NCBI GenBank assembly: GCA_023898465.1
Contig: CP060223.1
Location: 768,001 to 832,000 of the forward strand
Direction of reading: 5' to 3'
DNA length: 64,000 nt
Origin: Candidatus Nomurabacteria bacterium
GTDB lineage: Bacteria; Patescibacteriota; Patescibacteriia; HK-STAS-PATE-3
Part shown: positions 1 through 64,000 of the stretch, piece by piece
How positions within the stretch are numbered: position 1 is the stretch's first letter
Layout of the letters: each line of letters opens with the position of its first letter
Notes under the pieces: model-generated
Database searches by the model: none
Seen by the model: the letters and a program-made list of their open reading frames with translations, nothing else
What the model was told of the DNA's origin: nothing
Translations under genes and position numbers: made by a program

Positions 1-239
1 CGCCCTTCACATAAAAAGGCTGCATGAGAAAATAGCGAACCGGTACGATAATCGCCAAGGCGATAATCACTACTTTTAACAGCTCGACAAAAAATAAGCC
101 GGCTGAAGTGGCAAATCCCGGAACTATCTTATCTTCACGACCAGCCATATCTGCCATTTTCCTAGTTCCAACTGGTTGTAATGATTTATCGTCCTTGGAA
201 TTTTTTGTAGACCGATATTCTGTTTTTGGCATAAGGCCG
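1..239 (-). CDS. lepB: signal peptidase I, N-terminal part (gene runs off the window start)
   Basis: My own minus-strand translation from the ATG at 237-239 gives MPKTEYRSTKNSKDDKSLQPVGTRKMADMAGREDKIVPGFATSAGLFFVELLKVVIIALAIIVPVRYFLMQPFYVKG, i.e. a TM helix then the SPase I IRxFLxxPFxV box. It is absent from the ORF track because it is partial. Confidence 0.55.
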
Positions 240-277
240 TTTTTGAAAAAATAGAAAGCGAATGAAGAAAAATTTCC

Positions 278-354
278 TGGTGGACGATGGAGGAGTCGAA
301 CCTCCGACCTCACGAATGTGAATCGTGCGCTCTAACCAACTGAGCTAATCGTCC
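278..354 (-). tRNA. tRNA-Val (anticodon CAC), CCA encoded
   Basis: Hand-folded cloverleaf: acceptor GGACGAT/ATCGTCC, D-arm GCTCAGTTGGTTAGAGC, anticodon loop UUCACAU, T-loop GGTTCGACTCC. Confidence 0.8.
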
Positions 355-503
355 ATAGCAGACCTACGCCACAGAATCATCCGAGAAAACCGGCCATTTT
401 CGTGAAAATCGAGTGCACAATACCACACAAAAGGGGCTGATTCAAGCTGGGACTAGGCAGACGCACCTGCTTTTGCCATACTGACTCCATAGCAACTTTT
501 CTT

Positions 504-1175
504 ATGGAAGCATTTGCCGCGTTTGACGCCTTTCTCCTTATTCTATGGATTCTCCTCCTGAGCCAAGGCCGGCTTAGGTCGATGCTCTTACTATCCAGCC
601 TATTGAGCATTCCGCTTGTGGTACTCGCCACGCTTTTGCAGCCTGACTACTATGATCCACCTGCTTTTACCTCGGCGCCAATTGATATCGAGCGGTTGAT
701 ATTTCTCTTCTTAGCTGGAGGAATTGCTGCCACGATATACCCAGCCATGAGTCGACAGTATTTTCTACCGATTAGCAATGGCCGAAATATGTGGCCGGAA
801 CGAGTTTTTGTCCCACTGGGAATTATCACGATAATTCTTTTGCCGCCCGTCCTCTTCCACTGGAGCGCTATGCACGCATTAGTACTCGGTGAAGTTGTAG
901 GCGTCTTGCTGGTTATCTGGATTGGCCGTGACCTGCGGAATATCATGCTTGGCTCTGCATTATTAAGCGGCCTAGGCTATTTCTTGCTGCTAAAGCTCTG
1001 GTCGCTCCTCTTCCCTGATGTCCTGGAGCTTTGGAACCCCGAAGCGTTTTGGGGCATTCACGTATTGAACGTACCTCTCGGAGAGCTCGTACTGGCGCTA
1101 CTCTTTGGCGCACTCTGGGGACCCCTGGTCGCGTTAATCTTTCACCGACACCTCACCCGTCAAACGCAACCGTAA
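504..1175 (+). CDS. polytopic membrane protein, unknown function
   Basis: 223-aa ORF that is hydrophobic throughout (about 6 predicted helices); no catalytic motif recognised. Confidence 0.4.
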   Translation: MEAFAAFDAFLLILWILLLSQGRLRSMLLLSSLLSIPLVVLATLLQPDYYDPPAFTSAPIDIERLIFLFLAGGIAATIYPAMSRQYFLPISNGRNMWPERVFVPLGIITIILLPPVLFHWSAMHALVLGEVVGVLLVIWIGRDLRNIMLGSALLSGLGYFLLLKLWSLLFPDVLELWNPEAFWGIHVLNVPLGELVLALLFGALWGPLVALIFHRHLTRQTQP

Positions 1176-1222
1176 CGCAGATGGCTGCGTCACGGCTACG
1201 GGGATATTCAACGTACACTCAA

Positions 1223-1780
1223 CTATAGCTCGCTAGCTGGTCCACGGCCACGGGGGTGTCCAAAGCCATGACCCATACTATCGTCTGCTTGATGAGCGGC
1301 ACGCATTTTTTCGTGTAGCTCGACATGGCTAATGCCATATTGGTCGAGCAATTCAGGAAAGCTCTTGCTCTCCAGCTCTGTTTGGAGCTCATCCACACTG
1401 ATGCCGAGGATGTCGGCTTTTGTCTGCAACATGGATTGATAACGAGTTTGTGTCTCGCTTACCCGCTGGTTAATTTCATCCTCACTCAAGCCCTGCTCGC
1501 TGAGACGCGTTCGCAGTTGCTCAAGCATCTTGGCGTGAAATTCCTCTTGGGTAAGACCTTGCTCCTCCACGATATCGCGGAGATCTTTTGTCTCTAACTC
1601 GGATCGAAGCGCATCTGCGTCGAGACCGAGGATCTCTGCGGTGTCGTCAACTTGTTGCCCACCCTTGCCCATGCCAAAGAGGCCATGAGCTGAAGCGATA
1701 TTGCTTACCAGCGCAGTTGCGCCGATAATGCCCATAACCGCTACGGTGGCAAAGAGTACTTTGTGCTGCATTGTAGTCAC
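1223..1780 (-). CDS. secreted repeat protein with LTxxQ-like motifs (possibly CpxP/Spy-like periplasmic stress protein)
   Basis: Signal peptide (VLFATVAVMGIIGATALV); internal repeats ELETKDLRDIVEEQGLTQEEFHAKMLEQ / ELESKSFPELLDQYGISHVELHEKM; lies directly downstream of the ECF sigma/anti-sigma pair. Confidence 0.4.
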   Translation of the reverse strand: MTTMQHKVLFATVAVMGIIGATALVSNIASAHGLFGMGKGGQQVDDTAEILGLDADALRSELETKDLRDIVEEQGLTQEEFHAKMLEQLRTRLSEQGLSEDEINQRVSETQTRYQSMLQTKADILGISVDELQTELESKSFPELLDQYGISHVELHEKMRAAHQADDSMGHGFGHPRGRGPASEL

Positions 1781-1834
1781 CTCCTCAGGTTTAATGTGTC
1801 TGTCATTACTACAATGCAGGGAGGGATTTTCTTT

Positions 1835-2554
1835 CTAGTACGCGTTTTCGCGATAATAATGATAGACTCGCGGCTGACGTCCAGGTAAGCTCACGTGCAG
1901 TATTTCATCAGCGTTATAGCTGCTCGCGTCAATCCGATCGCCTAACACCTGTGCCCACTCACCAACCCGAATTGGCACATCAGGCCGAATCAAGGTGTCG
2001 TTGGCATAGTAGATAACAAAGTCATTTCCATTTGGCGCTACCAGGAGAAAACCAGGGTCACTTACCTCGACAATTTTTCCTGATACCCAGCTATCGCCTG
2101 AGTAACGCTCATGCATTATCGGCTCTAGGAAGCGAATACCACGCGCTGAATCTGGCACGCCAGCTTGATCAAGTAAAACAGCAAAGAGCGTGACGCCGCC
2201 GACCATGCCAACCGCTACCCATAGAAAGGTGTGCTTGTAAGAAAACTCGTACTTGCGCATCAGCCAAATACCTAGAGTGATACCAACTACTGCGACGAAA
2301 ATTGGGATCCACGGCACGTTCTCGATAAATGGACCAATACCGCCGTGACCAAGGTAGCTCAAAGGCTGGTGCACGCGTAATCGATAGAGCACCACGCTGA
2401 AGAAGAAGAGCGTCAGCGCCATACTAGCCAATAATCCAACGCTCAGCGCTATACCACCTATGATGAAATAGGCCTTCGGGCGCATCTGGAGTTTTTGCTC
2501 CTTAATCTCCTGTGTAATTTGTTCAGCCAGTGACGGCTTGGGTTTCTCGTTCAT
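1835..2554 (-). CDS. putative membrane-anchored anti-sigma factor
   Basis: 239 aa with several TM helices, overlapping the 3' end of the ECF sigma gene by 32 nt (co-transcribed). Call is by position and topology only. Confidence 0.4.
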   Translation of the reverse strand: MNEKPKPSLAEQITQEIKEQKLQMRPKAYFIIGGIALSVGLLASMALTLFFFSVVLYRLRVHQPLSYLGHGGIGPFIENVPWIPIFVAVVGITLGIWLMRKYEFSYKHTFLWVAVGMVGGVTLFAVLLDQAGVPDSARGIRFLEPIMHERYSGDSWVSGKIVEVSDPGFLLVAPNGNDFVIYYANDTLIRPDVPIRVGEWAQVLGDRIDASSYNADEILHVSLPGRQPRVYHYYRENAY

Positions 2555-3095
2555 ACAAAGTTTTGAGTAACTTTTTACCCCGGTTAATACGCGTCCCCAC
2601 TGTCCCGATCGGAATGTGGAGCACGTCGCGAATTTCTTCGTATACTAAATCTTGAAAGTAGAAAAGGATGAGCGGCTCTCGATATTTAATATCCAACTTA
2701 TCGAGGCATCGCTCAAGCATGCGACGAATTTCTTTGCGCTCAAATTTTTCCTGGGCGCTCTCTTTGGTATCCGGCACCACATGCACTTCCGGCGTTTCAT
2801 CAATCGACACTTCTCGTTTGTGTTTTTTCAATTCATTCATGGCCTCATTATGCACGATGCGATATATCCAGCTAGAAAACTTTTTCTTCACTTGGAAACC
2901 TTGTAAGTTTACAAAGGCCTTGATAAAAGCCGATTGCAAAACGTCCTCCGCCCTATCCGGATCTTTCACCAGAGTGAGCGCATAACGTCGCAAGCGCTCT
3001 TCATATCGCTCTACTACAAAACGGTAGAGTTCTTGATCGCGTTCGCGAACCTGGACAACAAGCTCTTCATCGCTCAATTCGGCTGGGTCTGGCAT
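2523..3095 (-). CDS. ECF-family RNA polymerase sigma-70 factor
   Basis: Region 2 (FIKAFVNLQGF...FSSWIYRIVHNEAMN) and region 4 (YREPLILFYFQDLVYEEIRDVLHIPIGTVGTRINRGKKLLK) motifs; 190 aa. Confidence 0.8.
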   Translation of the reverse strand: MPDPAELSDEELVVQVRERDQELYRFVVERYEERLRRYALTLVKDPDRAEDVLQSAFIKAFVNLQGFQVKKKFSSWIYRIVHNEAMNELKKHKREVSIDETPEVHVVPDTKESAQEKFERKEIRRMLERCLDKLDIKYREPLILFYFQDLVYEEIRDVLHIPIGTVGTRINRGKKLLKTLYERETQAVTG

Positions 3096-3217
3096 ACGGT
3101 ATATATACTACACTAAAAGGCGATTTTTTATTTCAAAGCCTATTTGACACTCCAAAAAATGGGCAGTAGAGTGGACAAGCGATTCCACCACATCTAGCCG
3201 AAAGTAAGGAGGGCAAG

Positions 3218-3523
3218 ATGTCCTTGGTCGTTGTAACACATGATGGTAGCCTGCCATGCAACCGTGGAGGCACGGGTAGGCGTGTTGGCTACTTCTCGCC
3301 TGAATCGCGGATGTATTTCCCTCTGACCGGGGGCAGTGTCTACATCCCGATTCCTCCGCCACCGCCCAAACCTCCAAACTACTTCGAACTTCCGAGAACC
3401 ACCTGGCGTGACCGCTGCATCGAGTGTAATGGTCACACGAGCTGGAAGAGGAAGAAACTCGAAGGCGGCGTGCGTGAGGTCAAGGTCTGCGAAGAGTGTG
3501 GCAAGCTGATGCGTCCGTACTAG
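3218..3523 (+). CDS. small zinc-ribbon protein (CxxC-x17-CxxC), hypothetical
   Basis: GC-rich ORF preceded by an AAGGAGG Shine-Dalgarno; RCIECNGH...VCEECGK four-Cys ribbon; proline run PIPPPPPKPP. Confidence 0.4.
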   Translation: MSLVVVTHDGSLPCNRGGTGRRVGYFSPESRMYFPLTGGSVYIPIPPPPPKPPNYFELPRTTWRDRCIECNGHTSWKRKKLEGGVREVKVCEECGKLMRPY

Positions 3524-3535
3524 AGCGTCCGTGGA

Positions 3536-3567
3536 CCGCTTCTCAATCTGAGAGGCGGTCTTTTTTC
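3536..3567 (+). terminator. intrinsic terminator / REP-like hairpin (CCGCTTCTC..GAGAGGCGG + T-run)
   Basis: Stem CCGCUUCUC/GAGAGGCGG followed by UCUUUUUU, then TTGACA; near-identical to the unit at 4047-4087. Confidence 0.5.
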
Positions 3568-3643
3568 TTGACAGTGCAGCGTATTGTCGTTAAGGTGCTG
3601 GGTCGGAAACTGGACATTCACAAACGCAATGAAGGAGGGACTG

Positions 3644-4035
3644 TGTCATACGATCCAAACGCTTTTTTCCCGCCCTACATGAATTCGACCAACGAGGGTA
3701 ACCAGCATAGCGCCGGCATGCACGTGGTCGGGCTGCAGTTCTTCTTGGACGGCCTGATCATCGGCGGCAAGATCAACGCGCCACTCATCCCGATCACCGG
3801 AATGACTGACGAGGCCACGGCGAACGCGGTGAAAGCGCTCCAGCGCGAGCTCGGCATGAGCGACGTTGATGGCAACTTCGGCCAGGGTACCAGGGAAGCC
3901 CTGCTCCGTGCCACCAGCTTCAACTTCAACACGATCCCTGGATCGATCCGTACCATCCAGGGAATCTGGATCGACCCGGACGGAAATCTCAAGCCTTGGC
4001 CCCTGGCGTTCACCGACGATCTGCCCGGCGACTAG
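3644..4035 (+). CDS. peptidoglycan-binding (PG_binding_1) domain protein
   Basis: GAAGGAGGG then GTG at 3644 (ATG at 3679 is an alternative start). Motif TGMTDEATANAVKALQRELGMSDVDGNFGQGTREAL is typical of PG_binding_1. Confidence 0.5.
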
Positions 4036-4046
4036 GACCCACCCGC

Positions 4047-4084
4047 GCCGCCTCTTCTTTCACGGAGAGGCGGTCTTTTCTTTT
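4047..4084 (+). terminator. intrinsic terminator / REP-like hairpin, second copy
   Basis: CCGCCTCTTC...GAGAGGCGG followed by TCTTTTCTTTT; 21/24 nt identical to 3550-3573. Confidence 0.5.
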
Positions 4085-4110
4085 GACCTCGCAGCATCTT
4101 GGATGTATGT
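4082..4110 (+). promoter_or_regulatory. sigma70-like promoter upstream of the transposase (TTGACC-17-TATGTT)
   Basis: -35 TTGACC at 4082-4087, 17-nt spacer, -10 TATGTT at 4105-4110; the transposase start is about 37 nt downstream. Confidence 0.4.
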
Positions 4111-4146
4111 TACACACAGACAAAGGTGGCGCCTTAGGGTTACCTT

Positions 4147-4722
4147 TTGACCCAGCGCAGAATTTATCAAAACACATACCCATACCATCTCACCACGGTA
4201 ACGAAAAACCGACGGTGGGCATTTCGAGATGTGAAACTAGCATGGAAATTGCACCAGGCAATTCTTGGCGCGTGTTTTGTTAAAGGTTACACCGCGCTGG
4301 CATTTTGCATATTACCGGACCATATACATTTGTTGGTTTGGAAGCATATCCCAGCGCGGGTAGGAGAACCCACGCTGGGCCTGGATGAAATACAAACACA
4401 ATTATTATTCCCCGAAGCCCAGCGCGCGTTCTCTAACGTGCGCGATAACAACCATGATGACATTTCATACTTAATGAAATCAATAAAAGGCACCTTTGCT
4501 CGATCAATTTCCTCCGGCCCCATCTGGCAACCCAGCTTCAATTCCCGCATCGTCGACTCTGATCAACGCCTCTACAACACACTGCAGTATATTCAATATA
4601 ATTATCGTAAACATAAACTACCCGCACACTATGGCCAAGCACCATATACCTTTCTTAATATCCCAAAAAGCATTTACAACATTGACCAAAACCGGTTTTT
4701 CTCGTACGATGGCAGAGATTGA
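4147..4722 (+). CDS. IS200-like / REP-associated tyrosine transposase (HuH Y1 transposase, RAYT-like)
   Basis: HuH motif LPDHIHLLV; downstream Tyr-containing helix LQYIQYNYRKHKL resembles the YIxxNPxK helix of TnpA_IS200/RAYT; 191 aa, a typical size. Confidence 0.65.
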   Translation: MTQRRIYQNTYPYHLTTVTKNRRWAFRDVKLAWKLHQAILGACFVKGYTALAFCILPDHIHLLVWKHIPARVGEPTLGLDEIQTQLLFPEAQRAFSNVRDNNHDDISYLMKSIKGTFARSISSGPIWQPSFNSRIVDSDQRLYNTLQYIQYNYRKHKLPAHYGQAPYTFLNIPKSIYNIDQNRFFSYDGRD

Positions 4723-6303
4723 TTGGACTTATGTATGCCGGCACCTCGCGCCAAAAAGACCACAAAGAAAAACCCGCCAAAGCAAGCGTCTGAAAAAATA
4801 GCAGAGGCTCAAATTATCATACCTGAGGCATCACCAGCGATAGAGATACCCAAGACTGCAACTCCACACTTCTTTGGATGGAAATTTTTTGTTGTGCTGG
4901 GAATTATCACTGGACTTTCCATGGGCTTTGCTACTTTTTCACGTGTCATTGATCCTCCAAATACCAATGGCGCAGTCGGCACCGAGCAACTCTCCCTACT
5001 CCAACACATTAATCAGCTGGTGGAGAATCAAAACAGACCTTTGCAAGGTGAGTCACGCGACCGGGTGAATATCCTCCTGCTGGGTATTGGCGGCGAAGGA
5101 CACGAGGGCGCCCTTTTAGCCGATACTATCATCCTGGCCAGTCTCCAACCCTCAACTGGAAAAATTGCACTGCTCTCTATCCCTCGTGACTTCTATGTTC
5201 CTATCCCGGGATATGATTGGCGCAAAATTAACAACGCAAATGCTTTTGGAGAAGTAGACGACTACCCGGGCGGTGGTGAACGCTTAACCGCTGATGTGCT
5301 CGAAGATATCTTAGATGTTGATATTCCTTATACTGCGAGAATCGATTTCAACGGCTTCATTCAAATGGTGGATAATCTCGGCGGCATAAGTGTTGATGTG
5401 GAAAAAGGCTTTGTCGACACACGATACCCAACCGAGAACTATGGGTATCAAACCATTCGCTTCGATGCCGGTCGTCAGACCATGGACGGCGAAACTGCAT
5501 TGAAGTTTGTCCGTTCGCGTAAAAGCACTTCTGACTTTGATCGATCGCGACGCCAACAACTCGTTTTACTTGCCCTCCGACAAAAGGCCCTCAACTTCGG
5601 CACTCTGATAAACCCTAGCCGCATATCGGACGTCCTCGGCAGTCTTTCAAGCAATGCACACACAAATATGGAACTATGGGAAATCCTGCGTCTCGCTGAA
5701 CTGGTTGAAGACGCTGACACCACAAACATAATCAATGTCATCCTGGATAGCAGCGCCGACAGTCCGCTTATGGATGATCGCACAACTGTTGACAATGCCT
5801 ACATCGTCCGACCAAGAAAAGGTTGGGATGACTGGTCAGAGCTCCAAGATATTGCCAACAACATCTTTCAACGGGAGGGTGAAGCACAACCCTTAACTGC
5901 TTCCGTGGTCGTACAAAACGGCACTCGTACCGTGGGTCTGGCCAGTGAAACTGCAGACATACTGGAGAGCTACGGACTCGAGGTTATCGATATCGGGAAC
6001 ACAAGCGTCCGTGGTTATACGCAAACCTATATTTATGATATTAGTAATGGTGAAAAGGCTATGGCATTAGCAGCACTGAGACAGGCCCTACCTTTTGCTC
6101 ATGTGTACTCTAAGACCCCGCTCTATCTCAACCCCGACGCACTACTGACCACAGACCTCAGCGGCCGAATTACCGAGATAGCAGTCGAATTACAACAAGA
6201 AACCCATCCTGACTTTGTCGTTATCCTAGGCGACGATACTGATCCTGATGTACTCTTATCTCACAGCAAGACAAGTAGCTCCTCACTGATAACCAGTCGA
6301 TAG
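4723..6303 (+). CDS. LytR-CpsA-Psr (LCP) family cell-wall polymer ligase
   Basis: N-terminal TM; LCP core RVNILLLGIGGEG...ADTIILAS...LSIPRDFYVPIPG...TARIDFNGFIQMVDNLGGISVDV...ETALKFVRSRK; LytR_C-like C-terminus. Start is TTG at 4723 or ATG at 4735. Confidence 0.8.
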   Translation: MDLCMPAPRAKKTTKKNPPKQASEKIAEAQIIIPEASPAIEIPKTATPHFFGWKFFVVLGIITGLSMGFATFSRVIDPPNTNGAVGTEQLSLLQHINQLVENQNRPLQGESRDRVNILLLGIGGEGHEGALLADTIILASLQPSTGKIALLSIPRDFYVPIPGYDWRKINNANAFGEVDDYPGGGERLTADVLEDILDVDIPYTARIDFNGFIQMVDNLGGISVDVEKGFVDTRYPTENYGYQTIRFDAGRQTMDGETALKFVRSRKSTSDFDRSRRQQLVLLALRQKALNFGTLINPSRISDVLGSLSSNAHTNMELWEILRLAELVEDADTTNIINVILDSSADSPLMDDRTTVDNAYIVRPRKGWDDWSELQDIANNIFQREGEAQPLTASVVVQNGTRTVGLASETADILESYGLEVIDIGNTSVRGYTQTYIYDISNGEKAMALAALRQALPFAHVYSKTPLYLNPDALLTTDLSGRITEIAVELQQETHPDFVVILGDDTDPDVLLSHSKTSSSSLITSR

Positions 6304-6305
6304 TC

Positions 6306-7640
6306 ATGGCACAACAAATCAACGTCACCATCATTGGCAGAACCAATGTTGGCAAGTCCCGTCTCTTTAATCGTCTCACAGAATCGCGAGGTGCTATTGT
6401 GGCACCTGAATCAGGCACTACTCGGGATATGAATGCGAAAGAAATCGAGTGGCGAGACACACGCTTCAATTTAATCGATACAGGTGGATGGACTATTAAC
6501 GAGGATGACGAAATTTCTACTGCAATACGCAAGCGAACTGAGCGAGCAGTCCGCGAAGCAAAGCTGCTGCTCTTTGTCGTTGATGGACGGGCTGACCTAA
6601 CACATGAGGATCTCCAATTTGCAGCCTGGATACGGAAACAGAAAAAACCTTGTCTGCTGGTAGTGAATAAGATCGAAAGCACACCGGCGGAACGACGCAT
6701 CCCAACCGAAATTCATCGCCTCGGACTTGGCTCTGCCTATGCAGTATCAGCTGCCAATGGACGCGGCAGCGGTGATCTGCTCGATGTTATTGTTGAGAAG
6801 CTAGGCGGCGCTAGTGCGCAAACAAAAGATCCAGGTTTAAGGATCGCCTTTATCGGGAGACCAAACGTTGGGAAATCCTCTCTCATGAACGCCATCCTGA
6901 ACGATGACCGCGTCTTAGTCAGTCCACAACCTTTTACTACCCGCGACGCTATTTCCGTTCCTTTCACCTGGAAAGAGAAAAAATTCACCCTGGTGGATAC
7001 TGCTGGATTACGTCGCCGCGTCCGCGTGCCACGCAAAAGTTTAGAAGCTGAAGGAGCTGATATCAGTCGCCAAACTATGCATGCTGTCGATGTATTGGTG
7101 CTCGTGCTCGACCTTAGTGAGCGTATTAGCGCCCAAGACCGTACGCTCATAGTTGAAGCGATGAAGGCTGTCCCAGCTATGGTCATCGCTGCAAATAAAT
7201 GGGACTTGGTGACTGAAAAAGACGCAACCACGCTCTTTACTATGGAAAAAGATATTCGCAGCCATCTCAGCTTTGTCCACTGGGCACCGATTGTATTTGT
7301 TTCTGCATTTGAAAAAACACGCGTAGCAAACCTGCTTGAAAAAGCCCAAAGCGCCTGGCACAACGCACAACGCAAACTTTCTGATAACGAATTAGAAGCG
7401 TTCCGAGATCAACTCATCCGCCGTCATCCCCCCACGAAAGGAAAGGGCGCTCGACGTCCACGCATCAGAGTAATTACGCAAATACGTACCGCTCCGCCAC
7501 ACTTTGATATCACCATAGGACCAAAGGAGGATTTACATCCTAACTATCTCGCTTTTGTTGAACGCATGCTTCGAGAACGCTATGATTTTGAAGGCAGCGC
7601 TATTCACCTCTCTATCCGTAAACCAAAGATTAACCGATGA
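6306..7640 (+). CDS. der: ribosome-biogenesis GTPase Der (EngA), two GTPase domains plus KH-like C-terminus
   Basis: IIGRTNVGKSRLFNRL...DTGG and IAFIGRPNVGKSSLMNAIL...DTAG; NKxD motifs; stop overlaps the pth start (ATGA). Confidence 0.9.
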   Translation: MAQQINVTIIGRTNVGKSRLFNRLTESRGAIVAPESGTTRDMNAKEIEWRDTRFNLIDTGGWTINEDDEISTAIRKRTERAVREAKLLLFVVDGRADLTHEDLQFAAWIRKQKKPCLLVVNKIESTPAERRIPTEIHRLGLGSAYAVSAANGRGSGDLLDVIVEKLGGASAQTKDPGLRIAFIGRPNVGKSSLMNAILNDDRVLVSPQPFTTRDAISVPFTWKEKKFTLVDTAGLRRRVRVPRKSLEAEGADISRQTMHAVDVLVLVLDLSERISAQDRTLIVEAMKAVPAMVIAANKWDLVTEKDATTLFTMEKDIRSHLSFVHWAPIVFVSAFEKTRVANLLEKAQSAWHNAQRKLSDNELEAFRDQLIRRHPPTKGKGARRPRIRVITQIRTAPPHFDITIGPKEDLHPNYLAFVERMLRERYDFEGSAIHLSIRKPKINR

Positions 7641-8167
7641 AATGCATTGTTGGACTAGGTAACCCTGGCACGAAATATGACGACACCCGCCATAACCTGG
7701 GCTTCGCACTGGTTGACGCAATTGTTGAGCACCTTGAGTTAGCGCCTTTTCAAGAGCAGAGTAAATTTAAAGCTGAGATGACCCGCAATGATGATCCTAT
7801 CCATCATTGGTTTTTCATGAAGCCACAAACCTACATGAATAACTCTGGTGAGGCAGTTGGTGAGTTTGTCCGATTCTATAAACTTCCGCTCAATGATTTA
7901 CTGGTTATTCACGATGATCTTGATTTACCTTTCGGTGAAATAAAGCATGTTGTTGATCGCGGACCGGCTGGACATAATGGAGTACAATCAATCATCGATG
8001 TTGTGGGCTCACAAGCTTTTCATCGTATCCGCATCGGCATTGGATCAAACAAGGAACTAGGCATTCCCTCTGAGGACTACGTTCTGCAAAAATTCAACAC
8101 TGAGGAAAAGCAAAAAATCTCCGAGCTACTCGAGCCTGTCCTCAACATCATTCTGAACTGGGCCTAA
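7637..8167 (+). CDS. pth: peptidyl-tRNA hydrolase
   Basis: MKCIVGLGNPGTKYDDTRHNLGF...YMNNSGEAV...HDDLDLPFG...GHNG. Confidence 0.9.
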   Translation: MKCIVGLGNPGTKYDDTRHNLGFALVDAIVEHLELAPFQEQSKFKAEMTRNDDPIHHWFFMKPQTYMNNSGEAVGEFVRFYKLPLNDLLVIHDDLDLPFGEIKHVVDRGPAGHNGVQSIIDVVGSQAFHRIRIGIGSNKELGIPSEDYVLQKFNTEEKQKISELLEPVLNIILNWA

Positions 8168-8195
8168 AGAAAAAACGCCAGTGTCAGTTTTCCTA

Positions 8196-8223
8196 CGAGT
8201 GCGGGGCTTCACACTCTTTTTTG
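8196..8223 (+). terminator. intrinsic terminator after pth
   Basis: GAGTG-CGGGGCTTCA-CACTC followed by TTTTTT. Confidence 0.5.
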
Positions 8224-8351
8224 TAGTACTTACCAACACTGGCGTTGCAGGTCCGGAGGGTCGTCCGGACAGAGAAGGACATCGGCCGCGCTTGGCGAGA
8301 AGGAAGCGAGCTTCAATGCGAGTCTCACTCAAGCAACGACCGACGTCCATG

Positions 8352-8423
8352 TGCCGTGGGAGGGATTCGAACCCCCAACCTTCAGATTACGAGTCAGATG
8401 CTCTACCACTGAGCTACCACGGC
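8352..8423 (-). tRNA. tRNA-Thr (anticodon CGU)
   Basis: Hand-folded: acceptor GCCGTGG/CCACGGC, D-arm GCTCAGTGGTAGAGC, anticodon loop CUCGUAA, T-loop GGTTCGAATCC; one U-U mismatch in the anticodon stem. Confidence 0.7.
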
Positions 8424-8579
8424 AGCTGTGTTGCGGGTCCTCAGGGCCTGCATGCTCTTCCCAGCGTACTGGACACTTTGGGCTGCAACACAACTTTTTA
8501 AGGACAGGCCGGGAAAATCCCGGGGGTGTTTATCTATGCACCTCTCGGTGAACTGATGGTATTTCACCTGTCCAAGATG

Positions 8580-8650
8580 AGCGGGAGACGGGATTTGAAC
8601 CCGCGACCTTCCGCCAGAGGCGGCTGCTCTGCCAACTGAGCTACGCCCGC
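8580..8650 (-). tRNA. tRNA-like gene with degenerate anticodon arm (possible pseudogene, identity unresolved)
   Basis: Good acceptor, D-arm (GCTCAGTTGGCAGAGC) and T-arm (GCGGGTTCAAATCCCGT), but the region between them is about 2 nt short and folds as CCGCC-UCU-GGCGG rather than a 5-bp/7-nt anticodon arm. Confidence 0.4.
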
Positions 8651-8796
8651 AAAAAAGAACGGACTAAGAATGTAGCGTATCCCCAAAAAGCTGTCAACCC
8701 TGTACCAGGCTTGGTGCGAGGTCAACCCTATCGTTCGCGAACTACGGAATCAAGAAAAAGGGAGATGCCATCAATGATGAACATCTCCCGAAGATT

Positions 8797-8868
8797 TGGT
8801 ACCTCCTGGAATCGAACCAGGGTAACCCGATTTTCAGTCGAGCACTCTACCAACTGAGTTAAGGTACC
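8797..8868 (-). tRNA. tRNA-Phe (anticodon GAA)
   Basis: Acceptor GGTACCT/AGGTACC, D-arm ACTCAGTTGGTAGAGT, anticodon loop CUGAAAA, T-loop GGTTCGATTCC. Confidence 0.75.
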
Positions 8869-8956
8869 GCTAGAGCGTGGCGGAAAGGCGAAGGACTTTC
8901 ACCAACTCACTGATCAAGACCAGCGTGTCCTCGGGGACGCCTTTCCAGAACAGATG

Positions 8957-9028
8957 AGGCGGGTCAAGGATTTGAACCTCGGAATCGCGGATTTGAAGAC
9001 CGCTGCCTTACCACTTGGCTAACCCGCC
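8957..9028 (-). tRNA. tRNA with apparent UCA anticodon (Trp-like anticodon arm; would decode UGA/UGG)
   Basis: Acceptor GGCGGGT/ACCCGCC, anticodon arm GCGGU-CUUCAAA-UCCGC (compare canonical Trp CCGGU-CUCCAAA-ACCGG), T-arm CGAGGTTCAAATCCTTG. Genes in the window use TGA as a stop, so the anticodon assignment needs tRNAscan-SE. Confidence 0.5.
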
Positions 9029-9050
9029 TTTCAACCTATAAGTTAGAGAG

Positions 9051-9124
9051 GCGCCCTGGAAGGAATTGAACCTCCGACATCTGGGTCCATAGCCCAGCGC
9101 TCTTCCGACTGAGCTACAGGGCAC
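9051..9124 (-). tRNA. tRNA-His-like (G-1:C73 present) with an AUG rather than GUG anticodon triplet
   Basis: 8-bp acceptor including G-1 paired to C73 (a His identity element), D-arm GCTCAGTCGGAAGAGC, anticodon arm CUGGG-CUAUGGA-CCCAG, T-loop GGTTCAATTCC. A34 is unusual and may be a variant or sequence error. Confidence 0.5.
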
Positions 9125-9133
9125 AACAAACGG

Positions 9134-9206
9134 TAGCGCAAGCAGGATTCAAACCTACGTTTCCACACAGAGAATGTGGCGACCTAAACCACTAGTCGAT
9201 TGCGCC
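9134..9206 (-). tRNA. tRNA, Glu/Gln-like (anticodon loop UUCUCUG, CUC?)
   Basis: Acceptor GGCGCAA/TTGCGCT, Glu-type D-arm GACTAGTGGTTTAGGTC, anticodon stem CCACA/TGTGG, T-loop GGTTTGAATCC; position 37 is not a purine, so the identity is tentative. Confidence 0.45.
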
Positions 9207-9311
9207 GGCAAATAGATTGCGACAGACCCTCTTCCGAGAGAGTGACGGCTCATCCTGCTATGAAAGAGGCCATCACAAAATGGTAAGCAATGTACTACAC
9301 CTGATCTAATG

Positions 9312-9386
9312 CGGCGCTGACAGGATTTGAACCTGCGAAACACTCGGCTGACCGCCGAGCTGCCTTAACCACTAGACTACAGCGCC
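9312..9386 (-). tRNA. tRNA, Asp-like (anticodon GUC; position 33 reads G)
   Basis: Acceptor GGCGCTG/CAGCGCC, anticodon arm CUCGG-CGGUCAG-CCGAG, T-loop GGTTCAAATCC. Confidence 0.5.
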
Positions 9387-9427
9387 AAAAAAAGAGCTGT
9401 CCGATGGTACCCCGGAAAATTACTTAT

Positions 9428-9464
9428 GTCAAGAAACCCCGCCTCATCATTTGACAAGGCGGGG
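9428..9464 (-). terminator. intrinsic terminator after the TonB-like gene
   Basis: Minus strand: CCCCGCCTTGTCAAATGATGAGGCGGGG followed by TTTCTT. Confidence 0.5.
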
Positions 9465-9470
9465 TAACTA

Positions 9471-10118
9471 TCAATTCAGCGAGAAACGGAAGGGAATGAC
9501 TGTCCAGACGGCCACCGCCCTATCACGCTGCTTCGCCGGACTAAAGAGCCACTGGAGTGCCGCAGCACATGCTGACTGATTCATCGACTCGAGCACCTCA
9601 CTCTGCACCACACTCGCTGCATCAACCGCACCGGTCTCGGTAATATGCACGCGCACCATCACCAAACCTTCCGCACCAGCCTGACGAGCCAAGTCAGGAT
9701 AGACCGGAGCTACCCGATGAATGACCTGTGGCGCTGTATCATAGGCCACAAAAGTCTCGGGTATTCCACTGTCCTGTCCGCTCATCACAATTGGCGGAGC
9801 AAAGGGATCGTAGGTCGTAGGAGCCAGCGTTTCTTCCAGACTGGCCATCTCGCTGATCTCAGCCTCAGCCGGCAAGTCAGGTCGCTGCACTTCTTGCGGC
9901 GGAGGTGGAACCACGAAGTCCTCCATGAACTCCACCGCGGTCATCACGCGCTCATGCAACTGATAAGGATGCGGGACATAGGGCGGCGAAAACCTGGCGA
10001 GCAAGAACAAGAGGGCAGTTGCTACCAGAAAACTCCAGCCTATGTCACGCCAGTAGTGCTGCTTCAGTAGGTAATGCTCTGAGGCACGGAAGCTTTCCAA
10101 TCCGATCACAAAGCACAC
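9471..10118 (-). CDS. TonB-family protein (N-terminal TM, Pro-rich linker, TonB C-terminal domain)
   Basis: TM WSFLVATALLFLLARF; linker PPPPQEVQRPDLP; C-terminus VYPDLARQAGAEGLVMVRVHITETGAV...SEVLESMNQSACAAALQWLFSPA matches the TonB_C fold pattern. Confidence 0.6.
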   Translation of the reverse strand: MCFVIGLESFRASEHYLLKQHYWRDIGWSFLVATALLFLLARFSPPYVPHPYQLHERVMTAVEFMEDFVVPPPPQEVQRPDLPAEAEISEMASLEETLAPTTYDPFAPPIVMSGQDSGIPETFVAYDTAPQVIHRVAPVYPDLARQAGAEGLVMVRVHITETGAVDAASVVQSEVLESMNQSACAAALQWLFSPAKQRDRAVAVWTVIPFRFSLN

Positions 10119-10441
10119 TCCTTCTCAACCCCGGGAGGTGTATGTAGCTGCAAAGAACTGACCAGAGCTAGGGAGGCTGATGCACAGCTGCCATGCATCC
10201 GATACAGTTATCTCTAGTGTACCCTATTCGGGAATAAAGAAAAAACTCGGCCACACAGCGTCGCCGGCAAGTGGAAAGCAATAGCTGATAAACAGTACTA
10301 CCTTCACTTGAAGCTACTTGGTTTGCATAGGAGGGGTCGCATTCCGTTCGCAACTTACCGACGACGCCATACTGCCGAGCATAGCGAAGCCACTTTCACT
10401 ACCATGAACGTAACGGGAAAAAATAGCATGCATTTCCCACT

Positions 10442-13400
10442 TTGTCAAGGGTGAAAGGAGAAGATATTGCGCATTTTTACTATTCGCGCTATACTAGATT
10501 TGCACTGCACAGTTGTTGCACATGCCTTTGTCTATTTCTTGGTGAGTACGTCGCTTTGACCCCTCCATCTCGACAAGCCCCGGATATTTCCGGGCGTATT
10601 TCGCAGGAGAGCCATATTGAGCTCTCTGGACTTACGAATAATTCAGCCAAAGCCTGGCTCATACTCCATATGCTCCCGAAAATAAAGGAGCATGGGACGC
10701 TTTTGTGGTTGGTGCGAAATGTTCGAGAAGCTGAAGAACTCTTTCATCAACTGCGCTTCTGGTCCGACACACTCAAGGTGCCGGTGAAGCTGACCGACCT
10801 CCAGCCAAATAACTTGGCTGCCCTGCAAGCAATGCGTAATACTGAGCCAGGAATTACCGTTGCCGCTATTCCCCTCCTTCACGAACCATTTCCCTCACCG
10901 ACTATTTTTGAACGAGCCACTCGTAATTTTGTTGTCGGACAAGAATGTGAATTAGTCCCCCTCCTCTCTCACCTTGCTTCAATCGGATATGAAAGTGATG
11001 CCCAGGCTTCAACGCCCGGTACTTTTGCGCGTCGAGGAGGCATTATTGATATCTATGCTCCGCATTGGGAACAGCCCTACCGGATTGAATTAGAGGGAAG
11101 CGCCATTTCTTCGATTCGCCCCCTGAATAGTAAAACAAAGCGCCTCGGCGCAGAGGTGACGAACGTAAAAGTGCTCCCCATCGAACTAAAAAATACAGCG
11201 ATGAGCGCTACAATTTTTGACTATCTTTCACGCGCACACACGCTCGTAGTCATGTCCGACCCTGAGGGTTTGGCTGAATTAGACCACGATTGGAAAACCA
11301 TAGAAGAACGATTTAAATCATTTCATCAACTTAGCTTCCATACCTTTGGCACGCGGGGCTCAGTCAATTTCGATTTCCAGTCGCCCAAACTTTATCACGG
11401 CTTACTCGATCAGCTAGGCCAAGACCTCAAAGCATGGAAGACTGAAAAATACGACGTCACTTTCATTACCACAAAAGCGAGTGAACTAAAAAAATACTGC
11501 ACGGCCAAGAAGCTCCCTCTACCAAACTTTCTTACTCCACCACCCGGCTATCGTATCTACGGCTGGATGAGTAAAGATGAAGGGAGAGTTGTCCTGACTG
11601 ACAACGATATTTACGGTGAAGAAAAAGATGAGGCGCCGAGCTCTGACTATTCGCGAGTGAGCGCATCAGCCTTTGTGGCCGAATTACGCCCGGGCGACTT
11701 TGTCGTGCACATGGATCATGGTATTGGACGCTTCACTGGCATGACGACGAATAAGATCGATGGCATTGCGAAAGAATATTTTGTACTCGAGTATGCCGAG
11801 GGCGACAAGCTCTTTGTGCCCGTCGATGCTGCAGAAAAAATTTCCAAATACTTCGGCTTAGCGCAACCAAAACTCCACCGCCTCTCTGGCAGCAACTGGT
11901 ATCAAGTTACTCACAAAATTCGCGAGGAAGCTTCAAAGATTGCTCAAGAACTTCTGCGGCTCTATGCTAAACGCGATACTACCGCCGCCGCTGCTTTTGT
12001 GCAGGACACCGCAGAAGAAAAAGCACTGGCTGAATCTTTCCCCTACGAATTAACTCCTGATCAAGCTCGGGTGATTAAAGAAGTAAGCGCCGACATGGAA
12101 AAAACGACTCCAATGGATCGACTGGTTTGCGGAGACGTGGGTTTTGGTAAAACTGAAGTGGCAGTCCGAGCAGCTATGCGGGCTGTCATGAACGGGAAGC
12201 AGGTAGCTGTGCTATCACCTACGACTATTCTGACCCAGCAGCACTTCGACACCTTCCGCAATCGTCTAGAGCACTTTAATGTTAAGGTGGAGCTTCTTTC
12301 ACGATTCCGATCAGAGAGCGAACAGGATCGCGTCATTCAAAAACTGCACACTCGGGACGTCGACATCATTATTGGCACCCATCGCCTCTTATCAGATGAT
12401 ATTAAATTCCGTGATCTCGGCCTCATTATTATTGATGAAGAACAGCGCTTTGGTGTAGCGCATAAGGAAAAACTTAAGGAACTACGAACTCAAGCGCATA
12501 TTCTCACCCTGTCCGCTACTCCAATCCCTCGTACACTCAACTTTGCCCTTTCTGGCTTACGCGACATCAGCGTTATTGAAACGCCGCCAGAGGGTCGCCT
12601 GCCAATTGAGACGCTTGTGAAGCCCTACGATGATAAGCTGGTCAAAGAGGCTATTATGCGCGAGCTCGATCGAGGAGGTCAGGCCTATTACCTCTATAAT
12701 AATGTCGAGACTATTGAGCTAGCAGCCAAACGCCTTGGTCGATTAATCCCGAAAGCCAAGATTGGCATCGCCCACGGTCAAATGGCAGAGGACGTGCTTT
12801 CAAAAGCCATGTCTGAATTTGATAATAAGAAGACAAACATTCTTGTTTGCTCAACGATTATTGAAAGTGGTCTAGACCTACCAAATGTGAACACCTTGAT
12901 TGTTGATAATGCACCGAAGTTCGGACTAGCGCAGCTCTACCAGCTCCGTGGTCGAGTCGGCCGTAGCAAGCGACAAGCCTATGCGTATTTCCTCTATCAT
13001 GCGGAGAAGTTAAATGATGCAGCTCGCAAACGCCTGCAGGCTCTACTAGAAGCAAAAGAGCTTGGCTCTGGTTTCCAAATTGCCTTACGTGACTTGGAAA
13101 TTCGTGGTACTGGAAATCTCCTGGGTCGCGAACAGCACGGTAAGGTTGCGGCTATCGGATTAGCCCTCTATACCCGACTACTCTCGCAAGCTATAGAAGA
13201 ACAAAAGAGTGGTGTTACCCAAAAGCCACTCCGTGAAGTGCAAATTGATCTGCCAGTGGAGATTGGCATTCCAAAACAGCTTGTGCCAAGCGAGCCAAAG
13301 CGCTTAAAACTCTATCAACAGCTAGCCGGATTAACGACTGAGAAAGATTTAGACCTATTCATGCAAAAAGAATTCCGCGGAGTAGACCTGCCTGACCCAC

Positions 13401-13717
13401 TGCAAAATCTTTACGAGGTGCTACGGATTAAAATTCGCGCCCAACACACTGACCTGACCCACTGCACCGCCTCGAAGCTCTCAGTCGACGGTACACCACG
13501 TGAACGCATCATCCTCAAATTTGCAAGTAAGGTTTCTGGCGACACGATGAGGTTATTAGAAAGCATTGTGCCAGGCTGGAACTTCATGGGCGACCAAGCA
13601 AAGATCGATAAGAGCGCTCTGGGTGCAAAGTGGCTCCATACCTTGCAACGCATTGTAGAAAAACTGCGACTGCCTGATGAAGCGCCAGCGCCGGTAGCAG
13701 ATCATAGTCAAAAGTAA
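10442..13717 (+). CDS. mfd: transcription-repair coupling factor
   Basis: Helicase motifs DRLVCGDVGFGKTEVAVRAAMRAV, DEEQRFGV, TLSATPIPRTL, C-terminal TRCF domain; about 1090 aa. The true start may lie downstream of the annotated ATG. Confidence 0.9.
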   Translation: MSRVKGEDIAHFYYSRYTRFALHSCCTCLCLFLGEYVALTPPSRQAPDISGRISQESHIELSGLTNNSAKAWLILHMLPKIKEHGTLLWLVRNVREAEELFHQLRFWSDTLKVPVKLTDLQPNNLAALQAMRNTEPGITVAAIPLLHEPFPSPTIFERATRNFVVGQECELVPLLSHLASIGYESDAQASTPGTFARRGGIIDIYAPHWEQPYRIELEGSAISSIRPLNSKTKRLGAEVTNVKVLPIELKNTAMSATIFDYLSRAHTLVVMSDPEGLAELDHDWKTIEERFKSFHQLSFHTFGTRGSVNFDFQSPKLYHGLLDQLGQDLKAWKTEKYDVTFITTKASELKKYCTAKKLPLPNFLTPPPGYRIYGWMSKDEGRVVLTDNDIYGEEKDEAPSSDYSRVSASAFVAELRPGDFVVHMDHGIGRFTGMTTNKIDGIAKEYFVLEYAEGDKLFVPVDAAEKISKYFGLAQPKLHRLSGSNWYQVTHKIREEASKIAQELLRLYAKRDTTAAAAFVQDTAEEKALAESFPYELTPDQARVIKEVSADMEKTTPMDRLVCGDVGFGKTEVAVRAAMRAVMNGKQVAVLSPTTILTQQHFDTFRNRLEHFNVKVELLSRFRSESEQDRVIQKLHTRDVDIIIGTHRLLSDDIKFRDLGLIIIDEEQRFGVAHKEKLKELRTQAHILTLSATPIPRTLNFALSGLRDISVIETPPEGRLPIETLVKPYDDKLVKEAIMRELDRGGQAYYLYNNVETIELAAKRLGRLIPKAKIGIAHGQMAEDVLSKAMSEFDNKKTNILVCSTIIESGLDLPNVNTLIVDNAPKFGLAQLYQLRGRVGRSKRQAYAYFLYHAEKLNDAARKRLQALLEAKELGSGFQIALRDLEIRGTGNLLGREQHGKVAAIGLALYTRLLSQAIEEQKSGVTQKPLREVQIDLPVEIGIPKQLVPSEPKRLKLYQQLAGLTTEKDLDLFMQKEFRGVDLPDPLQNLYEVLRIKIRAQHTDLTHCTASKLSVDGTPRERIILKFASKVSGDTMRLLESIVPGWNFMGDQAKIDKSALGAKWLHTLQRIVEKLRLPDEAPAPVADHSQK

Positions 13718-13795
13718 TTTCAATAAAACGAAAAACACGATATACTTCTCCATGAGAGGAGTTATTTCGATTTTAAGGAAGTTGCAAGGGGGAAA

Positions 13796-15211
13796 ATGAA
13801 AACATATCCAAAGCTCACTACAAAAATATTGCCACCGGCGCCACCTTTGCGAAAAGCGCTCGGTGTTGGCGTTGTCGTAATGGGTCTGGCCATCGGCACG
13901 GGCGAGCTCATCCTCTGGCCGCATCTCGTTACCAAGTACGGCTTACATTTACTATGGATGGCCCTGCTCGGCATTAGCTTCCAGTATTTTATTAACCAAG
14001 AAGTTGCCCGGCATGCCCTAGCTACCGGAGAAGGTTTTTTCTTATCCTCTGCTCGTGTTTTGAAATGGACGGTATGGTTTTGGTTAGCCTCAGCCATACT
14101 CCTCTACATATGGCCGGGCTGGGCCAGCGCTATCGGCACTATGCTGGCTGAACTTTTTGGCTTCGGGGGCCATCTCGCCTGGTCATGGATCGCACTTGGC
14201 TTTGTCCTTGTGCTCACCTTTAGCGGGCGAGCTGCCTACACCATGCTAGAGCGATCACTCAAGATTACTGTGCCAAGCTTTTTTATTTTACTCGTTGTCA
14301 TCAGCGTCATTAATCTCAGCGGAAAAGATTTAGCTGATGGCCTGGTTGGCTTATTAAGCTTTGGTAAAATGTCCAGTGGCGTGGATACGAATGTCCTCTT
14401 AAGCGCTGTCGTATTTGCCGGCGCTGGTGGCATGTTAAACTTGGCCGTCTCGCTCTGGTATCGCGATAAGCAGTTTGGCATGGCAAAATATGGCGGCCGC
14501 ATAGAAAACCCAGTCACAGGTAAAACAGAGGCTGTCGCCGCAGCTGGACATACTTTTGCCATGAATAAAACCAACTTAAAGCGTTGGGAGGATTGGATGC
14601 GCTTTGTCAGAGTTGACCAAGGAGTTATCTTCTGGCTGCTGGGACTCATTACACTCTTCCTACTGAGCCTCAATGCCTACGTCGTACTTAAACCCCAGGG
14701 CATTATACCCGAGGGCTTGGACGTCGCTATTGCGCAAGCCAACATCTTTGGTGAGAAATGGGGCGCCTTTGGCTATAACCTCTTTCTCGTCATGGCAACC
14801 CTGATGCTCTTCTCAGTCATGTGGACGGTCATTGACGCATTAACTCGCATGGTCAGTACTATCCTGTACGAAAATGCCCACATCGGACCCTATCAACAGA
14901 AGCTCCAATGGTTAAAAAAAGTTTCCCTCAGCAAATTTTATTACACAACCATCGTCCTCGTTGTTATTTCCGGCGCAGCCTTGTTACCGCTTGAACAGCC
15001 TCTGACTTTGCTTGTTATCTCCGCGGTCCTTGGAGGACTCACCATGGCAGTGTATACGCCACTCCTTATCTATTTGAATAACGCCCGACTGCCAAAGGCG
15101 CTCCGACCGAGCTGGCCAACCAATGTGGTTATGGTAGGCATCTCCGCCTTCTTTATCTACTTTGCTATTCGCGTCATCATCGAGCAGTTTCACGTATTGA
15201 CCGGGCTATAG
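13796..15211 (+). CDS. Nramp-like polytopic membrane transporter (canonical DPGN/MPH motifs absent)
   Basis: About 11 TM helices; TM1 region GLAIGTGELILWPHLVTKYGLHLLWMALL...TGEGFF parallels the Nramp TM1-TM2 architecture but without DPGN. Confidence 0.35.
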   Translation: MKTYPKLTTKILPPAPPLRKALGVGVVVMGLAIGTGELILWPHLVTKYGLHLLWMALLGISFQYFINQEVARHALATGEGFFLSSARVLKWTVWFWLASAILLYIWPGWASAIGTMLAELFGFGGHLAWSWIALGFVLVLTFSGRAAYTMLERSLKITVPSFFILLVVISVINLSGKDLADGLVGLLSFGKMSSGVDTNVLLSAVVFAGAGGMLNLAVSLWYRDKQFGMAKYGGRIENPVTGKTEAVAAAGHTFAMNKTNLKRWEDWMRFVRVDQGVIFWLLGLITLFLLSLNAYVVLKPQGIIPEGLDVAIAQANIFGEKWGAFGYNLFLVMATLMLFSVMWTVIDALTRMVSTILYENAHIGPYQQKLQWLKKVSLSKFYYTTIVLVVISGAALLPLEQPLTLLVISAVLGGLTMAVYTPLLIYLNNARLPKALRPSWPTNVVMVGISAFFIYFAIRVIIEQFHVLTGL

Positions 15212-15277
15212 GCTTTTGATAGGATTTGCGTAGTGGCGATCAATCTGGAGCGCCACATCTTTGTTATGTGGCACATA

Positions 15278-16380
15278 CTATGCCACCTCATTTTTCAATT
15301 GAAGAAAAAAGCTACTGGATCGCCTGGTCGCACATAGGCAATGTCGGGCCCCACACTGCCCAGGCTTTACGTACCCATTTTGGCAATCTACAAAAGGCCT
15401 GGCAGGCCCCAGACGATGCGCTCGCCCAATTAGGTATCAGCCCTAAAGCACTTCGTTATCTCCTCAAACGCCGTCGAGAAATAGATGTTGAGCACTGCGT
15501 GAGAAACTTAGCAAGATTTGATATCCAAGCACTTTGTATACCTGAGCCAGATTATCCTGAGCTCCTACGACAAAGCCCCGGCGCACCCTATGTCTTGTAT
15601 GTGAAAGGCAAATTGGCAATGTTACCGAGTATTGCCATCGTTGGCACGCGTACTATGTCACGCTATGGGAAAATAGTCACCCAGGACTTTAGTCGCCGAT
15701 TGGCCAGCGCCGGATGCAGTATTGTGTCGGGTCTTGCCCTCGGGGTAGATGCCTGCGCCCATCAAGCCGCCTATGAGGCAAATGGACATACAGTAGCTGT
15801 TTTTGGATCAGGCCTTGATGGAATATATCCCAGCGCAAATTTTCATCTTGCTGAGCAAATCCTGGCGCATGGAGGAGCTTGGATTTCAGAATTTCCACCT
15901 GGCACCCTAGTACAGGCCAGGAACTTTCCTCAACGAAACCGTATTATCGCCGGCTTAAGCCTAGCAACTATTGTCATAGAGGCTGGCGAAAAATCAGGCG
16001 CACTTATCACAGCCCGAGCTGCCCTCGAAGCAAACCGGGAGGTGTTTGCTGTACCAGGGCAAATTACCAGCCCTCAATCACTCGGGACAAATAGACTTAT
16101 TCAAGAAGGGGCGACGCCTCTTTTACAAGCTGCGGAAATTCTACAAAACCTCCAGTTGAAACCACTTTCCTCTCCAGCAAATTCGCCTCTCCCGCCTGTT
16201 AATCTGAGCTCAGAAGAGGCGGATATATTAGCCTGTTTCCAGAGTGAAGCACTGCATTTGGACCAGCTCATCGAGCGAAGTAAAATGCCTAGCCAGCGAG
16301 TATTACAGCTCTGTGCTCAGCTCGAATTAAAAGGCTGCATTAGAGCAGTTGATGGCGGTCAATACCTACTCCAGCGATGA
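15278..16380 (+). CDS. dprA: DNA-processing protein DprA (Smf)
   Basis: Rossmann core IAIVGTRTMSRYG...SGLALGVDACAHQAAYEANGHTVAVFGSGLDGIYP...NFPQRNRIIAGLS..EAGEKSGALITARAALEANREVFAVPG. Start taken at the ATG at 15278; the ORF is open from 15226. Confidence 0.85.
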
Positions 16381-16457
16381 AATTTTCTTGACCAGGACTT
16401 GACGAGATGCCACGCAAGCTGGTACAAGACCAGTTGTACTTTAAGTAAAGTGAACTC

Positions 16458-18944
16458 ATGGCCAAGCAACTTATCATTGTTGAGTCGCCGACCAAGGCAA
16501 AAACTATTGCCAGATTCCTCGGCAAAGATTACACCATCCGATCATCGAACGGACATGTTCGTGACTTACCGAAAAGCACTCTCGGTGTTGATGTCGATGA
16601 TGATTTTTCTCCCAGCTACGTCATTCCAACCAAAAGCAAGAAGCAAGTTGCTGAACTGAAGAAACTAGCTAAAGAGGCTGATGTCATCTATTTCGCAACT
16701 GATGAAGATCGCGAAGGTGAAGCTATCTCTTGGCATTTGGCTCAGCTACTCAAGCCAACAAAAGCTGAACTTAAGCGCATTACATTCCACGAAATTACCA
16801 AAGAGGCAATTGAAGCAGCCCTACAAAACCCTCGCACAATTGATGAAAACTTAGTTGATGCCCAGCAAGCCCGTCGCGTTTTAGACCGACTGGTGGGCTA
16901 TGAATTATCCCCTCTGCTTTGGAAAAAAATCGCCTACGGGCTGTCAGCCGGCCGAGTCCAATCCGTCGCGGTTGATTTAATTGTGCAACGTGAATTAGAG
17001 CGCATGCGTTTTGTTTCTGGTGCCTATTGGGATCTGCAAGCTCGGCTACAAAAAGACCAACAGAATTTCGATGCCAAACTGACCGCGCTTGATGGGCAAC
17101 GCATCGCGAATGGTAAAGACTTCTCTGAACAAACAGGGAAGCTCAAAGAAAAAAGTGACGCCATCTTAATTGACGCGAAACGAGCCAAAGAGCTCCAGGG
17201 CGATCTACAAGATGCTGAATGGAAAGTAAGTGATGTACAAGAAAAACCTCAGCAAGCTCATCCAGCCCCTCCTTTTATTACATCGAGTCTGCAGCAAGAA
17301 GCCAACCGTAAGCTGGGTCTGTCTTCACGGGACACTATGCGAATCGCTCAGCGTCTCTATGAAGAGGGTTTAATCACCTACATGCGTACCGACTCTCCTA
17401 ACCTCTCGCAGCAAGGTATTGCCGGTGCACGTGAGGCTGTTGAGCAAGGTTTTGGCAAAGAATTTCTCTCAGCCGCTCCACGTCAGTACAAGGCGAAAAG
17501 TCGCGGCGCCCAAGAAGCTCATGAAGCAATCCGGCCAGCCGGTGCACATTTCCGCTCACCTGATGCAGCAGGCTTAAGTGGTCGAGAAAAAGACCTCTAC
17601 GCCCTGATCTGGAAACGCACCTTAGCCACCCAGATGGCTGAAGCTAAGAAGCTTATCATGACTGTGAAGATTCAAGCCAAGCAGGCTGAATTCACGGCAA
17701 CAGGGACAACTATCCTCTTCCCTGGATTCTTAAAAGTATATGCCGACGGCGCAAAAGCAGATATTTTGCAGGACACCCTTTTGCCAAAGCTGAGCGTTGG
17801 CGATATTGCGAGCTTAGAAGAGTTAACACCTGAAGAGCATACTACCAAGCCACCGGCCCGTTTCAATGATGCGACCTTGGTAAAAACCTTAGAGCAAAAT
17901 GGCGTCGGCCGCCCTTCCACCTATGCTTCTATCATCAGTACTATTATTGACCGTAACTACGTCAGAAGGATTGGCAACGCCCTAGCTCCTACCTTTACCG
18001 CTTTTGCTGTTACCCAACTCCTCACCAAGCATTTCGCCCACCTGGTCGATACCAACTTCACTTCCAAAATGGAAGAGGAACTCGATCAAATCGCCGAGGG
18101 GAAACTTTCCTGGAAGCCTTATATTAAAAATTTCTACTCAGGTGAGGAGCATTTTCATCAACAGGTTGAAGAACAAGAGGATAAGATTGATCCAAATAAA
18201 TCTCGCAGTTTTACCCTGCCTCATCTCCCAAATGTAGAAATCCGCGTGGGACGTTATGGTCCCTATATTGTCAGTGAGAGTGGTAATGGCGATGATGATA
18301 CTCATGCGTCTATCCCAGAAGATCTGGCTCCAGCTGACTTAAGCGAAGAGCAAGTTCAGGAATTACTTGAGGTGCAGAAGAATGGACCAAAGCCAATGGG
18401 GCAGTACCCGGAAACTGGTGAACCAATCTACGTGTTAACTGGCCGATTCGGTCCCTATCTCCAGGTCGGTGAAAAAACTGATGAAAATCCAAAGCCTCGT
18501 CGCGCCTCTATTCCGCGAGGAGTGAATCCGAACGAGTTAAGCATGGAAGACGCCCTAAAATATCTCAGCCTACCTCGGACGCTTGGCGCTCATCCTGAAA
18601 GTGGTAAGGATGTCGTTGCTAATGTAGGCCGATTTGGCCCCTATATTGTCCATGACGGCGATTTTCGCTCCCTGACTAAGGATGATGACGTTTATACGGT
18701 CAGCTTAGCTCGAGCGCTTGAATTACTGGCTCAGGAGAAAAAAGGACGACGAGGTGCCAAGGAGCTTAAAAAACTTGGAGAACATCCAAAAGATAAAAAG
18801 CCTGTCACTTTGCTCGAAGGTCGCTACGGCCCATACCTCAAGCATGGCCGGACAAATGCTTCATTGCCAAAAGACATAAAAGTAGAAGAGCTCACTCTGG
18901 AAAAAGCTGTCGAGATTCTCGCTGAAAAGAAAAAGAAGAAGTAG
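16458..18944 (+). CDS. topA: DNA topoisomerase I with C-terminal GRFGPY repeat domains (no Zn ribbons)
   Basis: Toprim N-terminus MAKQLIIVESPTKAKTIARFLG; active-site region; four C-terminal repeats VGRYGPYIV / TGRFGPYLQ / VGRFGPYIV / EGRYGPYLK; Lys-rich tail. Confidence 0.9.
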   Translation: MAKQLIIVESPTKAKTIARFLGKDYTIRSSNGHVRDLPKSTLGVDVDDDFSPSYVIPTKSKKQVAELKKLAKEADVIYFATDEDREGEAISWHLAQLLKPTKAELKRITFHEITKEAIEAALQNPRTIDENLVDAQQARRVLDRLVGYELSPLLWKKIAYGLSAGRVQSVAVDLIVQRELERMRFVSGAYWDLQARLQKDQQNFDAKLTALDGQRIANGKDFSEQTGKLKEKSDAILIDAKRAKELQGDLQDAEWKVSDVQEKPQQAHPAPPFITSSLQQEANRKLGLSSRDTMRIAQRLYEEGLITYMRTDSPNLSQQGIAGAREAVEQGFGKEFLSAAPRQYKAKSRGAQEAHEAIRPAGAHFRSPDAAGLSGREKDLYALIWKRTLATQMAEAKKLIMTVKIQAKQAEFTATGTTILFPGFLKVYADGAKADILQDTLLPKLSVGDIASLEELTPEEHTTKPPARFNDATLVKTLEQNGVGRPSTYASIISTIIDRNYVRRIGNALAPTFTAFAVTQLLTKHFAHLVDTNFTSKMEEELDQIAEGKLSWKPYIKNFYSGEEHFHQQVEEQEDKIDPNKSRSFTLPHLPNVEIRVGRYGPYIVSESGNGDDDTHASIPEDLAPADLSEEQVQELLEVQKNGPKPMGQYPETGEPIYVLTGRFGPYLQVGEKTDENPKPRRASIPRGVNPNELSMEDALKYLSLPRTLGAHPESGKDVVANVGRFGPYIVHDGDFRSLTKDDDVYTVSLARALELLAQEKKGRRGAKELKKLGEHPKDKKPVTLLEGRYGPYLKHGRTNASLPKDIKVEELTLEKAVEILAEKKKKK

Positions 18945-18983
18945 CTATTCTCGGCTCCGACCTCCTCATGCTACTATGCCGGC

Positions 18984-20477
18984 ATGAAAAGGAGCACAAA
19001 GAACCTGCGTAAAGTTGATGATGGCTCAGTCAACACCTGGTCGGCTGATGATTTTGTACGTGCTATCCAAGCCTATGATGCCCAGGCTGATGTTGATATT
19101 GTCCGCCTGGCGTATGAATATGCTGAACAAGCCCACCAGGGACAAATGCGAAAAAACGGTGAGCCGCATTTCACTCACTGCATTGCCACGGCCGCTCGAC
19201 TAACTCACCTCCACCTCGACCCCATCACCATCTCGGCAGCTTTACTGCACGATGTGGTAGAGGATACTCCAATAACGGAAGAACAGCTGAAAAAGGATTT
19301 TGGCGCGGAAATTACCAAGCTGGTGATGAGCGTCACAAAATTAGGTAAGATCAAATATCGCGGCATGGAGCGCTATGTAGAAAATATCCGCCGCATGTTT
19401 GTAGCCATGGCTGAAGACGTTCGGGTGATTCTGATTAAGCTCTCAGATCGTATCCATAACCTCAGTACGCTCTCAGCTCTACCTCGGGAGAAACAACTCC
19501 GCATTGCCACTGAGTCGCTGGAAATTTATGCAGCCATTGCCAACCGTCTAGGTATAGGTGAGTTTCGTGGTCAGATTGAAGATTTGGCTTTTCGCTATGT
19601 TCACCCGGATGAGTATATTCGTATCGAAGCACTCTTTCGCGAACACTATCCTCATGCAGAAAAATTTCTGCTCAGCGCCCAACATACCATAGCGAAGGAA
19701 TTCGCTGATGCTGGCATAGTAATCGTGTCCTGCCACGGCCGTAAGAAACACCTCTACAGTCTTTGGAAGAAATTACAGCGACCAGAGCTAAACGGTGATA
19801 TTCATCAAATTAATGATTTAATTGCCCTCCGCATTATCGTTAAAGACGTGCCGAGTTGCTACATGGCGCTGGGAAAAATTCATGAACTTTGGAAACCGAT
19901 TAAAGGTAAGATCAAAGACTACATTGCTCAGCCCAAACCAAACGGTTACCAATCACTACATACCACAGTTTTTGGACCGCATGGCAGGATTATTGAAATA
20001 CAAATTCGCGATACAGTGATGCACGAATTTGCCGAATATGGTATTGCTGCGCATTGGCATTATAGCGAATCAGGTAAACCAAAGGGTGTTTCACAAGTAC
20101 CGAAACGCATGACCAATTGGATGCAAGCACTCACGCAATGGAAAAAAGAGTTTGCCAAAGACCAGGAGTATTTGGAAAGTCTAAAAGTTGACGTGTTTAA
20201 AAATCAAATCTACGTCTTTACACCCGAGGGTGACGTAGTTGAGTTACCTGAAGATGCGACACCGGTTGATTTTGCCTACCGGGTTCATACTGATGTGGGA
20301 AATCAATGCTCGGGAGCAAGAGTGAATGAAAAAATCGTGGCTTTGGATACCCCACTTCGCAGTGGTGATGTTGTGGAGATACTAAAGGAAAAAAAACGAA
20401 AACGCCCGAACCGAGACTGGTTAGACTTTGTGAAAACGCACAGCGCTAAAGAACAGATCCGAAAGGCAACCCGGTAG
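18984..20477 (+). CDS. rel: short bifunctional (p)ppGpp synthetase/hydrolase (Rel/SpoT homologue: HD + synthetase + TGS, no C-terminal regulatory domains)
   Basis: HD motif HDVVEDT; synthetase region RIKDYIAQPKPNGYQSLHTTV; TGS VFTPEGDVVELPEDATPVDFAY; 497 aa versus about 740 for canonical Rel. Confidence 0.8.
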   Translation: MKRSTKNLRKVDDGSVNTWSADDFVRAIQAYDAQADVDIVRLAYEYAEQAHQGQMRKNGEPHFTHCIATAARLTHLHLDPITISAALLHDVVEDTPITEEQLKKDFGAEITKLVMSVTKLGKIKYRGMERYVENIRRMFVAMAEDVRVILIKLSDRIHNLSTLSALPREKQLRIATESLEIYAAIANRLGIGEFRGQIEDLAFRYVHPDEYIRIEALFREHYPHAEKFLLSAQHTIAKEFADAGIVIVSCHGRKKHLYSLWKKLQRPELNGDIHQINDLIALRIIVKDVPSCYMALGKIHELWKPIKGKIKDYIAQPKPNGYQSLHTTVFGPHGRIIEIQIRDTVMHEFAEYGIAAHWHYSESGKPKGVSQVPKRMTNWMQALTQWKKEFAKDQEYLESLKVDVFKNQIYVFTPEGDVVELPEDATPVDFAYRVHTDVGNQCSGARVNEKIVALDTPLRSGDVVEILKEKKRKRPNRDWLDFVKTHSAKEQIRKATR

Positions 20478-20482
20478 TAACT

Positions 20483-21253
20483 TTACACTGCCTTTAGAAA
20501 AACCCGGTGCAATGTTGTGTTGTTGCTAGAGAGTATATAGCTCTCTGCATCACTTTTTGGCTTTTTCCCTTTCAGATCAGTAATCTTTGCCCCGGCTTCT
20601 CGAGCAATTAACAAACCTGCAAAGTAATCATAGTATTCATTGCCATACTGCACTACCGCCTCGATTCGGCCACTAGCTAATAAACAATAATCCAGTGCGG
20701 GTGACCAATTATTCACTATGCGACTAACGTCCAAATGGAATAGTTTATTGTATTGCCGAGCAACCCTTCGTCGATCGGTTGTATAGCCACAGGTGTATAC
20801 AATCGAGGCTCTTTCAATCTCATTCACCTTATTAACTCGGAGTCTTACTCCATTGCAAAAAGCGCCCTTTCCTAGCTCAGCGTAGTAAGTCTTCTGAAGC
20901 GAAGAATGATGCACCGCTCCGGCAATAACCTTACCTCGATAGGTTAAAGCGATTGATACAGAGAAGTATGGGATGCCCATAACAAAATTTCTCGTACCAT
21001 CCAAAGGGTCGATGACAAAACCATAGTCACTCTTATTATCCAGCTGTGTTTCTTCCTCGGCTGTAATGCTGTAACGAGGAAAGTGTTTGCGCAAATACTT
21101 CACTACTGCTCGCTCTGACTCTATGTCAGCTCGCGTCTGTAAATCAGAGGCGATAGTTTTTTGCTTGGTAGCTAATTGAGTGCCAAAGTATTTACGATGT
21201 ATACGTCCACCGAGTTCAGCGGCCCGGATAATGTGTCGTATACGGGTAGTCAT
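20483..21253 (-). CDS. inositol monophosphatase / FBPase-family phosphatase
   Basis: IDPLDGTRNFVMGIPYFSVSIA and the WSPALDYCLLASG motif. Confidence 0.7.
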   Translation of the reverse strand: MTTRIRHIIRAAELGGRIHRKYFGTQLATKQKTIASDLQTRADIESERAVVKYLRKHFPRYSITAEEETQLDNKSDYGFVIDPLDGTRNFVMGIPYFSVSIALTYRGKVIAGAVHHSSLQKTYYAELGKGAFCNGVRLRVNKVNEIERASIVYTCGYTTDRRRVARQYNKLFHLDVSRIVNNWSPALDYCLLASGRIEAVVQYGNEYYDYFAGLLIAREAGAKITDLKGKKPKSDAESYILSSNNTTLHRVFLKAV

Positions 21254-23499
21254 TATTCCTCGTCATTGCCACTACCCTGCAATTCGCTCAGCAGGCTCTG
21301 CGCATCAACATTCTCCGGATCAAGCTGCAGGGCAGTGTTTACCTGCGAAAGCGCGCTCTCAGTCTCATCGATTGCCTGATAAGCCTGGGCAAGAGCGAGT
21401 CGGACCTGCACGTTTCGCGGCGTGATATTTACAACAGTCGTCAGTAATTGAATTGCCTTATTGTAGTCACCATTTAAGCCTTCGTGGCGGGCCAGCTCAA
21501 AAAGCACATCTGGATCATTTGGATAATCCATAGCTAAGGTACGTAACATATCACGGGCCAATGCTTCATTGCCCAGTAATTCATGTGTTAAGGCGAGATG
21601 ATAGCGAGTGTCTAAATCACCTGGCGCTAAATCAAGCGCTTTTGTTAGATGGGTATATGCCGATTGAAGCAGCGCATCAGCTTGCCCGGCCGTGCTTTCA
21701 TCTTTAGCGAGCTGCTGTGAGCTGACTAACTCGAGCTTCGCCCAGTTACGATAGTGCTTCACGTTATTTGGCTCAATGGCAATAAGCGCTTCAAGCATGT
21801 CTTGCTCAGCTAAGGGGCTAGTACCGGCTAAGAGTCGGATAGCTGGAATATAACGAAGTGCCTGCTCATATACCACTGGGTTTTTAGGATCCAGGGAAAT
21901 AGCCTGCTCAATCGGATCAACTGCTGACAAAGCCAGCTGTTTCTGCAATGTTTGATCCTCGCTTAGCTGAGCACTTACAAGGGCATGCTCGGCAGAATCA
22001 AGGCGATACGTTGCTCGCCAAGGATCCAATGAAATGGCGTGATCAATCGTAGCCTGCACGCTTTGCAATGGTTCGGTGTTGAGGATGGCTGTTCGCGCTT
22101 GCGTAATGTAGACGCTTCCAAACCATACGCGCAGCTGACCATACCAAAGTCCAACAAAGAGAAGTAGGGAAAATGCCACAACGCCCCGAAGAAACTTATT
22201 CGATGGCTGGGCAGTTTTTTCTTTACCATACATTCCCAGGATGCCGATACTCAACCAAAGGGAAAGCGAAACAAGCATGGAGCCTGGGGTGAAGAAGATA
22301 ATCAAAAGGTTCAAGAGGAAAAACCAAATTGCCAAGCTTTGAAAATCGCCCTGTTTCTTTTTTTGATCAAGTATGGTCCCACTGCTCTGCCAAACTAAAC
22401 GAGCTAAAAGCCACAGGAAAAGCAATCCTCCGAGAATCCCTGTGCCAGCAAAAACCTGCAGCCAATAGTTATCCGGTCGACTGAAACGAACATCAGCGTA
22501 GGAGCTGGTATTCAAATCAATTGGCCGATAAGAAACTAAATCATAATAAAAAGTGGAAGGCCCACTACCGAGAATCGGCTGACTGCTCAGCGTCGACAGA
22601 CTGACTCGAGCTGAACTGCTTGCGGGCATGGTAATATCGACACCATAACTTTTGCCAGAATACTTACTGACTGACAAACTGAGCAAAAGAATCCCCACCA
22701 ACATGGCAGCGATAATCCACGCATCGGCAAAAGGACGCTGCTTCAATACCACCCGTGTCAGAAGTAAAAGCACCACACCCGCTACGATGCAGAGGGCTGC
22801 TAGGTAGACATCCACAAAAAGCAAAACGAGCAAGTGAATAGACATCACCAGGCTGAGCAGTACGCGTGAAATCGCGTGTGAGGTATTGCGCCACAGCTGC
22901 CAGGCCAAGAAGAATTGAAGTACACTCAGTAAAGCGAGTACGCCGGGTGAACCAGCTAATGGATGAAACGCTTCGGGTATACCGGTGCCAGGGAAAAGTG
23001 GTACTCCGGCGAGGTGAATAAAGCTTAAGAGACTGGCTAGCGCACCGGAAGTAAGGAATAAGCTCAGATAAAAACGTCCGCACGACTCGTCAGTGGTCTG
23101 ACGCAACAGAAACGCGAAGAGGATGAAGTAGAAACTAGCCAATGCGGTATCGCTTTGCGTCCCTGACATGCCGAAGAGACTAACATAAGGCTGCACGGAA
23201 AAAATGGTGCTCAATAGTAGCGCTAAGGCAAAGAGCCCTAAACTCAGACTTAACCAATCAAAACGACCTTGCCACTGCTGCGCACGCAATGACCAGAGCA
23301 ACCAAGCAATCATAGCAACTGAGACTCCGAGTGCGAGGAGTATCATTTTTGGCAACTCCCAAAAGTCAGAAAAGCCGCTGTAGTAGATAAGCGGCAAGAA
23401 GAAAATAACTGCCCCCAGAGCTGTCCGAATGGTCAGCAGATAAGATGAAGTATGTGACTTACGTGGTGATAGTCGTGATGATGTTCTCAAGTTCTTCAT
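21253..23499 (-). CDS. O-antigen ligase-like (Wzy_C) polytopic membrane protein with C-terminal TPR repeats
   Basis: More than 10 TM helices in the N-terminal two-thirds; C-terminal third has repeated TPR-like units (ALSQVNTALQLDPENVDAQ, ALDLAPGDLDTRYHLALTHELLGN...). The start is ambiguous, as the ORF overlaps the parB 3' end. Confidence 0.6.
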   Translation of the reverse strand: MKNLRTSSRLSPRKSHTSSYLLTIRTALGAVIFFLPLIYYSGFSDFWELPKMILLALGVSVAMIAWLLWSLRAQQWQGRFDWLSLSLGLFALALLLSTIFSVQPYVSLFGMSGTQSDTALASFYFILFAFLLRQTTDESCGRFYLSLFLTSGALASLLSFIHLAGVPLFPGTGIPEAFHPLAGSPGVLALLSVLQFFLAWQLWRNTSHAISRVLLSLVMSIHLLVLLFVDVYLAALCIVAGVVLLLLTRVVLKQRPFADAWIIAAMLVGILLLSLSVSKYSGKSYGVDITMPASSSARVSLSTLSSQPILGSGPSTFYYDLVSYRPIDLNTSSYADVRFSRPDNYWLQVFAGTGILGGLLFLWLLARLVWQSSGTILDQKKKQGDFQSLAIWFFLLNLLIIFFTPGSMLVSLSLWLSIGILGMYGKEKTAQPSNKFLRGVVAFSLLLFVGLWYGQLRVWFGSVYITQARTAILNTEPLQSVQATIDHAISLDPWRATYRLDSAEHALVSAQLSEDQTLQKQLALSAVDPIEQAISLDPKNPVVYEQALRYIPAIRLLAGTSPLAEQDMLEALIAIEPNNVKHYRNWAKLELVSSQQLAKDESTAGQADALLQSAYTHLTKALDLAPGDLDTRYHLALTHELLGNEALARDMLRTLAMDYPNDPDVLFELARHEGLNGDYNKAIQLLTTVVNITPRNVQVRLALAQAYQAIDETESALSQVNTALQLDPENVDAQSLLSELQGSGNDEE

Positions 23500-24331
23500 C
23501 TGAATAAAAATCAATGGTAATGCTGCCACGTCCTTTGCGACGAGTGATGCGGACTTTGGTATTTAATGCGCTGCGTAGACTATCCTCTAGCGCGGCGATT
23601 TCGGGATTACGAGCCTGCGCCGCTGCTCCATGTGAAGAATGACTGCGACGCAGATCTTCGCCTCCTCGGACTGTTAAATCTTTCTTCATAATCGACTGCC
23701 AGAGCTTAATCTGCTCTGTCGGATCAACTTCACTTAAGATAACCTTCGCGTGACTCATCGTAATAGCGCCGTCACGCAAACTCTTCTGTACTTCGACCGG
23801 CAGATTAAGCAAGCGAAGGATATTGGCTACTGTCGCGCGCTTCTTCCCAACCCGACGCGCTACTTCCTCTTGAGTTAATGCAAATTCATCGATCAAGGCG
23901 CGATACGCCTCAGCCTCTTCGATTGGCGAAAGGTCTTTACGTTGAATATTTTCAATCAAGGCTAATTCTAGCTTTGACTGGGCTGAAGCGGTACGGACAA
24001 TAGCCGGCACAGTAGCGAATTCCAAAGTGCGAGCTGCCCGAAATCGCCGCTCGCCTGCTACCAATTCATAGCTGCCACTAGAAAGCTTTGTCACAATGAG
24101 TGGCTGGAGTATGCCATGTGCTTTGATTGAGGCAATTAAATCTTCTTGGGCTTGATAATCAAAATGCTGCCGAGGCTGATGTGGATTAGCCACGATTTGC
24201 TCGACTGGAATTTTTTCTACCCGCTCTCCATCAGTCGGTAAAGAGCGTAGGGCGGGATTCACTCCTGGGTTTTGGGTACCAGGCTTCGGAATCAATGCGG
24301 AAAGACCGCGACCAAGGACAGGTTCACTCAT
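23459..24331 (-). CDS. parB: chromosome partitioning protein ParB
   Basis: GERRFRAA box and HTH LIENIQRKDLSPIEEAEAYRALIDEFALTQEEVARRVGKKRATVANILRLL. Confidence 0.9.
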   Translation of the reverse strand: MSEPVLGRGLSALIPKPGTQNPGVNPALRSLPTDGERVEKIPVEQIVANPHQPRQHFDYQAQEDLIASIKAHGILQPLIVTKLSSGSYELVAGERRFRAARTLEFATVPAIVRTASAQSKLELALIENIQRKDLSPIEEAEAYRALIDEFALTQEEVARRVGKKRATVANILRLLNLPVEVQKSLRDGAITMSHAKVILSEVDPTEQIKLWQSIMKKDLTVRGGEDLRRSHSSHGAAAQARNPEIAALEDSLRSALNTKVRITRRKGRGSITIDFYSDEELENIITTITT

Positions 24332-25104
24332 GTATGATGTGGGCTTAATACTTCGCGAGCAAGGCGACTATAGGCTCGAGCACCGCGCGAATCAGGATCA
24401 TGTTTCAAAATAGGACGTCCATGCGATGGCGCTTCGGCTAAATGCACATTACGTGGGATAACGGTGCGGAAAATACGATTTGGGAAATAGCGATAAAGCT
24501 CTTGAAGCACTGCATCAGAAAGTTTGTATCGACTGTCGTACATGGTAAGGACTGCGCCAAGCACTTCTACGTTCGGTTGAATGCTTTCTTTCACTAGTTG
24601 AATAGTCTCCAGTAACTGACTCAAGCCCTCTAAAGCCAAATACTCACACTGCACCGGGATAAGCACCTCGCGGGCTGCGGTTAAGCCGTTAATGGTCAAC
24701 ATGCCGAGCGAAGGAGGGTTATCAATAAGTACGTAGTCGTATTGCTCGGCAATCTCGGGAATAGCACGATCGAGTTGACCTTCTCGACCATCCATATTTA
24801 CCAATTCAACATTGGCTCCAGCTAAGGAAACTGTCGCGGGGGCGATATGATAACGATCATGCGCAGTTGGTTGAATTATCTCTGAGAGCGCCGCCGCTCC
24901 AAGCAAGGTCTCGTACACACCGCGCTCTAACTCACGATGCTTAATACCTAAACCACTTGTTGCATTGGCCTGCGGATCAAGATCAATTAAAAGTACACGA
25001 GCACCATAATGGGCAAGATAGGCACCCAGGTTAATTGCGGTTGTGGTTTTTCCAACCCCGCCTTTCTGATTTACGATAGAAATAATTCGCGCCATAGCGT
25101 GCAA
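24328..25104 (-). CDS. parA: chromosome partitioning ATPase ParA/Soj
   Basis: Deviant Walker A IVNQKGGVGKTTTAINLGAYLA; overlaps parB by 4 nt. Confidence 0.9.
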   Translation of the reverse strand: MHAMARIISIVNQKGGVGKTTTAINLGAYLAHYGARVLLIDLDPQANATSGLGIKHRELERGVYETLLGAAALSEIIQPTAHDRYHIAPATVSLAGANVELVNMDGREGQLDRAIPEIAEQYDYVLIDNPPSLGMLTINGLTAAREVLIPVQCEYLALEGLSQLLETIQLVKESIQPNVEVLGAVLTMYDSRYKLSDAVLQELYRYFPNRIFRTVIPRNVHLAEAPSHGRPILKHDPDSRGARAYSRLAREVLSPHHT

Positions 25105-25152
25105 TTACGGCGACTAGTATACCACAAAATAACCAAAAAACGAAGGCGCTCG

Positions 25153-25181
25153 TTGACATATCATGAGAACTTCTTTACCAT
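25153..25181 (+). promoter_or_regulatory. candidate sigma70 promoter for tRNA-Leu (TTGACA-17-TACCAT)
   Basis: TTGACA at 25153-25158, 17-nt spacer, TACCAT at 25176-25181; tRNA 5' end at 25197. Confidence 0.35.
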
Positions 25182-25196
25182 TGGCATGTTTCACAC

Positions 25197-25283
25197 GCCG
25201 CGGTGGCGGAACTGGCAGACGCACAGGACTCAAAATCCTGCGAGCGCAAGCTCATGAGAGTTCGATTCTCTCCCGCGGCACCA
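25197..25283 (+). tRNA. tRNA-Leu (anticodon CAA), long variable arm, CCA encoded
   Basis: Acceptor GCCGCGG/CCGCGGC, 3-bp D-stem, anticodon arm CAGGA-CUCAAAA-UCCUG, 16-nt variable arm, T-loop AGTTCGATTCT. Confidence 0.8.
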
Positions 25284-25326
25284 AAAAACCGCCTCGTAGG
25301 CGGCTTTCTGCTTGTCTGGCTTATAG

Positions 25327-25572
25327 TTAACCGGATGACTCGGCAGCATCCAGGGCCTTAAGAGCATCCACGCCCTCTTCTAACACGCTTAGGTATTGAT
25401 TATTTAAACGCGTCATCACCTGTAAGTAAAGACGTGCATAGGTGACATGTTCCTTGCCTCGTTCAGCTGGATCTTTCGTATCAGTAAAATAATCATCCAG
25501 CATCTTTTTAGCCTCAGGCCACTTTTCAGCTTTCATGAGCTCTTCTAATTTGTCGAGGTTTACTGTGCTCAT
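25327..25572 (-). CDS. small hypothetical protein, translationally coupled to the upstream charged coiled-coil protein
   Basis: 81 aa; start overlaps the stop of 25569-26711 by 4 nt; no recognised motif. Confidence 0.4.
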   Translation of the reverse strand: MSTVNLDKLEELMKAEKWPEAKKMLDDYFTDTKDPAERGKEHVTYARLYLQVMTRLNNQYLSVLEEGVDALKALDAAESSG

Positions 25573-26711
25573 TTGGTGTTCTCTATTTGAGTAATATACA
25601 TGGAAATAATCGCCCGCTTACCTGGACGGACATTCTTAGCAATGTCGCGAAGGGATTCGATCAAGAATGTACGGGCTTCTCCTGGACGACGTAAACCTAC
25701 CTTGGGATCTTTAAAAATCTTATCCATTTTCTTGGCAAAGGCGTCATAGCGATTTACTTCGCGGATTGAGCGTTCGAGGGTATCGGCAACTTTTGTCTCT
25801 ATGCGAAGCTGCAACTCTTCTTCAAAGTCATCTTCACTCAATTCAACTGTTTTAGAACCATCACCAGACTCATATTCCACGTGATAGGTAAAGTCGGATA
25901 AATAATCAGTGCCTTGCTGCTCACTGAGCGTACGAAGTTGCGCTAAATACTCTAACGCCTTCTGCGTGCCAGTCTCCGACTCATCTGAGCCGAGTTGTTG
26001 TAATTTTTCTTGCGCAAGTTCACGCGCTCGTTCCATAATCGCCCGAGCAGGCTCTATAGCGTCCCAGATATCCTGTCGTATCTTTTGCACTTCTCGCAGC
26101 TCACCAAGAGGACCAAGTATCCTCTCTACTTTACGCAACTCTTTATCATAATCTTTTTCAACATTATGACGGGTAGCTAATTCTTCTTGAGCTATCTTCT
26201 GGTCTTCGCTAGGCTTAATAAAACGTCCAATAATAAACCAACGCTGTTTGCCTTGCTTTGCCGCTTCTTTGAGCAGCTTTTCTTTCTCTCGTAATTTTCT
26301 CTCACCGCCATGCTCGGCCAGCAGCGTTTCTACCTCTAGCTCCCTTTCCTCAATCATCTCCTTACTCTCTCTATACTGGCGAGCTTCATTCTGAATAGTA
26401 GCAAGTGCTTCTGGATTCTCGCGAACTTCTCGTTGGATATATTCATCAATTGCCGCAAACTCGGCGTCATCCATCTGAATATCAAGCTGCTTAGCTATCT
26501 CTTCCTTAAAAAGCTTTTTAATTTCAGGCCCTACGCTCTGAGCTAATTCAAATGCCTCATGTCGCTCCGCTAGCTGCTCAGGCCCTAAAGCATCGAAATC
26601 GAGGTCATCATCATAGCTATCTAAAAATTCAACGAACTTTGGATCGTTGAGATATTGCTCTGGACTGCCCCCCGCCTCGCGTGACATGTCGGAAAAATGT
26701 CCTTCACGCAT
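25569..26711 (-). CDS. highly charged coiled-coil protein, unknown function
   Basis: 380 aa, more than 35% E/K/R/D, long heptad-like stretches (ELEVETLLAEHGGERKLREKEKLLKEAAKQ...); no enzymatic motif. Confidence 0.45.
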   Translation of the reverse strand: MREGHFSDMSREAGGSPEQYLNDPKFVEFLDSYDDDLDFDALGPEQLAERHEAFELAQSVGPEIKKLFKEEIAKQLDIQMDDAEFAAIDEYIQREVRENPEALATIQNEARQYRESKEMIEERELEVETLLAEHGGERKLREKEKLLKEAAKQGKQRWFIIGRFIKPSEDQKIAQEELATRHNVEKDYDKELRKVERILGPLGELREVQKIRQDIWDAIEPARAIMERARELAQEKLQQLGSDESETGTQKALEYLAQLRTLSEQQGTDYLSDFTYHVEYESGDGSKTVELSEDDFEEELQLRIETKVADTLERSIREVNRYDAFAKKMDKIFKDPKVGLRRPGEARTFLIESLRDIAKNVRPGKRAIISMYITQIENTK

Positions 26712-26810
26712 ATCAAAAAGCTAATTAACTGTTAGTGTTTTTGTATTTACATTGGTAGTATAGCAAAAAAATTGCTTTTTAGCAAGATTGTCGACTATTT
26801 ATTTATCCTT

Positions 26811-26845
26811 GACTTGACTTTATGCTGAGAATCCGTAGTATGCAC
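26811..26845 (+). promoter_or_regulatory. candidate promoter for the tRNA(CAU) genes (TTGACT-16-TAGTAT)
   Basis: TTGACT..TAGTAT ending 7 nt before the tRNA 5' end; AT-rich upstream region. Confidence 0.3.
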
Positions 26846-26846
26846 C

Positions 26847-26921
26847 TGCGGGGTGGAGCAATGGTAGCTCGGCGGGCTCATAATCCGCAGGTTGAGGGTT
26901 CAAGTCCCTCCCCCGCAACCA
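26847..26921 (+). tRNA. tRNA-Met/Ile2 (anticodon CAU), CCA encoded
   Basis: Acceptor TGCGGGG/CCCCGCA, D-arm GAGCAATGGTAGCTC, anticodon arm GCGGG-CUCAUAA-UCCGC, T-loop GGTTCAAGTCC. Confidence 0.75.
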
Positions 26922-27133
26922 AGCGTCATCAAGTCCTTCATCCTACGTATTCCGACAAGTCGGACTACTTCGGATTACGGCCGTGTGCCGCTTTTCAGAC
27001 TCGCACTTAACCAAAAGGCCCAAGTGCTCGTCTGTGGAGATGCTTGAAAAGCTTCGAGAGACGGTATACACTGCTCATGCTTCATATTTATCGAACTGAA
27101 GAGCTGCGAAAAGTAAAAATGTAATTACGACGT

Positions 27134-27210
27134 GCCGGGGTAGCTCAGTTGGTTAGAGCGGAGGACTCATAAGCCTCAGGTCGGCGGTTCGATCCCGCCC
27201 CCCGGTACCA
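27134..27210 (+). tRNA. tRNA-Met/Ile2 (anticodon CAU), CCA encoded
   Basis: Acceptor GCCGGGG/CCCCGGT, D-arm GCTCAGTTGGTTAGAGC, anticodon loop CUCAUAA, T-loop GGTTCGATCCC. Confidence 0.75.
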
Positions 27211-27260
27211 AAAAAATGCCCACTGCTACCTACTGAGTAGTTTTAGATATTCTCATTAAT

Positions 27261-27794
27261 TTAACTTTCCCCAATTTCGCTTTTTCCTAACCAAGCGTCA
27301 ATCGTCCACTTCCATGATTTACGCCATACAAGGAAAATAGACAATACAATCAAACCTAAATCCTTTAAGAGCGCTTCAGTCGGTGTCGCTCCGATCGAGA
27401 AAGTACCAAAGCAACCACAATCGATGTCTGTGTTCCCTCGAGCAATATTAATACTAATGGCAATGATAAAGCTCAAGAGCATAAGCGTGAGCGCTCCAGC
27501 CGCCCATCGACGCCAAAATCCAGCCAACACAAAGAGACCGCCCAATAACTCAATCCACGGCGTCACCAATGCGAATATACTTACCATACCCTCGGGAAGT
27601 AATTCGTAGGTGCGAATCGCTGCCTCAAATTCCTCCACTGGCGCCATGAGCTTCCCAAGCGCGGCGTAAACAAAGATTCCACCGACCAGCAAGCGAGCAA
27701 GCCATTCTAAGGCAATCAGCCAGCGCTTAGTTGTTGGCATTGACCTCGGATTGGTCAGTCGATGCAGTAGCGTCCGCTTCGGCAATTGCGGCAT
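27261..27794 (-). CDS. MauE/DoxX-family membrane protein (CGC motif), candidate redox partner of the adjacent DsbA-like proteins
   Basis: Four TM helices and the characteristic NTDIDCGCFG motif; overlaps and is co-oriented with the first DsbA-like gene. Confidence 0.6.
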   Translation of the reverse strand: MPQLPKRTLLHRLTNPRSMPTTKRWLIALEWLARLLVGGIFVYAALGKLMAPVEEFEAAIRTYELLPEGMVSIFALVTPWIELLGGLFVLAGFWRRWAAGALTLMLLSFIIAISINIARGNTDIDCGCFGTFSIGATPTEALLKDLGLIVLSIFLVWRKSWKWTIDAWLGKSEIGES

Positions 27795-28527
27795 CGATCA
27801 CGGACTTCCAATTATCAGTGGTCATACCACCGACACGTCGCTCTCCATTGATGAAGAAGGTAGGAGTAGAATTTACCTTACGAGCATTACCTTCCCCAAT
27901 ATCAGTATTTACCGCTTCTTTTTGCTCGGTATTATCTATACAGCTTTGAAAAGCTTCGGAATCAATCCCAAGGTCAGAAGCGTACTGCACAAAAGTGTCA
28001 GTAACGGTGGAGCCGCTTAATACTGACCAGCTCGCTTGCTCCTCAAAAAGTTTATCGTGATACTCCCAGAACTTACCTTGCGCGAATGCACATTGTGCCG
28101 CCTCTGCAGCTGCTCGTGCATTTTTGTGAATGGTAGTTAAGGGATAATCATTGTACACAAAGCGCACATCATTTGGATATGCCGCCAACACTTCAGGGAG
28201 ATTTGTATCTGCTGCCTTACAGGCTGGACACTGGAAATCTGAGTACTCTTCAATTAAGACCTTTGCGGTTTCAGGACCTCGGCTTGGGTCGTTATCGTTT
28301 GAGAAATCACCTGCTGTACTTGTATTGTCACTACCCTGGAAAGCCCAAATACCTCCTCCAACAACCACTACAAGAATGATGACAGTCCAAATAAGCTTTT
28401 TCATACGGGCTGACTGGGCACCTTTTTCTCGGTTTGCCATTTTTTCTTGGCGTCGTAATTCTCGTCGCTGTTTTTTGGTTAGCTGCTGTTCTGTATTATC
28501 GTTCATAGCTTTGTAGAAAAGTATCAA
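27727..28527 (-). CDS. DsbA/BdbD-like thioredoxin-fold protein (CPAC active site), membrane-anchored
   Basis: N-terminal TM; SDFQCPACKAADTNL...FVYNDYPLTTIH...AQCAFAQGKFWEYHDKLF. Confidence 0.75.
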   Translation of the reverse strand: MILFYKAMNDNTEQQLTKKQRRELRRQEKMANREKGAQSARMKKLIWTVIILVVVVGGGIWAFQGSDNTSTAGDFSNDNDPSRGPETAKVLIEEYSDFQCPACKAADTNLPEVLAAYPNDVRFVYNDYPLTTIHKNARAAAEAAQCAFAQGKFWEYHDKLFEEQASWSVLSGSTVTDTFVQYASDLGIDSEAFQSCIDNTEQKEAVNTDIGEGNARKVNSTPTFFINGERRVGGMTTDNWKSVIDAAIAEADATASTDQSEVNANN

Positions 28528-29170
28528 GTAGTCCTAAATCCCAGGTTAAAGTTTGCTCGCTTTGTCCGGGGATGGCAATAGTCAATTGTAAGGTTTTTGG
28601 ATTCACTTTATCGATATCCAATCCTTCTTCACTTGTCCGGGCAAAGGCTACTAAGCCAATACGTTGATTGACTTCAGAGGCTGGCAAGAGCACTGAGTTA
28701 GCCTCTGACCACTGCTGCACGGGATATACATTACCCTCATCATCACTTAAGCTAACAATTTCCTCAGGATCAAATTCAGAAAGTTCATCATCTGAACTAG
28801 CTAAGGTGAGGTAGAAGACGATTGTATCAGTATTTGGCTTCAGGATGGCTAAACGATCAGCAACTTCACCCTGATGCCCTGATTTGGTGGGAAGCGCCTC
28901 TAATGCACTAGCCAGCTCTGGGAAAAAATAGCTCGCTTCTACCAATATCTTTGCATTCGTATCACCACTCCGCCAGCCAGCATCAAAGTAATCAGTAAAG
29001 ACGCCTTCGGGGGAAGTATCGCTTGAGGTATTACTAAGGAGTGTAGTGTCGCTAATAGAACTCGATCCATGCGGCCAACTTAGCCACACTCCGAAGATAA
29101 TTACCACAATACCAAAAGCCCAGAACCACACGGGCAAACTGGGCTTTGGTGTAACTTTCTTACGTGGCAT
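28496..29170 (-). CDS. secreted/membrane-anchored hypothetical protein within the Dsb cluster
   Basis: N-terminal TM/signal WFWAFGIVVIIFGVWL; acidic; no motif recognised. Confidence 0.4.
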   Translation of the reverse strand: MPRKKVTPKPSLPVWFWAFGIVVIIFGVWLSWPHGSSSISDTTLLSNTSSDTSPEGVFTDYFDAGWRSGDTNAKILVEASYFFPELASALEALPTKSGHQGEVADRLAILKPNTDTIVFYLTLASSDDELSEFDPEEIVSLSDDEGNVYPVQQWSEANSVLLPASEVNQRIGLVAFARTSEEGLDIDKVNPKTLQLTIAIPGQSEQTLTWDLGLLDTFLQSYER

Positions 29171-29184
29171 GCTGCCGAATCGTT

Positions 29185-29967
29185 CTAGAGTAACTGGTCA
29201 ATAACTGATTTGAAGCTGGCGTACGGAAGTGCGCCGCTAATCAATTGACCAGTAGTGACATCGTCACCCTGTAAGACAAAGGTGGCCGGAGTACCAGACA
29301 CACCAGCGAGTTCTCCTTCACTCATATCAGCCTGTACATCATCATCATACTTCTTGCTCTGGTAGCAATCATTAAACTTATCAACGTTTAGTCCGAGATC
29401 GCTCGCTACCTGACTGTAATAGGAGTCGCTCATTGAAGACTGCGTTGCGAATATCTTATCGCCAAACTCCCAAAACTTATCTTGCTCAGCAGCACATTCA
29501 GAAGCATTTGCCGCTGGTAGCGCTTGAGGGTGAATCGAAGTGAGTGGGAAATGTCGATACACTAGAGAAACAGTGTCAGGATTCTCATCAATAATTCGCT
29601 GCAAGGTTGGGTGAAGGTTGCTGCAGTATGGGCACTGGAAATCAGAGAACTCTACCAGTACTACTTTTGCTTTAGAAGGGTCAGCGCCAAGGTAATGATC
29701 ATCCTTGGTTGGCTTGCTAATAGCCGATGCGTTGCCGGTCGGGGCTGCAGCTGCAGAGGTGTTTGTATTTGCTGCGGCCACTGTATCGGTTCCCTTTACT
29801 GTTGCAGTTGAAGCGCCACCGCCAAACATAATAAAGCCCAGCGCAGTAAGTGCTACGCCAACAAAAAGACCCAACATAAATGTGGTCTTGGGAGGTGCAT
29901 CGAGGATGCCGGCTGGACGTGAGCCTTCACCCGATGGCACGTTACGAACTACTGGAGATGGTGTCAT
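29185..29967 (-). CDS. DsbA/BdbD-like thioredoxin-fold protein (CPYC active site), paralogue 2
   Basis: SDFQCPYCSNLHPTL...VYRHFPLTSIHPQAL...ECAAEQDKFWEFGDKIF. Confidence 0.75.
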   Translation of the reverse strand: MTPSPVVRNVPSGEGSRPAGILDAPPKTTFMLGLFVGVALTALGFIMFGGGASTATVKGTDTVAAANTNTSAAAAPTGNASAISKPTKDDHYLGADPSKAKVVLVEFSDFQCPYCSNLHPTLQRIIDENPDTVSLVYRHFPLTSIHPQALPAANASECAAEQDKFWEFGDKIFATQSSMSDSYYSQVASDLGLNVDKFNDCYQSKKYDDDVQADMSEGELAGVSGTPATFVLQGDDVTTGQLISGALPYASFKSVIDQLL

Positions 29968-30043
29968 GTGCTCGAGAATTTAAGAAAAAAATGAAATGCC
30001 TAAGTGATGGATAGTATACGAATTTTGAGCCCGTATTGTCAAT

Positions 30044-30772
30044 TTACTCTAACAACCCTTCTATCAACTGCTGAAAAGTGGCAAAAGGTAGGGCCCCTTC
30101 AATTTTTCTTCCGTTTACAAAAAACGTAGGCGTGCCACGAACCCCTAAATCCAAGCCGTCGGAAAAATCGTCCAAAATTTCATTCTCATATTTGCCACTA
30201 GTTATACAACTCGTAAACTCATCTTCTTTCACTCCGGCTAATCTAGCCCAAGCCAGGATATTTTCCTGCGTCATTTCGTCTTGTCCAATAAACATACGAT
30301 CATGGAGCGACCAATATTGATTTGAGCCTTGTTCCCAAGCACACTGCCCTGCTTCAGCCGCAAATAACGCGAGTGGATGAGCCTCAGTAACTGGGTAATC
30401 ACGAAAGACAAAACGAATTTGCCCACTGTAGGTATTCATAAGCTGACGTACGGTTGGAAACACCTCCTTACAATAGGGGCATTGGTAATCTCCAAACTCA
30501 ACAATAGTTACTGCAGCATCAGCAGGACCGAGTGATGGATCATTTTCACCGACCAGTTGAGCATCGAGATTGCTATTTGTGTTTACTCCCTGATTTTGCT
30601 GGGTATTAAACGTAAAACTACTGGTATCGCTAGTGATAACCTTTTGCAAGGAATGAATAGTAAGCCCGACGTATCCGCCACTCAAAATAATGAAAAGCGC
30701 GCCAAGACCAAGTACCCATGGTTTCATATACCAAGGGCGACTTTTTTGTACATACGATGGCACGTCTTGCAT
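30044..30772 (-). CDS. DsbA/BdbD-like thioredoxin-fold protein (CPYC active site), paralogue 3
   Basis: GDYQCPYCKEVFPTV...FVFRDYPVTEAHPLAL...QCAWEQGSNQYWSLHDRMF. Confidence 0.75.
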   Translation of the reverse strand: MQDVPSYVQKSRPWYMKPWVLGLGALFIILSGGYVGLTIHSLQKVITSDTSSFTFNTQQNQGVNTNSNLDAQLVGENDPSLGPADAAVTIVEFGDYQCPYCKEVFPTVRQLMNTYSGQIRFVFRDYPVTEAHPLALFAAEAGQCAWEQGSNQYWSLHDRMFIGQDEMTQENILAWARLAGVKEDEFTSCITSGKYENEILDDFSDGLDLGVRGTPTFFVNGRKIEGALPFATFQQLIEGLLE

Positions 30773-30870
30773 GGGACTTCATCGTAGCAGAAAAAGCGCT
30801 ATGTAGCGAGAAAGTGAAACAACGGAAATTCACCTGCTACTTGCGCACTTGATGCTTGAATTTTCAGCGC

Positions 30871-32337
30871 CTACACAATAAGCAGTATCGAGATCGTGTA
30901 CATCAAGAGCAGAGAGTAGACAACAGTTGGATGATGCTGCACTCGGAATCGAATAAATACCATCAATGCGAGCGCAATGGTTAAGAAAATGAGGAAGGCA
31001 ACAAAGAAGCGCTGCGAGTATAAGACGATTTGAATAAGCGTGTCAGGAGTGATCAGACGGCTTGGCTCCAAAACCATTCGACCGAAGAATTCCGTAGTGA
31101 TAAGTGGAGCCTCGGTAATATTTTGCGCTGCGTCCTGCGCAATAACTGAAATAGCGCTATCAGCTTGAGCACTACCTCGTGTATCAATTTGACCGTAATA
31201 TCCGTCAACGCTCGGTTGGAGATTCGCTTCGATTCCTCCATAGCGAACTACTACATGCTCTGGGTCATTGGTGACTGTTGCAAAGACATCATAACCAGTC
31301 CGCGGTTCCCAGGATGGTAAGACGACAGATCGATCAAGGGCAATAAGTGGAGACTGGGTATCAATGGAAATAGTTACCGGCTCGGTGCTGCCACTCTCAA
31401 GTTGTGAGTCCGGATCAACCGCATAGGCAATTAAACTATGTGAACCGTCAAGCAAGGGCTCAGTCACATCACCTTCGTATTTACCCTCGGCATCAGCCTT
31501 TACCTCAAGTACCACTGTTTCACCATCTTGCACCTTTACGACAGCATTAGGACTGGTCACTCCGGCCACTCTCGGCTGCGCCACATTTAACAAGCTTTCC
31601 GGTTTTGGAAAAGCAATAGTCGGAGTAATTGGTGGCTCGGCCTTTACTACTGGCTGAGGTGTCGGCGTGCTAGGTGTAGTAGGAGTGCTGGGTTGTTGTA
31701 TGCTTGGTGTGCTTGAGGATTGCGAAGTTGCAGGTGCGGGCTCCGGTGCTGCGGCTACTTCTACCTGCAAAGGCGCGCCAAACATCTGTGCAACCACAAT
31801 AGTCTGTACACCATTTACTTCACCAGTGGAAACCGCAATACCAATCTCAGTGTAATTTGCATTCATGATATTTTTACGGTGCGAAGGACTTGCTAACCAG
31901 GCATCAACCAGCGTTTCGGCCGTTGAAAAATCCTTAGCTAAATTCTCACCAGCAAATTTATATGAATACCCTGCTCGCTTAAACCAGTCCCACGGGGTCA
32001 CATTCGCCGGACTTGTATGAGCAAAATACTGATTCACAATCATGTCATTTGCCTTCCCTTGCGCAGCCTGTCCTAGGAGGCCATTCACTGCTAAAGGAGC
32101 TAAGCCGGCACTCTGACGGGCTTGGTTGGTGAGCGCAACGATATTCTGCACAGTCACGTTTGAGACGTACGAGGTGCCAGGATAAAAAGCCACAATACTC
32201 ATCACAAAAAGCTTCACTCCAATAAGGAGCGTTGCATACACTTTGAGGGCTTTTGACCGCAAGGCATGGGGATGATGATTATTCCCCTCATGCGGGATAA
32301 AAGCATGTTTTAAGTGGTGATGGAGTGGACGTCCCAT
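30871..32337 (-). CDS. secreted CAP/SCP/PR1-like domain protein with Pro/Thr-rich linker and C-terminal membrane anchor
   Basis: CAP core TNQARQSAGLAPLAVNGLLGQAAQGKANDMIVNQYFAHTSP...GENLAKDFSTAETLVDAWLASPSHRKNIMNANYTEIGIAV; linker PTTPSTPTPQP; C-terminal TM. Confidence 0.7.
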   Translation of the reverse strand: MGRPLHHHLKHAFIPHEGNNHHPHALRSKALKVYATLLIGVKLFVMSIVAFYPGTSYVSNVTVQNIVALTNQARQSAGLAPLAVNGLLGQAAQGKANDMIVNQYFAHTSPANVTPWDWFKRAGYSYKFAGENLAKDFSTAETLVDAWLASPSHRKNIMNANYTEIGIAVSTGEVNGVQTIVVAQMFGAPLQVEVAAAPEPAPATSQSSSTPSIQQPSTPTTPSTPTPQPVVKAEPPITPTIAFPKPESLLNVAQPRVAGVTSPNAVVKVQDGETVVLEVKADAEGKYEGDVTEPLLDGSHSLIAYAVDPDSQLESGSTEPVTISIDTQSPLIALDRSVVLPSWEPRTGYDVFATVTNDPEHVVVRYGGIEANLQPSVDGYYGQIDTRGSAQADSAISVIAQDAAQNITEAPLITTEFFGRMVLEPSRLITPDTLIQIVLYSQRFFVAFLIFLTIALALMVFIRFRVQHHPTVVYSLLLMYTISILLIV

Positions 32338-32504
32338 ATATTCACGCTAGGAAACATGAGAAAATAGCATGGAAAGTGAAAAAAATCAAGTCTAGGTACA
32401 AAAAAATCTCTTCAAACAAAGAGACTCGCAATTCCCCCGTGTATTTCTCATAGACTTTACTATTGTAGCAGAATTATCTACTTTTGTCCACTCAATCGAG
32501 AAAA

Positions 32505-32712
32505 AGAAAAGCCACCCGCCCACAACGGAGGGGGGACCACCATGTTTGTTCGTGAAACGAACCCGCAGCATAGTGGCTCCCGTTTGAGGAACGGGTGGCT
32601 GAAGAAGTGAGGCGACGAAAAAACGTAGTTGATTGTCTACAAAGCCCAGAAGGGTGTAGGGCTACGTTAGGGACGCACAGATCAGGCTCCCTGGCAGGAT
32701 GTCGCCTCAATA
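32505..32712. ncRNA. candidate structured RNA (unidentified); two nested helical domains
   Basis: Long-range helices GCCACCCG(32510)/CGGGTGGC(32593) and GAGGCGAC(32616)/GTCGCCTC(32703) each enclose further hairpins (GTTCG-UGAAA-CGAAC; ACGTAG/CTACGT; CTACA/TGTAG). Lies in a 420-nt intergenic gap; strand unknown. Confidence 0.3.
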
Positions 32713-32761
32713 TCAAAAAACTGCTTTCAACCTAACATGTAGGAAAAAAGATGCAAGCCCT

Positions 32762-33127
32762 TTATTTCACCTGAGCCAAAGCTTGCTGCAAAGTATCATA
32801 AGAAAGCAAGGCACATTTTTGGCGACTAGGAGTGAGTGGACTACCAAAGCGAGCTAACTGCTCCTCCTTAGTGCCTTGCATGACCTCCTTCACTGCTTTG
32901 CCTTTTACCGCCTCAGTCAGCATAGAGGCTCCGGCTTTAGCGATTGCACAACTCTCACCACTGAAACGGATATCTTGGATAATGCCATCTAGCACCCTAA
33001 GATCTATGTGCATCTCATCGCCACACATGGGATTACTATTTTTCTGCTGCACATTAGCATCATCCAGTGTGCCGAAATTCTTTGGGCTCCTCGTGTGTTC
33101 GAGTACTTCTTGTCGATAGAGGTCCAT
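32762..33127 (-). CDS. sufU: SufU/IscU-like Fe-S cluster assembly scaffold (zinc-dependent sulfur acceptor)
   Basis: HTRSPKNFGTLDDANVQQKNSNPMCGDEMHIDLRV...IRFSGESCAIAKAGASMLTEAVKGK. Confidence 0.8.
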   Translation of the reverse strand: MDLYRQEVLEHTRSPKNFGTLDDANVQQKNSNPMCGDEMHIDLRVLDGIIQDIRFSGESCAIAKAGASMLTEAVKGKAVKEVMQGTKEEQLARFGSPLTPSRQKCALLSYDTLQQALAQVK

Positions 33128-33128
33128 A

Positions 33129-34361
33129 TTAGGTGAGAATTTTTTTTGCTTCGTGCAATGCTTGCACTAAGCGATCAACTTCCTCTTTGGTGTTATAGAC
33201 ATAGAGGCTAATGCGAGCAGTGGCCACTGCACCAAGCTTACGCACCAAAGGCTGTGCGCAATGATGGCCAGTCCGTAAACACACACCGTAGGTATCACAC
33301 ACTGATGCCAGGTCATGGGAGTGCATCCCTTTCATATTAAAGGAAAGCACGCCGCCTCGCCCCTCAGTATTGAGAGGTCCGTATATTTGAAGATCGGAAA
33401 TCTTCTGTAGCTGTTCAAGCGCATAACCGGTTAATTCCATCTCATGCGCATAGATATTTTCTAACCCTAAATCTTGTAAATAACGCAGGGCGTGCTGCAA
33501 ACCAGTCACCCCTGCAATTTCAGGTGTCCCAGCTTCGAATTTGAATGGTACGGCATTCCACGTCGCCTCGGTGTAGGTCACCTCATTAATCATATGGCCG
33601 CCACCCAGGAAAGGATCAGCCTCTTCCCAGCGTTCCATTTTGCCATACACAAATCCTGAACCAGTTGGCCCAAGCATTTTATGTCCAGTGGCCACATAAA
33701 AGTCACAATCAATTGACTGGACATTTACCTGCATGTGCGGAGCTGCCTGCGCTCCATCAATAATACTGACAATGCCATGTGTCTTTGCCTTTGCAACTAT
33801 TTCTTTTACCGGGTTTATAGTCCCCAAGACATTAGACATATGCGTGACTGAGAGCAGCTTCACCTCAGGGGTCATCAATGCGTCAAGCTGAGAAAGATCG
33901 AGTCGACCTTCATCGGTAATTGGGATGAAGCGTAGCTGCACGCCCTTGTCTTTAGCTAATAGCTGCCAGGGAATTAAATTCGCGTGGTGCTCCATTTCTG
34001 TCAGAAGCACTATATCGCCTGAATGGAGAAACTTCCGTGCCCAAGCATGTGCCAATAAATTAATACCCTCGGTCGCATTGCGAACAAAGACGATATTCTC
34101 AGCCTTAGGCGCGTGAAGAAATTCCGCTGCTGCTTGTCGAGAAGCTTCATAGCCGGCGGTTGCTTCTTCGCTAATGGTATACACTCCGCGATGCACATTT
34201 GCATAGTGAACGCGATAGAGCTGATCAACAGCTTCAATAACCTGTTTCGGTTTTTGGGTAGACGCAGCGTTATCCAAATACGCTAAAGTGTGTCCGTTCA
34301 CCTTCCTCTGAAGTATGGGGAAGTCAGCTCGGATCTTTTCTATGTCTAATGGGGTACTCAT
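33129..34361 (-). CDS. sufS: cysteine desulfurase SufS (class V aminotransferase)
   Basis: PLP-Lys region FYVATGHKMLGPTGSGFVYG and C-terminal catalytic Cys loop RTGHHCAQPL. Confidence 0.85.
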   Translation of the reverse strand: MSTPLDIEKIRADFPILQRKVNGHTLAYLDNAASTQKPKQVIEAVDQLYRVHYANVHRGVYTISEEATAGYEASRQAAAEFLHAPKAENIVFVRNATEGINLLAHAWARKFLHSGDIVLLTEMEHHANLIPWQLLAKDKGVQLRFIPITDEGRLDLSQLDALMTPEVKLLSVTHMSNVLGTINPVKEIVAKAKTHGIVSIIDGAQAAPHMQVNVQSIDCDFYVATGHKMLGPTGSGFVYGKMERWEEADPFLGGGHMINEVTYTEATWNAVPFKFEAGTPEIAGVTGLQHALRYLQDLGLENIYAHEMELTGYALEQLQKISDLQIYGPLNTEGRGGVLSFNMKGMHSHDLASVCDTYGVCLRTGHHCAQPLVRKLGAVATARISLYVYNTKEEVDRLVQALHEAKKILT

Positions 34362-34684
34362 ATAGCTTGATGGGAATTTAATGACACGAGTAAAGAAGTA
34401 CCTTCAACTTTTACCGGAAAGACGCGGATCGGCTGAGTAGCCGGTAGGCTTCGTACTGCTCCGGTAGCAATATCAAAGCGCGCGCCATGACGAGGGCATT
34501 CTAAACATCCATCTACTATCTCACCACCGGTCAGAGAAGCTGATTCGTGCGTACAAGTATCCTGCGTGGCAAAGAAGCGCCCGTTCAAATTAATGAGCGT
34601 GATCGCCAACCCGTTTACCACGAATCGACGTTTCTGGCCGGGCTGAATATCCTCAACCCTAGCAACTGGTATGAAATCAGACAT
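34358..34684 (-). CDS. Rieske [2Fe-2S] domain protein inside the suf operon
   Basis: CTHESASL...GCLECPRHGARFD (CxH...CxxH Rieske ligands). Confidence 0.7.
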   Translation of the reverse strand: MSDFIPVARVEDIQPGQKRRFVVNGLAITLINLNGRFFATQDTCTHESASLTGGEIVDGCLECPRHGARFDIATGAVRSLPATQPIRVFPVKVEGTSLLVSLNSHQAI

Positions 34685-35336
34685 TATCAGGGAGTGGGAA
34701 ACGCATCAGATAAGAAGCAATGTGCGAGTATACCTTTTCTTGCTCCGCTACTTCGAGTGCAAGGAAAGGAGCTCGTAAAAACCCCTCTATCAGCATACGC
34801 CCAGCTTCTTGCCTTGGCAATCCTCGACTCAAGGCGTAAAAAAGTTGCTCCTTATGTAGACCGCCGGTCGTTGCGGCATGACTCGCCTTTACGTCCTGCG
34901 CTTCAATTTCTAAGCTCGGCAAAGATTCTGACTGCGCTGCTTCACTCAAGACCATAACTCGCTCTTCTAGAAAGGCATTTGTCTGATTTCCAGTCGGAAG
35001 TATTTTAATCATCCCCTTGAAGTCAGCCTTGGCACGCTCAACTAAAACACCATGCAGTAAGGTACGAGCCTGGCTTCCTTTCCCCTTATGCTCCGTCGTA
35101 ATATCAATGGAAAAAAGGTCATCACCAGCCCCCGCAAAGACACCAATGATTTGTGCATCAGCTCCATCTTCAAGCACAATACGCAATTTACGATGACAAG
35201 TACCGCCTAAGTAGTACGCCACATACGTTAATCGACTATCGCGAGGAACCACTACCTCCTGGGGCGACTCGATCGCTGCAGCAGTATTTGTATCAATAAT
35301 GAATTGATGGGTGTTTTCTTGCATAGCCTTATCCAA
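34677..35336 (-). CDS. sufD: short SufD-family protein (SufBD/UPF0051 C-terminal domain only)
   Basis: 219 aa with a SufBD beta-helix region; overlaps sufB by 8 nt. Confidence 0.6.
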
Positions 35337-36729
35337 CCGACCCTTCCATTTCTAAACCAATCAGGCGATTAAGTTCCATCGCATATTCCATAGGCAACTC
35401 CTTCACAATCGGTTCGAGAAATCCATTCACCACCATAGCCGCAGCTTCATCTTCACTTAAGCCCCGACTCATGAGGTAAAAAAGTTGATCTTGTCCGATC
35501 CGGCTAACCGTTGCTTCATGCTCAATCGTAGCTGACTCATGCACATCCATGCGAGGATAGGTATCAGTGCGTGATTCAAGGTCAAGGAGGAGTGCGTCAC
35601 ATTTCACCTTTGACTGCACGTTTTTCGCTCCCGGCTGCACCTGTAACACACCTCGGTAACTTGTCCGACCATTACCCTGCGATACAGATTTGGAGGTAAT
35701 AAGAGAAGAAGTGTTTGGCGCCACATGAATCGCCTTGCCGCCAGCATCTTGATGCTGATTTGAATTCGCATATGCTAGGGAAAGAATTTCTGCCCGAGCC
35801 CCTTCACCCATCAAATACACCGAGGGATATTTCATAGTCACGCAGCTACCGATGTTGCCATCGATCCACTCGACAGTTGCGTTGGCAAAGGCTATCGCGC
35901 GTTTCGTTACTAAGTTGTATACATTCTGCGACCAGTTTTGAATCGTGGTGTAACGAACTCGAGCGCCGGGCTTGGCAATAATTTCTACCACAGCGGAGTG
36001 TAAAGAAGCTTTGGAATAGATTGGCGCCGTACAACCTTCAACATAGTGCACCTCACTTCCTTCATCAGCAATAATGAGCGTGCGTTCAAACTGCCCCATG
36101 GCCTCGGTATTAATCCTGAAGTAGGCCTGTAAAGGAAGATCAACTTTCACACCTTTAGGGACATAGACAAAGCTGCCGCCGCTCCATACTGCGGAGTTTA
36201 GGGCGGCGAATTTATTATCACCCGGCGGTACAACAGTACCAAAATGTTCACGTACTAAATCGGGATAACGACGCAAGCCTTCATCCATACTGAGAAAAAC
36301 CACTCCCAACTTATCCAGCGTCTCACGCACATTATGATAAATCACTTCCGAGTCGTATTGCGCGCCAACTCCAGCGAGATATTTCCGCTCAGCTTCCGGG
36401 ATACCAAGGCGGTCAAAAGTTCGCTTAATGTCATCCGGCACCTCATCCCATTTGTCGGCTGAGGCTTCTGATGGTCGCACGTAATAGGTAATGGCATCAA
36501 AGTCTAAACGTGACAAATCAGCCCCCCACTTCGGCATCGACTTCTTCATAAATTGCTTCAGCGCATGCAGGCGAAAATCCCGCATCCACTCTGGCTCATG
36601 CTTCTGGGCGGAAATATCACGAATTAACTCATCGCTTAGTTTATGCTGAGAACGATACACTGATGAGTCAGGATCATGAAAACCATATTGATACTCATTG
36701 GTCTTTTTTACCTGACTGGCCTGACTCAT
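35329..36729 (-). CDS. sufB: Fe-S cluster assembly protein SufB
   Basis: 466 aa with the SufB-characteristic N-terminal region and SufBD domain. Confidence 0.8.
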
Positions 36730-37478
36730 ACTTTTGCTTCGCGCAAAATACGATCATAACCCTCTGCCTCTAGCTGATCAGCCAGCGTCTTATCGCCTGA
36801 GCGAATAATTTTACCTTTTGCTAATACGTGCACGTGATCCGGCGTAATATATTTCAGGATGCGCTGGTAATGCGTGATAATAAGCACGCCTAATTGAGGA
36901 CCTAGGAGTTGCTGAACGCCTTCAGATACAATGCGTAAGGCATCGATGTCCAGGCCTGAGTCTGTCTCATCGAGGATGGCAAAGCGAGGTTGTAATACCG
37001 CCATTTGCAATATCTCAACCTTTTTCTTTTCTCCACCGGAAAATCCTTCGTTTACTCCACGCATGAGAAAGTTCGGATCGAGTTTTAGTTGGGCAATCTT
37101 TTCCTCAAGCATTTGTTGAAACGGCAATACACCTAGCTGATCTTTTTCTTCACGCTGGGCGTTATACGCCTGACGAAGAAATTGAGAAAGACTCACGCCG
37201 GGTAACTCGCTCGGGTATTGGAATGCTAAAAAGACGCCAAGTCGTGCTCGTTTATCAGGACTCAGACTAAGAATATCTTCCCCATCAATAGTAACAGTAC
37301 CGCCGGTCACCTCATACTGAGGATGACCCATCAACACTGAAGCGAGTGTACTCTTACCTGAACCGTTGGGGCCCATGATGGCATGAACCTCGCCTTGGCG
37401 AACAACTAAATCAAGCCCTTTGAGTATTTGATTAGCGCCGGCGCTAGCCTGGAGTTGCGAAATACGTAACTCACTCAT
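36726..37478 (-). CDS. sufC: Fe-S cluster assembly ATPase SufC
   Basis: Walker [11 protein letters not shown], signature FSGGEKKK, Walker [12 protein letters not shown]. Confidence 0.9.
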
Positions 37479-37723
37479 ACTTCAGGCCACATTTGTTTGC
37501 CGTCCTGGTCAAAAAGCTTGATAGCATCCACCGGACAAGACTTCGCCGCTTCTAAAATCATCTCTTCTTCATCACCAATGGGATGCTCTTTATCGACAAA
37601 CTCAACTTTACCTTGACCATCGAGTTGGAAGGTCTTAGCCGCTAAAGCCACGCAAGAGGCCGCGCTAATGCAGGTTTCTTGATCTAGCTCAATCTTGCCG
37701 ATTTTTTTGTCCTTGTCTGCCAT
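37475..37723 (-). CDS. small ferredoxin-like protein (Cx5C...CP), first structural gene of the suf operon
   Basis: CISAASC...SCPVDAI cysteine pattern; 82 aa. Confidence 0.5.
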   Translation of the reverse strand: MADKDKKIGKIELDQETCISAASCVALAAKTFQLDGQGKVEFVDKEHPIGDEEEMILEAAKSCPVDAIKLFDQDGKQMWPEV

Positions 37724-37726
37724 AGG

Positions 37727-38137
37727 TTATGAGCTTACCTGAGTATGGAGTAACTTATCAAGTCGCATTTTGCTGAGCTTAGATTCCATTGCTTCTCGCA
37801 CCTGCACCCAAATATCATGCGTGGTACAAAAGTCCTGCCGAGGGCAACCCTGTGCGCTCCGTTCACAAGCCAGCACATCTAATTCATGCACCGCATGCAG
37901 TATTTCACCTACGTTAATTTCCTTGGGTGAACGGGTCAGACGATAGCCTCCCTGACTACCTCGGCTGCTCTCTACTAAACCAGCCTGACGTAAATATACC
38001 ATTAACTGTTCAGCATAGGTGTAAGGCACTCGCTCCTGCTCTGCGAGATTGCGCAAAGAAAGACTGGCTTGACCGTGCTGCCTGGCCAGACCGAGCATGA
38101 GAGCTAAGCCATAGTCACCTTTAGTAGAAAACTTCAT
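37727..38137 (-). CDS. Rrf2-family transcriptional regulator (IscR/SufR-like) heading the suf operon
   Basis: wHTH MKFSTKGDYGLALMLGLAR...LVESSRGSQGGYRL; cluster-ligand Cys in CERSAQGCPRQDFC. Confidence 0.8.
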   Translation of the reverse strand: MKFSTKGDYGLALMLGLARQHGQASLSLRNLAEQERVPYTYAEQLMVYLRQAGLVESSRGSQGGYRLTRSPKEINVGEILHAVHELDVLACERSAQGCPRQDFCTTHDIWVQVREAMESKLSKMRLDKLLHTQVSS

Positions 38138-38266
38138 ATCTGAGTAAAATACTAAGATATAAAAACTCGCCTGTCAACGTCTACTTTGACAAGCAGTGCC
38201 TGCAAAATCTATGCTACCCCCATACTCGTTCTTTCACACCCGTTCCCATGCAGGAAAGGAATACTC

Positions 38267-38911
38267 ATGGACGCTCTGATGACCAGCCTTGTGCAGGCAC
38301 CAATTCGCAAGAGTCGGCCGACCTGCGCTCGACGTCGATCTCACCGCTTCCAGCAACTACGTCATGGAACCCGACTTCGCCCTCTGGCAATCGCGCTCAA
38401 CCAACTCAACATCAGACCTTTCGTCAAGGCTGATGTGGAGAGATACAAGCGTGCACGTCGCGCTGAGTGCGAACCAACGCTTCGTCGAGATGCGCGCTTC
38501 AGGCGCTTCTTCCACATCAGCGCTAAGGTCGCCGCGATATTCGTGATAGTGTCTGCCATCTACTTGGCGGTACCTGGTCCGGCTCAATTCGCGGCGACTT
38601 GCTCGCTACTTGTTTCGTCGGTCTACCTGACTGCAAACCTCATCCTCGGCTGTCGCCTGCAGTTGCGAACTTACGTCCGCTGGCAGACCTGGAAAATCGA
38701 AACAGAGTGGTGCGCTTACCCAGGCGTACTTCCCGATCCTGTACAGCTACAGATCGCCAGGATCAAGGAGGTAGCACCGGGCGCTCGCTTCGAGGTCGAA
38801 GACCTCCGTTACAATACCGGACGGGTCTATGACCCACTCCTGTACGCGTGTCTGGATGAGGAACGCTTCTGCGTAGCAACTTGGCTAGGCAAGGAATGCC
38901 GAATCGCCTAA
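38267..38911 (+). CDS. hypothetical membrane protein (basic N-terminus, two TM helices, about 75-aa C-terminal domain), GC-rich island
   Basis: AGGAAAGG Shine-Dalgarno then ATG at 38267; about 59% GC versus about 48% backbone; no motif recognised. Confidence 0.45.
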   Translation: MDALMTSLVQAPIRKSRPTCARRRSHRFQQLRHGTRLRPLAIALNQLNIRPFVKADVERYKRARRAECEPTLRRDARFRRFFHISAKVAAIFVIVSAIYLAVPGPAQFAATCSLLVSSVYLTANLILGCRLQLRTYVRWQTWKIETEWCAYPGVLPDPVQLQIARIKEVAPGARFEVEDLRYNTGRVYDPLLYACLDEERFCVATWLGKECRIA

Positions 38912-39237
38912 GGCCACATTCGAGACCAGCTTCTCTCTTGAAGCTGGTCTTTCCTTATATGCTTGACAGTTTTTCTAGACCGTGCTAACTTATCCCGTTG
39001 TTCGTGACCGCATATGTAGTCCCGGACAACGTCAACCACTGGAAATCGGCGCATCATCGCGCCACGTCACAACGAATGGGAGGTATTCCCTCGATGCTGA
39101 CAAAACTCAAGCGTTGCCCGCGTAGGTATGCGAGCCTGGGTCGCCGGTCCCAGTAGCCCTCTCTCGCACGAGAGGAATCCAACTCGTCCTGCGCCGGGGC
39201 CTTCCACCGGCAATTACACCGTCGAAACGGACGAACC

Positions 39238-39276
39238 CCGGAGCCCGAAGACATCTGTCTGAGGGCTCCTTTTTCC
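39238..39276 (+). terminator. intrinsic terminator (GGAGCCC...GGGCTCC + TTTTT)
   Basis: Perfect 7-bp GC stem then T5, immediately upstream of a consensus promoter. Confidence 0.5.
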
Positions 39277-39277
39277 A

Positions 39278-39306
39278 TTGACACAAAGCGTATCGTCTGC
39301 TATATT
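39278..39306 (+). promoter_or_regulatory. near-consensus sigma70 promoter (TTGACA-17-TATATT) driving the three-paralogue operon
   Basis: TTGACA at 39278-39283, 17-nt spacer, TATATT at 39301-39306; first ORF starts at 39345 after GGAGGATGA. Confidence 0.55.
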
Positions 39307-39344
39307 CCCCGGTCTCACGCACCTGCACAATCAACGGAGGATGA

Positions 39345-39614
39345 ATGCGGAACGAAGACGCTGATGCAATGCACTTCCACTGGGGGATCACGAACTGCGT
39401 TGTCATCGACGTAGAAGAAAGGCCTAGAGCAAGTGCGGTACGCACTTTTGCTCAGGACAACCAAGCTACTTGTTCAGAGGGAAATGAAGTCCTGGTGCGA
39501 TGCACCTGCACTGAAATTCGACCTCAGCTACTTAGTGTGAGGAGGCTCCAGTCCTTTCTCACCGAACATCGTTCTGGTCATCCAATAAACTCGCCCAAAG
39601 AGGAGGGGGAATGA
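39345..39614 (+). CDS. small acidic Cys/His-motif protein, paralogue 1 of a tandem triplet (unknown family)
   Basis: 89 aa; shares NCVVI...VLVxCxC...FLxxHxxGHP with the two following ORFs; 4-nt overlap with the next ORF. Confidence 0.5.
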   Translation: MRNEDADAMHFHWGITNCVVIDVEERPRASAVRTFAQDNQATCSEGNEVLVRCTCTEIRPQLLSVRRLQSFLTEHRSGHPINSPKEEGE

Positions 39615-39889
39615 AAGCAGTCAACGCTGGTGAACACGGCAACGAGCACGTCCGGGTCTGCGTTGTCATCGAAGGAGATGAGAACCGAGATATTCTGGAA
39701 ATCTACGCTTTCGCTCGCGAGGTTCAGGCCATCGAGCCTGACGAGCCGCAAGACGAGGCTAGCGATGGAGAACGCGTCTTGATTTGTTGCGAATGTCCGG
39801 GCGGAGACAGACCTCGCTTCGCTGACCATGACCAACTGATCGCCTTTCTCCGCGATCACAACTCAGGCCACCACGCTTCGGTGGAATAG
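39611..39889 (+). CDS. small acidic Cys/His-motif protein, paralogue 2
   Basis: 92 aa; VCVVIEGDE...AFAREV...VLICCECPG...FLRDHNSGHH. Confidence 0.5.
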   Translation: MKAVNAGEHGNEHVRVCVVIEGDENRDILEIYAFAREVQAIEPDEPQDEASDGERVLICCECPGGDRPRFADHDQLIAFLRDHNSGHHASVE

Positions 39890-39904
39890 CCGGAAGGAGA
39901 CTAC

Positions 39905-40177
39905 ATGCATACCGTAGCCGCTACGGCACCATCGAAGCAAGTCAAGAACTGCGTCGTAATCCAGCTAGGAGAGCATCCCTCTCTAGAGACGCTCCTTGCC
40001 TTCGCGGCAGAGCATGCGGCCGTCAGAGTTGACGAGCAACCCGACGAACTCAACGACGGTGATCAGGTCCTGGTCACCTGCAATTGTCGGGACGGCTCAG
40101 GGCAGCAAATGCTCCTCACCGTGCCGGAGATTGAGCAGTTTCTCGAAAGTCACGCCTTGGGGCATCCCTCGGGGTAA
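39905..40177 (+). CDS. small acidic Cys/His-motif protein, paralogue 3
   Basis: 90 aa; NCVVIQLGE...AFAAEH...VLVTCNCRDG...FLESHALGHP. Confidence 0.5.
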   Translation: MHTVAATAPSKQVKNCVVIQLGEHPSLETLLAFAAEHAAVRVDEQPDELNDGDQVLVTCNCRDGSGQQMLLTVPEIEQFLESHALGHPSG

Positions 40178-40273
40178 ACTATGCACCTTCACCTAGAACC
40201 AGCTGACTCCGGTCTCCTGGTTCTTTCTTTTTCTGTCACTCTGGACTTGTTCCGAAGTCTCCTAAACTCAAAA

Positions 40274-41110
40274 CTATTTCAATAACTTCGCCTGTTGCTG
40301 CAACTCCTGTATCCGCTTCCGTTCTTGAGTAGTGAAACCGTGCATATCCGTTAAGGTTAACAACTCCTGTATCGTAACCACTCCGATTCGGAAAAGCTTC
40401 GATTTCATACTCGAGTCTAAACTCATGAGAATGGTGATAGGATAGACTTTTGTCTGCTCAATAAGCTTTTGTAAACTTTGATCAGCCGGATGACCCCAGC
40501 TAAGAATGTGCACGTTTGCGCAACGGGCGTATTTCATTGCTTCGGTGGTACATTTCGTATTTGTAACTAGCCAGGCATGCTGGACATGCTTCTTAGGGGC
40601 CAGGCGCTGTTCATCTTCTTTGGCTTGGAAAGCTTTTCCAATGTCATCGAAGCGTGCCTTAATATAGAGCGCCACCTTTACATCAGTCTTCATGCCGCGT
40701 CGATTATGATACTTGCACTCAAAAAGATGCAGCTGACCATTCTTGCGGGCTAAAATATCAACCTCGTGTGAAACACAGAAGCCGCGAACATATTGATCAG
40801 TTTGCACGCTGTACCCTAAGGCACTCAACAAACGCGCGACGTATTGTTCAAAAGGAAACCCGGTCGGACCAAGATTCATTATCGCTCGTTTCAAACCATA
40901 ACGCATGGCCTGCTTGGTATTGAGCTGGGCTAGTCGACTTTTTGCATAGGAAAAAATCGCTTGCGTCGACTTATGGAGTTTTGGCTTTAAACTTATTTCC
41001 TCAGCCAAACCTCGGGCCACTGTACCCGGCACTCCAGAATTTTGTAAAGACTGAATAAACTTCTCTGGCTGAAAAATCTGGTATTCACCGGATGATTTAC
41101 GGATGCGCAT
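40274..41110 (-). CDS. ATP-cone domain fused to Mrr-like restriction-endonuclease-fold domain
   Basis: N-terminus YQIFQPEKFIQSLQNSGVPGTVARGLAEEI (ATP-cone-like); core FEQYVARLLSALGYSVQTD...HEVDILA...LHLFECKYH matches the Mrr_cat/PD-(D/E)xK pattern. Confidence 0.55.
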   Translation of the reverse strand: MRIRKSSGEYQIFQPEKFIQSLQNSGVPGTVARGLAEEISLKPKLHKSTQAIFSYAKSRLAQLNTKQAMRYGLKRAIMNLGPTGFPFEQYVARLLSALGYSVQTDQYVRGFCVSHEVDILARKNGQLHLFECKYHNRRGMKTDVKVALYIKARFDDIGKAFQAKEDEQRLAPKKHVQHAWLVTNTKCTTEAMKYARCANVHILSWGHPADQSLQKLIEQTKVYPITILMSLDSSMKSKLFRIGVVTIQELLTLTDMHGFTTQERKRIQELQQQAKLLK

Positions 41111-41225
41111 AGGTATATTGTAGCACGTACTTAGGGTATAGTCTTGACATTTCTATAAAAATCGCTAAGGTCAGACTGCTTTTGGAGCATTGACATCAAC
41201 CGCTAGAACAGAGGAGGAGGAGTAG

Positions 41226-41468
41226 ATGACGCTCGCAGCTACTGAACTTAGGCCTGGGATGACGGTGCGGAATCTGCGGAGCGGTCTCACCGCTACGGTC
41301 ACCGAACCGCTGAGGGTCACGGGCGATCCGCTGCACGTACACGTCAGGAGGACGATGGAGGGAGGCGAGAGCAACGGTAAGACCAAGTTGACCACCTGGA
41401 GTCTCGACAACGTCGAGATCGTGCCGGTGGCTCAGGAGCCTGTCGACAACGATCGGCAGGTCGGCTAG
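41226..41468 (+). CDS. small GC-rich hypothetical protein with its own strong RBS and terminator
   Basis: GGAGGAGGAG Shine-Dalgarno 5 nt before ATG; 80 aa; about 62% GC. Confidence 0.4.
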   Translation: MTLAATELRPGMTVRNLRSGLTATVTEPLRVTGDPLHVHVRRTMEGGESNGKTKLTTWSLDNVEIVPVAQEPVDNDRQVG

Positions 41469-41477
41469 CCCTTCGCG

Positions 41478-41530
41478 CCCAATCCAAAAAATCCAGCTGA
41501 GCTGGACTAAGGATTGGGTGCTTTTTTTAT
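41478..41530 (+). terminator. intrinsic terminator (CCCAATCC...GGATTGGG + T-run), also 3' of the convergent peptidase gene
   Basis: 8-bp stem with inner TCCAGCTGAGCTGGA hairpin, then GCTTTTTTTATTTT. Confidence 0.5.
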
Positions 41531-42312
41531 TTTGCTGGGGTCACTACCAACATGACCTTTTGCCCATGGTCAACATCCCCGCCATTCCAATCGTGAATGG
41601 CATTCATAAGCACACTCTCTTCATAGACGTAGTCAGCTCCGTTGCGCGTACCAGGATCATTGGTAATAAAATGCCCATCCTTTGTGTAGCCCTTCACTAC
41701 TAAGGCATGATAAATCGGACCTGGTGAAGTGAAGTTTGGATTACCTAACTGGCGACCAGCAGCTAATACAATAATTGGATGGCCTTGTGCAATCTCCTGC
41801 TTAATAGCAAGAGCAGTCACCGCATCGCCGGTACTCACCTCTACTTCATAACCCCATAGGTCGCGAATGAAGCGTGCCGTCTCTTCGCCGGTTGTATCCT
41901 GGTAAAAACCATAGTGCTGCTCCTCAAAATCTACAATCGCTAAAATGGAACGATCAGCGTCTTCTTTCGTAAGCGGCTCATCCTCCCAATAACGTTGTAC
42001 CATAAGCGCAGCAGTTTCTTCACAGGCTTCTTGGTATGGTAAATCCCAATTGGCAAAAGGCGCCTGAGATGAAAAAGGCACGTCTAAATTTATCTCGTCC
42101 GGCAAAGTAACGACTGTGTTTGTAATTGCCGTATTGGTAGTTGTGCTATTACTGTTTTCCACGCTCGTATTCACGACTGCATTTTTCGCAGTAGGCTCTG
42201 GTAACTCAGGTGTAGAGATCGAATCCCAAGTATCACGAATCCAGCCGCGCTGCCAATAGCCAAGCCCGAGTAAAAGCACTAACGCGATAATAATGATGAT
42301 TCCCTTTTTCAT
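41527..42312 (-). CDS. secreted C39-like (Peptidase_C39_2) cysteine peptidase domain protein
   Basis: Signal peptide; DVPFSSQAPFANWDLPYQEACEETAALMVQRYW resembles the C39_2 N-terminal Cys region. Confidence 0.5.
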   Translation of the reverse strand: MKKGIIIIIALVLLLGLGYWQRGWIRDTWDSISTPELPEPTAKNAVVNTSVENSNSTTTNTAITNTVVTLPDEINLDVPFSSQAPFANWDLPYQEACEETAALMVQRYWEDEPLTKEDADRSILAIVDFEEQHYGFYQDTTGEETARFIRDLWGYEVEVSTGDAVTALAIKQEIAQGHPIIVLAAGRQLGNPNFTSPGPIYHALVVKGYTKDGHFITNDPGTRNGADYVYEESVLMNAIHDWNGGDVDHGQKVMLVVTPAK

Positions 42313-42375
42313 AGACGTGCGAGTATAGCAAGACTATTGTAGCACGTCAATGCCCAATGTCTGCTATTAAGGAGA

Positions 42376-43326
42376 CTAGGCGAGCTGCTTACGGAAGAGT
42401 AGCGCCAGTAGTAAAATTCCTAATGCTCCTCCGCCCAGCCACCAAGCCAATGTAAAATCTTTTGACTGTTCTTCTTCTACATTTGTTTCTGTTGCTGGAT
42501 ATACATCGCTTGTCTGTATAGTATTTTCATCATCACTGCTTAATTCAGGCATATCTAAAGCCTGTCTTATTTCTTCCTTCTTCTCTTGGGATTCTTTTAA
42601 GTCTAGCGAAGTATTCTTTGGTCGCTCAAAAGTAAAACTTGGCCCTTCCACAGCTACAATCAATCGCTCGGCAATTCCAGACCCAGCTGTCGCCTTTTCT
42701 TTTCTTATACCAACCTGTCCAGTAACAGCATAATTTCCATAATCAGTATTAAAAGGTTTTACAACAATTTCATTATCATCCCATGAAAGAATAGTGGCGC
42801 AACCCTGATCAGTGCGATTGATGCTACAGGTACCGAAATAGACTATGCCTCCACTCTGAAGTGTACCGAATCCTTGACCTCGAATATGCACTTCATCATC
42901 GTACCAACCCGTATTCGGCTCTAGACTATCAATTCGTACATATCCCGTATCTTTAGTCGTGAAACTTATTTCATCTGACACAACGCCACTATTCACAAAC
43001 CGAACATAATACTTTTGAGAGGGCTGCAACACTCCCTCCAGAGAACTAATGAGATAATAAAATTTATTATCATCAGCTATAGTATAGGTTCCTCCATCTA
43101 TATTCTGCGTATATTGACCGGACTCAACGCCTAACTCAATCCCTAAATCAACCCAATCAGTTGTATCATCTGACTGTACAGAAAAAACCGCGCTTCTATC
43201 TGAAGTATAAACTACACTTGGATCTGATAATGAATGTGTTTCAGCCTGAGCCGAAGAAGCAAAAAACAGCGCTATAGCCAAGCTCACTATAGCGATCTCA
43301 CTGAAGAACATTATGTTCTTTTTCAT
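42376..43326 (-). CDS. surface protein with signal peptide, beta-rich repeats and C-terminal membrane anchor
   Basis: Start taken at MKKNIMFFSEIAIVSLAIALFFASSAQA; C-terminus WWLGGGALGILLLALLFRKQLA. Confidence 0.45.
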   Translation of the reverse strand: MKKNIMFFSEIAIVSLAIALFFASSAQAETHSLSDPSVVYTSDRSAVFSVQSDDTTDWVDLGIELGVESGQYTQNIDGGTYTIADDNKFYYLISSLEGVLQPSQKYYVRFVNSGVVSDEISFTTKDTGYVRIDSLEPNTGWYDDEVHIRGQGFGTLQSGGIVYFGTCSINRTDQGCATILSWDDNEIVVKPFNTDYGNYAVTGQVGIRKEKATAGSGIAERLIVAVEGPSFTFERPKNTSLDLKESQEKKEEIRQALDMPELSSDDENTIQTSDVYPATETNVEEEQSKDFTLAWWLGGGALGILLLALLFRKQLA

Positions 43327-43426
43327 TGTATCCTCCGTATATTTATCTGCCTCATAAGTGTAACACAAATAAAAGTCTAGCCTCGAAGCGAGCCTCCACT
43401 CTTTTATCGATGCTCCTGAATTCCTG

Positions 43427-44875
43427 TTACGAACGCGGCGTGTCGCCAACAATAATCACTGGTGTGCCCACTTCGGCAAACTCGTACATCCACTGTGCAG
43501 CATCAGTTGGTAGATTTGAACAACCATGACTCATAGGATGTCCAAAATTATTGTGCCAATATGCGCTGTGAATACCATAGTCGCCGTTGTAGTACATAAC
43601 CCATTCTACGTTTGGGAGATAGTAACCTGGCCCGCTCATAACCTGACGACGCACCTTGGTGTACACCTTATATTCTCCTGGAATAGTTGGTGTTGCCGGA
43701 CGACCGCTGGAAATTAGTGTGTAGTATTGCAATACACCATCCTGAAAAGCAAACATGGTCTGCTTATCTAAGTCAGTGTAAATAAGCTTACCCTCATTGC
43801 GAGGCGCACTTACCTCTAAATACTCTGTTGACTTTGCGATGGTATGAAAGGGAATGGTGATTTCGTTCTCACCCTGACCGATCCACTGTGCATCTAAGAA
43901 AGTAATGAGTCGATCAATATCTACCTCGCGACCATCCTTCCCCTCACTGATTGGCTTTGTCTCAGCCACTGACTCGTATCGTTTTTCTGACACAGGCTCC
44001 TGACGAAGTGTAGCGAGTCGCGTTGCAAAAAACTTCTTTGCTGTCTCTGAGAGAACAGCGAGGTGCCAACCATCCTCATCTTCACTAACTGTTAGCCAAG
44101 GTAATACATCGTCTTCTGTCATTTCAAATTCCTCGTCCTCGCTCACTAAGCGAAGTGGAGCACTGAGGAGATCGGCTGCCTGCTCAGCTAAGGGCTGCAG
44201 TATAGCAGTGTCCTGCATTGCTTCAGCAGCTACAAAGGCAACGGAAATATCTGTCTCATCTAATCGAATCGCCTGCTGTAAAAGTTGTGCCTTTAACAAA
44301 TCCTGGTCAAGCACATTACCTGTCTTACCACCACGGAATTGTAGATCTCCGCCATGGTGTACCAGAGTTGGTTGTAGCGGCGCCTGATCAAGCTGCTCAG
44401 CCAACCAGGATAGATAGGCATCGAGCTCAGGCTCATGAATCACAACGCTGGCAAGTACTTCATTGTCTGATCCAGCGTGCACTGGTGGCACAAACCATTT
44501 TCCTAACAAGCTTGTACGGCCAGTGTGAAAAGCTTGTGCTACTGTCTGCGTAATATCAACACTTAAACCTAAATCGCTAAAGCGAGGCGTCCAAGCTTCT
44601 TCACCATAGCGGATAGTAATAGGCTGCTGAGCGTAGTCACTTACGTATTGCTCAATTGCTGCCTCCGCCTGTGCGACTGCTAAACCGCCCACATCAACCG
44701 GGCCAATATGAATGCCCGGGTAAATTTTTTGTTGTAGGAGTTGCGCATAGCCAAAAGACAGTACCGCTAACACTGCGACCACGGAGAGCGGCGCGCTTAG
44801 CCATAGAAAAATGCGCGACTGGTGCCAGCGCGAAGTCTGCTCTCGAGATGGAGAATAGCGTACCCCCTTGTGCAT
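43427..44875 (-). CDS. L,D-transpeptidase (YkuD) domain protein with N-terminal membrane anchor
   Basis: C-terminal YkuD motif GIHSAYWHNNFGHPMSHGCSNL (catalytic His/Cys); N-terminal TM. Confidence 0.75.
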   Translation of the reverse strand: MHKGVRYSPSREQTSRWHQSRIFLWLSAPLSVVAVLAVLSFGYAQLLQQKIYPGIHIGPVDVGGLAVAQAEAAIEQYVSDYAQQPITIRYGEEAWTPRFSDLGLSVDITQTVAQAFHTGRTSLLGKWFVPPVHAGSDNEVLASVVIHEPELDAYLSWLAEQLDQAPLQPTLVHHGGDLQFRGGKTGNVLDQDLLKAQLLQQAIRLDETDISVAFVAAEAMQDTAILQPLAEQAADLLSAPLRLVSEDEEFEMTEDDVLPWLTVSEDEDGWHLAVLSETAKKFFATRLATLRQEPVSEKRYESVAETKPISEGKDGREVDIDRLITFLDAQWIGQGENEITIPFHTIAKSTEYLEVSAPRNEGKLIYTDLDKQTMFAFQDGVLQYYTLISSGRPATPTIPGEYKVYTKVRRQVMSGPGYYLPNVEWVMYYNGDYGIHSAYWHNNFGHPMSHGCSNLPTDAAQWMYEFAEVGTPVIIVGDTPRS

Positions 44876-44949
44876 TTGTAATGTGAAATTTGTGTTGTTT
44901 TTTGACTTTTCATATATGAGTATAGCAAAAAAATCGTCGAAAGTCAATA

Positions 44950-45090
44950 TTATCTACCCGCCCTCTCACCCGTCATTGCGAATCCCGATGCATATCGGGA
45001 TGAAGCAATCTCGTTACTCAAACTCACGGGATTGCTTCGTCGTTCGCTGGACTCTCTCCTCGCAATGACGGGAGGAAGCGAGAGGGCGGT
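44950..45090. repeat. about 135-nt imperfect palindrome between truB and the L,D-transpeptidase gene
   Basis: CCGCCCTCTCACCCGTCATTGCGA...TCGCAATGACGGGAGGAAGCGAGAGGGCGG with an internal GAAGCAATC/GATTGCTTC stem. Confidence 0.5.
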
Positions 45091-45136
45091 TAATAAAAAT
45101 CACGACAAGGCAGAGACGCCTTATCTGTGTGTCTAC

Positions 45137-45823
45137 TTATGCAAAGAAAGTAATAGGCCGAAGATGTTGTGTGAAGTCTGCGCCCTGAAGATCTGACAAG
45201 GTGCTGGCGTCTCGTACATTCCATTTGCCAATTGCCGTACGTCGCAATGCACGTAAGTACGCGCCGCATCCCAAAGCCTCACCAATGTCACGCGCTAAGG
45301 TGCGGATATAGGTACCTGACGAGCACTCTACTTCAAGCTTCAGCTCTGGCCATGCATATGTACGGATACGTATGGCATAAATTTCTACTTCCCGCTCAGG
45401 TAGCTCTACTTCCTCGCCGCGCCGCAAGCGACGATAGGCTGGTACGCCACGGATCTTAATAGCCGAAAGCGCTGGAGGAATCTGTCGAATCGGTCCTTGA
45501 AACTTTTTTACCGCTGGCAGGATATCCTTCTTCCGTAATGGATGCAGATCCTCTGTTTCGGTAATCACTCCATCACAATCATCAGTATCACTTCGAGCAC
45601 CTAAGCGCAGGGTGGCCTCGTAGGTCTTAGTCGTATCTAGGGTAAGTCCACCCAAATGCTTTGTCGCGGCACGTCCCACTCCGACTATAAGCAAGCCAGT
45701 AGCAAAGGGGTCAAGCGTGCCAGCATGCCCCACCCGTTGCACTCCACTGGATCGTCGCACCCGGTTCACCACATCGTGCGAAGTCATACCTGCAGCTTTA
45801 TCGATAAGGAGAAATCCTTCCAT
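45137..45823 (-). CDS. truB: tRNA pseudouridine-55 synthase
   Basis: GFLLIDKAAGMTSHDVV...HAGTLDPFATGLLIVGVGRATK (catalytic Asp). Confidence 0.9.
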   Translation of the reverse strand: MEGFLLIDKAAGMTSHDVVNRVRRSSGVQRVGHAGTLDPFATGLLIVGVGRAATKHLGGLTLDTTKTYEATLRLGARSDTDDCDGVITETEDLHPLRKKDILPAVKKFQGPIRQIPPALSAIKIRGVPAYRRLRRGEEVELPEREVEIYAIRIRTYAWPELKLEVECSSGTYIRTLARDIGEALGCGAYLRALRRTAIGKWNVRDASTLSDLQGADFTQHLRPITFFA

Positions 45824-45947
45824 ACCCATAAGTGTACAGGGGGCACGTAACAAGTGACAACAAGGCATATTTGCTACTTTCCTGTTAGCCCTTGACCGCG
45901 CTTGACATCAGGTGTATACTGCTTGCGAGTTTTTGCCCGTACAAATT

Positions 45948-48839
45948 ATGGAAGATTCAATCCGAGTCAGGGGAGCCCGAGTACACAACCTGAAGAATCT
46001 CAGCGTTGAGATCAAACGTAATCAGCTTGTCGTGATTACCGGTCTTTCTGGTTCCGGCAAATCCTCGCTCGCTTTTGATACACTCTATGCCGAAGGTCAG
46101 CGTCGCTATGTTGAGTCTCTCTCAGCCTACGCTCGACAATTCCTCGGCCTGATGGATAAGCCGGATGTTGATAGCATCGATGGACTATCGCCGGCAATCG
46201 CCATTGACCAAAAATCAACCTCGCATAATCCCCGTTCAACTGTTGGTACAGTCACGGAAATTTATGACTACCTGCGTCTGCTCTATGCACGCATCGGACT
46301 TCCGCACTGTCCAAATTGTGGCAAGCCAATTACCAAGCAAACGATCGATCAAATTGTGAAGCAGGTACTAGCGCTACCAAAGAATACCAAAGTTGCAATT
46401 CTGGCACCGGTCATTCGCGATCAAAAAGGTGAGCACAAAAATGTACTAGCAGAAGCCCGGAAGGCTGGCTATGCCCGCGTCCGCTTCGATGGCACGCTCT
46501 ACTCAATTGAAGAGGCCGAAGACCTAGAAGTAGATAAAAAGAAGAAACACTCGGTTGAAATCACCGTTGATCGTTTGGTCATGGGTGTTGATGATCAGGA
46601 AAAAGGAAAAGCGGAAAAAACTCGCTTATATGATTCACTAGAAACCGCCCTCGACCTTGGTAACGGCATTGTCGTTATCCACGATATGGATAAAGCAGAG
46701 GATCGTCTTTTCAGCGAGCACTTTGCCTGCGCTGATTGTGGCATCAACTTGCCGGAAATTGAACCACGTAACTTCTCTTTTAACTCTCCGCACGGCGCTT
46801 GCCCTGACTGTACCGGACTCGGCACCAAGCTGGAAATTGACCCAGGCCTCGTCATCCCAAACAACCGACTCACCTTAGCGGAGGGAGCAATTCGACCCTG
46901 GTCACGCACCTCAGCCAACCAAACGTGGTACTTCCGAATCTTAGAGGCTGTAGCCAAGGCAAATAATTTCGACACAAATACACCGATTAAGGATTTACCA
47001 AAGAAAGCACTGGATATTGTCCTGTATGGCACGGGCGATAAAATGTTTGACGTCAACAATGCGAACGCTTCAGGCAAAGTTCGAGAATTTATGACCACTT
47101 TTGAAGGAGTGATTCCGAATCTCATGCGTCGCTATAAGGAAACCGAGTCAGAATATATCCGCAGTGAAATTGAACGCTATATGCGCGTTTTTCCTTGTCC
47201 TACCTGTCAGGGCAAGCGCCTCCGACCAGAAGTGCTAGGTATCACCGTGGCGGAAAAAAGCATTGCCGAGATAGTGCAAATGACTATTGAGCAATCAAAA
47301 GAATTTTTCACTGGTATCACAAATAACTCTGGTAAAAAGAAGACCGAGCTCAGCTTAAGCGAACGTGATAAAAAAATTGCCAGCCAGATTCTCAAAGAAA
47401 TTGTGGCACGACTCACCTTCCTCTCTGATGTCGGACTCGACTACCTCACGCTTGATCGCGCCGCCTCTACCCTAGCTGGTGGAGAAGCACAGCGCATCCG
47501 TTTGGCTACCCAAATTGGCTCATCCCTGGTTGGCGTTATTTACATTTTGGATGAACCATCCATTGGTCTGCATCAACGTGATAACGATAAGCTCATTGCC
47601 ACCCTCCAGCGACTCCGTGATCTTGGTAACACTGTTATCGTGGTTGAGCACGATGAAAATACCATCCGCGCGGCTGACGATGTGATTGACATTGGCCCAG
47701 GGGCTGGTGAGCACGGTGGTGCCGTAGTCGCGCAGGGAACAGCCAAGGAAATTGAAAAGGTGAAAGATTCCTTAACCGGACAATACCTCTCTGGCAAAAA
47801 GGCTATCCATATCCCTAAGGAATTTCGTAAAGGAAATGGCAAATCAATTGGTGTAAAAGGTGCCCAGGCTTTTAACTTGAAAAATGTTGACGTCACTATT
47901 CCTTTAGGCAAGTTCGTTTGCATTACTGGCGTGTCTGGATCAGGTAAGTCAACTTTAATGACTGACATCTTGGCCCGCGCGCTCAACCAGCACTTCTACA
48001 AGTCAAAAGATATTCCTGAGAAGCACGACAGCATTGAGGGCTTGGAAAATCTTGATAAAGTCATCACGATTGACCAATCACCGATCGGACGCACCCCTCG
48101 TTCAAATCCGGCAACCTACACCGGCGTCTTTACCTACATTCGCGACCTCTTTGCCCAAGTGCCGGAGGCGAAGATCCGCGGCTACAGCCCTGGTCGCTTC
48201 AGCTTCAACGTAAAAGGTGGGCGCTGTGAAGCCTGTGAGGGCGACGGGCTGACCAAGATCGAAATGCACTTCTTGCCTGACGTCTATGTTGAGTGTGAAG
48301 AATGTAAAGGAAAGCGCTACAACCCGCAGGCGCTGGAAATTCACTACAAAGGCAAAACTATTTCTGATGTGCTAGAAATGACTGTCGAAGAAGCTATGCG
48401 TTTCTTTGCCCACATTCCAGCAATCCATCAGAAGTTAAAAACCCTGCACGATGTCGGTCTGGGCTATGTCCACCTCGGCCAGTCAGCAACTACGCTATCA
48501 GGCGGTGAAGCACAACGTGTGAAACTTGCCACAGAATTATCTCGCCGCGCTACGGGTAAGACACTTTATATTCTCGATGAGCCAACTACTGGCCTCCACT
48601 TCCACGATGTACAATCACTGCTCAACGTTATTAATCAGTTGGTGGATAAGGGAAACAGCGTCCTCGTGATTGAGCATAACCTGGACATGATTAAGTCAGC
48701 TGACTGGATTGTTGATATGGGCCCAGAGGGTGGTGAAAAAGGTGGCACAGTAGTCGCTGAGGGTACTCCACGCGATGTGGCAACGGTAAAAGCCAGTTAC
48801 ACCGGCCAATACCTCAAGGACATGCTGAAGGACGCATAA
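45948..48839 (+). CDS. uvrA: excinuclease ABC subunit A
   Basis: Two ABC modules ([20 protein letters not shown]), zinc-finger CxxC pairs, LSGGEAQR signatures; about 965 aa. Confidence 0.95.
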
Positions 48840-48864
48840 GAATCCCAGTGGTATACTGGGACTA

Positions 48865-49563
48865 ATGTCCAAGCCACTAATCATTGCCCACCGTGGCGCC
48901 TCAGGCTACGAACCAGAAAATACCCTTCGAGCTTTTCAAAGGGCATTTGCGCTACACGCAGACGGAATCGAGCTTGACGTCCATTGTTGCGGATCTGGGG
49001 AGCTTGTAGTAATCCATGACGCCACACTACAAAGGACTACTGATGGGCACGGCCGGATTGCCAATTGCACGCTCTCAGAGCTGCAAAAACTGGACGCCGG
49101 GGCTAAAGAAAAAATCCCAACTCTCGACAGCGTCTTAAAACACACACCGAGAGGTAGCTTTGTGAATATAGAATTAAAAGGGAAAGGAAGCGGTCGAGCG
49201 CTCGCTCAATTTCTTTTTAAAAAAACAATGCGATCTAAGCTCCTTATTTCTTCTTTTCATTTTTCTGAGCTGAACGACCTACGAGAGCAGGACCCAAAAA
49301 CACCTCTGGGCTTACTATCACTTTCTCCTCTTGGCATTTGGGAAAAAGCAAAGCAGCTCTCGGTAAGCTCAATTAATATCTACCATAGAAATTTAACGCA
49401 TAAAACAGTAGGTCGTGCTCATTCATATGGCTACAAGGTATTTGCCTGGACTGTAAATACACCTCGCGATATTAGAAGGATGCTGCAGCTAAAAGTAGAC
49501 GGGATAATCACAAACTATCCTGATCGCATACAAGAAATAGAAAAACCGCCCGCCTCATCCTGA
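48865..49563 (+). CDS. glycerophosphodiester phosphodiesterase family protein
   Basis: IIAHRGASGYEPENTLRAF...GIELDVH...LVVIHDATLQRTTDGHG. Confidence 0.8.
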   Translation: MSKPLIIAHRGASGYEPENTLRAFQRAFALHADGIELDVHCCGSGELVVIHDATLQRTTDGHGRIANCTLSELQKLDAGAKEKIPTLDSVLKHTPRGSFVNIELKGKGSGRALAQFLFKKTMRSKLLISSFHFSELNDLREQDPKTPLGLLSLSPLGIWEKAKQLSVSSINIYHRNLTHKTVGRAHSYGYKVFAWTVNTPRDIRRMLQLKVDGIITNYPDRIQEIEKPPASS

Positions 49564-49593
49564 TACAAGTTCAGGACAAGACGAGCGGTGATA

Positions 49594-49803
49594 TCAGCGA
49601 CGCGAGATGCGCACGTCGACCTGCTCGATGAGCACACCAATGCAGAAGAGAGCAAACAAGCCGACACAAAGCACGAGAAGGGCGTCGCATCCAGGCTCAG
49701 GTCCACCCATCTCCACCGAGGAGACGTAGACCTGATGGGCCGAGTACACGACGTACCCAAGACCCAGGAGAAGAAAGGTGCGGTACAGAATCTTCTTGAT
49801 CAT
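49594..49803 (-). CDS. small two-helix membrane protein, GC-rich islet next to 16S
   Basis: 69 aa, about 58% GC, hydrophobic helices. Confidence 0.35.
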   Translation of the reverse strand: MIKKILYRTFLLLGLGYVVYSAHQVYVSSVEMGGPEPGCDALLVLCVGLFALFCIGVLIEQVDVRISRR

Positions 49804-49812
49804 CTCACCTCC

Positions 49813-50211
49813 CTAAGGTGTAGCGGTTCGACGTCGTTGTAGCCACAGGATGGGCTGCATCCACAGCCAGCCGAAGAGGAACCAGCCAACAGCCAACCAG
49901 AAGATGAAGACAGCTGGAGGCCAGAAGTATGGAGCGAATGCGTACGTTAGCATCACGTCATTTGCTGCAGATGGGAATGCTTCCTCACCTACAGCATAGC
50001 GCTCAGCCGCCTCGTCTCCGTAGCGGTCGCGAACCTTGTCCATGACCTCAGCGGAAAACTGCGACGCAGTGAGGCTCGCTGCCTCCTGCACACACTCATG
50101 ATGCACGCGGTACGCATACATCGCGGACGGGATCGCCACCAGAATCGCGGCAATCACGTACCAAACACGCAAAGCAGTCCACTTTCGCATCTCGTCCTCC
50201 CATATTGCCAA
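49813..50211 (-). CDS. small membrane protein, GC-rich islet next to 16S
   Basis: 132 aa, two or three TM helices, Trp-rich; about 58% GC. Confidence 0.4.
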   Translation of the reverse strand: MAIWEDEMRKWTALRVWYVIAAILVAIPSAMYAYRVHHECVQEAASLTASQFSAEVMDKVRDRYGDEAAERYAVGEEAFPSAANDVMLTYAFAPYFWPPAVFIFWLAVGWFLFGWLWMQPILWLQRRRTATP

Positions 50212-50556
50212 GGTACAAAACTAACGTAAGAAGGTATCACTTTACGCGACTTTTGTCAATGCAAACACAGCCCGGGAGACATACTCCAAGGCTGTGTTAC
50301 CTGCTAACAGCTCAAACGTGATCAGTACAACGAATCGACTAACTACTTCGTCATAAATGTCCTCTTCTTTGAAGAAGGACGACGAAGGGTAGTTTACTAC
50401 CATCTGATGCTGAGCAACTGCCTATCACTCGGACAATCAATTGATTTGCCCGAATGGGCAGTCGGACAGACATCACGACCTACTAGGTCTCACATACTGC
50501 ACGATAGTGCAAATATATGTAGAGCCATCGTACCTTACGGCACGAAGATTCTCCCT

Positions 50557-52040
<1,484 letters not shown>

Positions 52041-52341
52041 TAAAGATTTTTTATTACCGCATCCGAAGATGAGGCACCAGAAAGATCTTCAAAACTGGTA
52101 TGGAATCATTATTGGGATTCATGTGTACCGATCACGCTCGAACTGTCAACGATCTGAACTATTTTTTCTTATCTTTATGGGGCGTCCGAGCGTGAGCGGC
52201 GCATCCCCATCAGAGTGAAGAAAAAACAGTGGAATCCGATTCGAAAATCAGACGCTACTGTTTTTCCTTACACCGTCCTGCTAGTTGTTAGGGCAGAGGG
52301 TATGTGAAGGCTTGTTTCCAGCTAATCGTAAGAGCATGCAC

Positions 52342-52370
52342 ATTGTAATGGTACTCTGAAAACTTGTCAA
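52342..52370 (-). promoter_or_regulatory. consensus sigma70 promoter (TTGACA-17-TACAAT) about 300 nt upstream of the 16S 5' end
   Basis: Minus strand reads TTGACAAGTTTTCAGAGTACCATTACAAT. Confidence 0.5.
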
Positions 52371-52473
52371 GGAGGAAGGCAGATAGTCAAACTTGCTAAA
52401 AAGCCATAAAAAGCTTAGGTTTTAGATAGATCATTTGTAACTACCAATCATCATGAGAGAACGAGGGGGAGAC

Positions 52474-53211
52474 ATGTCCCGAGAAGTAGCCCGTACAGAG
52501 TCGAAAGAATACCCACCAGATCGCAATGGCAACATCATCCGAGAGGAGGTCAGCGAGCTGGCTGGCGGTGCCGTGCATCGTGAAGGCGGCATTGAAGAGG
52601 GTCCAGAAGCTGGACGCCGATGGAGCAAGTGGGATGAGAAGGAAGCGCGTCCGATCCCGGATGCACCAGCTGAGCTTCCGCTCTGGTATACCAGCGACCC
52701 GACGCAAATCAATGAGCTGCGGGCTCGGCGCTACGGCTTCATCACAGAAGCGTCGGAAAACGGTGGAGGTCCGTTAGCCGGCGACGCCTGGCTGCATGCC
52801 GAAGCTGACGTTGAAGTACTGCCAGTAGACCCTTTCTCGGCTGAGGCTCTCGAGCGAATGAGGGAGCTGAGCGCTGAGAAGCCTACACTCGTGATACAGG
52901 ATGCCGACTTCGCAACTACCTACCGTCGGCATGAGCATGAGGGTCAAATCCGAATCGAGATCACTCGAGTTCATGACAACGGCACCAAGTTCACACGCGG
53001 CGAACACATAACTGGAGACCGCAAAGGTTCCGGCTGGATCACGCGTGAAGCCCCAGTCGACACACAGATTGTCGACGGCCTCGAACTTCAAACCGATGAC
53101 GGCAGTCGAATCAATAGCCTCCAGGTCAAGAAATCGACTTTCAACTTCGGTACAGGGTCGCAGAACCGTCTCTACGTGGAATTCGTTGGGCGTCGGGAAA
53201 GCGAAAGCTAG
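52474..53211 (+). CDS. hypothetical acidic protein, GC-rich islet on the other side of the 16S
   Basis: About 60% GC; GAGGGGGAG Shine-Dalgarno before the ATG at 52474 (ORF open from 52453); no motif recognised. Confidence 0.4.
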   Translation: MSREVARTESKEYPPDRNGNIIREEVSELAGGAVHREGGIEEGPEAGRRWSKWDEKEARPIPDAPAELPLWYTSDPTQINELRARRYGFITEASENGGGPLAGDAWLHAEADVEVLPVDPFSAEALERMRELSAEKPTLVIQDADFATTYRRHEHEGQIRIEITRVHDNGTKFTRGEHITGDRKGSGWITREAPVDTQIVDGLELQTDDGSRINSLQVKKSTFNFGTGSQNRLYVEFVGRRESES

Positions 53212-53261
53212 CCCACGCACCTACGCATGAACAAAAGCCCTTGCATCACTGCTGGGGCTTT

Positions 53262-54032
53262 TCACTTGGCGGGAGAATTCTGTTTTTTGCCCACTAGCCT
53301 ATCCCCCAACTTATCCCAGTTCACCTTGAGCATGAGATAAACTGCCAACACGGAAAGTACAAGAGTGAGGACATTCGAGACAAGATTCGACTGATTTGAC
53401 CCGGCCACGGCTGAGGCTATATTAGTGTACTTACCAAAGGCAGCTAATCCGATAGTAATAACCATTTTACCGAGAGCAACCGGTATAAGCATGCGGATAA
53501 ATCCATAGCGCAAAAAACCAAGCGGCACGATAAAGATGTCGTCTGGAATTGGCGTTGCACCAATCAAGAAAAGTACGATGTAGACATACCAGCGCTTATG
53601 CTCGATCAAGCGCTTCAATACATCCAGATTTTTTTTGTACACATCATTCGTCAACTTCTGACCAAAGTAACCCAGGAAGTAGGAGGAACCTTCTCCTAAA
53701 CCAGCTCCAACCCCGGCAATAATTCCAAGGAGGAGAGGATTAATATCAGCCGCCGCAATTAGCACGATAACCACCGTATATGGTATCGGCACCACAATGG
53801 AGAAATTAGCTAAGAACGAAATGAGAAAGCCGCCTATGTAGCCCTGCGTTGCGCTAAGCGAAATCAACCAATCCCAAAAACGATTAAGTCCGTCACGGAC
53901 TGCTGGCACTCCGGTTACTAACCAAATGTAGGCGGCAATAACCAGCAGGGTGATAACGAGGAAGCGTTCTTCTTTACCAAATCGTACTCTCATATGCTTG
54001 AGGGATGTTTCCGATACTGCTTTTTTCGCCAA
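53262..54032 (-). CDS. DedA/SNARE-associated (TVP38/TMEM64) family membrane protein
   Basis: Multi-TM with the DedA signature region GKMVITIGLAAFGKY...; 256 aa. Confidence 0.65.
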   Translation of the reverse strand: MAKKAVSETSLKHMRVRFGKEERFLVITLLVIAAYIWLVTGVPAVRDGLNRFWDWLISLSATQGYIGGFLISFLANFSIVVPIPYTVVIVLIAAADINPLLLGIIAGVGAGLGEGSSYFLGYFGQKLTNDVYKKNLDVLKRLIEHKRWYVYIVLFLIGATPIPDDIFIVPLGFLRYGFIRMLIPVALGKMVITIGLAAFGKYTNIASAVAGSNQSNLVSNVLTLVLSVLAVYLMLKVNWDKLGDRLVGKKQNSPAK

Positions 54033-54664
54033 GCCGCAATATCAGCATGGTTTCCGGTGAGTAATTCTTTTGGCACGCGCTTGCCTTTATACACTTCCGG
54101 TCGAGTATACTGCGGGTACTCAATCTGATCTGGACTATGAGAAAAAGTTTCATCAACTGAGGAGGCGTCATCACCTAAAACACCAGGGAGAAGTCGAGTG
54201 ACCGCATCAATAACCACCATTGCCCCAAGCTCTCCTCCGGTTAAGACGTAGGGCCCGATAGAAATTTGCTGATTTACTAGGCTACGAATTCGCTCATCAA
54301 AACCTTCGTAACGACCAGAGACAAGTATGAGCTGATCCAGTTGTGCGAGCTCTCGCGCTTTTGCCTGGGTGAGAAATTGCCCTTGAGGTGAAAGCAGGAT
54401 CACCTGCTTCTTCTTTGTACGAGGAGGAAGTGTCCGCCCGGCCACTTTGCGAAGCGCCCGATCAATCGGCTCTACCTTCATGAGCATACCAGGGCCACCG
54501 CCATAGGGCTTATCATCCGTAGTGTGGTGCTTATCTGTTGCGTAGTCGCGGATGTTATGCACGCGAAGATCCAGCAGTTTTTTCTGCTGCGCCCGCTTCA
54601 ATATGCTTTCGTTACAATAATCCGACACCATGTTCGGAAAAATCGTCAGTACATCAATACGCAT
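53990..54664 (-). CDS. trmD: tRNA (guanine37-N1)-methyltransferase
   Basis: MRIDVLTIFPNM...YATDKHHTTDDKPYGGGPGMLMKVEPI...GGELGAMVVIDAV. Confidence 0.9.
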   Translation of the reverse strand: MRIDVLTIFPNMVSDYCNESILKRAQQKKLLDLRVHNIRDYATDKHHTTDDKPYGGGPGMLMKVEPIDRALRKVAGRTLPPRTKKKQVILLSPQGQFLTQAKARELAQLDQLILVSGRYEGFDERIRSLVNQQISIGPYVLTGGELGAMVVIDAVTRLLPGVLGDDASSVDETFSHSPDQIEYPQYTRPEVYKGKRVPKELLTGNHADIAAWRKKQYRKHPSSI

Positions 54665-54736
54665 GGGCCTATTGTAGCGCGAAGTGGCCTATCCTTCCAG
54701 TTGACATAAAGGCAATTCTCCAGTACCTCTAGAATT

Positions 54737-55090
54737 ATGTCACAACGATTCTTTCGCACCCTAATACTCAGTCTAGCCGGTCTAGCCCTGCCCAGCCTCG
54801 TCTTTGCTCAGGACTTCCCTGATATCGGCTCGCAAATTGGTTTAGGTGGTGCCGACCCACAAACTGTTATCGTAAATATCATCCAAACCCTCCTTGGCTT
54901 TGCTAGCCTGGTGGCACTGGTCTTTGTTATCTTAGGTGGTTTCCAATGGATGTTGTCTGCCGGGAATGATGAAAAAATTGCCCGGGCAAAGAAAACCATT
55001 AGCGCGGCAATTATCGGAATTATTATTGTGCTGATCTCTTGGGCAATAGTGCAGTTTGTCATCAACACTGTTCTAGAGGTAACGCAATAG
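54737..55090 (+). CDS. TrbC/VirB2-like pilin-type small membrane protein (signal peptide plus two TM helices)
   Basis: Signal peptide ...LVFA/QD; GGADPQTVIVNIIQTLLGFASLVALVFVILGGFQWMLSAGNDEKIARAKKTISAAIIGIIIVL is typical of VirB2/TrbC-like pilins common in Patescibacteria. Confidence 0.55.
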   Translation: MSQRFFRTLILSLAGLALPSLVFAQDFPDIGSQIGLGGADPQTVIVNIIQTLLGFASLVALVFVILGGFQWMLSAGNDEKIARAKKTISAAIIGIIIVLISWAIVQFVINTVLEVTQ

Positions 55091-55179
55091 CCAATAAGTA
55101 GCAAGGAGCAAGGATTGCTTCTAAAAAACTCATAACAAAAACCCCAGGTCATGACACGCTGGAGTTTTTGTTTTGTTGA

Positions 55180-55533
55180 CTAGAGTTTCAGGTCGTCAAC
55201 CGCACTGGTGTCTTCCGCCATCGGTGCGCTGTCCTCTTCATGTGAAGGGGCCTGACGCATACGATCGCTCTTTCGGAAGCCTTCTGGCTCGAAAATCTTC
55301 AGGTTGACCCGGGCGTGATTCTTTGCCCCGACAACGCGAAGTAGCGTGCGGACTGATTTTGCGGTCTGACCGTTGCGGCCAATTACTTGGCCAAGGTCCT
55401 GAGGATTTACCTTGAGCGTAATCAAAACACCCATCTCATCGACGGTACGCTCAGTGGTAACGTCCTCTGGACGATCCACAATCGATTTGACCACGAACTC
55501 GACAAACTCCTGATCGCTGTGCTGTTCTGCCAT
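55180..55533 (-). CDS. KH-domain RNA-binding protein (KhpA/YlqC-like) with C-terminal extension
   Basis: KH GxxG loop VIGRNGQTAKSVRTLLRVVGAKN; position between rpsP and trmD. Confidence 0.7.
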   Translation of the reverse strand: MAEQHSDQEFVEFVVKSIVDRPEDVTTERTVDEMGVLITLKVNPQDLGQVIGRNGQTAKSVRTLLRVVGAKNHARVNLKIFEPEGFRKSDRMRQAPSHEEDSAPMAEDTSAVDDLKL

Positions 55534-55686
55534 AGATACAGTCCTGTGGTTACTACAGATGCCAGCGGTCGACCTTTCCGTCCGCCCTCACCCTCTAGGA
55601 ACGAGCAGAGGAATCCAGGCTGGCGTGTTCGAGTGTACAAAAAATAGCCCGGTGCTGTCAATACGTCCCAAGCATTTTTTAACTAC

Positions 55687-56118
55687 TTATTCGGCTTTTG
55701 GCTCTGCCTCAGCTGGCGCTTCTTCCTTTGTTTCAGCTGCCTCTGGCTTGGCTGCTTCCTCGGCTGGAGCTTCTGTAGCTTCCTTTGGAGCTTCGGCTGG
55801 GGTCTCGGCTGGCTTTTCGCTAGCTGCTTCAGCCTCGGCGCCCTTCTTCTTGATTGCGCCCTTGCGTCGCTTCTCGCCCTTAATCACGCCTTGATTTATC
55901 AAGAGGTTATGGACGGTATTTGAGCACTGGGCACCCTGGGAAATCCAATATTGGACCCGTTCGGTATTTACCTGAACGGTTGAGGGCTCGGTATGAGGGT
56001 TATAATTGCCCAAAAGCTCTAAATAACGGGCTTTTGGATCGCGCGCCTTTTCGGAAATAACAATCCGATAGGTTGGTTTCTTGCGCTTTCCGAATCTGGA
56101 TAGTCGAATCATTAACAT
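55687..56118 (-). CDS. rpsP: 30S ribosomal protein S16 with about 65-aa Ala/Glu/Pro/Lys-rich C-terminal extension
   Basis: MLMIRLSRFGKRKKPTYRIVISEKARDPKARYLELLGNYNPHT; tail AEAEAASEKPAETPAEAPKEATEAPAEEAAKPEAAETKEEAPAEAEPKAE. Start chosen at the internal Met. Confidence 0.85.
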   Translation of the reverse strand: MLMIRLSRFGKRKKPTYRIVISEKARDPKARYLELLGNYNPHTEPSTVQVNTERVQYWISQGAQCSNTVHNLLINQGVIKGEKRRKGAIKKKGAEAEAASEKPAETPAEAPKEATEAPAEEAAKPEAAETKEEAPAEAEPKAE

Positions 56119-56365
56119 ACCAGCATATAGTACGGAAATCTCGGAAAGTGTCAAGTGGGTGGCTAAATACTAAGCACAAAATACGAAATACTAAACAAGC
56201 ACGAAATGCAAATTGATACATACTGGGAAATATTTAGAAATAAGGAAGCTTCAATTTGTTTCGAACTTCGTACTTCGGATTTCTAATTTTCTAAATGAAA
56301 TGCTACACTATTCCTTGTCCCATCCTTATTATTAGCGCTGCTACGCGACTAGACTCCGAAACGTC

Positions 56366-59062
56366 ATGTACCTCCAGAAGCTCGAGATCCAAGGCTTTAA
56401 GTCATTCGCAAAAAAAGTAGACTTCGACTTCACTCGGGGGATCGCCGCAATTGTCGGACCAAACGGTTCAGGCAAATCAAATGTGGCTGATGCCGTGCGT
56501 TGGGTGATGGGCGAACAGAGCATGAAAGTGCTACGCGGCAAACGGGCCGACGACGTTATTTTCTCTGGATCGGACAAGAAAGGCCGCCTCGGTATGGCCG
56601 AGGTAAGCCTGGTTTTTAATAACGAAGATGGAACCATGCCCATCGACTTCGCTGAAGTCGCTATCACCCGCCGTGTCTATCGTAACGGCGAAGGTGAGTA
56701 TTTTGTAAATAAACAACCTGCTCGACTGGCTGACATTATACTCATGTTGGCAAAATCTAATGTGGGACAAAAAGCCTACTCCGTCATTGGTCAGGGCATG
56801 ATCGACCAAGTGCTCATTGCTACACCACAGGAACGTAAAACCTTCTTTGACGAAGCTGCCGGCGTCCGACAATTTCAAATCAAGCGAGAGCAGGCTGAGA
56901 ATAAACTAAAGGCAACGCGATCAAACCTCGCCCAAGCCGAGCTCCTCATGCAGGAGGTTGAGCCGCGTTTGCGCACTCTGACCCGCCAAGTCCGCCGACT
57001 GGAGCGCCGACAAGAGGTAGAACAGGAACTGCGCGCCCTGCAGGAAGCCTACTATAGCCAGGTCTGGGCCGATTTGAGTGAACGACATGCGACGGAAAAG
57101 AAACACTATGATGAGTTAGAGGCTGAGCAGCATAAAGCCGCCAAAGAACTGGAACACATCCAGCGAGAACTCGAAGCGATTGAGCAAGAGCGCGGCCAAG
57201 ACGATGCCTTCCGAGAACTGCAACAGCAATACAGTCGCCTCTTGGATGAAAAAAACGCGCTAATGAAGGAACAGGCCGTCCTGCGTGGCCGCCAAGAACT
57301 CGAAGCGAGTCAACAGGGCCAATACGATGTTGTCTGGTTGAAGAATAGAAAAGAGGAATTAGAGCGTACGATCAAGGAAATTGATGAAGAGTTAGAACAA
57401 CTCAGTACGCAGCTCGCTAAAGAACAAGCGCATTTTGAACAGCAATCGCTTGAGCGGGATAAAGTCGTGCAAGAGTTTGAAAGCATCGAGGCAAAGCTTG
57501 TTCAGGCCTCGAGCGAACTGCGCAATGAAAAATCCTTTGATGCTGGCAAGTTTCAAAAAACCCTCTCGACAACCAAGGCTGCCTACGAGGAGCTCCTTAG
57601 CGCACTCAACAGCCTAGAATCCTTAGAGCAACTGCCGAAGTTAAAGAGTCAGGCAGCAAAAATTGATGCGGATCTGGCTGAAATGCTCGATAGTATCAAC
57701 CAAGAAGAGAAAGCTGATCACTCTCAAATCGTGCTTGAGCTGCAGGCTAAGCTCACTCAGTTCATGAAGACAAAAGACAGTCTGGTCAATGAGCTGCACG
57801 CGTTGGAGAATAAAACGAACCAGCTGAAGGAGAAACACGCAGCGCTCAAGCACTATCGCGATCGCCTCCAAGGTGAGTTGGACAAAGTGCTGCGCGAACT
57901 CACTCGCGCCAACATCAAGCCAGAAGACAAAGGTAAGGCTGATTCGCTTTTCCGCAAAGAAGACGCTGAACTAGAAAAGAAAGTGAACGAACTTGATGAG
58001 CGACTGAAGGCGCTCGCCCACGACATCCAGGGCTTTAATAAAAAGGCGCAAGACAAGCGTGAACGGCTCTTCAGCCTACAAAAATCTTTCCGTGAAAGCC
58101 AACAACGACTCAATGCTGAAAATGCAAAGTTAAATGCGATTCAAGTCGAGCTGGCTAAACTCGAAACTCGTCGGAATGACCTGGAGCAAGAGTTTACTGC
58201 TGAGGTGGAAAGCGCGCTCGCCGAAAAGATCAAAAAGGCGACAAGCGAAAAAATCGCTGAGGTAAAGCCGGTCGAATACTATCAAGAAGAAATCCGTCGC
58301 TGCAAGCACTCACTCGAGCTGATTGGCGGTATTGATGAGGCTATTACTCAAGAGTACGAAACTACGAATGAGCGTTTTGAATTCCTGAAGAAACAGTCCG
58401 ATGATTTGCAGGAAGCTATGACGCATTTAGAGCAGGTAATAAGTGAGCTCGATGCGACAATTAAGAAGCAGTTTGATCAATCCTTCGAAAAAATCAATCG
58501 GGAATTCCAACACTACTTCCGAGTCCTTTTTCAGGGCGGTAAAGCTAGTCTCGTACTACGCAAAGAAGAAGTGCTCAAGAAGCTCGACGATGACGAAGAG
58601 GATGAAGATGACGACGACTTTGACGAAGATGAGGATGATGAAGAGGAGGAGCAAGCTCCAAAAATACAACCGAAAGGCGAGCTTGTTATTACAGGTATTG
58701 ATATCAATGCAACCCCTCCTGGCAAAAAACTGCAAAACATTACCATGCTTTCTGGCGGCGAGCGCGCTCTGACCTCGATCGCACTTATTTGCGCCATCAT
58801 GGCTAATAATCCCTCACCATTTGTCTTCCTCGATGAAGTGGATGCTGCCCTAGATGAAGCAAACTCTCAACGTTTTGCAAACATCATTGCCGAACTCAGC
58901 AATAAGACACAGTTTATCGTTGTCTCGCACAACCGCGCTACCATGGAAAAAGCCGCGCTTCTCTACGGTGTCACCATGGGTGACGACGGTATTTCAAAAG
59001 TCCTCTCCGTCAAGATGGAGGAGGCTGAAAAGGTTATCCAGCAACACGGCAACCGTCAATAA
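56366..59062 (+). CDS. smc: SMC-family ATPase, short (898 aa), no recognisable hinge domain, poly-acidic insert
   Basis: SMC N-terminus [42 protein letters not shown]; C-terminus LSGGERALTSIALICAIMANNPSPFVFLDEVDAALDEAN...FIVVSHNRATMEKAALLYGVTM; continuous coiled coil between; insert DDDEEDEDDDDFDEDEDDEEEEQ. Confidence 0.75.
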   Translation: MYLQKLEIQGFKSFAKKVDFDFTRGIAAIVGPNGSGKSNVADAVRWVMGEQSMKVLRGKRADDVIFSGSDKKGRLGMAEVSLVFNNEDGTMPIDFAEVAITRRVYRNGEGEYFVNKQPARLADIILMLAKSNVGQKAYSVIGQGMIDQVLIATPQERKTFFDEAAGVRQFQIKREQAENKLKATRSNLAQAELLMQEVEPRLRTLTRQVRRLERRQEVEQELRALQEAYYSQVWADLSERHATEKKHYDELEAEQHKAAKELEHIQRELEAIEQERGQDDAFRELQQQYSRLLDEKNALMKEQAVLRGRQELEASQQGQYDVVWLKNRKEELERTIKEIDEELEQLSTQLAKEQAHFEQQSLERDKVVQEFESIEAKLVQASSELRNEKSFDAGKFQKTLSTTKAAYEELLSALNSLESLEQLPKLKSQAAKIDADLAEMLDSINQEEKADHSQIVLELQAKLTQFMKTKDSLVNELHALENKTNQLKEKHAALKHYRDRLQGELDKVLRELTRANIKPEDKGKADSLFRKEDAELEKKVNELDERLKALAHDIQGFNKKAQDKRERLFSLQKSFRESQQRLNAENAKLNAIQVELAKLETRRNDLEQEFTAEVESALAEKIKKATSEKIAEVKPVEYYQEEIRRCKHSLELIGGIDEAITQEYETTNERFEFLKKQSDDLQEAMTHLEQVISELDATIKKQFDQSFEKINREFQHYFRVLFQGGKASLVLRKEEVLKKLDDDEEDEDDDDFDEDEDDEEEEQAPKIQPKGELVITGIDINATPPGKKLQNITMLSGGERALTSIALICAIMANNPSPFVFLDEVDAALDEANSQRFANIIAELSNKTQFIVVSHNRATMEKAALLYGVTMGDDGISKVLSVKMEEAEKVIQQHGNRQ

Positions 59063-59136
59063 GTTGACGTTTTAACTTGAGCCTGGTATAGCAATGACAA
59101 GGTTCTTTTTTGTACCCTCAAGGTAAGGAGTTCACC

Positions 59137-59511
59137 TTGATCACTCAAGTGCAAGAACAGATTGACTCCCTGAGTTCAGCTCTAGGGGTCGCGGATGAAG
59201 AGCAGCGTCAAAAGGTGGCGTCGATCGTACGCACCTGCAACGAATGGATGGACCTCATCGAGAGTGGAACCACCAAGGAGAGAGGAGATTCCATCGAGAT
59301 CAGTCTCCAGGGCCTAACCGAGGCCATCACTTGTCTCCGCGCCAGAATCCCGGAACTGGCAAAGAGGTCGAATCGCCGTCCCAGAGCGGTCCGGCTATCT
59401 CGCTTTCTGCGCCTCCGTACTACGAACGGCCAACTGATCGAAGCAATGTACAACGATGTGGCCTGTCTGATCAGACAAGCCAATCTGCCGAGTGCTTCTC
59501 TGGCCGCCTGA
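59137..59511 (+). CDS. small GC-rich hypothetical protein
   Basis: AAGGAG Shine-Dalgarno then TTG at 59137 (ORF open from TTG at 59110); about 57% GC; no motif. Confidence 0.35.
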   Translation: MITQVQEQIDSLSSALGVADEEQRQKVASIVRTCNEWMDLIESGTTKERGDSIEISLQGLTEAITCLRARIPELAKRSNRRPRAVRLSRFLRLRTTNGQLIEAMYNDVACLIRQANLPSASLAA

Positions 59512-59517
59512 AGCATA

Positions 59518-59551
59518 GCGGACATCAGCCATCCTGGTGTCCGCTTTTCTA
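59518..59551 (+). terminator. intrinsic terminator (GCGGACA...TGTCCGC + TTTTCT); a second hairpin at 59561-59591
   Basis: 7-bp stem, 13-nt loop, T-run; the second hairpin is AATGCCA...TGGCATT + TTTTT. Confidence 0.5.
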
Positions 59552-59908
59552 TCCGAAAGAAATGCCACCGCACGAGACGATGGCATTTTTGGGAAACGTA
59601 GACCCGTCCTTGTCTAGGCCCTGACCTGATCGATCAGCCGATGGTAGCTGAGCAACCTCCTGTGAAATCCGCGATCACCTCGCGAAGCTTCCCAGGTGAG
59701 ACCCCTCACAACCTTGTCGTTGCGATCCAGAATGGATCGCGTCCTCCCCGGCGTCATCCCTGACTTTGCCTTGGGCCTAGCGCTATTGGACTTGTTGGGC
59801 ATAGTCCCCAACCCCCATATGCTACCCATCAACCCTATTGTTGATGTTAGTATTAAAATAAACCAATCTTAGGAATTGGTAAAGTATTCACTTCCCACAG
59901 GAAAACGC

Positions 59909-62533
59909 TTAGGGATCGACTCGAATCAACTCAGAGAAATAACTGCCCGGCACAATGCTCCGCTCGTTGTTATTTGCGCTTAGCTGGAAAAGAATTTCAT
60001 AGACCTGGCGCTCATCTGGTGCATCCATACGGAAAGTGAAGCTGGCCACCTGACCTGGAGCAACCCTTGCCTCATTCATAGGAATACCACCGGTCTGTCG
60101 TGCCCATGACGTATCACGAAATTCCGGGCGACGGAAAAGCGCTCCATACACATTTAAACGCGTACCGCTGTCCCAGGTTTTTGTACCCGTGTTGCGATAT
60201 CGCACAGTCACAGGGATTCGCCATGGCACGCGAATAGCTGGCGGAATCGTCTCACTTACTTTTTCAGCATGATATTCCCCTGGGTTCAATGGAGTATTAG
60301 CTGCATCAACTCGAATCAATGGATCGAAGATCGGATGTTGAATCGTATCAGCGCCACCATCAATATCAATTAACTGCATGTTTTGCACATAGACCCGTGG
60401 CACAACCGGCGCTCGCATGTAAAATCGATATGTGGCTGTTTCACCTGGACGAACCTGACTCTCCTGCATACGAATTTCACCAACCGCACCTGGCCAGCTG
60501 CCATCATAAAACGAGCTGGGGCCGTGATCATCATTCATTACCTTTAAGACAATCGAGCGATCCCAGGTTGTTACGCCAGTATTCTCAAATTTCACCGTGA
60601 CAGGGATGCGCCAAGTATTTAACATTGCTACCGGGATTGTCTGACTCACCAATGCGGCCTGACTAGGTGAATCAACTCGCGAATGCACAACCACTTTACT
60701 TCCCGCTACTTCTTGTCCATTACGCAATAGGACAATCTCTTGCGTATAACGACCGATGGTATTTGGACTGCGAAGGCTAATGGTAAAGTTACCAGATTGA
60801 CCCGGCTGAATAGGACCGTTATCTAAAGGAATGACGTTTTCGCCTGACGCGCTGTGTACGTCATACACACTATCACCACCGCCTGGATCACGTACGACGA
60901 GTGAGAATTCATTGCGCTGCCAAGCTGCTCGGCCGGCGTTTGCGTACTTCATAGTTACCGTGGCGGTGTCACTCTGCAGCATTGCTTCTGGGAAGCCATT
61001 CTCCTGCAAATGAGCAGCGTAGGGACTGCTGGTAATCGTGAAATTAATTGTTGCGCTTGTACCACTTAATTGCTGCCCATCATGAAACAAGGCAAATTTT
61101 GCTTGTAGGGCTGAGTGTCCAGTTGGTGCGGTAACTGTGAAATGATAGCGCACCGTTTGACCAGGATGAATTGGCGAATCCTCAATTACACCAGCAATAT
61201 CTCCATCCCAATTTGATGCACGGAGTAAGTGAGCTGCATCATTTGCTGGCTTGAGTTCAGGTGCGGTACCGAAGCGCGTCCAGTCACTCGTACCATCATT
61301 GCGCATATCTACCCAAAGCTCGAGACTCACTCCCTCTCCAGTAGCTACCGTGTTATCACTCTGCCCACGCAAACTAGCTCGGGGCGCCCCATTCGGATCT
61401 GGTAGGGTATTGTACTCAGCTCGGGCTGCCGATCGAATGTCAGCAAACTGACTTGTATAGCGAGCCCCAGGGCAGGTTGTACAATCAACATCTCCGTGGC
61501 CAAAAATAGTTGGCAAAGTACGATCCATGAAAAAAACATCGCTGTTAGGTACAATACCTAAGGCTCGCCCTTTCACTGCGATGAAGTGACTAATTGCTGC
61601 TTTTGCTTGTGCAGAAACGTAATCTACGTTTTCGTAATTCCCGAGTAAGGCAACCCCGATGCTCCCACGGTTATAGCTTTGCTCAGCGCCCTTGCTTGTA
61701 CACTCTGCGCCGCGATACGTATGCGCCCCGACCACACCGTCGCCTCCATAACGACCTTCAAAAATATGTCCTGTAGTATCGACGAGATAATTGTAGCCAA
61801 TGTCGCCCCAACCTCGAATAACAGTATGGTAATAGTAAATACTGCGAATCACTGCTTTCGCTTGCTCTAAATCAGGCTGACCGTTTGAGCCTGCGGTGTG
61901 ATGGAGAATAAACGCCTTTGGTGCCTCGTATTCTGGTGGCCATTCCTCTTGTCCATTATTGAAACGTAGTGATTCATCAGCTCCCCATTCGCTACGACTG
62001 ATTACATCGAGGTCCTGAGCCTCAGTGTGAGGTACCAGCCATTGAAAAAGCGATTCATACCAGCTTGGTTCCTGTATCGTATCAATGAAGAAAAACTGCA
62101 CCGAGCTTGGCAGGGCTTGCGTAGTGTTTACCGTATACTGCACTCGATCAGCCGGAAGAACATCAAGTAAATTGGAATAGTGCCGAGCGTCTCCATTAAG
62201 CTTCGCTCCCGCATCTTCATCACTTGTAATGGGTATCCAATCACTCCATTGGCCATGACTACGGAAGCGTACCTTAAGCTCACTCTCCTCTGTGCCTGAC
62301 CAGGTTGCCGCGATAGCATTGAAAGTAACGCCCGGATTAACAACAGGAGACGTAAAGCCAGCTTGCACCTGCACATCCAGTGTGCGTGAAGTAATTGCTA
62401 CAGCGCTCTGCTCAGCCCGACCTATCATTGGCATGACAATAGCAAAGACACCTAGCAAGGATGCTAAGCTAAGACTCAAAATGCCAATACGGCGGAAATA
62501 CTTTTTTGTCATGTATGTTTGTTTTGGGAACAA
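59909..62533 (-). CDS. secreted N-acetylmuramoyl-L-alanine amidase (PGRP/Amidase_2 domain) with multiple C-terminal beta-sandwich repeats
   Basis: Signal/TM; Amidase_2 region ILHHTAGSNGQPDLEQAKAVIRSIYYYHTVIRGWGDIGYNYLVDTTGHIFEGRYGGDGVVGAHT...GHGDVDCTTCPG; repeated WRIPVTVKFENTGVTTWD / WRIPVTVRYRNTGTKTWD domains. Confidence 0.75.
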   Translation of the reverse strand: MFPKQTYMTKKYFRRIGILSLSLASLLGVFAIVMPMIGRAEQSAVAITSRTLDVQVQAGFTSPVVNPGVTFNAIAATWSGTEESELKVRFRSHGQWSDWIPITSDEDAGAKLNGDARHYSNLLDVLPADRVQYTVNTTQALPSSVQFFFIDTIQEPSWYESLFQWLVPHTEAQDLDVISRSEWGADESLRFNNGQEEWPPEYEAPKAFILHHTAGSNGQPDLEQAKAVIRSIYYYHTVIRGWGDIGYNYLVDTTGHIFEGRYGGDGVVGAHTYRGAECTSKGAEQSYNRGSIGVALLGNYENVDYVSAQAKAAISHFIAVKGRALGIVPNSDVFFMDRTLPTIFGHGDVDCTTCPGARYTSQFADIRSAARAEYNTLPDPNGAPRASLRGQSDNTVATGEGVSLELWVDMRNDGTSDWTRFGTAPELKPANDAAHLLRASNWDGDIAGVIEDSPIHPGQTVRYHFTVTAPTGHSALQAKFALFHDGQQLSGTSATINFTITSSPYAAHLQENGFPEAMLQSDTATVTMKYANAGRAAWQRNEFSLVVRDPGGGDSVYDVHSASGENVIPLDNGPIQPGQSGNFTISLRSPNTIGRYTQEIVLLRNGQEVAGSKVVVHSRVDSPSQAALVSQTIPVAMLNTWRIPVTVKFENTGVTTWDRSIVLKVMNDDHGPSSFYDGSWPGAVGEIRMQESQVRPGETATYRFYMRAPVVPRVYVQNMQLIDIDGGADTIQHPIFDPLIRVDAANTPLNPGEYHAEKVSETIPPAIRVPWRIPVTVRYRNTGTKTWDSGTRLNVYGALFRRPEFRDTSWARQTGGIPMNEARVAPGQVASFTFRMDAPDERQVYEILFQLSANNNERSIVPGSYFSELIRVDP

Positions 62534-62670
62534 AAAACCTCAGTAGCAAACTGAGGAGTAGAGTCAGTGAGAACCTCACTTACCTACATAGTATAACGTA
62601 TTTTAACGATTTTGTCCAGAGTAAGCAGAGTGAGGAGGCAGTCATAGTTTTTGATCGCCCCCTCTTAGAA

Positions 62671-63489
62671 TCAGCGGACAATAGTTATTTTTTGCTTTCT
62701 GGTAGCATCGCCTGCTCTCAAAGAAACAAAGTAGATGCCAGAGGGAAGATTGGAGGTATAGAAGCTATATTGATGTCCACCAACACCCTGGGGGCCTAAG
62801 CGCCTTTGTTCTACAACCCTCCCTAAGACGGTCACGAGACTGAGCTCAACTTCTTGAGATTCGGAAAGCGAATACTCTATCGCTATTACTCTATCGATCG
62901 GATTCTCCTTCACTTGTAGCTCGGATCCAATAGAACTAAAATCCGGAAGTTCTTGTACCCCGGAAATCACTCCAAGGGAGTAGTAATATACTCCAACAGG
63001 ATTTGCAGTAGACGTTGTGCTGATCACTGGAATATCCAACACACCGTCCATATTAACATCTGCGATGAGATCTGCTCTTGAGCCATACGAGAAATCTGAA
63101 TCGGATGGATAAAAGGAGGCTTCGAGAATCCCACTAGGAAACTCAACCACTTCAACCCCTGTATAACCACCTCCCGCATCCGTAGCAATAACACCGACCA
63201 AAAACTCTACTTCTTGATCAGTGTCGAAGTTGCTAATTCCGTAACAGACGAATATTTCTCCCGACGAGCTATCATAGGAGAAAATCGGAGTCGAATTACC
63301 CGGTTTGTATACCTGCAAGATATCTCTGGCGAGTATAAACTCCGGGCCAAATTCTAGATCTACATAAGCAATAGACCAATACCGTGATGCAGGATCAGGC
63401 AATTCCCAAACTAGCGTCTGACCAAAAGCCGACATTGTAGAGGTGATAACCATTGTCAAAAGAGCGATCACGTACGAAAGGCAACGCAT
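62671..63489 (-). CDS. secreted protein ending in a T9SS/Por-type C-terminal sorting-domain-like beta-sandwich
   Basis: Signal peptide MRCLSYVIALLTMVITSTMSAFG; C-terminus VELSLVTVLGRVVEQRRLG...SNLPSGIYFVSLRAGDATRKQKITIVR resembles the Por_Secre_tail pattern. Confidence 0.45.
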   Translation of the reverse strand: MRCLSYVIALLTMVITSTMSAFGQTLVWELPDPASRYWSIAYVDLEFGPEFILARDILQVYKPGNSTPIFSYDSSSGEIFVCYGISNFDTDQEVEFLVGVIATDAGGGYTGVEVVEFPSGILEASFYPSDSDFSYGSRADLIADVNMDGVLDIPVISTTSTANPVGVYYYSLGVISGVQELPDFSSIGSELQVKENPIDRVIAIEYSLSESQEVELSLVTVLGRVVEQRRLGPQGVGGHQYSFYTSNLPSGIYFVSLRAGDATRKQKITIVR

Positions 63490-63556
63490 GATAAGCCTCC
63501 TATGTTTTGCTGCCCACTGTATGATTACTAATTATCGAACTTTTTGTCCAGTCGCC

Positions 63557-64000
63557 TTACTCTTCACGCACATAGCGCAGGACTAAACGAGAAAGTCCAA
63601 TCGCGCTGATGTACCCGATACTCACCCCAGCGATCAATACTAACCATGGGGTAAATCCTAGCGCAACGAGATGGAAGGCGTCTCGAAGAGGTGTGTAAAT
63701 GAGTAGTAACTGGAGAAGCACTGAAGCACCGAGTGCCAATACTAACCAAGGATTTGAAAACCAACCTAATTTTTCCTGTGAGCGGATCGTCCCAATCCGA
63801 ACAAACTCATAGAGCACGAAGCCGGTAAAGAGAGTGGTGCGAGCGGTGTCAAAACCAAGCGGCAAAGTGATTAGGAATGTTGCGAGTAAAATAATCGTTT
63901 TCTTAGTTCCTATCACTGCCACTAACCACCACAGCTGACGGGTGAGAATTGAGGAAGCACGGCGAGGCGGATCTTTCATAATATCGCTGCGGGCAGGATC
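63557..64000 (-). CDS. P-type cation-transporting ATPase, C-terminal membrane domain (partial; gene starts beyond the window end)
   Basis: Last about 140 aa resemble Cation_ATPase_C (…NPWLVLALGASVLLQLLLIYTPLRDAFHLVALGFTPWLVLIAG…). Confidence 0.5.
   Translation of the reverse strand, partial: DPARSDIMKDPPRRASSILTRQLWWLVAVIGTKKTIILLATFLITLPLGFDTARTTLFTGFVLYEFVRIGTIRSQEKLGWFSNPWLVLALGASVLLQLLLIYTPLRDAFHLVALGFTPWLVLIAGVSIGYISAIGLSRLVLRYVREE

Follow-up and report, generated by a model that had tools for sequence, protein, structure and literature searches.

In the 424-nt spacer between a sufU gene and a CAP-domain gene we found a conserved two-domain structure, which we read tentatively, at somewhat less than an even chance, as a lineage-restricted structured non-coding RNA gene of ~225 nt on the minus strand (~32722 to 32499), with its own promoter and with a 3′ domain that doubles as the terminator of the suf operon. 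Positions are those of the window, i.e. the whole 64,000-nt stretch of DNA from Candidatus Nomurabacteria bacterium that was analysed (GCA_023898465.1, CP060223.1:768001-832000). The fold, its conservation, the non-coding status of the element and its promoter and terminator motifs with the strand of these motifs are read from the sequence itself.

The spacer (32338-32761) separates two minus-strand genes. The sufU/iscU-type scaffold gene (NifU_N; 32762-33127, minus strand), recognized by its ORF, by PF01592 matches of its homologs and by synteny, is the final gene of a sufC-B-D-Rieske-sufS-sufU cluster located upstream of the two-domain RNA. On the other side lies the gene of a CAP-domain membrane protein of 488 aa (30871-32337, minus strand; ORF and PF00188), with the start codon at 32337 and with DsbA/thioredoxin-like genes downstream. 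The CAP protein matches one of a Candidatus Nomurabacteria MAG with 100% identity, so that the source belongs to the CPR (Candidate Phyla Radiation, Patescibacteria). A first, sequence-only reading had flagged an unassigned intergenic region of 420 nt with a compact multi-helix RNA-like structure. A structured RNA-like element is present, as proposed, and it is conserved; the region is not one single object. The two-domain structure is confined to ~32499-32722, and the part at 32338-32498 holds another set of signals; with two promoters, P1 and P2, and a terminated unit between them, the flagged region consists of several objects.

Syntenic contigs of relatives were reached via SufU and CAP homologs and oriented such that the plus strand of each locus corresponds to the minus strand of the window. 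The two-domain element was found in L081 (SufU 92% identical at the amino acid level) and L169 (CAP 74% identical), as well as, in a diverged but recognizable form, in L082 (SufU 57% identical). An identical strain was present in three further samples (SRR12358675, SRR14234116 and SRR23493594) with zero differences in the spacer. The comparisons below thus use four distinct sequences (window, L081, L169 and L082) from three lineages; three of the sequences are close relatives.

The two closing helices of 8 bp were found again at the positions described at the outset, and so were the nested hairpins and the capped stem. On the plus strand, the closing helix of domain B is formed by gccacccg (32512-32519) and cgggtggc (32593-32600), that of domain A by gaggcgac (32610-32617) and gtcgcctc (32702-32709), and the capped stem gttcg-tgaaa-cgaac occupies 32548-32562. 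The impression of more structure than expected was borne out by the folding energies: for the 241-nt core (32490-32730) the MFE is −90.2 kcal/mol (z −4.26) as the plus strand and −85.3 kcal/mol (z −3.29) as the minus strand, values equalled by none of 200 dinucleotide shuffles on either strand. Folded singly on the minus strand, domain A has z −3.5 and domain B z −5.3. Over three lineages, the z values of the whole region and of the single domains range from −3.3 to −5.3. In a GC-corrected scan of the 64 kb by 110-nt segments, the segment with domain B (start 32501) was among the top 25 of ~2,560 on both strands, and the segment with domain A (start 32601) reached this group only as the plus strand. 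The same group includes regions of tRNAs, of rRNA flanks and of terminators.

Read on the minus strand, the RNA would begin with a predicted leader between promoter P0 and domain A (~32722-32710). Domain A (32610-32709) folds into a three-way junction closed by GAGGCGAC and GUCGCCUC; its inner parts are a hairpin GGGAGCC..GCGUCCC and a hairpin AACGUAG..CUACGUU with a nested CCC/GGG stem-loop. The pyrimidine-rich linker ACUUCUUCA (32601-32609) is predicted to be single-stranded (unpaired probability 0.55-0.97); its counterparts are ACUUCAUCA in L081 and L169 and GUUCUUUCC in L082. Domain B (32512-32600) folds into a long irregular hairpin closed by GCCACCCG and CGGGUGGC, which includes the hairpin GUUCG-UUUCA-CGAAC (32548-32562), an unpaired CUGCG motif and an unpaired CCUCC resembling an anti-Shine-Dalgarno sequence (complement of 32527-32531). 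This motif, CCUCC or UCCUC, is situated beside the closing helix in the 3′ internal loop and is unpaired (probability 0.76-0.79) in each of the four sequences, even in L081, where domain B has been replaced as described below.

Sequence conservation of the spacer is high. The window and L169 are ~95% identical over the 424 nt: 93% in the 46 nt upstream of the structure, 92% in domain A, 100% in domain B, 93% in the U-tract with P1 and 96% in the rest of the spacer. By comparison, identity at third codon positions is 60% for sufU and 40% for the CAP gene, and the next spacer (CAP-dsbA) is 51% identical, with an indel of ~19 nt. With synonymous sites of the flanking genes saturated, the ~95% identity places the spacer among the most constrained sequences of its neighbourhood. 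L081 is 92-100% identical to the window outside the interior of domain B (92% in domain A). Many of the differences from the window are common to L081 and L169, and the pattern among the three sequences fits few changes per branch under strong constraint. Conservation of the spacer could in principle result from recombination and not from selection; the divergence is ~5% and scattered, not absent as in a recent recombination tract.

Substitutions in domain A avoid paired positions: 3 of 64 paired columns are variable versus 10 of 44 unpaired columns (Fisher p = 0.006, for three close sequences), and two of the three paired-column changes stay paired as G-U, on the minus strand only. In L081, ~75 nt of the domain B interior have a different sequence (44% identity), yet the L081 rod folds to −47.1 kcal/mol (z −4.95), as compared with −46.8 kcal/mol (z −5.3) in the window. 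The closing helix and the unpaired UCCUC are retained, as are CUGCGGGUU and GGUCCCCC, two motifs that lie about as far apart as in the window. We looked for a donor of the new L081 interior and found none. A covariance model of domain B built from the window and L169 sequences recovered L081 (E = 0.003) and L082 (E = 0.7) at the expected place; in the model alignment with L081 two pairs of the inner helix, as read by eye, are changed on both sides and one pair is broken.

Both domains are closed at the same place in L082 (z −3.8 and −4.85). The closing sequence of L082 is similar to that of the window (GAGGCG[A/G]C paired with G[U/C]CGCCUC), and so are its pyrimidine-rich 9-nt linker and its 3′ strand. 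A blastn comparison at the homologous site gave 80% identity over 30 nt (E = 0.08); the domain interiors are not alignable, and the model of domain A misses L082.

A search for covariation, the check proposed for this structure, gave a divided answer. Compensatory changes at the level of helices can be read from the sequences (G-C to A-U in the B1 closing helix between the window and L081, and A-U to G-C in the A1 closing helix between the window and L082), whereas RNAalifold applied to the close trio of window, L081 and L169 found no double-sided changes. Covariation support is thin because there are only four distinct sequences from three lineages. The case for the structure rests mainly on sequence conservation, on the location of substitutions off the paired columns and on the L081 replacement of domain B, which folds equally well.

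The spacer had been said to lack the conserved boxes of tmRNA, RNase P RNA, SRP RNA and 6S RNA, and the Rfam covariance models agree. No match was obtained with Rfam 15 at gathering thresholds. A search of a 700-nt slice at E ≤ 10 gave only chance-level matches (anti-hemB with 14 bits versus a threshold of 49.5, and a miRNA), with no riboswitch and no RsaE/RoxS family among them. The Rfam search of the homologous spacers in L081, L082, L085 and L088 found nothing, and ARAGORN detected no tmRNA in the spacer. The minus-strand 74-aa ORF (32492-32716), which was earlier judged to have no features of a real protein, is interrupted by a stop codon in L169 and truncated in L081, and is thus not coding. 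A pseudogene origin was considered and rejected, as tblastx and blastn comparisons with the genes that fill the sufU-CAP gap in relatives gave nothing significant.

Searches with nhmmer and with the covariance models revealed no further copy of the element in the 64 kb or in the other loci searched, and no similar sequence was found in the viral contigs, phages and plasmids searched. The covariance model of domain A (R1) matched only the window, L081 and L169, with no new members and no paralog. A SufS-based scan yielded 80 loci, mostly from other phyla at ≤54% identity, among which nhmmer found no RNA homolog; a metagenome scan with the CAP alignment returned mostly distant CAP genes, the useful loci being L089 and L146, both without the two-domain RNA. 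A literature search gave nothing specific to small RNAs (sRNAs) of CPR bacteria or to the sufU-CAP locus. The model of domain B, for its part, matched (E = 0.037) a plain terminator-like hairpin at 49532-49594 (minus strand; tail UUUUUCUAUUUCUU), which can serve as a reference for what terminators look like in this genome.

The element is absent from the syntenic spacers of L083-86, L087/88, L089/L175, L177-180, L181 and L182, and the more distant orthologous neighbourhoods have no large spacer. Since relatives with the same synteny lack it, the element is accessory, lineage-restricted and dispensable; the idea of a housekeeping RNA was discarded for the same reason. By the membership tests applied, it belongs neither to the housekeeping RNAs nor to the riboswitches, simple terminators, repeats or coding genes. 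The suf-CAP-DsbA synteny is conserved, and the contents of the sufU-CAP gap vary (L082, L083, L087, L089, L177, L181 and L182). Depending on the lineage the gap holds a response regulator gene, a 63-aa LiaF-TM-like membrane ORF, genes for a sortase and a Fe/Mn-SOD, an aquaporin/MIP channel gene, the two-domain RNA, the small P1 unit only, or almost nothing.

Several observations bear on the strand. Folding energies are ambiguous: the window and L169 sequences fold slightly better as the plus strand, and those of L081 and L082 fold better as the equivalent of the minus strand. The A-to-G changes seen in L081 and L169 leave G-U pairs if the RNA is read from the minus strand but A-C mismatches if it is read from the plus strand. 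In the window, L169 and L082 the extended −10 motif TGnTAnnnT, the promoter style of this clade, occurs three times on the minus strand, at equivalent positions, and not once on the other strand (0.77 occurrences per strand are expected by chance), and U-rich tracts follow domain B on the minus strand only. Folding energies apart, these data favour a two-domain RNA on the minus strand. Given this strand, the loop of the capped stem, introduced earlier as UGAAA, would read UUUCA in the RNA.

A candidate promoter, P0 (32729-32756, minus strand), was found by a regex scan; it consists of TTGCAT (32756-32751), a 13-nt spacing and the extended −10 motif TGTTAGGTT (32737-32729), in which the −10 hexamer, TAGGTT, is weak. 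P0 begins 5 nt past the sufU stop codon. It is identical in L081 and L169 and has the counterpart TGGTATGCT in L082; the distance from the end of the −10 motif to the first helix is 18 nt in L082 versus 20 nt in the window clade. At the other end of the element, a U-tract (32499-32511, minus strand) lies directly 3′ of the domain B basal helix and makes up with it an intrinsic-terminator signal, for the RNA as well as for read-through from sufU. After CGGGUGGC this tract reads UUUUCUUUUUCUC in the window and L169, and UUUUUUUCUC in L081. In L082 the tail after domain B is CUUCUCUUUCC. A GC-rich stem followed by a U-tract, as in intrinsic terminators, is therefore present in the window, L169 and L081; the short loop (3-8 nt) of such terminators is not, as the basal helix encloses a structure of 73-87 nt. 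A scan with the terminator consensus picked only a weak inner 6-bp stem of domain B. At the level of sequence motifs only, the element has a promoter and a terminator of its own on the same strand, as an sRNA gene should.

The remaining part of the spacer, next to the CAP gene, holds two further promoters and a short unit. Promoter P1 (32462-32490, minus strand), detected by a motif scan, has TGGACA, a 17-nt spacing and TACAAT with a TG extension; it is conserved in L081 and L169, and TGCTATACT is found at the equivalent place in six other lineages. It precedes a small terminated unit of ~55 nt (32400-32455, minus strand) with the G-rich motif ACGGGGGAA and the hairpin GAGUCUCUUUGUUUGAAGAGA followed by U7, a structure obtained by single-sequence folds only. 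Promoter P2 of the CAP gene (32361-32389, minus strand; regex scan) has TTGATT, a 14-nt spacing and the extended −10 motif TGCTATTTT; equivalents of the form TTGnnn(13-15)TGnTAnnnT precede the CAP gene in L081, L169, L082, L087, L089 and L146. The possibility raised against an RNA gene, that the whole region is the 5′ UTR of the CAP gene, does not hold in its simple form, as two promoter motifs and a terminator precede the CAP start codon.

The P1 unit (window 32400-32490, minus strand) recurs in L082 (5400-5520), L083 (4725-4840), L087 (5385-5480), L089 (660-760), L146 (1184-1290), L170 (155-245) and L176 (63-185). It consists of an extended −10 promoter resembling TGCTATACT, an RNA of 55-105 nt and a canonical terminator with A-tract, hairpin and U-tract, and is positioned upstream of the CAP gene or of a response-regulator gene that precedes the CAP gene (at least seven other lineages). 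The G-rich motif GGGAGAAAGG or ACGGGGGAA is present in the unit of most lineages. Longer units (L082, L083, L089, L170 and L176) have a GCCGUU...AACGGC hairpin; L087 has another stem at this place. The small unit is more widespread than the two-domain RNA. It has no Rfam match and could be a separate sRNA or an attenuator.

The reading we prefer, an RNA gene whose 3′ domain is the suf terminator, would work as follows. Transcription from the extended −10 promoter P0 would produce the ~225-nt RNA. With no terminator between sufU and the element, transcripts of the suf operon would also run into it. The RNA would comprise the conserved 5′ domain A, a short exposed pyrimidine-rich linker and the rod-like 3′ domain B. 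In this last domain, the GC-rich basal helix with its U-tract would serve as a large, branched terminator of the intrinsic type: transcripts of the RNA gene and of the suf operon would both end there, so that the small unit and the CAP-Dsb genes downstream, which have their own promoters, would be insulated from them. Domain B is read as a terminator because of the missing terminator between sufU and the element and because of its likeness to the hairpin at 49532-49594. A stand-alone or 3′-embedded RNA is favoured because a role in termination would not account for how well domain A and the P0 region are conserved.

We infer further that the locus yields a discrete RNA, stable enough to accumulate, with a function in trans. 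It would most probably work by pairing of exposed C/U-rich segments (CUUCUUC in the linker and CCUCC in domain B) with purine-rich ribosome-binding regions; alternatively, the RNA might serve as a protein-binding scaffold. The linker region CCUCACUUCUUCAGCC (32597-32612) is complementary in two blocks to GGCCUGAAGUAUGAGUGAG (37460-37490), which spans the sufC start codon. The predicted duplex (−17.9 kcal/mol) is the joint best among 52 start regions; in the target prediction within the window (52 genes by 4 segments) sufC was not significant after correction for multiple testing. A bolder version, which we regard as doubtful, would make the element a CPR-specific modular RNA in which a constant 5′ three-way junction is joined to an exchangeable 3′ domain, every version of which offers an anti-Shine-Dalgarno-like CCUCC/UCCUC motif, and which links Fe-S assembly to the expression of other genes. 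Such an RNA, made from its own promoter as well as by read-through from suf, would regulate perhaps suf itself via the sufC start region, or else the extracytoplasmic CAP/Dsb cluster.

A serious though less probable explanation is purely cis: a structured 3′ UTR with an oversized, branched suf terminator, which gives no transcript of its own and has no function in trans, stops read-through into CAP-Dsb and shields the suf mRNA from 3′ exonucleases. It agrees with the lack of a terminator between the sufU stop codon and the element, with a basal helix and U-tract like those of other terminators here (the domain B model matches the 49532-49594 hairpin), and with a domain B interior that can be exchanged provided that it folds. 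Closed branched domains with U-runs downstream of genes in the CPR contigs L093 and L095, the closed domain in another spacer of the window (44948-45136) and the dispensability of the element in relatives with tightly packed genes point the same way. It leaves without explanation the 92% conservation of the 100-nt domain A and the 93% conservation of the upstream 46 nt next to genes with saturated synonymous sites, and also the extended −10 motif, whose distance from the structure is kept in the window clade as well as in L082. Retention of both domains in L082 without a convincing U-tract speaks against it, too. That L082 lacks a good U-tract and has the 63-aa ORF directly after the element suggests that the element could be a leader there. 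In general terms, a riboswitch or protein-dependent attenuator would use domain A as a sensor and domain B as a conditional terminator to control read-through into CAP-Dsb in the window or into the 63-aa membrane ORF in L082. Aptamers and their expression platforms do usually show this pattern, in which the 5′ domain is conserved and the 3′ terminator domain varies, and in the window the next, second terminated unit has the same orientation. Still, we consider a leader unlikely: the window clade and L082 have no conserved domain A core in common, in contrast to ligand-binding aptamers, two promoter motifs and another terminator stand between domain B and the CAP start codon in the window clade, no riboswitch of Rfam matches even at E ≤ 10, and no antiterminator alternative was identified.

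The remaining explanations seem to us less probable again. The spacer might have no function at the RNA level, being a DNA-level or selfish element or a stretch homogenized by recombination, with incidental hairpins. The patchy presence of the element, the sufU-CAP gap as a hotspot of differing inserts, the wholesale swap of the L081 domain B interior and a spacer identity that does not track coding divergence could all be so understood. We find this improbable, since the element is single copy in the 64 kb and in the fetched loci and is missing from the phage and plasmid collections, has no tblastx similarity to neighbouring genes, accumulates substitutions that spare paired positions and keep G-U pairs on one strand, and retains a strong fold and motifs in the replaced domain B; a recombination tract is expected to be near-identical and sharp-edged and not to show ~5% scattered divergence. 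Least probable, and very much so, is a functional RNA on the plus strand, antisense to suf and CAP, as a UGAAA loop would imply. Apart from the slightly better plus-strand folding in the window and L169, the data disagree with it: extended −10 motifs are missing from the plus strand of the window, L169 and L082, no U-tract comes after the structure in this direction, A-to-G changes would give A-C mismatches, and L081 and L082 fold better in the minus-equivalent direction.

Among described RNAs, 3′-end-embedded sRNAs of enterobacteria such as DapZ and MicL have their own promoter and a terminator common with the upstream mRNA. The two-domain RNA resembles them in the promoter motif at the end of the upstream gene, in the operon orientation and in one terminator for both, and its unpaired segments could serve as a seed. 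It differs in the absence of any sequence or Rfam relation, in being much larger and more structured, and in its CPR host. With RsaE/RoxS, the C-rich anti-Shine-Dalgarno sRNAs of Firmicutes, it shares exposed CCUCC and CUUCUUC in loops and linkers, an end at an intrinsic terminator and, thematically, the proximity to redox and Fe-S genes; unlike these, it has another architecture and no Rfam match at E ≤ 10, and the motifs are inferred from four sequences. A GC-rich basal helix followed by a U-tract (window, L169 and L081) is common to Rho-independent terminators; here, in contrast, a structured insert of 73-87 nt takes the place of the ‘loop’, a second conserved domain of 100 nt and a promoter motif come before it, and conservation extends far beyond what termination needs. 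The size range, high structure content and spacer location are those of 6S, SRP, tmRNA and RNase P RNAs, from which the element is set apart by the lack of a covariance-model match and by its absence from close relatives. By analogy, the two-domain RNA would act like a 3′-embedded sRNA with a shared terminator, one that belongs to no described family.

To our knowledge, almost nothing is known about regulatory RNAs of CPR bacteria, whose genomes are small and have little space for DNA that does not code. The spacer appears to hold three transcription signals and two small RNAs between an Fe-S operon and a CAP/Dsb cluster. Its two-domain RNA combines striking conservation and a CPR host with a narrow distribution and a proposed function. 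If expressed, the RNA offers a concrete and testable entry to RNA-based regulation in CPR, and the replacement of domain B in the near relative L081 makes a natural experiment on which parts matter. If the modular trans-acting reading were true, the RNA would be one of the first functional sRNAs acting in trans to be defined in Patescibacteria; if the element is a terminator only, it nonetheless shows that CPR genomes have branched terminators of unusual size.

Other structures came to light in the window and in the relatives. The spacer at 44948-45136, between two minus-strand genes, contains a closed three-way junction of ~140 nt with the closing helix CCGCCCUCUC/GAGAGGGCGG (MFE −86 to −91 kcal/mol); its plus strand is the most structured segment of the 64-kb scan. 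It has no Rfam match and no sequence similarity to the RNA at 32.5 kb. In two contigs of distant CPR bacteria, L093 (1905-2025) and L095 (2805-2925), a closed branched domain of ~105 nt with a AUGCCCCGCAG...CUGCGGGGCAU-like helix, followed by U5, is located between the end of a gene and the CAP promoter. CPR genomes may commonly contain such large, branched structures that resemble terminators. L082 has, between its sufB and sufD genes, a 92-nt AT-rich, near-perfect inverted repeat (2046-2137), which has a chance match to a plant miRNA model on both strands. A strongly structured region of ~350 nt (50212-50560, minus strand; MFE −140 kcal/mol) lies immediately downstream of the 16S rRNA gene. 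Rfam detected no 23S rRNA gene in the 64-kb window; the rRNA genes may therefore be unlinked.

Two tRNA genes of the window have unusual anticodons. The one at 8956-9028 (minus strand) forms a canonical 73-nt cloverleaf with the anticodon UCA and was labelled ‘SeC’ by ARAGORN; we take its body and U73 to be tRNA-Cys-like. As TGA terminates 14 of the 45 long ORFs in the window, a tRNA with this anticodon would be a UGA-reading or suppressor tRNA. The other (9050-9123, minus strand) was called tRNA-His with the anticodon AUG; A34 is unusual outside tRNA-Arg.

Follow-up and report, generated by a model that had tools for sequence, protein, structure and literature searches.

Within the window (the whole 64,000-nucleotide stretch of the Candidatus Nomurabacteria contig analysed here), the span 38186–41535 holds three separate, independent things rather than one island: a strain-variable islet, a resident nuclease gene and a resident orphan gene, ORF80 (Table 1). 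It is not the single acquired defence locus proposed in a preliminary description, a model that we dropped because the nuclease gene next to the block is conserved, resident and unrelated to it. We give the explanation as a whole (variable islet, resident nuclease, resident ORF80) a probability of about 0.5; for the islet itself, the most likely role is that of an accessory cassette for conflict or host interaction rather than a housekeeping one.

Table 1. Features of the locus (window coordinates; a point marks features without strand)
Feature	Position	Strand	Details
Strain-variable block	38179..40169	.	1,991 bp, 55.7% GC; L008–window comparison by blastn and pairwise alignment, GC values
ORF1 promoter-like site	38186..38215	+	TTGACA-18-TATGCT
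ORF1	38267..38911	+	orphan, 214 aa, basic, pI 10.1
ORF1 intrinsic terminator	38922..38951	+	hairpin-plus-U, 12-bp stem, -21 kcal/mol
GC-rich structured spacer, possibly RNA	38985..39280	+	fold z, terminator
Sigma-70 promoter of P1-P3	39278..39306	+	TTGACA-17-TATATT, 11/12 positions, TG extended -10
P1	39345..39614	+	89 aa, pI 5.5, Cys/His paralogue
P2	39611..39889	+	92 aa, pI 4.6, Cys/His paralogue
P3	39905..40177	+	90 aa, pI 4.6, Cys/His paralogue
Terminator 3' of P3	40195..40224	+	hairpin-plus-U; outside block, conserved in L008
Resident conserved gene, ATP-cone-like/Mrr	40274..41110	-	outside variable block
ORF80	41226..41468	+	GC 62%, GC3 0.78, orphan
Bidirectional terminator	41475..41521	.	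hairpin-plus-U

Flanked by the rrf2-suf promoter on one side and a terminator on the other, the block contains ORF1, then a structured spacer of 290 nt, then the operon P1-P2-P3. A check of relatives, suggested earlier, finds it in the window strain and in the closer strain SRR17818317 (L006, L007; 90–91% identity), and finds it missing from L008, a relative approximately 81–91% identical to the window. In L008, blastn and pairwise alignment show about 7–12 nt in place of the block, and Rrf2 directly adjoins the nuclease gene; identity to the window is 80.5–86% in the flanks (blastn) and 91% in the coding sequence of the nuclease. L008 retains the plus-strand terminator and possibly the final few codons of P3 (CxCTCG..GG..TAA), which hints at a deletion there and would favour loss over recent gain of the block. 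Foreign composition is no proof of recent transfer, because ORF80 shows that GC-rich orphans persist long in this lineage.

The preliminary description put the segment at 58–60% GC. We measure 52.6% for the full span, of which only ORF1 (57%), P2 (56%), P3 (58%) and ORF80 are GC-rich; P1 (51.5%) and the nuclease gene (45%, the backbone level) are not. Nine further stretches of the window also reach at least 55% GC, and thus such patches are not peculiar to this locus. The comparison of codon composition gave GC3 values of 0.50–0.78 for the GC-rich genes (0.50–0.66 for those of the block) against 0.42–0.48 for backbone genes. Likewise, a 5–6-nt Shine-Dalgarno match precedes 5 of 5 GC-rich orphan genes versus 2 of 36 other long ORFs (p ~3e-5 by our own hypergeometric estimate), and 29 of the 37 long ORFs in the window lack such a match. 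The notion of an accessory island of atypical composition therefore holds for the block, which is strain-variable, high in GC3 and rich in strong Shine-Dalgarno sequences, but not for the nuclease and ORF80, which lie outside it. Like genomic islands and islets, the block is atypical in GC, GC3 and ribosome-binding-site usage; it also has an islet's clean presence/absence boundary and is intergenic between divergent and convergent genes. Unlike islands, it is just 2 kb long, has no detectable donor, encodes neither an integrase nor a transposase, and shows no tRNA and no direct repeats.

Two insulated transcription units make up the block, the first being ORF1. Its promoter-like site lies exactly at the left edge, back-to-back with the -35 element of the divergent rrf2-suf promoter. 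The product is indeed a membrane protein, as first described, with an Arg-rich N-terminal region, a membrane hairpin of two hydrophobic helices (residues ~84–104 and 108–129) and a Cys-containing C-terminal domain of ~80 aa. It matches no family in Pfam, PADLOC, PHROG or NCBIfam. Compared with L006, its dN/dS is 0.36, and the first 34 codons show synonymous changes only. The terminator and near-perfect promoter that had been placed after ORF1 are both present, the promoter with an extended -10; what had been overlooked is a second terminator (39240–39269 plus U-tract) and the structured spacer that it closes, between ORF1 and the promoter. The spacer folds with z = -5.3; the opposite strand gives -2.5 and a coding control -3.15. 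It holds a 20-aa mini-ORF (39094–39156) with a GGGAGG ribosome-binding site, and has no Rfam match.

The second unit, P1-P3, was rightly described as a coupled operon of three divergent small Cys/His paralogues. The P1 stop and P2 start overlap as ATGA, and the 15-nt gap between P2 and P3 carries a GGAAGGAG ribosome-binding site. Pairwise identity is 33–36% in protein and 46–49% in DNA, with CVVI, FA, CxC, FL, H and G-H invariant; judged from sequence, these are true paralogues. Between-strain selection estimates in the block cover ORF1, P2 (dN/dS 0.23) and P3 (0.34); all three lack frame disruptions and are under purifying selection. The sister-strain allele of P2 is just 69% identical in protein, with a dS of 0.81 against 0.11 for P3 and 0.29 for the nuclease. 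This sharp divergence is conflict-like.

Proteins of this kind are extremely rare, and form an essentially unique Cys/His family. A profile search over 1.84 billion cluster representatives found the three window proteins and a sole outside homologue, P0004, which carries the same motifs; the C/CxC/H/H set (three Cys, two His) is invariant in six sequences. A fifth profile match, P0005, is an Ig-repeat protein and was rejected as spurious. There are no matches to Pfam, PADLOC, PHROG or NCBIfam models, nor in JGI metagenomes, IMG/VR, INPHARED phages or PLSDB plasmids. An AlphaFold2 model of P3 (pLDDT 78; beta-beta-alpha-beta-beta-alpha) has no structural match in the PDB or among viral structures (BFVD). 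The early statement that the paralogues fit no known family thus stands, and no housekeeping match appeared.

What might P1-P3 do? Our best guess is that they are small proteins that bind a metal and act as binders or in the manner of immunity proteins. The islet, foreign-looking in composition and translation signals and different between strains, encodes ORF1, which is basic and has two transmembrane helices, and, past the spacer, the strongly promoted, translationally coupled acidic P1-P3. The latter would be small cytoplasmic alpha/beta proteins, stabilised by a metal site (probably Zn) with a CxC at a strand end and an H-x2-G-H past the last helix as ligands; for metal binding and this geometry alike, we go only by which residues are invariant and by the secondary-structure topology predicted. 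They may act as stoichiometric binders, each neutralising a different variant of a partner (perhaps ORF1, perhaps a toxin from outside), much as an array of orphan immunity proteins or antitoxins would. That ORF1 and P1-P3 are transcribed as separate units speaks against the binder model.

Immunity arrays typically show tandem divergent paralogues with recombination (PMC9484751, PMC12247911). The EsaG and TsaI strings of type VII secretion are tandem immunity-gene arrays of this sort (PMC9484751), and acquired clusters for interbacterial defence hold orphan type VI immunity genes (PMC12247911, PMC10470768). Like polymorphic-toxin immunity arrays, P1-P3 are small divergent paralogues arranged head-to-tail, come and go between strains, include one member (P2) with a sharply divergent sister-strain allele and, as predicted from their promoter, would be strongly and constitutively expressed. 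Unlike such arrays, they reside in a CPR/Patescibacteria host and match no described immunity or antitoxin family; inside or adjoining the block there is no gene for a toxin, a secretion system or mobility, and no integrase or mobile-element backbone is nearby. Their invariant Cys/His set, suggestive of a metal site, also sets them apart from typical immunity proteins.

It is also conceivable, although unlikely, that a phage or other mobile element left the block behind as a remnant with moron or anti-defence genes, the small acidic proteins being DNA mimics or anti-restriction factors. Foreign-looking GC and Shine-Dalgarno usage, small acidic paralogues, a consensus promoter, terminators on both sides and the extreme orphan status typical for phage genes are all consistent with this origin. 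The block borders, however, show no integrase, att repeats or tRNA, and the virus, phage and plasmid collections searched (with PHROGs and BFVD structures) hold no relatives. Somewhat less plausible again is a toxin-antitoxin or addiction-like module, in which ORF1 would damage membranes and acidic P1-P3 would neutralise it. The charges are complementary (about +17 for ORF1, -4 to -13 for P1-P3), the genes come and go as a single block, and the promoter of P1-P3 is strong and constitutive while that of ORF1 is weaker. Against this, two terminators and the 290-nt spacer part the units, three antitoxin paralogues per toxin would be unusual, and ORF1, which is unlike known membrane toxins, holins and SLATT domains, shows ordinary purifying selection.

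We regard as improbable a role for P1-P3 as accessory metallochaperones or Fe-S-related carriers serving the adjacent rrf2-suf operon, whose promoter the block abuts. A-type carriers have a C...CGC motif. The C...CxC...H...(G)H arrangement of P1-P3, within ~90 aa and with its three Cys and two His invariant, superficially resembles that spacing and small Cys/His zinc-binding domains. Yet P1-P3 have no sequence or profile match to either group, including the Pfam/NCBIfam models for Fe-S_biosyn, NifU, Nfu and BolA, and their predicted alpha/beta fold differs from the beta-rich IscA fold; unlike in zinc knuckles or ribbons, the candidate ligands would be spread over ~70 residues of a beta-alpha-beta-beta-alpha scaffold. 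P1-P3 are foreign in composition, lie on the strand opposite suf with their own promoter and terminators, and are missing in L008, where rrf2 stays.

More improbable still is that the whole span is one horizontally acquired defence locus, with an ATP-cone/Mrr protein as nucleotide-sensing effector and P1-P3 as immunity or regulatory proteins. The genes do adjoin one another and converge, and the 40274–41110 product has an ATP-cone-like N-terminus, an Mrr_cat PD-(D/E)xK nuclease region and an AF1548-like C-terminal domain. Part of the fusion proposed earlier is well supported: Mrr_cat scores 28.5 bits (Pfam cut-off 21), and the catalytic D118...E131-x-K133 motif, singled out for checking, is intact. 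In the window protein the ATP-cone misses the threshold (E 0.18; 12.8 bits, with 25.8 required), which it approaches in a 50% identical orthologue (23.8 bits). Residues 89–252 align with AF1548 (PDB 1Y88; E 6e-26), and on this alignment the protein belongs to the AF1548 family: both have the restriction-endonuclease-like Mrr_cat and C-terminal domains and a conserved E-x-D...E-x-K motif, but the ATP-cone-like N-terminal domain of ~85 aa is an addition in the window protein. To our knowledge, the biochemical function of this family is uncharacterised. PADLOC gave weak matches to CARF-PD-(D/E)xK nuclease domains (E 7.7e-6), but recognised no system at the locus and no system member among the other genes. 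The role of conflict-locus effector is further contradicted by the gene's backbone GC, its backbone-type, nearly leaderless promoter (a 13-nt -10 element is common to the neighbouring C39 peptidase gene), and a dN/dS of 0.02–0.03, indicating strong purifying selection. L008 keeps the nuclease (97.5% amino-acid identity) without ORF1 or P1-P3, so the gene is independent of the block, which largely refutes the one-locus model. In L005, another Patescibacterium, the 50% identical orthologue adjoins or overlaps polyprenyl synthase/UppS (isoprenoid) genes, and no P paralogue lies within 10 kb.

It is scarcely credible that the GC-rich ORFs are merely spurious, open by chance in non-coding DNA of foreign origin: GC-rich DNA yields long chance ORFs on both strands and the genes are almost without homologues, but selection tests contradict the idea (dN/dS 0.23–0.45, no frameshifts), protein motifs are kept between paralogues of such low DNA identity, every start has a strong Shine-Dalgarno sequence, and an independent homologue, P0004, shares the motifs. 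Finally, ORF80 was correctly noted as a GC-rich small gene with its own ribosome-binding site, GGAGGAGGAG, and terminator; the latter is bidirectional, and common to ORF80 and the convergent Peptidase_C39_2 gene. ORF80 is a resident orphan gene confined to this lineage. It is found in all three strains, and is independent of the block because L008 has it, at 59% identity.

We find that the span at 38186-41535, which a preliminary description took for a single horizontally acquired conflict or defence locus, is three separate units rather than one: a strain-variable block, a resident nuclease gene and the small gene ORF80 (see table). The window sequence is recovered at 100% identity in independent assemblies (Logan SRR12358675 and SRR23493594, ENA ERZ28655045; MAG locus tags H6760_04030 to H6760_04045), and the locus is therefore no assembly chimera. 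Relatives carrying or missing the block were obtained via cluster look-ups. One of them, L008 (Logan SRR32105342), matches the window over 37712-38178, which holds Rrf2 with its promoter, at 80.5% identity, and over 40175-41527, which spans the terminator, the nuclease gene and ORF80, at 86%; about 7-12 nt stand in place of the block. A sister strain, SRR17818317, represented by the pieces L006 and L007, has ORF1, P2 and P3 at 90-91% DNA identity to the window. The block, absent in one relative and present in the other, is therefore strain-variable. What remains of the single locus is a strain-variable islet of orphan genes, foreign in appearance, with a new and very rare Cys/His paralogue family; the notion of one defence system is not supported.

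Features of the span and of other parts of the window, with divergence from the sister strain
Feature	Window coordinates	Strand	GC	DNA identity	Protein identity	dS	Remarks
Strain-variable block	38179-40169						1,991 bp; ORF1, spacer and P1-P3
ORF1	38267-38911		57%				214-aa membrane protein
Structured spacer	38985-39280	+					about 290 nt
Mini-ORF in spacer	39094-39156						20 aa
P promoter	39278-39306						
P1	39345-39614		51.5%				
P2	39611-39889		56%	77%	69%	0.81	L007 39-317
P3	39905-40177		58%	95%	92%	0.11	
Nuclease gene	40274-41110	-	45%	94%	99%	0.29	ATP-cone-like/Mrr_cat
-10 element, two copies	41116-41128, 42335-42347						13 nt
ORF80	41226-41468	+	62%				L008 825-1133
Further GC-rich patches	3151-4200, 9401-10200, 49551-50300, 52451-53100, 59151-59850		55-63%				
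Zn-ribbon-like ORF	3218-3523						101 aa
Transposase-like ORF	4147-4722						
TonB-like ORF	9471-10118						
tRNA array	8351-9386	-					seven genes
'tRNA-SeC'	8956-9028						73 nt; anticodon TCA
tRNA-His	9050-9123						anticodon ATG

The left edge of the block is precise, lying directly upstream of the -35 hexamer of the divergent rrf2-suf promoter, and ORF1's own TTGACA, inside the block, is palindromic with that hexamer. Two hallmarks of mobile genomic islands are seen here, namely atypical composition and presence/absence polymorphism. Others are missing: there is no integrase or transposase gene between window positions 37 and 43 kb, the block boundaries show no direct or inverted repeats that might be att sites, and there is no tRNA target, the closest tRNAs being more than 10 kb off. 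The foreign-looking composition favours gain of the block. At the other end, L008 keeps the + strand terminator that follows P3 in the window, and possibly still the last P3 codons, which hints at loss.

The composition of the span had been put at 58-60% GC, which is an overstatement; the actual value is 52.6%. GC-richness is a property of ORF1, P2, P3 and ORF80, while the nuclease gene is at or under the 48.4% of the remaining window, and nine further patches of the window also reach at least 55% GC. GC3 is 0.50-0.66 for the genes of the block and 0.78 for ORF80, versus 0.42-0.48 in the flanking housekeeping genes. Use of Shine-Dalgarno sequences is likewise skewed. An upstream Shine-Dalgarno-like 4-mer is missing in 29 of the 37 window ORFs of at least 200 aa, and a match of at least 5 nt is present in three, one of which is ORF1; matches of 5-6 nt precede all five GC-rich orphan genes (ORF1, P1, P2, P3, ORF80). 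A hypergeometric estimate for this bias is p ~3e-5, with the caveat that backbone starts were set as the first ATG. The window 16S rRNA has a normal CCUCC anti-Shine-Dalgarno sequence. The block genes are real, and they look foreign.

Outside the block, the nuclease gene is resident and conserved. Its earlier reading as a fusion of an ATP-cone and a restriction endonuclease holds for the nuclease part: Mrr_cat scores 28.5 bits (cut-off 21; E 1.7e-6), phmmer aligns residues 89-252 with PDB 1Y88 (AF1548) at E 6e-26, and Pfam AF1548-like_C gives E 0.14 in the window nuclease and 0.0022 in a 50%-identical orthologue from another Patescibacteria MAG. The motif E116-x-D118...E131-x-K133 is kept, and the PD-(D/E)xK residues proposed earlier check out, HEVD118 and FE131-C-K133 aligning with EID and ECK of 1Y88. 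The ATP-cone part is less certain. Model PF03477 is the only Pfam match for each N-terminal fragment (85 residues in the window protein), yet it scores 12.8 bits (E 0.18) on the window protein and 23.8 bits (E 6.9e-5) on the orthologue, against a gathering score of 25.8, and a PDB profile search with the N-terminus returned no ATP-cone structure. With sub-threshold scores, 'ATP-cone-like' is therefore a reasonable label, and an ATP-cone is not demonstrated.

L008, composition, selection and the genomic setting of the orthologue all contradict the proposal that this nuclease is the effector of a defence locus. In L008, the strain without the block, the protein is 97.5% identical. Its GC and its GC3 (0.48) are backbone values, and dN/dS is 0.021 versus L007 and 0.031 versus L008. 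The orthologue overlaps the start of a polyprenyl synthase gene, with a UppS gene next, and no P-family gene lies within 10 kb of it. PADLOC gave weak matches of the nuclease to the generic nuclease domain of CARF-PD-(D/E)xK models, and literature searches on AF1548 and on ATP-cone plus Mrr yielded nothing useful. The nuclease promoter is nearly leaderless, and its 13-nt -10 element, TATTGTAGCACGT, is exactly repeated upstream of the C39 peptidase gene; the minus strand reads TGcTACAAT, an extended -10. The general lesson is that a shift in GC together with adjacency does not suffice to recognise a defence island.

ORF80, too, is separate from the block. This small gene is indeed GC-rich, starts behind a GGAGGAGGAG ribosome-binding site and is followed by a bidirectional terminator. 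L007 carries it, and so does L008 at 59% identity (dN/dS 0.45); a collection of 5.8 billion clusters yielded no further homologues. The L008 orthologue has lost the stop position and runs to 102 aa, reaching into the terminator region. The gene is fast-evolving yet still GC-rich.

Within the block, the account of P1-P3 as coupled, acidic and divergent paralogues stands. They are pairwise 33-36% identical (about 30% had been claimed), with pI 4.6-5.5, and share the invariant columns C-V-V-I, E, F-A, A, C-x-C, F-L, H and G-(x)-H. The P1 and P2 frames share an ATGA overlap, and a gap of 15 nt with a GGAAGGAG ribosome-binding site separates P2 from P3. No frameshifts are seen, and dN/dS is 0.23 for P2 and 0.34 for P3. 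Only P2 shows excess divergence from the sister strain, and the edges of this divergence are sharp. Neither P1 nor P3, as a source of gene conversion, explains the divergent P2 allele; it looks as if the allele of this one member had been replaced or its turnover accelerated. Tandem immunity genes are likewise described as showing replacement or turnover of the allele of one member (PMC9484751, PMC12247911). A search of the spacer, the rest of the window and the fetched loci turned up neither a fourth paralogue nor a pseudogene.

Upstream of this array, ORF1 is a membrane protein, as first described, its two hydrophobic helices spanning roughly residues 84-104 and 108-129. Its start at ATG 38267 is backed by a AGGAAAGGA ribosome-binding site; all differences from the sister strain in the first 34 codons are synonymous, and dN/dS is 0.36 without frameshifts. 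A Tat or Sec signal was rejected on inspection. From the ORF1 terminator to the P promoter runs a GC-rich stretch that folds with z -5.3 relative to shuffled sequence (opposite strand -2.5, coding control -3.15) and ends with its own terminator. The first ~40 nt of this stretch (38985-39024, up to the end of L006) and the 35 nt ahead of them, which include the TTGACA at 38956, show about 95% conservation with the sister strain, compared with about 90% for ORF1. The spacer also holds a mini-ORF with a GGGAGG ribosome-binding site. Rfam covariance models gave no gathering-level match to the spacer and nothing under E = 1. Judged by its predicted fold, the spacer may represent a novel small RNA or a leader within the islet. 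The four hairpin-plus-U terminators fold strongly (z -4.6 to -6.8), and the P promoter is as near-perfect as first reported, fitting the consensus at 11 of 12 positions with a TG extension in addition.

We propose that the block would be an insulated accessory cassette of two parts: a weakly promoted membrane protein, ORF1, and a strong constitutive operon for three small acidic proteins, probably metal-stabilised. As a best guess, the P proteins are most likely stoichiometric binders resembling an immunity or antitoxin array, whose partner might be ORF1 or an exogenous toxin. The preliminary description had suggested the immunity cassette of a polymorphic toxin; the tandem, divergent and strain-varying paralogues agree with this, but an adjacent toxin gene and a described immunity family are both lacking. 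The absence of toxin, secretion and mobility genes (the other neighbours of the block encode Rrf2, the nuclease and Peptidase_C39_2) and the failure to match known immunity families count against the binder proposal. Alternatively, ORF1 and the P proteins may form a toxin-antitoxin module. ORF1 is a basic protein (pI 10.1, charge about +17) encoded next to the P operon, and domain searches recognised no toxin domain in ORF1 or ORF80.

Structure prediction bears on a further alternative, in which the P proteins would be metallochaperones linked to suf. A first AlphaFold2 model, of P1 with three sequences, reached pLDDT 54, and Foldseek against the PDB found nothing with it. With five sequences, P3 was modelled at pLDDT 78 and pTM 0.70 as beta(2-5), beta(15-20), alpha(27-36), beta(54-60), beta(68-72) and alpha(73-84). 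Judged by topology, C59-x-C61, closing one strand, and H83/H87, closing the last helix, could come together as a predicted C2H2-type site, and C16 would be buried in the first strand. Such a site and the neighbouring rrf2-suf promoter would suit a metallochaperone; the Fe-S_biosyn and NifU models, which bear on A-type Fe-S carriers and NifU-like scaffolds, gave no match to P1-P3, and the predicted P3 topology is alpha/beta. PDB sequence and profile searches with the P family, ORF1 and ORF80 returned nothing significant; the best match, Atg31 at E 0.07, was judged spurious.

The earlier remark that the P family could not be placed is borne out. Pfam, PADLOC, PHROGs and NCBIfam gave no match for P1-P3, nor for ORF1 or ORF80, and the suggested PADLOC check thus turned up no defence gene among them (PADLOC-DB v2, E up to 1). 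Pfam and NCBIfam at E up to 1, described immunity families included, matched neither P1-P3 nor P0004, the only family member found outside this lineage. A word-indexed search of the 5.8-billion-cluster collection (90% identity clusters) with the P1-P3 profile returned the three window proteins only, and ORF1 proved as orphan, with the same lineage only. P0004, of 94 aa, came from an exhaustive profile search of 1.84 billion representatives as the one true outside homologue (E 8e-14). It is encoded on a GC-rich (~55%) ENA contig of 604 bp, too short for gene context. A terminator-like hairpin and a GAGGAGGAGGA ribosome-binding site precede the gene, and a second ribosome-binding site, GGGGAGGAG, lies at the end of the contig, so P0004 may also head a tandem array. 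The P profile also matched P0005, a eukaryotic Ig-repeat protein, spuriously, because its repeated VTCESRGGDPPS segments mimic VLVxCxCxxGxRP. A degenerate DNA motif pattern, which locally recognises each of the three paralogues and P0004, had no match in JGI metagenomes or IMG/VR, and an ORF1 alignment had none in JGI metagenomes. Profile-profile comparison showed no relationship between the P family and ORF1. The adjacent Peptidase_C39_2 prompted a reading of P1-P3 as RiPP precursors, which we reject because conservation spans the full length, including the C-terminus, with no leader/core split, and because the peptidase is a backbone gene present in L008 too. Phage-derived anti-defence morons are another alternative, compatible with a strain-variable block of orphan genes. 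Scanning IMG/VR proteins with the P family, ORF1 and ORF80 returned nothing, and neither INPHARED phages nor PLSDB plasmids gave a match in blastn or tblastn.

In its fullest form, the immunity-like reading is that P1-P3 and P0004 are an undescribed small metal-binding (CxC...H...H) family with a new fold, forming an orphan immunity or anti-toxin array that an episymbiotic CPR bacterium would express beside a novel structured RNA some 290 nt long. We give this a probability of roughly 15%; otherwise, a strain-variable islet of orphan genes is an ordinary thing. If true, it would be the first evidence in Patescibacteria of an immunity repertoire against interbacterial antagonism or a host. Binders of this kind would offer a first view of self-protection by ultra-small episymbiotic CPR bacteria in such conflicts and would add a new small Cys/His fold.

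Finally, the genome is dotted with GC-rich orphan genes with strong Shine-Dalgarno sequences, on a backbone mostly without them, and the source of these genes, missing from 15 billion public proteins, is a question in itself. The scattered GC-rich patches suggest repeated small acquisitions across the genome. One patch holds a 101-aa ORF with a Zn-ribbon-like motif and a 179-aa ORF; judged by eye, the ORF next to these is similar to an IS200/Y1-type transposase, and an ORF in another patch to a TonB C-terminal domain. A third patch adjoins the 16S rRNA gene (52453-53211). Elsewhere in the window, ARAGORN predicts a dense array of tRNA genes, in which 'tRNA-SeC' and tRNA-His have unusual anticodons; the former may be a UGA-reading, suppressor-like tRNA.

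Follow-up and report, generated by a model that had tools for sequence, protein, structure and literature searches.

What do three short open reading frames, lying one behind the other on a Candidatus Nomurabacteria (CPR/Patescibacteria) chromosome, encode, and are they genes at all? The window in which they lie, by which we mean the whole 64-kb stretch of DNA that was analyzed and to which all coordinates refer, also contains a complete 16S rRNA gene. The initial annotation had proposed a new family of three tandem small-protein paralogues on the + strand at 39345-40177, marked by a conserved Cys/His signature; the coordinates and strand of the three ORFs proved exact. The genes, called A, B, and C hereafter, and the signals that bracket them are the following.

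39278-39306, + strand: promoter of the A-B-C operon, near-consensus sigma-70-type, TTGACA-17-TATATT with an upstream TG, 11 of 12 matches
39345-39614, + strand: paralogue A, 89 aa, pI 5.5, Shine-Dalgarno site GGAGG, without the acidic loop
39611-39889, + strand: paralogue B, 92 aa, pI 4.6, Shine-Dalgarno site GAGGAGG
39905-40177, + strand: paralogue C, 90 aa, pI 4.6, Shine-Dalgarno site GGAGA
40195-40234, + strand: operon terminator, a hairpin at 40195-40224 followed by TTCTTTTTCT, -16.7 kcal/mol, z = -4.4

The promoter lies 39 nt from the start of A, the terminator sits between C and a convergent Mrr-like gene, and a strong Shine-Dalgarno site precedes each of the genes (3/3). Because a promoter stands 5' of A and a terminator 3' of C, the three look, from these sequence signals, like a single co-expressed transcription unit. 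The single promoter of the initial annotation is thereby borne out, with its 11/12 match upstream and a hairpin and T-run after C, and joint expression gains support from the one strong promoter, the one terminator, and the coupling of A to B through a shared ATGA. This 4-nt overlap between the stop of A and the start of B had also been claimed for B and C, but these do not overlap, being separated by a 15-nt spacer that carries the GGAGA of C. The description of the proteins as very acidic likewise fits B and C, but A less well (pI values above). None of the three contains a hydrophobic segment (maximum Kyte-Doolittle value over 19 residues at most 1.04), and all are predicted to be soluble. 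GenBank annotates only B among them (USN53307.1, locus tag H6760_04035, identical to our B, in a 1.08-Mb record). The neighboring tags, _04030 for an upstream membrane protein, _04035 for B, and _04045 for an 80-aa ORF at 41226, leave room for the Mrr-like gene only, so A and C are absent from the public annotation.

A, B, and C are true paralogues, with a similarity far beyond chance. Pairwise BLASTP gives E-values of 3e-9, 2e-13, and 3e-13 at 34-35% identity, and a family HMM run against the six-frame translation of the window recovers exactly these three and nothing else below E = 2, which confirms the tandem paralogy originally proposed. In the 430-nt spacer upstream of A, the same search found no decayed remnant of a fourth copy. 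In the three-way alignment the invariant elements are C-V-V-I, E, F-A, A, G, V-L, C-x-C, F-L, H, and G-H. We extended the alignment to six sequences by adding B' and C', the counterparts from a second strain, and P0004, a homologue from elsewhere (both described below); residues invariant among A, B, and C are also kept in these additional sequences. In the numbering of C, the six-sequence invariants are C16-V-V-I19, E23, F33-A34, A39, C59, C61, F79-L80, H83, G86, and a final His. Two elements of the signature as first drawn need adjustment: the invariant A-F-A shrinks to F-A, since A itself reads T-F-A, and G-H holds for A, B, and C but becomes G-[x]-H over six sequences (B' has HNSGNH, P0004 has HRLGQH). 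The final His is found four residues past H83 in A and C (H-x3-H) and five past the first His in B' and P0004 (H-x4-H), while in B both positions are occupied by His; the overall pattern is H-x3-4-H.

Cys and His are concentrated among the conserved positions. Invariant columns take up 5 of the 8 Cys/His positions as against 11 of the 81 others (Fisher p = 0.004); put differently, Cys and His account for five of the 16 invariant positions other than the start, compared to 8 of 89 positions overall. Synonymous sites are saturated among the paralogues (pS 0.66-0.87, with pN 0.43-0.48), and different copies use different synonymous codons for the invariant residues. The conservation is therefore at the protein level and does not reflect recent gene conversion.

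Relatives of the family are exceedingly few. A full HMMER search of 1.84e9 representative proteins yielded one true relative outside the species, P0004 (E = 8e-14), a stand-alone protein of 94 aa that is 35-44% identical to the family and comes from another metagenome (ERZ27247128). Its 604-nt contig (55% GC) provides it with its own GAGGAGGAGG Shine-Dalgarno site, a GTG start, and a stop codon; a Shine-Dalgarno-like GGGGAGGAG is present after that stop. Another match from this search, P0005, was rejected as spurious, being a 3688-aa eukaryotic Ig-repeat protein in which "VRVTCESRGGDPPS" was matched eight times. Among these representatives, the family is known from two organisms only. A word-indexed search of 5.8e9 proteins with three- and four-sequence profiles retrieved the family itself and P0004 alone, at imperfect recall, as it also missed the B' sequence present in that collection. 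Profile scans revealed no relatives in IMG/VR or in the JGI metagenomes, tblastn found no family member among GenBank phages and PLSDB plasmids, and blastn with the whole surrounding islet (see below) found no match among phages; the literature on the sample and protein accessions likewise gave nothing. Scans of A, B, and C against Pfam, NCBIfam, PHROGs, and PADLOC returned no family at E <= 1, as did scans of P0004 against the latter two, and PDB sequence profiles gave chance matches only. With no match in these resources and a single outside relative, the proposal of a new, unclassified small-protein family is supported.

For a view of more recent evolution, eight samples were compared for polymorphism, and only the strain of run SRR17818317 (strain 2; contigs L010 and L011) gave usable divergence. 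The contigs of the other samples hardly differ from the window, six being 100% identical and one 99.9% with a single indel. Strain 2 has the same gene arrangement: the lengths of B' and C' are unchanged, reading frames are kept, and the sequence shows both the ATGA overlap and the C-terminal tail of A'. Between the strains, dN/dS (Nei-Gojobori) is 0.23 for B, 0.34 for C, and 0.36 for the upstream membrane protein, compared to 0.02 for the Mrr-like gene. The genes of the islet are thus under relaxed but clear purifying selection, and in dN/dS they evolve ten or more times faster than their core Mrr-like neighbor. The initial annotation had suggested diversifying selection, which finds no support in the two-strain values for B and C, the comparison among paralogues being uninformative at saturated synonymous sites. 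Because their Shine-Dalgarno sites are joined by an outside homologue and by strain-2 copies with low dN/dS that keep the invariant residues, we conclude that A, B, and C are real protein-coding genes.

The middle gene has a history of its own. C is 92% identical to its strain-2 counterpart in amino acid sequence, and B and B' share 67% amino acid identity and 76.7% DNA identity. In the flanks of B, which comprise both spacers, C, and the Mrr-like gene, DNA identity is 94-95%, the 15-nt B-C spacer is fully identical, and the dS of B, 0.81, compares to 0.11-0.29 for its neighbors, so that B is a local divergence hotspot. From this disparity in DNA identity and from its dS, B carries an old or imported allele, which could, as far as two strains tell, have arisen through recombination with a more distant lineage or through long-term upkeep of divergent alleles.

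The operon makes up the right half of a 2-kb islet (~38190-40235) with a GC content of 0.55-0.58, as compared to the window mean of 0.486. Elsewhere in the window, further GC-rich patches likewise contain orphan or accessory genes, so GC content alone is weak evidence for recent transfer; a search around the islet found neither an integrase nor flanking direct repeats. Upstream of the operon, the islet and its left edge carry the following features.

38177-38149, - strand: Rrf2/suf promoter, divergent, its -35 box back to back with the -35 box of the membrane-protein promoter
38186-38215, + strand: promoter-like site of the membrane-protein gene, TTGACA-18-TATGCT, 10 of 12 matches, in a segment conserved in strain 2
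38267-38911, + strand: membrane-protein gene, the first gene of the islet, encoding a basic protein of 214 aa, pI 10.1
38922-38951, + strand: terminator of the membrane-protein gene, a hairpin followed by TTTCCTTATAT, -21.1 kcal/mol, z = -7.7
38963-38991, + strand: possible weak promoter with a perfect -35 TTGACA, a 17-nt spacer, and a poor -10 TAACTT, seen by eye and unreported by the scan
38995-39276, + strand: structured non-coding stretch, ~280 nt, 56% GC, with a terminal hairpin at 39240-39269 followed by TTTTT

The 214-aa protein is hydrophobic from about residue 80 to 128, where two membrane helices are predicted, and its C-terminal domain is rich in Cys. It has no match in Pfam, PHROGs, PADLOC, NCBIfam, or PDB, and its sole relative is the strain variant P0006, which is 86% identical. 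The suggestion that this protein and A-B-C belong to one unit is not upheld, as a promoter and a terminator of its own bracket the membrane-protein gene, which lies ~430 nt from A. The stem of that terminator is kept in strain 2, where one A-to-G change in the 3' arm converts a U-A pair to U-G. No credible ORF occurs in the ~430 nt between the membrane-protein gene and the operon. Within this spacer, segment 38952-39024 is ~96% identical in strain 2, compared to ~90% for the adjacent coding region. Folding of 38990-39285 gives z = -5.44 for the + strand RNA and -2.27 for the - strand, and -3.16 when the terminal hairpin is left out; this hairpin and its T5 abut the operon promoter. The structured stretch has no Rfam match at E <= 5, and on these folding predictions it is a candidate small RNA or leader.

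The left flank, on the opposite strand, is a suf operon in the order Rrf2-ferredoxin-SufC-SufB-SufD-Rieske-SufS-SufU, which adjoins the islet in both strains and in which no Fe-S_biosyn (SufA/IscA) gene was seen. On the right, and convergent, is the gene for a protein of the Mrr_cat (PD-(D/E)xK) family, a conserved core gene that was considered as a functional partner of the operon and rejected for its core status and its dN/dS of 0.02. A homologue of it, 50% identical, in another Patescibacteria genome (L009, the sole related genome recovered) has no family member within its 16.8-kb locus; gene order differs there, making that locus uninformative on islet insertion by synteny. We read the islet as accessory because of its GC content, the dN/dS of 0.23-0.36 compared to 0.02 for the core neighbor, the two-organism distribution, and the absence of the family from the L009 locus.

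What these proteins might do is approached here through predicted structure. AF2 performed poorly on A with three sequences (pLDDT 54.6), and on C with four sequences it reached a pLDDT of 77.7 and a pTM of 0.71, the five models ranging down to a pLDDT of 42.5. The predicted order of elements begins with a short beta strand, and both runs agree on what follows, namely beta1 (CVVI), alpha1 (F-A), a loop, beta2 (VLVxC), a turn, beta3, and alpha2 (FLxxH). The loop between alpha1 and beta2, which is missing from A, is acidic, variable, and predicted at low confidence; an EF-hand or DxDxDG calcium loop in this acidic insert was considered and dismissed, given its unfit spacing and the lack of the loop in A. 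In both runs, judging by the DSSP string, a strand ends at the CxC and the last helix ends at the His pair. Foldseek of the AF2 model, itself built from four sequences, found nothing at E <= 0.001 in PDB or BFVD.

In this arrangement, Cys-x-Cys and His-x3-4-His would together hold a single structural metal ion, with Zn2+ as the most probable choice. The Cys2His2 geometry at hairpin and helix, which we infer from the DSSP string and which recalls beta-beta-alpha zinc fingers, would let the site fasten the C-terminal helix to the beta-hairpin. This would leave the invariant Cys of beta1 a place in the core, or a part as a fifth ligand or as a ligand between subunits; should beta1-alpha1-beta2 form an ordinary parallel crossover, this strand-1 Cys would be at the opposite edge of the sheet. 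The spacing between the two His varies only from 3 to 4 residues across the six sequences, a variation that a metal site tolerates. Against such a site, CxC is an unusual spacing for a zinc knuckle, the third invariant Cys is expected from the topology at the far side of the sheet, the five AF2 models disagree, and no metal-binding family, motif model, or fold was matched. On the pattern of conserved residues and the predicted fold, metal binding is plausible.

Our preferred reading, to which we assign a probability of roughly 0.4, is that A, B, and C form an orphan family of accessory binding modules, each stapled by a metal (probably Zn, in a Cys2His2-type site), and are neither enzymes nor housekeeping factors. 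The three could assemble into a hetero-oligomer, or each paralogue could have a partner of its own. Paralogy, coding status, expression signals, orphan status, and evolutionary rates enter this reading as direct results; from there we infer the metal site, the identity of its metal, and the role as binding modules. A structural metal site would also be compatible with a role in conflict, in which the operon would be an array of diverged immunity, antitoxin, or anti-defense proteins on an islet gained by horizontal transfer, with a different partner neutralized by each paralogue, and an arms race would preserve old divergent alleles of B. Such a role fits tandem, diverged, small acidic paralogues behind a near-consensus promoter, on a GC-rich islet of extremely narrow distribution, with dN/dS above that of the core neighbor and with a B gene at 76.7% DNA identity between flanks at 94-95% (dS 0.81 versus 0.11-0.29). 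We nonetheless hold it to be unlikely. The operon includes no toxin, nuclease, or defense gene and shows no link to a mobile element; the PD-(D/E)xK neighbor is convergent and conserved (dN/dS 0.02), and the 16.8-kb locus of its L009 homologue is without a family member; neither PADLOC nor PHROGs gave a match, and no member turned up in the phage, plasmid, and IMG/VR collections; and all the dN/dS values are below 1.

The chromosomal setting brings up a different role, as Fe-S proteins tied to SUF, in which three Cys and a His would ligate [2Fe-2S] and the proteins would serve as carriers or acceptors where the suf operon is without SufA. The islet does adjoin that operon in both strains, the promoter of its first gene is back to back with the Rrf2/suf promoter, no Fe-S_biosyn gene was seen among the suf genes, and the set of three Cys with one or two His resembles 3Cys-1His clusters. 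We consider this role improbable all the same: profile comparison with IscA gave a probability of 0.2%, A, B, and C have no Pfam match to Fe-S_biosyn, zf-CDGSH, or Rieske, and the predicted alpha/beta fold is unlike that of the beta-rich A-type carriers. Evolutionary rates, a hypervariable B, and a two-organism distribution are moreover unfit for a housekeeping carrier, and A-B-C forms a transcription unit of its own on the other strand and differs in GC content. CxC motifs can also be redox active, and an invariant CxC cycling between dithiol and disulfide, with His tuning its pKa, would make the proteins redox-active thiols. This we judge highly improbable, since no redox family, thioredoxin-like or otherwise, matches them, since they are acidic proteins of the cytoplasm whose operon includes no partner reductase, and since their two invariant His at a helix end suit metal chelation better. 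That the ORFs are spurious, or the decayed remains of a longer multi-domain gene, might be read from the missing GenBank annotation of A and C and from the near-uniqueness of the family, and is effectively excluded. Every ORF comes with a Shine-Dalgarno site, a start, and a stop of its own; strain 2 keeps lengths and frames at dN/dS 0.23-0.34; a stand-alone 94-aa homologue exists elsewhere; and invariant residues are written in different synonymous codons. The initial annotation had itself named spurious ORFs as the outcome if homologues and a predicted fold were both lacking; what was found is P0004, purifying selection in the strain variants, and an AF2 model of moderate confidence (pLDDT 77.7).

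The family is thus genuine but functionally opaque. As things stand, it is one of many lineage-restricted orphan operons, and its description serves mainly to correct the public annotation, in which two of the three genes were missed. If the Cys/His site is real, these small metal-stapled proteins would represent a new family in sequence, perhaps also in fold, and one from the Candidate Phyla Radiation, where orphan genes are numerous and mostly unexplored. B, one of its members, differs sharply between near-identical strains. The SufA-less minimal SUF neighbor and the hypervariable middle gene lead to two concrete, testable hypotheses, and proof of the SUF link or of the conflict role would raise the significance of the family. 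A bolder proposal, to which we give only small odds, is that this is the founding member of a metal or Fe-S family that either replaces the A-type carrier of the minimal CPR SUF or forms a hypervariable binder set in conflict between episymbiont and host or phage, with the structured RNA and the membrane protein belonging to the same module.

Several known systems can be compared with the family, which in its small size, acidity, and strong expression recalls anti-restriction and anti-defense proteins and immunity arrays (Ocr, ArdA, Acr operons, and polymorphic-toxin immunity). Further points of likeness are that diverged copies stand in tandem on an islet of accessory DNA and that one copy is hypervariable between strains. 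It differs from these systems in having no homology to them (PADLOC, PHROGs), no members on phages or plasmids, and no cognate toxin or defense gene nearby, and its invariant Cys and His are atypical of DNA mimics. HMA metallochaperones (CopZ/Atx1, PF00403), which stand for the known metallochaperone named as an alternative in the initial annotation, are also small alpha/beta proteins with conserved Cys, whereas the family is without M-x-C-x-x-C in the beta1-alpha1 loop and matched neither their HMM nor their beta-alpha-beta-beta-alpha-beta fold. The C-terminal His motif was also compared with the HxGH nucleotidyltransferase (HIGH) motif and set aside, having the wrong spacing and lying at the wrong end of the protein.

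Two groups of Fe-S proteins were also compared. The CDGSH/mitoNEET proteins (PF09360) share the CxC at the start of their motif and a Cys3His-type ligand set, and C reads C-N-C-R-D-G-S-G. Their signature, C-x-C-x2-(S/T)-x3-P-x-C-D-G-(S/A/T)-H, is however absent from the six-sequence alignment, in which no further Cys or His follows inside the motif, the third Cys being 42 residues upstream of it and the His over 20 residues downstream. The A-type Fe-S carriers (IscA/SufA/ErpA; Fe-S_biosyn, PF01521) resemble the family in their C...C-x-C arrangement (C16, C59, and C61, invariant in six sequences), in small size, and in chromosomal place beside a suf operon. They differ in having a beta-rich rather than a predicted alpha/beta fold and a C-terminal CxC, which is internal in the family, and the family is by contrast fast-evolving and almost species-restricted. 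Comparison by hhalign of the family profile with E. coli IscA aligned 14 columns at a probability of 0.18%.

The zinc-finger families zf-C2H2 (PF00096) and Ros/MucR (PF05443) were not matched by HMM at E <= 1 in the Pfam scan of A, B, and C, and they share with our proteins the order Cys, Cys, His, His. In the predicted structure, moreover, the Cys pair is at a beta-hairpin and the His pair, 3-4 apart, at the end of the C-terminal helix, and as in Ros/MucR the site would sit within a larger globular domain. The classical zf-C2H2 spacing is C-x2-4-C...12...H-x3-5-H, of which the family fits the His-His spacing alone: it has C-x-C instead of C-x2-4-C, and 21-22 residues from the second Cys to the first His, compared to 12 in classical zf-C2H2 and 9 in Ros. 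It also has an extra invariant Cys and is acidic, whereas the zinc-finger proteins are basic. The resemblance to zinc fingers may indicate how the Cys/His site works, rather than membership in either family.

Between the membrane-protein gene (38267-38911, plus strand) and the first of the three tandem small-protein paralogues, A (39345-39614), we identified a GC-rich non-coding stretch with a possible promoter:

38963-38991, plus strand: possible promoter of the non-coding stretch
38995-39276, plus strand: non-coding GC-rich stretch of about 280 nt

RNA folding gave z = -5.44 for its plus strand, as compared to -2.27 for the minus strand, and its 3' end is a hairpin followed by T5 that abuts the promoter of the A-B-C operon. 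Conservation in the second strain (run SRR17818317) is high over the first 35 nt of the stretch and over its -35 box, and a search of Rfam at E <= 5 with the stretch returned nothing. The stretch may encode an unclassified small RNA or act as a regulatory leader. On the other side of the membrane-protein gene, the -35 boxes of the divergent Rrf2/suf and membrane-protein promoters (38149-38215) lie in a palindrome, TGTCAACGTCTACTTTGACA, possibly a shared operator for the Rrf2 regulator.

Within the operon, hyper-divergence between the strains is limited to gene B (39611-39889), the boundaries of the divergent region being those of the gene itself: against positions 39-317 of second-strain contig L011, B shows 76.7% DNA identity, 67% amino acid identity and a dS of 0.81, whereas the two strains are otherwise 94-95% identical. 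GenBank apparently has no entries for paralogues A and C (39905-40177): the consecutive locus tags (H6760_04030, H6760_04035, which is B, and H6760_04045) and protein accessions (USN53307 and USN53309) leave space for the convergent Mrr-like gene only. GenBank also gives the membrane protein as 158 aa.

Outside this genome, the short metagenome contig (L008) that encodes the 94-aa homologue P0004 has a Shine-Dalgarno-like GGGGAGGAG at its end (566-604), 27 nt 3' of the P0004 stop, which hints at another gene directly downstream, perhaps another family member. In the HMMER search of 1.84 billion representative proteins, we rejected as a false positive a 3688-aa eukaryotic Ig-repeat protein (P0005; E 5.5e-8 against the family profile), which scores solely because 'VRVTCESRGGDPPS' is repeated eight times, a warning for short Cys-containing profiles.

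An array of tRNA genes lies elsewhere in the window:

8351-9386, minus strand: array of seven tRNA genes
8956-9028, minus strand: 73-nt tRNA, anticodon UCA, labelled SeC by ARAGORN
9050-9123, minus strand: tRNA, anticodon AUG, labelled His

Despite its SeC label, the UCA tRNA has a normal, short cloverleaf, apparently with U73. TGA is the stop codon in 10 of the window's 36 long ORFs; the genetic code is therefore standard, and this tRNA may be an opal suppressor.

A second small orphan gene and several more patches are GC-rich, the mean GC of the window being 48.6%:

41226-41468, plus strand: GC-rich orphan gene, very small (80 aa), Shine-Dalgarno GGAGGAGGAG
9471-10118, minus strand: GC-rich patch
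3200-4200, 49600-50200, 52400-53200 and 59200-59800: further GC-rich patches

The 80-aa gene (69 aa in GenBank; GC 0.62, GC3 0.78) is surrounded by minus-strand genes; it has no family match, and the second strain retains its start. One of the patches encodes a PG_binding_1 protein, another a TonB_C-domain protein (E 2.5e-17), and others orphans. Taken together, the patches suggest a mosaic of acquired genes; a TonB_C-domain protein is unusual in a CPR bacterium.

Follow-up and report, generated by a model that had tools for sequence, protein, structure and literature searches.

A divergent ATP-cone fused to an Mrr-type nuclease core in Candidatus Nomurabacteria: one member of a catalogued, uncharacterised family of putative nucleotide-regulated nucleases

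To our knowledge, ATP-cones are understood only as the switch of ribonucleotide reductases (RNRs) and of their repressor NrdR. In the ATP-cones of NrdR and of RNRs, nucleotide binding works mainly through a change of oligomeric state. A gene of a Candidatus Nomurabacteria bacterium raises the question of what such a domain might do when it is placed in front of a nuclease core. The gene was studied in a window of 64 kb (the whole stretch of DNA that was analysed), which is chromosomal and carries a complete 16S rRNA gene together with 11 tRNA genes. Eight tRNA genes were clustered at positions 8352-9386 of the window. No 23S or 5S rRNA gene was detected across the 64 kb, and the rRNA genes thus appear to be unlinked.

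The gene is complete, as the ORF list contained an ATG-to-stop ORF of 278 aa that coincides exactly with it (Table 1). A TACAAT box was read 7 nt ahead of the ATG in the upstream intergenic region; this region is likely to hold the gene's own promoter, which would give a very short leader. A terminator-like hairpin (41508-41490) was present between the nuclease gene and the neighbouring upstream gene, which encodes a C39-like peptidase. With this box, the AT-rich upstream region and the hairpin, the nuclease gene looks like a transcription unit of its own.

Table 1. Positions of the features discussed in the text (window coordinates, except for the last three lines, which refer to homologous loci).
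Feature	Position	Strand	Remark
Complete gene, 278 aa: ATP-cone / Mrr_cat (AF1548-type) nuclease / AF1548-like C-terminal domain	40274..41110	-	ORF list, full-length homologues
Stop codon of the ATP-cone nuclease gene	40274-40276	-	
ATP-cone domain, residues 1-78	40877..41110	-	beta-hairpin 2-12, then helices
Junction motif G81-P-T-G84-F-P-F87-E88	40847..40870	-	sensor/nuclease boundary; ends in first catalytic acid E88
PD-(D/E)xK nuclease core (Mrr_cat / AF1548 type), residues 84-205	40496..40861	-	
Conserved C112 codon	40775-40777	-	
Conserved H115 codon	40766-40768	-	
Conserved C132 codon	40715-40717	-	
Conserved H135 codon	40706-40708	-	
Conserved C197 codon	40520-40522	-	
C-terminal helical domain (AF1548-like_C, helix-hairpin-helix-like), residues 210-278	40277..40483	-	
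AT-rich upstream intergenic region, GC 0.417	41111..41225	-	sequence read, GC computed
ORF of 241 aa, GC 0.56	38186-38911	+	no family match
Three tandem small paralogues, 89, 92 and 90 aa	39345-40177	+	convergent to the nuclease gene
ORF of 80 aa, GC 0.62, GC3 0.78	41226-41468	+	divergent from the nuclease gene; no family match
Complete 16S rRNA gene	50559-52042	-	
String with nuclease, beta-CASP hydrolase and thymidine-phosphorylase-family protein	L089 1972-6597		
String with the same three genes	L090 6001-10608		
String with the same three genes	L069 2866-6822		

An earlier, sequence-only reading of this DNA had described an Mrr-like PD-(D/E)xK core with an ATP-cone fused to its N-terminus, and HMM, profile, solved-structure and fold evidence agreed with this description. 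The HMM scan was not empty of both domains, the catalytic residues were present, and the two motifs that had been quoted were located at residues 115-121 (HEVDILA) and 131-135 (ECKYH). Mrr_cat (PF04471) matched residues 84-202 with 28.5 bits, against a gathering cut-off of 21, and was found in 40 of 40 relatives. The core had the alpha-beta-beta-beta-alpha-beta restriction-endonuclease-like fold. Residue conservation was counted over an alignment of 269 diverse relatives, in all of which the catalytic E88, D118, E131 and K133 were invariant; E116, R153, D156 and N184 were further invariant residues of the core in this alignment. A set of cysteines and histidines was also conserved (C112 in 265, H115 in 258, C132 in 220, H135 in 258 and C197 in 265 of the 269). 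These residues lie around the active-site strands and could form a metal site or a redox-sensitive site. NCBIfam returned only sub-threshold YraN-like matches.

The only solved relative by sequence was AF1548 of Archaeoglobus fulgidus (PDB 1Y88), which was matched with an E value of 6e-26 over query residues 89-252, and of 6e-50 with a family profile. AF1548 has been assigned to the Mrr_cat group among the PD-(D/E)xK nucleases (PMC3424549), and its residues D38, E51 and K53, proposed as catalytic (PMC1821046, PMC1874628), align with D118, E131 and K133 of the window protein. The conserved cysteines are present in AF1548 too, whereas the position of H115 is occupied by Q. Since the AF1548 chain (199 residues) aligns from its residue 22 to query residue 89 onward, AF1548 is without the ATP-cone. 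AF1548 is a structural-genomics protein, and the match to it transfers the fold and not a function. No published biochemistry was found in the literature for any family member, AF1548 included.

The account of an ATP-cone followed by a nuclease stood, but it had missed the C-terminal AF1548-like helical domain, which is a probable DNA-binding or dimerisation module. An AlphaFold model on a 40-sequence alignment reached a pLDDT of 92.6 and a pTM of 0.89, and the latter suggests a fixed inter-domain arrangement. At the junction of sensor and nuclease the local pLDDT of the model fell to 80. G81, G84, F87 and E88 of the junction motif were invariant in 269 of 269 relatives, and the motif is a candidate hinge.

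An HMM scan had been proposed as a check for both domains. Mrr_cat was matched on the window protein itself, but the Pfam ATP-cone model (PF03477) gave no match to it even at E<=10 and was matched on relatives. As PF03477 is silent on the window protein, the ATP-cone call was based on relatives, profile and structure. PF03477 matched 33 of 40 full-length relatives (best E 5.6e-9), and a profile of the N-terminal 80 residues, built from 30 relatives, matched the ATP-cone of E. coli NrdR (E 1.3e-5), anaerobic RNR (NrdD; E 3e-3) and S. coelicolor NrdR (E 0.035). The window protein also showed the beta-hairpin plus four-helix fold of an ATP-cone. We conclude that it has a genuine but divergent ATP-cone.

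The residues expected to contact the nucleotide were I3, K5, Q11, F13 and K17, with a C-terminal motif R70-Y71-x2-K74. Their spacing, I3-x-K5-x5-(E/Q)11-x-F13-x3-K17, was identical to that of V48, K50, E56, F58 and K62 in S. coelicolor NrdR, residues that contact the nucleotide and whose mutation abolishes binding and function (PMC9110341). The sole deviation of the window protein from the NrdR contact set was E to Q at position 11. As this Q replaces the adenine-reading Glu, the identity of the ligand could differ. Position 11 was E in 218 and Q in 29 of the 269 relatives. The Q11 sequences include a deep subclade to which the window protein belongs, and it is in this subclade that the PF03477 model fails. 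In the same alignment, K5 was conserved in 265 sequences, G8 in 260, F13 in 248 (with Y in a further 16) and K17 in 264; for the C-terminal motif the counts were 253 (R/K70), 261 (Y71) and 267 (K/R74). Selection on the cone is thus as strong as that on the active site, which is the main argument for nucleotide binding. The earlier suggestion of a nucleotide-regulated nuclease is strengthened by these near-invariant ligand-contact residues across the 269 relatives.

The protein was compared with known systems that use either half of the fusion. NrdR carries an N-terminal Zn-ribbon and no catalytic domain, whereas the window protein has a nuclease behind an N-terminal cone. It starts with the cone hairpin at M1, its homologues align from residue 1-3, and no Zn-ribbon precedes the cone, so it is not NrdR. 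The output of RNR ATP-cones (NrdA, NrdD and NrdB of Leeuwenhoekiella) is radical chemistry and not phosphodiester hydrolysis. The Type IV enzymes E. coli Mrr, AspBHI and MspJI have a modified-DNA reader, whereas the N-terminus of the window protein is an ATP-cone, and no Pfam match to an Mrr_N winged helix or an SRA-like reader was obtained in it. The CRISPR/CBASS effectors Can2, Card1, Cdn1 and NucC pair a CARF or SAVED sensor with a dedicated second messenger, in contrast to the sensor type of the window protein, the ATP-cone, whose ligand is a housekeeping nucleotide. The window protein is not a CARF nuclease, as no CARF or SAVED domain was found in it, and no cyclase or CRISPR genes were seen near its gene. 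The best PADLOC match (23.7 bits) was to the nuclease part of a CARF protein and the matches covered only residues 83-166; as these are nuclease-fold cross-matches, no defence-system membership was assigned.

The nuclease gene had been described as convergent to a set of paralogues in a GC-rich island. The orientation was as described, but the gene itself had a GC content of 0.453 and a GC3 of 0.48, like housekeeping genes, against 0.553 and 0.612 in its flanks. It is thus bracketed by GC-rich DNA and not part of it. The three paralogues (GC 0.52-0.58) are about 34% identical to each other and match no Pfam family. They share an invariant C17, C60-x-C62 and H83-x2-G-H87, which is a possible zinc site. 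A profile search of 5.8 billion proteins returned as their only relatives the paralogues themselves, including one Candidatus Nomurabacteria MAG entry. Together with the 80-aa and 241-aa ORFs they make up two GC-rich patches, which look like foreign DNA inserted on both sides. By tblastn, these genes were found in none of 88 homologous loci (L001-L088). A functional link of the nuclease to the paralogues or to the 80-aa and 241-aa ORFs was rejected on this ground; the paralogues are lineage-specific ORFans, absent near the other homologues examined, and such a link is unsupported.

Conserved partners were searched for by all-vs-all clustering of the ORFs in 87 loci. The top neighbour cluster (MnmA) occurred in only 14 of the 87, all from one CPR clade, and MnmA was also the most frequent Pfam family (8) among 145 immediate neighbours from 73 loci. 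No recurrent defence family was present among these 145 neighbours. No methyltransferase was found in the window neighbourhood or among the 25 most frequent Pfam families of the same neighbours, so the protein is not part of a restriction-modification pair. The clade-limited neighbours in Patescibacteria were MnmA, MgtC, MltG-like and AlaRS genes, or SNase with polyprenyl synthase, UPP synthase and RarA. MnmA, MgtC, SNase and polyprenyl synthase were rejected as functional partners because their limitation to clades indicates clade synteny.

Two further recurrences were observed among the homologous loci. A gene for an MgtC-family membrane protein was present 20-70 bp downstream in L037, L062, L076 and L086 and nearby in L045, L065, L068 and L069, making eight loci altogether with the downstream set. 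In other bacteria MgtC has been connected with ATP/Mg2+ homeostasis, but its linkage to the homologue may be only clade synteny. A Cas4/PDDEXK_1-like gene (about 266 aa, with a C-terminal Cys cluster) lay 0-560 bp downstream in L023, L044, L048, L057 and L076; these five loci with a second nuclease are Patescibacteria/Saccharibacteria loci.

The family is large. A word-indexed search gave at least 1492 family proteins, and an exhaustive search of 1.84 billion representatives gave 936 clusters (defined at 50% identity) at E<=1e-3, of which 401 reached E<=1e-30. With few exceptions the clusters were 265-295 aa in length and aligned from residue 1-4, a uniform architecture; a few homologues lacked the cone, among them AF1548 and P0234/P0251 (the latter about 210-220 aa). 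A scan of GTDB species representatives produced at least 595 confirmed matches. The hosts were Patescibacteria, Nitrospirota, Actinomycetota, Bacteroidota (including the cultured Marinilabilia rubra and Christiangramia echinicola), Gammaproteobacteria, Dependentiae and Archaea, the latter comprising Hadarchaeota, Thermoproteota, Nitrososphaerota and Altiarchaeota. As it occurs in well under a few percent of species, the family is accessory, and this status would suit a defence role as well. Bacterial and archaeal members shared 35-57% identity, and 35 positions of the 40-sequence alignment were invariant. Purifying selection was family-wide.

A neighbour-joining tree contained phylum-coherent clades with few exceptions, one being a Gammaproteobacteria MAG placed inside the Bacteroidota clade. 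A search of 50,697 phage genomes and of IMG/VR found no copy, and 72,556 plasmids held only 2. With these counts, the coherent clades and the lack of defence neighbours, the gene did not behave as a mobile defence gene; as a modification reader was also lacking, the protein is not an Mrr-type Type IV enzyme. The sequence-only reading had used the term restriction endonuclease, which in the Mrr sense was not supported, as no Mrr_N domain, no recurrent defence neighbour and no phage copy was found, and no methyltransferase in the window or among the most frequent neighbour families. Source annotations of the relatives were 'restriction endonuclease', 'ATP cone domain-containing protein' (RefSeq) and 'Holliday junction resolvase', and the architecture is thus already catalogued. 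Literature searches on ATP-cone with nuclease, endonuclease or Mrr, on 'ATP cone domain-containing protein' and on ATP-cones in Patescibacteria found nothing relevant. The window protein is one member of a catalogued, uncharacterised family, and nothing about it is specific to the window.

In a minority of loci the neighbours were of a different kind. In 6 of 90 loci the nuclease gene had a gene for a beta-CASP MBL hydrolase as its direct neighbour; three of these loci were from Flavobacteriia, one was from a Gammaproteobacteria MAG and two were on plasmids. The adjoining protein was a beta-CASP enzyme with the RNA-specificity RMMBL domain. Three of the six loci (L089, L090 and L069) had a thymidine-phosphorylase-family gene, two a PRPP synthetase gene and two a phosphoketolase gene. 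The two plasmid copies came from unrelated hosts, Pontibacter actiniarum and Criblamydia sequanensis (Chlamydiota), and had the same co-directional string of ATP-cone nuclease, MBL-fold hydrolase, thymidine-phosphorylase-family protein and ribose-phosphate pyrophosphokinase. In Criblamydia, genes for phosphoketolase, glycogen phosphorylase, acetate kinase and a P-type ATPase surrounded the string. The Gammaproteobacteria MAG had another gene order, with thymidine phosphorylase and phosphoketolase present. Two universal stress protein (Usp) genes were directly upstream in the flavobacterial locus L064, and Usp homologues were also seen in L043. In Bradyrhizobium diazoefficiens, microoxia raises the transcript as well as the protein levels of an MBL/PRPP-synthetase/thymidine-phosphorylase trio (bll3115-3117) and of a phosphoketolase (PMC6515984). 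Occasionally, and in a minority of its lineages, the family is thus tied to a low-energy nucleotide-catabolism module, and this fits an ATP sensor. Neither the window nor any of the Patescibacteria loci examined showed the linkage.

The reading that we favour, with a confidence that is evenly balanced, is that of a stand-alone endonuclease, made of a single polypeptide and gated by adenine nucleotides, with a role nearer to nucleic-acid turnover than to restriction. We infer that the N-terminal cone would bind ATP and/or dATP, probably with a change of oligomeric state as in NrdR and RNRs, and that the signal would travel through the invariant GPxGFPFE junction to the AF1548/Mrr-type PD-(D/E)xK core. 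The C-terminal helical (HhH-like) domain would aid substrate binding or dimerisation. Nucleotide-dependent oligomerisation or re-packing of the domains would then switch the cleavage of DNA or RNA on or off. Physiologically, the enzyme would serve nucleic-acid turnover tied to nucleotide or energy status, as in starvation or low oxygen, and such turnover is most likely to be its role when set against modification-dependent restriction. Against this reading count the linkage in only 6 of 90 loci and the clade-specific housekeeping neighbours in Patescibacteria (MnmA, MgtC, polyprenyl synthase, SNase). The divergence of the cone beyond the reach of PF03477 and the Q11 of the window protein also count against it, as does the existence of RNR ATP-cones that have ceased to regulate.

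Alternatively, the cone may be a degenerate structural or oligomerisation appendage that senses nothing, attached to a constitutive Mrr/AF1548-like nuclease. The failure of PF03477, the change of E11 to Q in the subclade and the existence of the cone-less AF1548 and P0234/P0251 agree with this. It is nevertheless very unlikely, since the contact lysines, the aromatic residue and the R-Y-x2-K motif are near-invariant in the 269 relatives, the Q11 subclade included, and this is hard to explain without ligand binding. The opposite loss, of catalysis, would leave an NrdR-like nucleotide-sensing regulator that uses the nuclease fold for DNA binding only. NrdR itself shows that an ATP-cone can be coupled to a DNA-binding domain, but with four catalytic residues invariant throughout, no Zn-ribbon and no conserved target operon adjoining the gene, we consider a silent regulator of this kind barely credible.

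More weight was given to an anti-phage function, although this is also unlikely. The protein might be a single-gene nuclease, Type IV-like or acting by abortive infection, in which the cone detects a disturbance of the dNTP or ATP pool and releases a promiscuous nuclease. The Mrr_cat-type core is of the kind found in Type IV enzymes, and its structure resembles those of defence effectors that are coupled to a sensor, such as Can2, Card1, Cdn1, NucC, Shedu and AspBHI/MspJI. The family is accessory and patchily distributed, some of its members are placed across phyla, like that of the Gammaproteobacteria MAG, and in the window the gene has GC-rich ORFan DNA of foreign composition on its flanks. 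On the other hand, PADLOC recognised no family beyond the shared nuclease fold, defence genes were not enriched among the immediate neighbours, and phages and plasmids carried no copies and two copies, respectively. Phylum-coherent clades, housekeeping synteny that holds within CPR clades and a conservation that is unusually high for a defence nuclease further argue against it. The patchy distribution also bears on a structure-specific repair or recombination nuclease (Hjc/NucS-like), in which the cone would couple repair to dNTP availability, as it argues against a core repair function. The fold similarities to which such a role could appeal are generic to PD-(D/E)xK nucleases, AspBHI and FokI scoring as high, and repair genes were not consistently linked; a repair role is therefore distinctly unlikely.

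If the cone does gate the nuclease, an ATP-cone would for the first time have an enzymatic output other than ribonucleotide reduction, and a cone on a nuclease would extend the regulatory logic of RNRs and NrdR to nucleic-acid degradation. In a wider form of the proposal, a working energy- or dNTP-sensing cone gates the nuclease and makes the family the entry valve of nucleic-acid catabolism in starvation or low oxygen, with the nuclease acting alone in Patescibacteria. This wider form is tentative, and considerably more probably wrong than right. The route would lead from the nuclease to the beta-CASP hydrolase, then to an AMP/thymidine-phosphorylase-like enzyme and into pentose-phosphate metabolism. 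The family is already listed in databases, and what the gene offers is a good hypothesis and not a system of a new kind. For annotation, 'restriction endonuclease' is probably the wrong label for the ATP-cone nuclease family. The biochemical system is a simple one, of a single 278-aa protein and ATP or dATP, and cultured hosts of the family include Christiangramia echinicola, Marinilabilia rubra and Pontibacter actiniarum. Genome-reduced Patescibacteria depend on nucleotide salvage, and for them a nuclease of this type would point to a controlled conversion of nucleic acid into nucleotides or energy.
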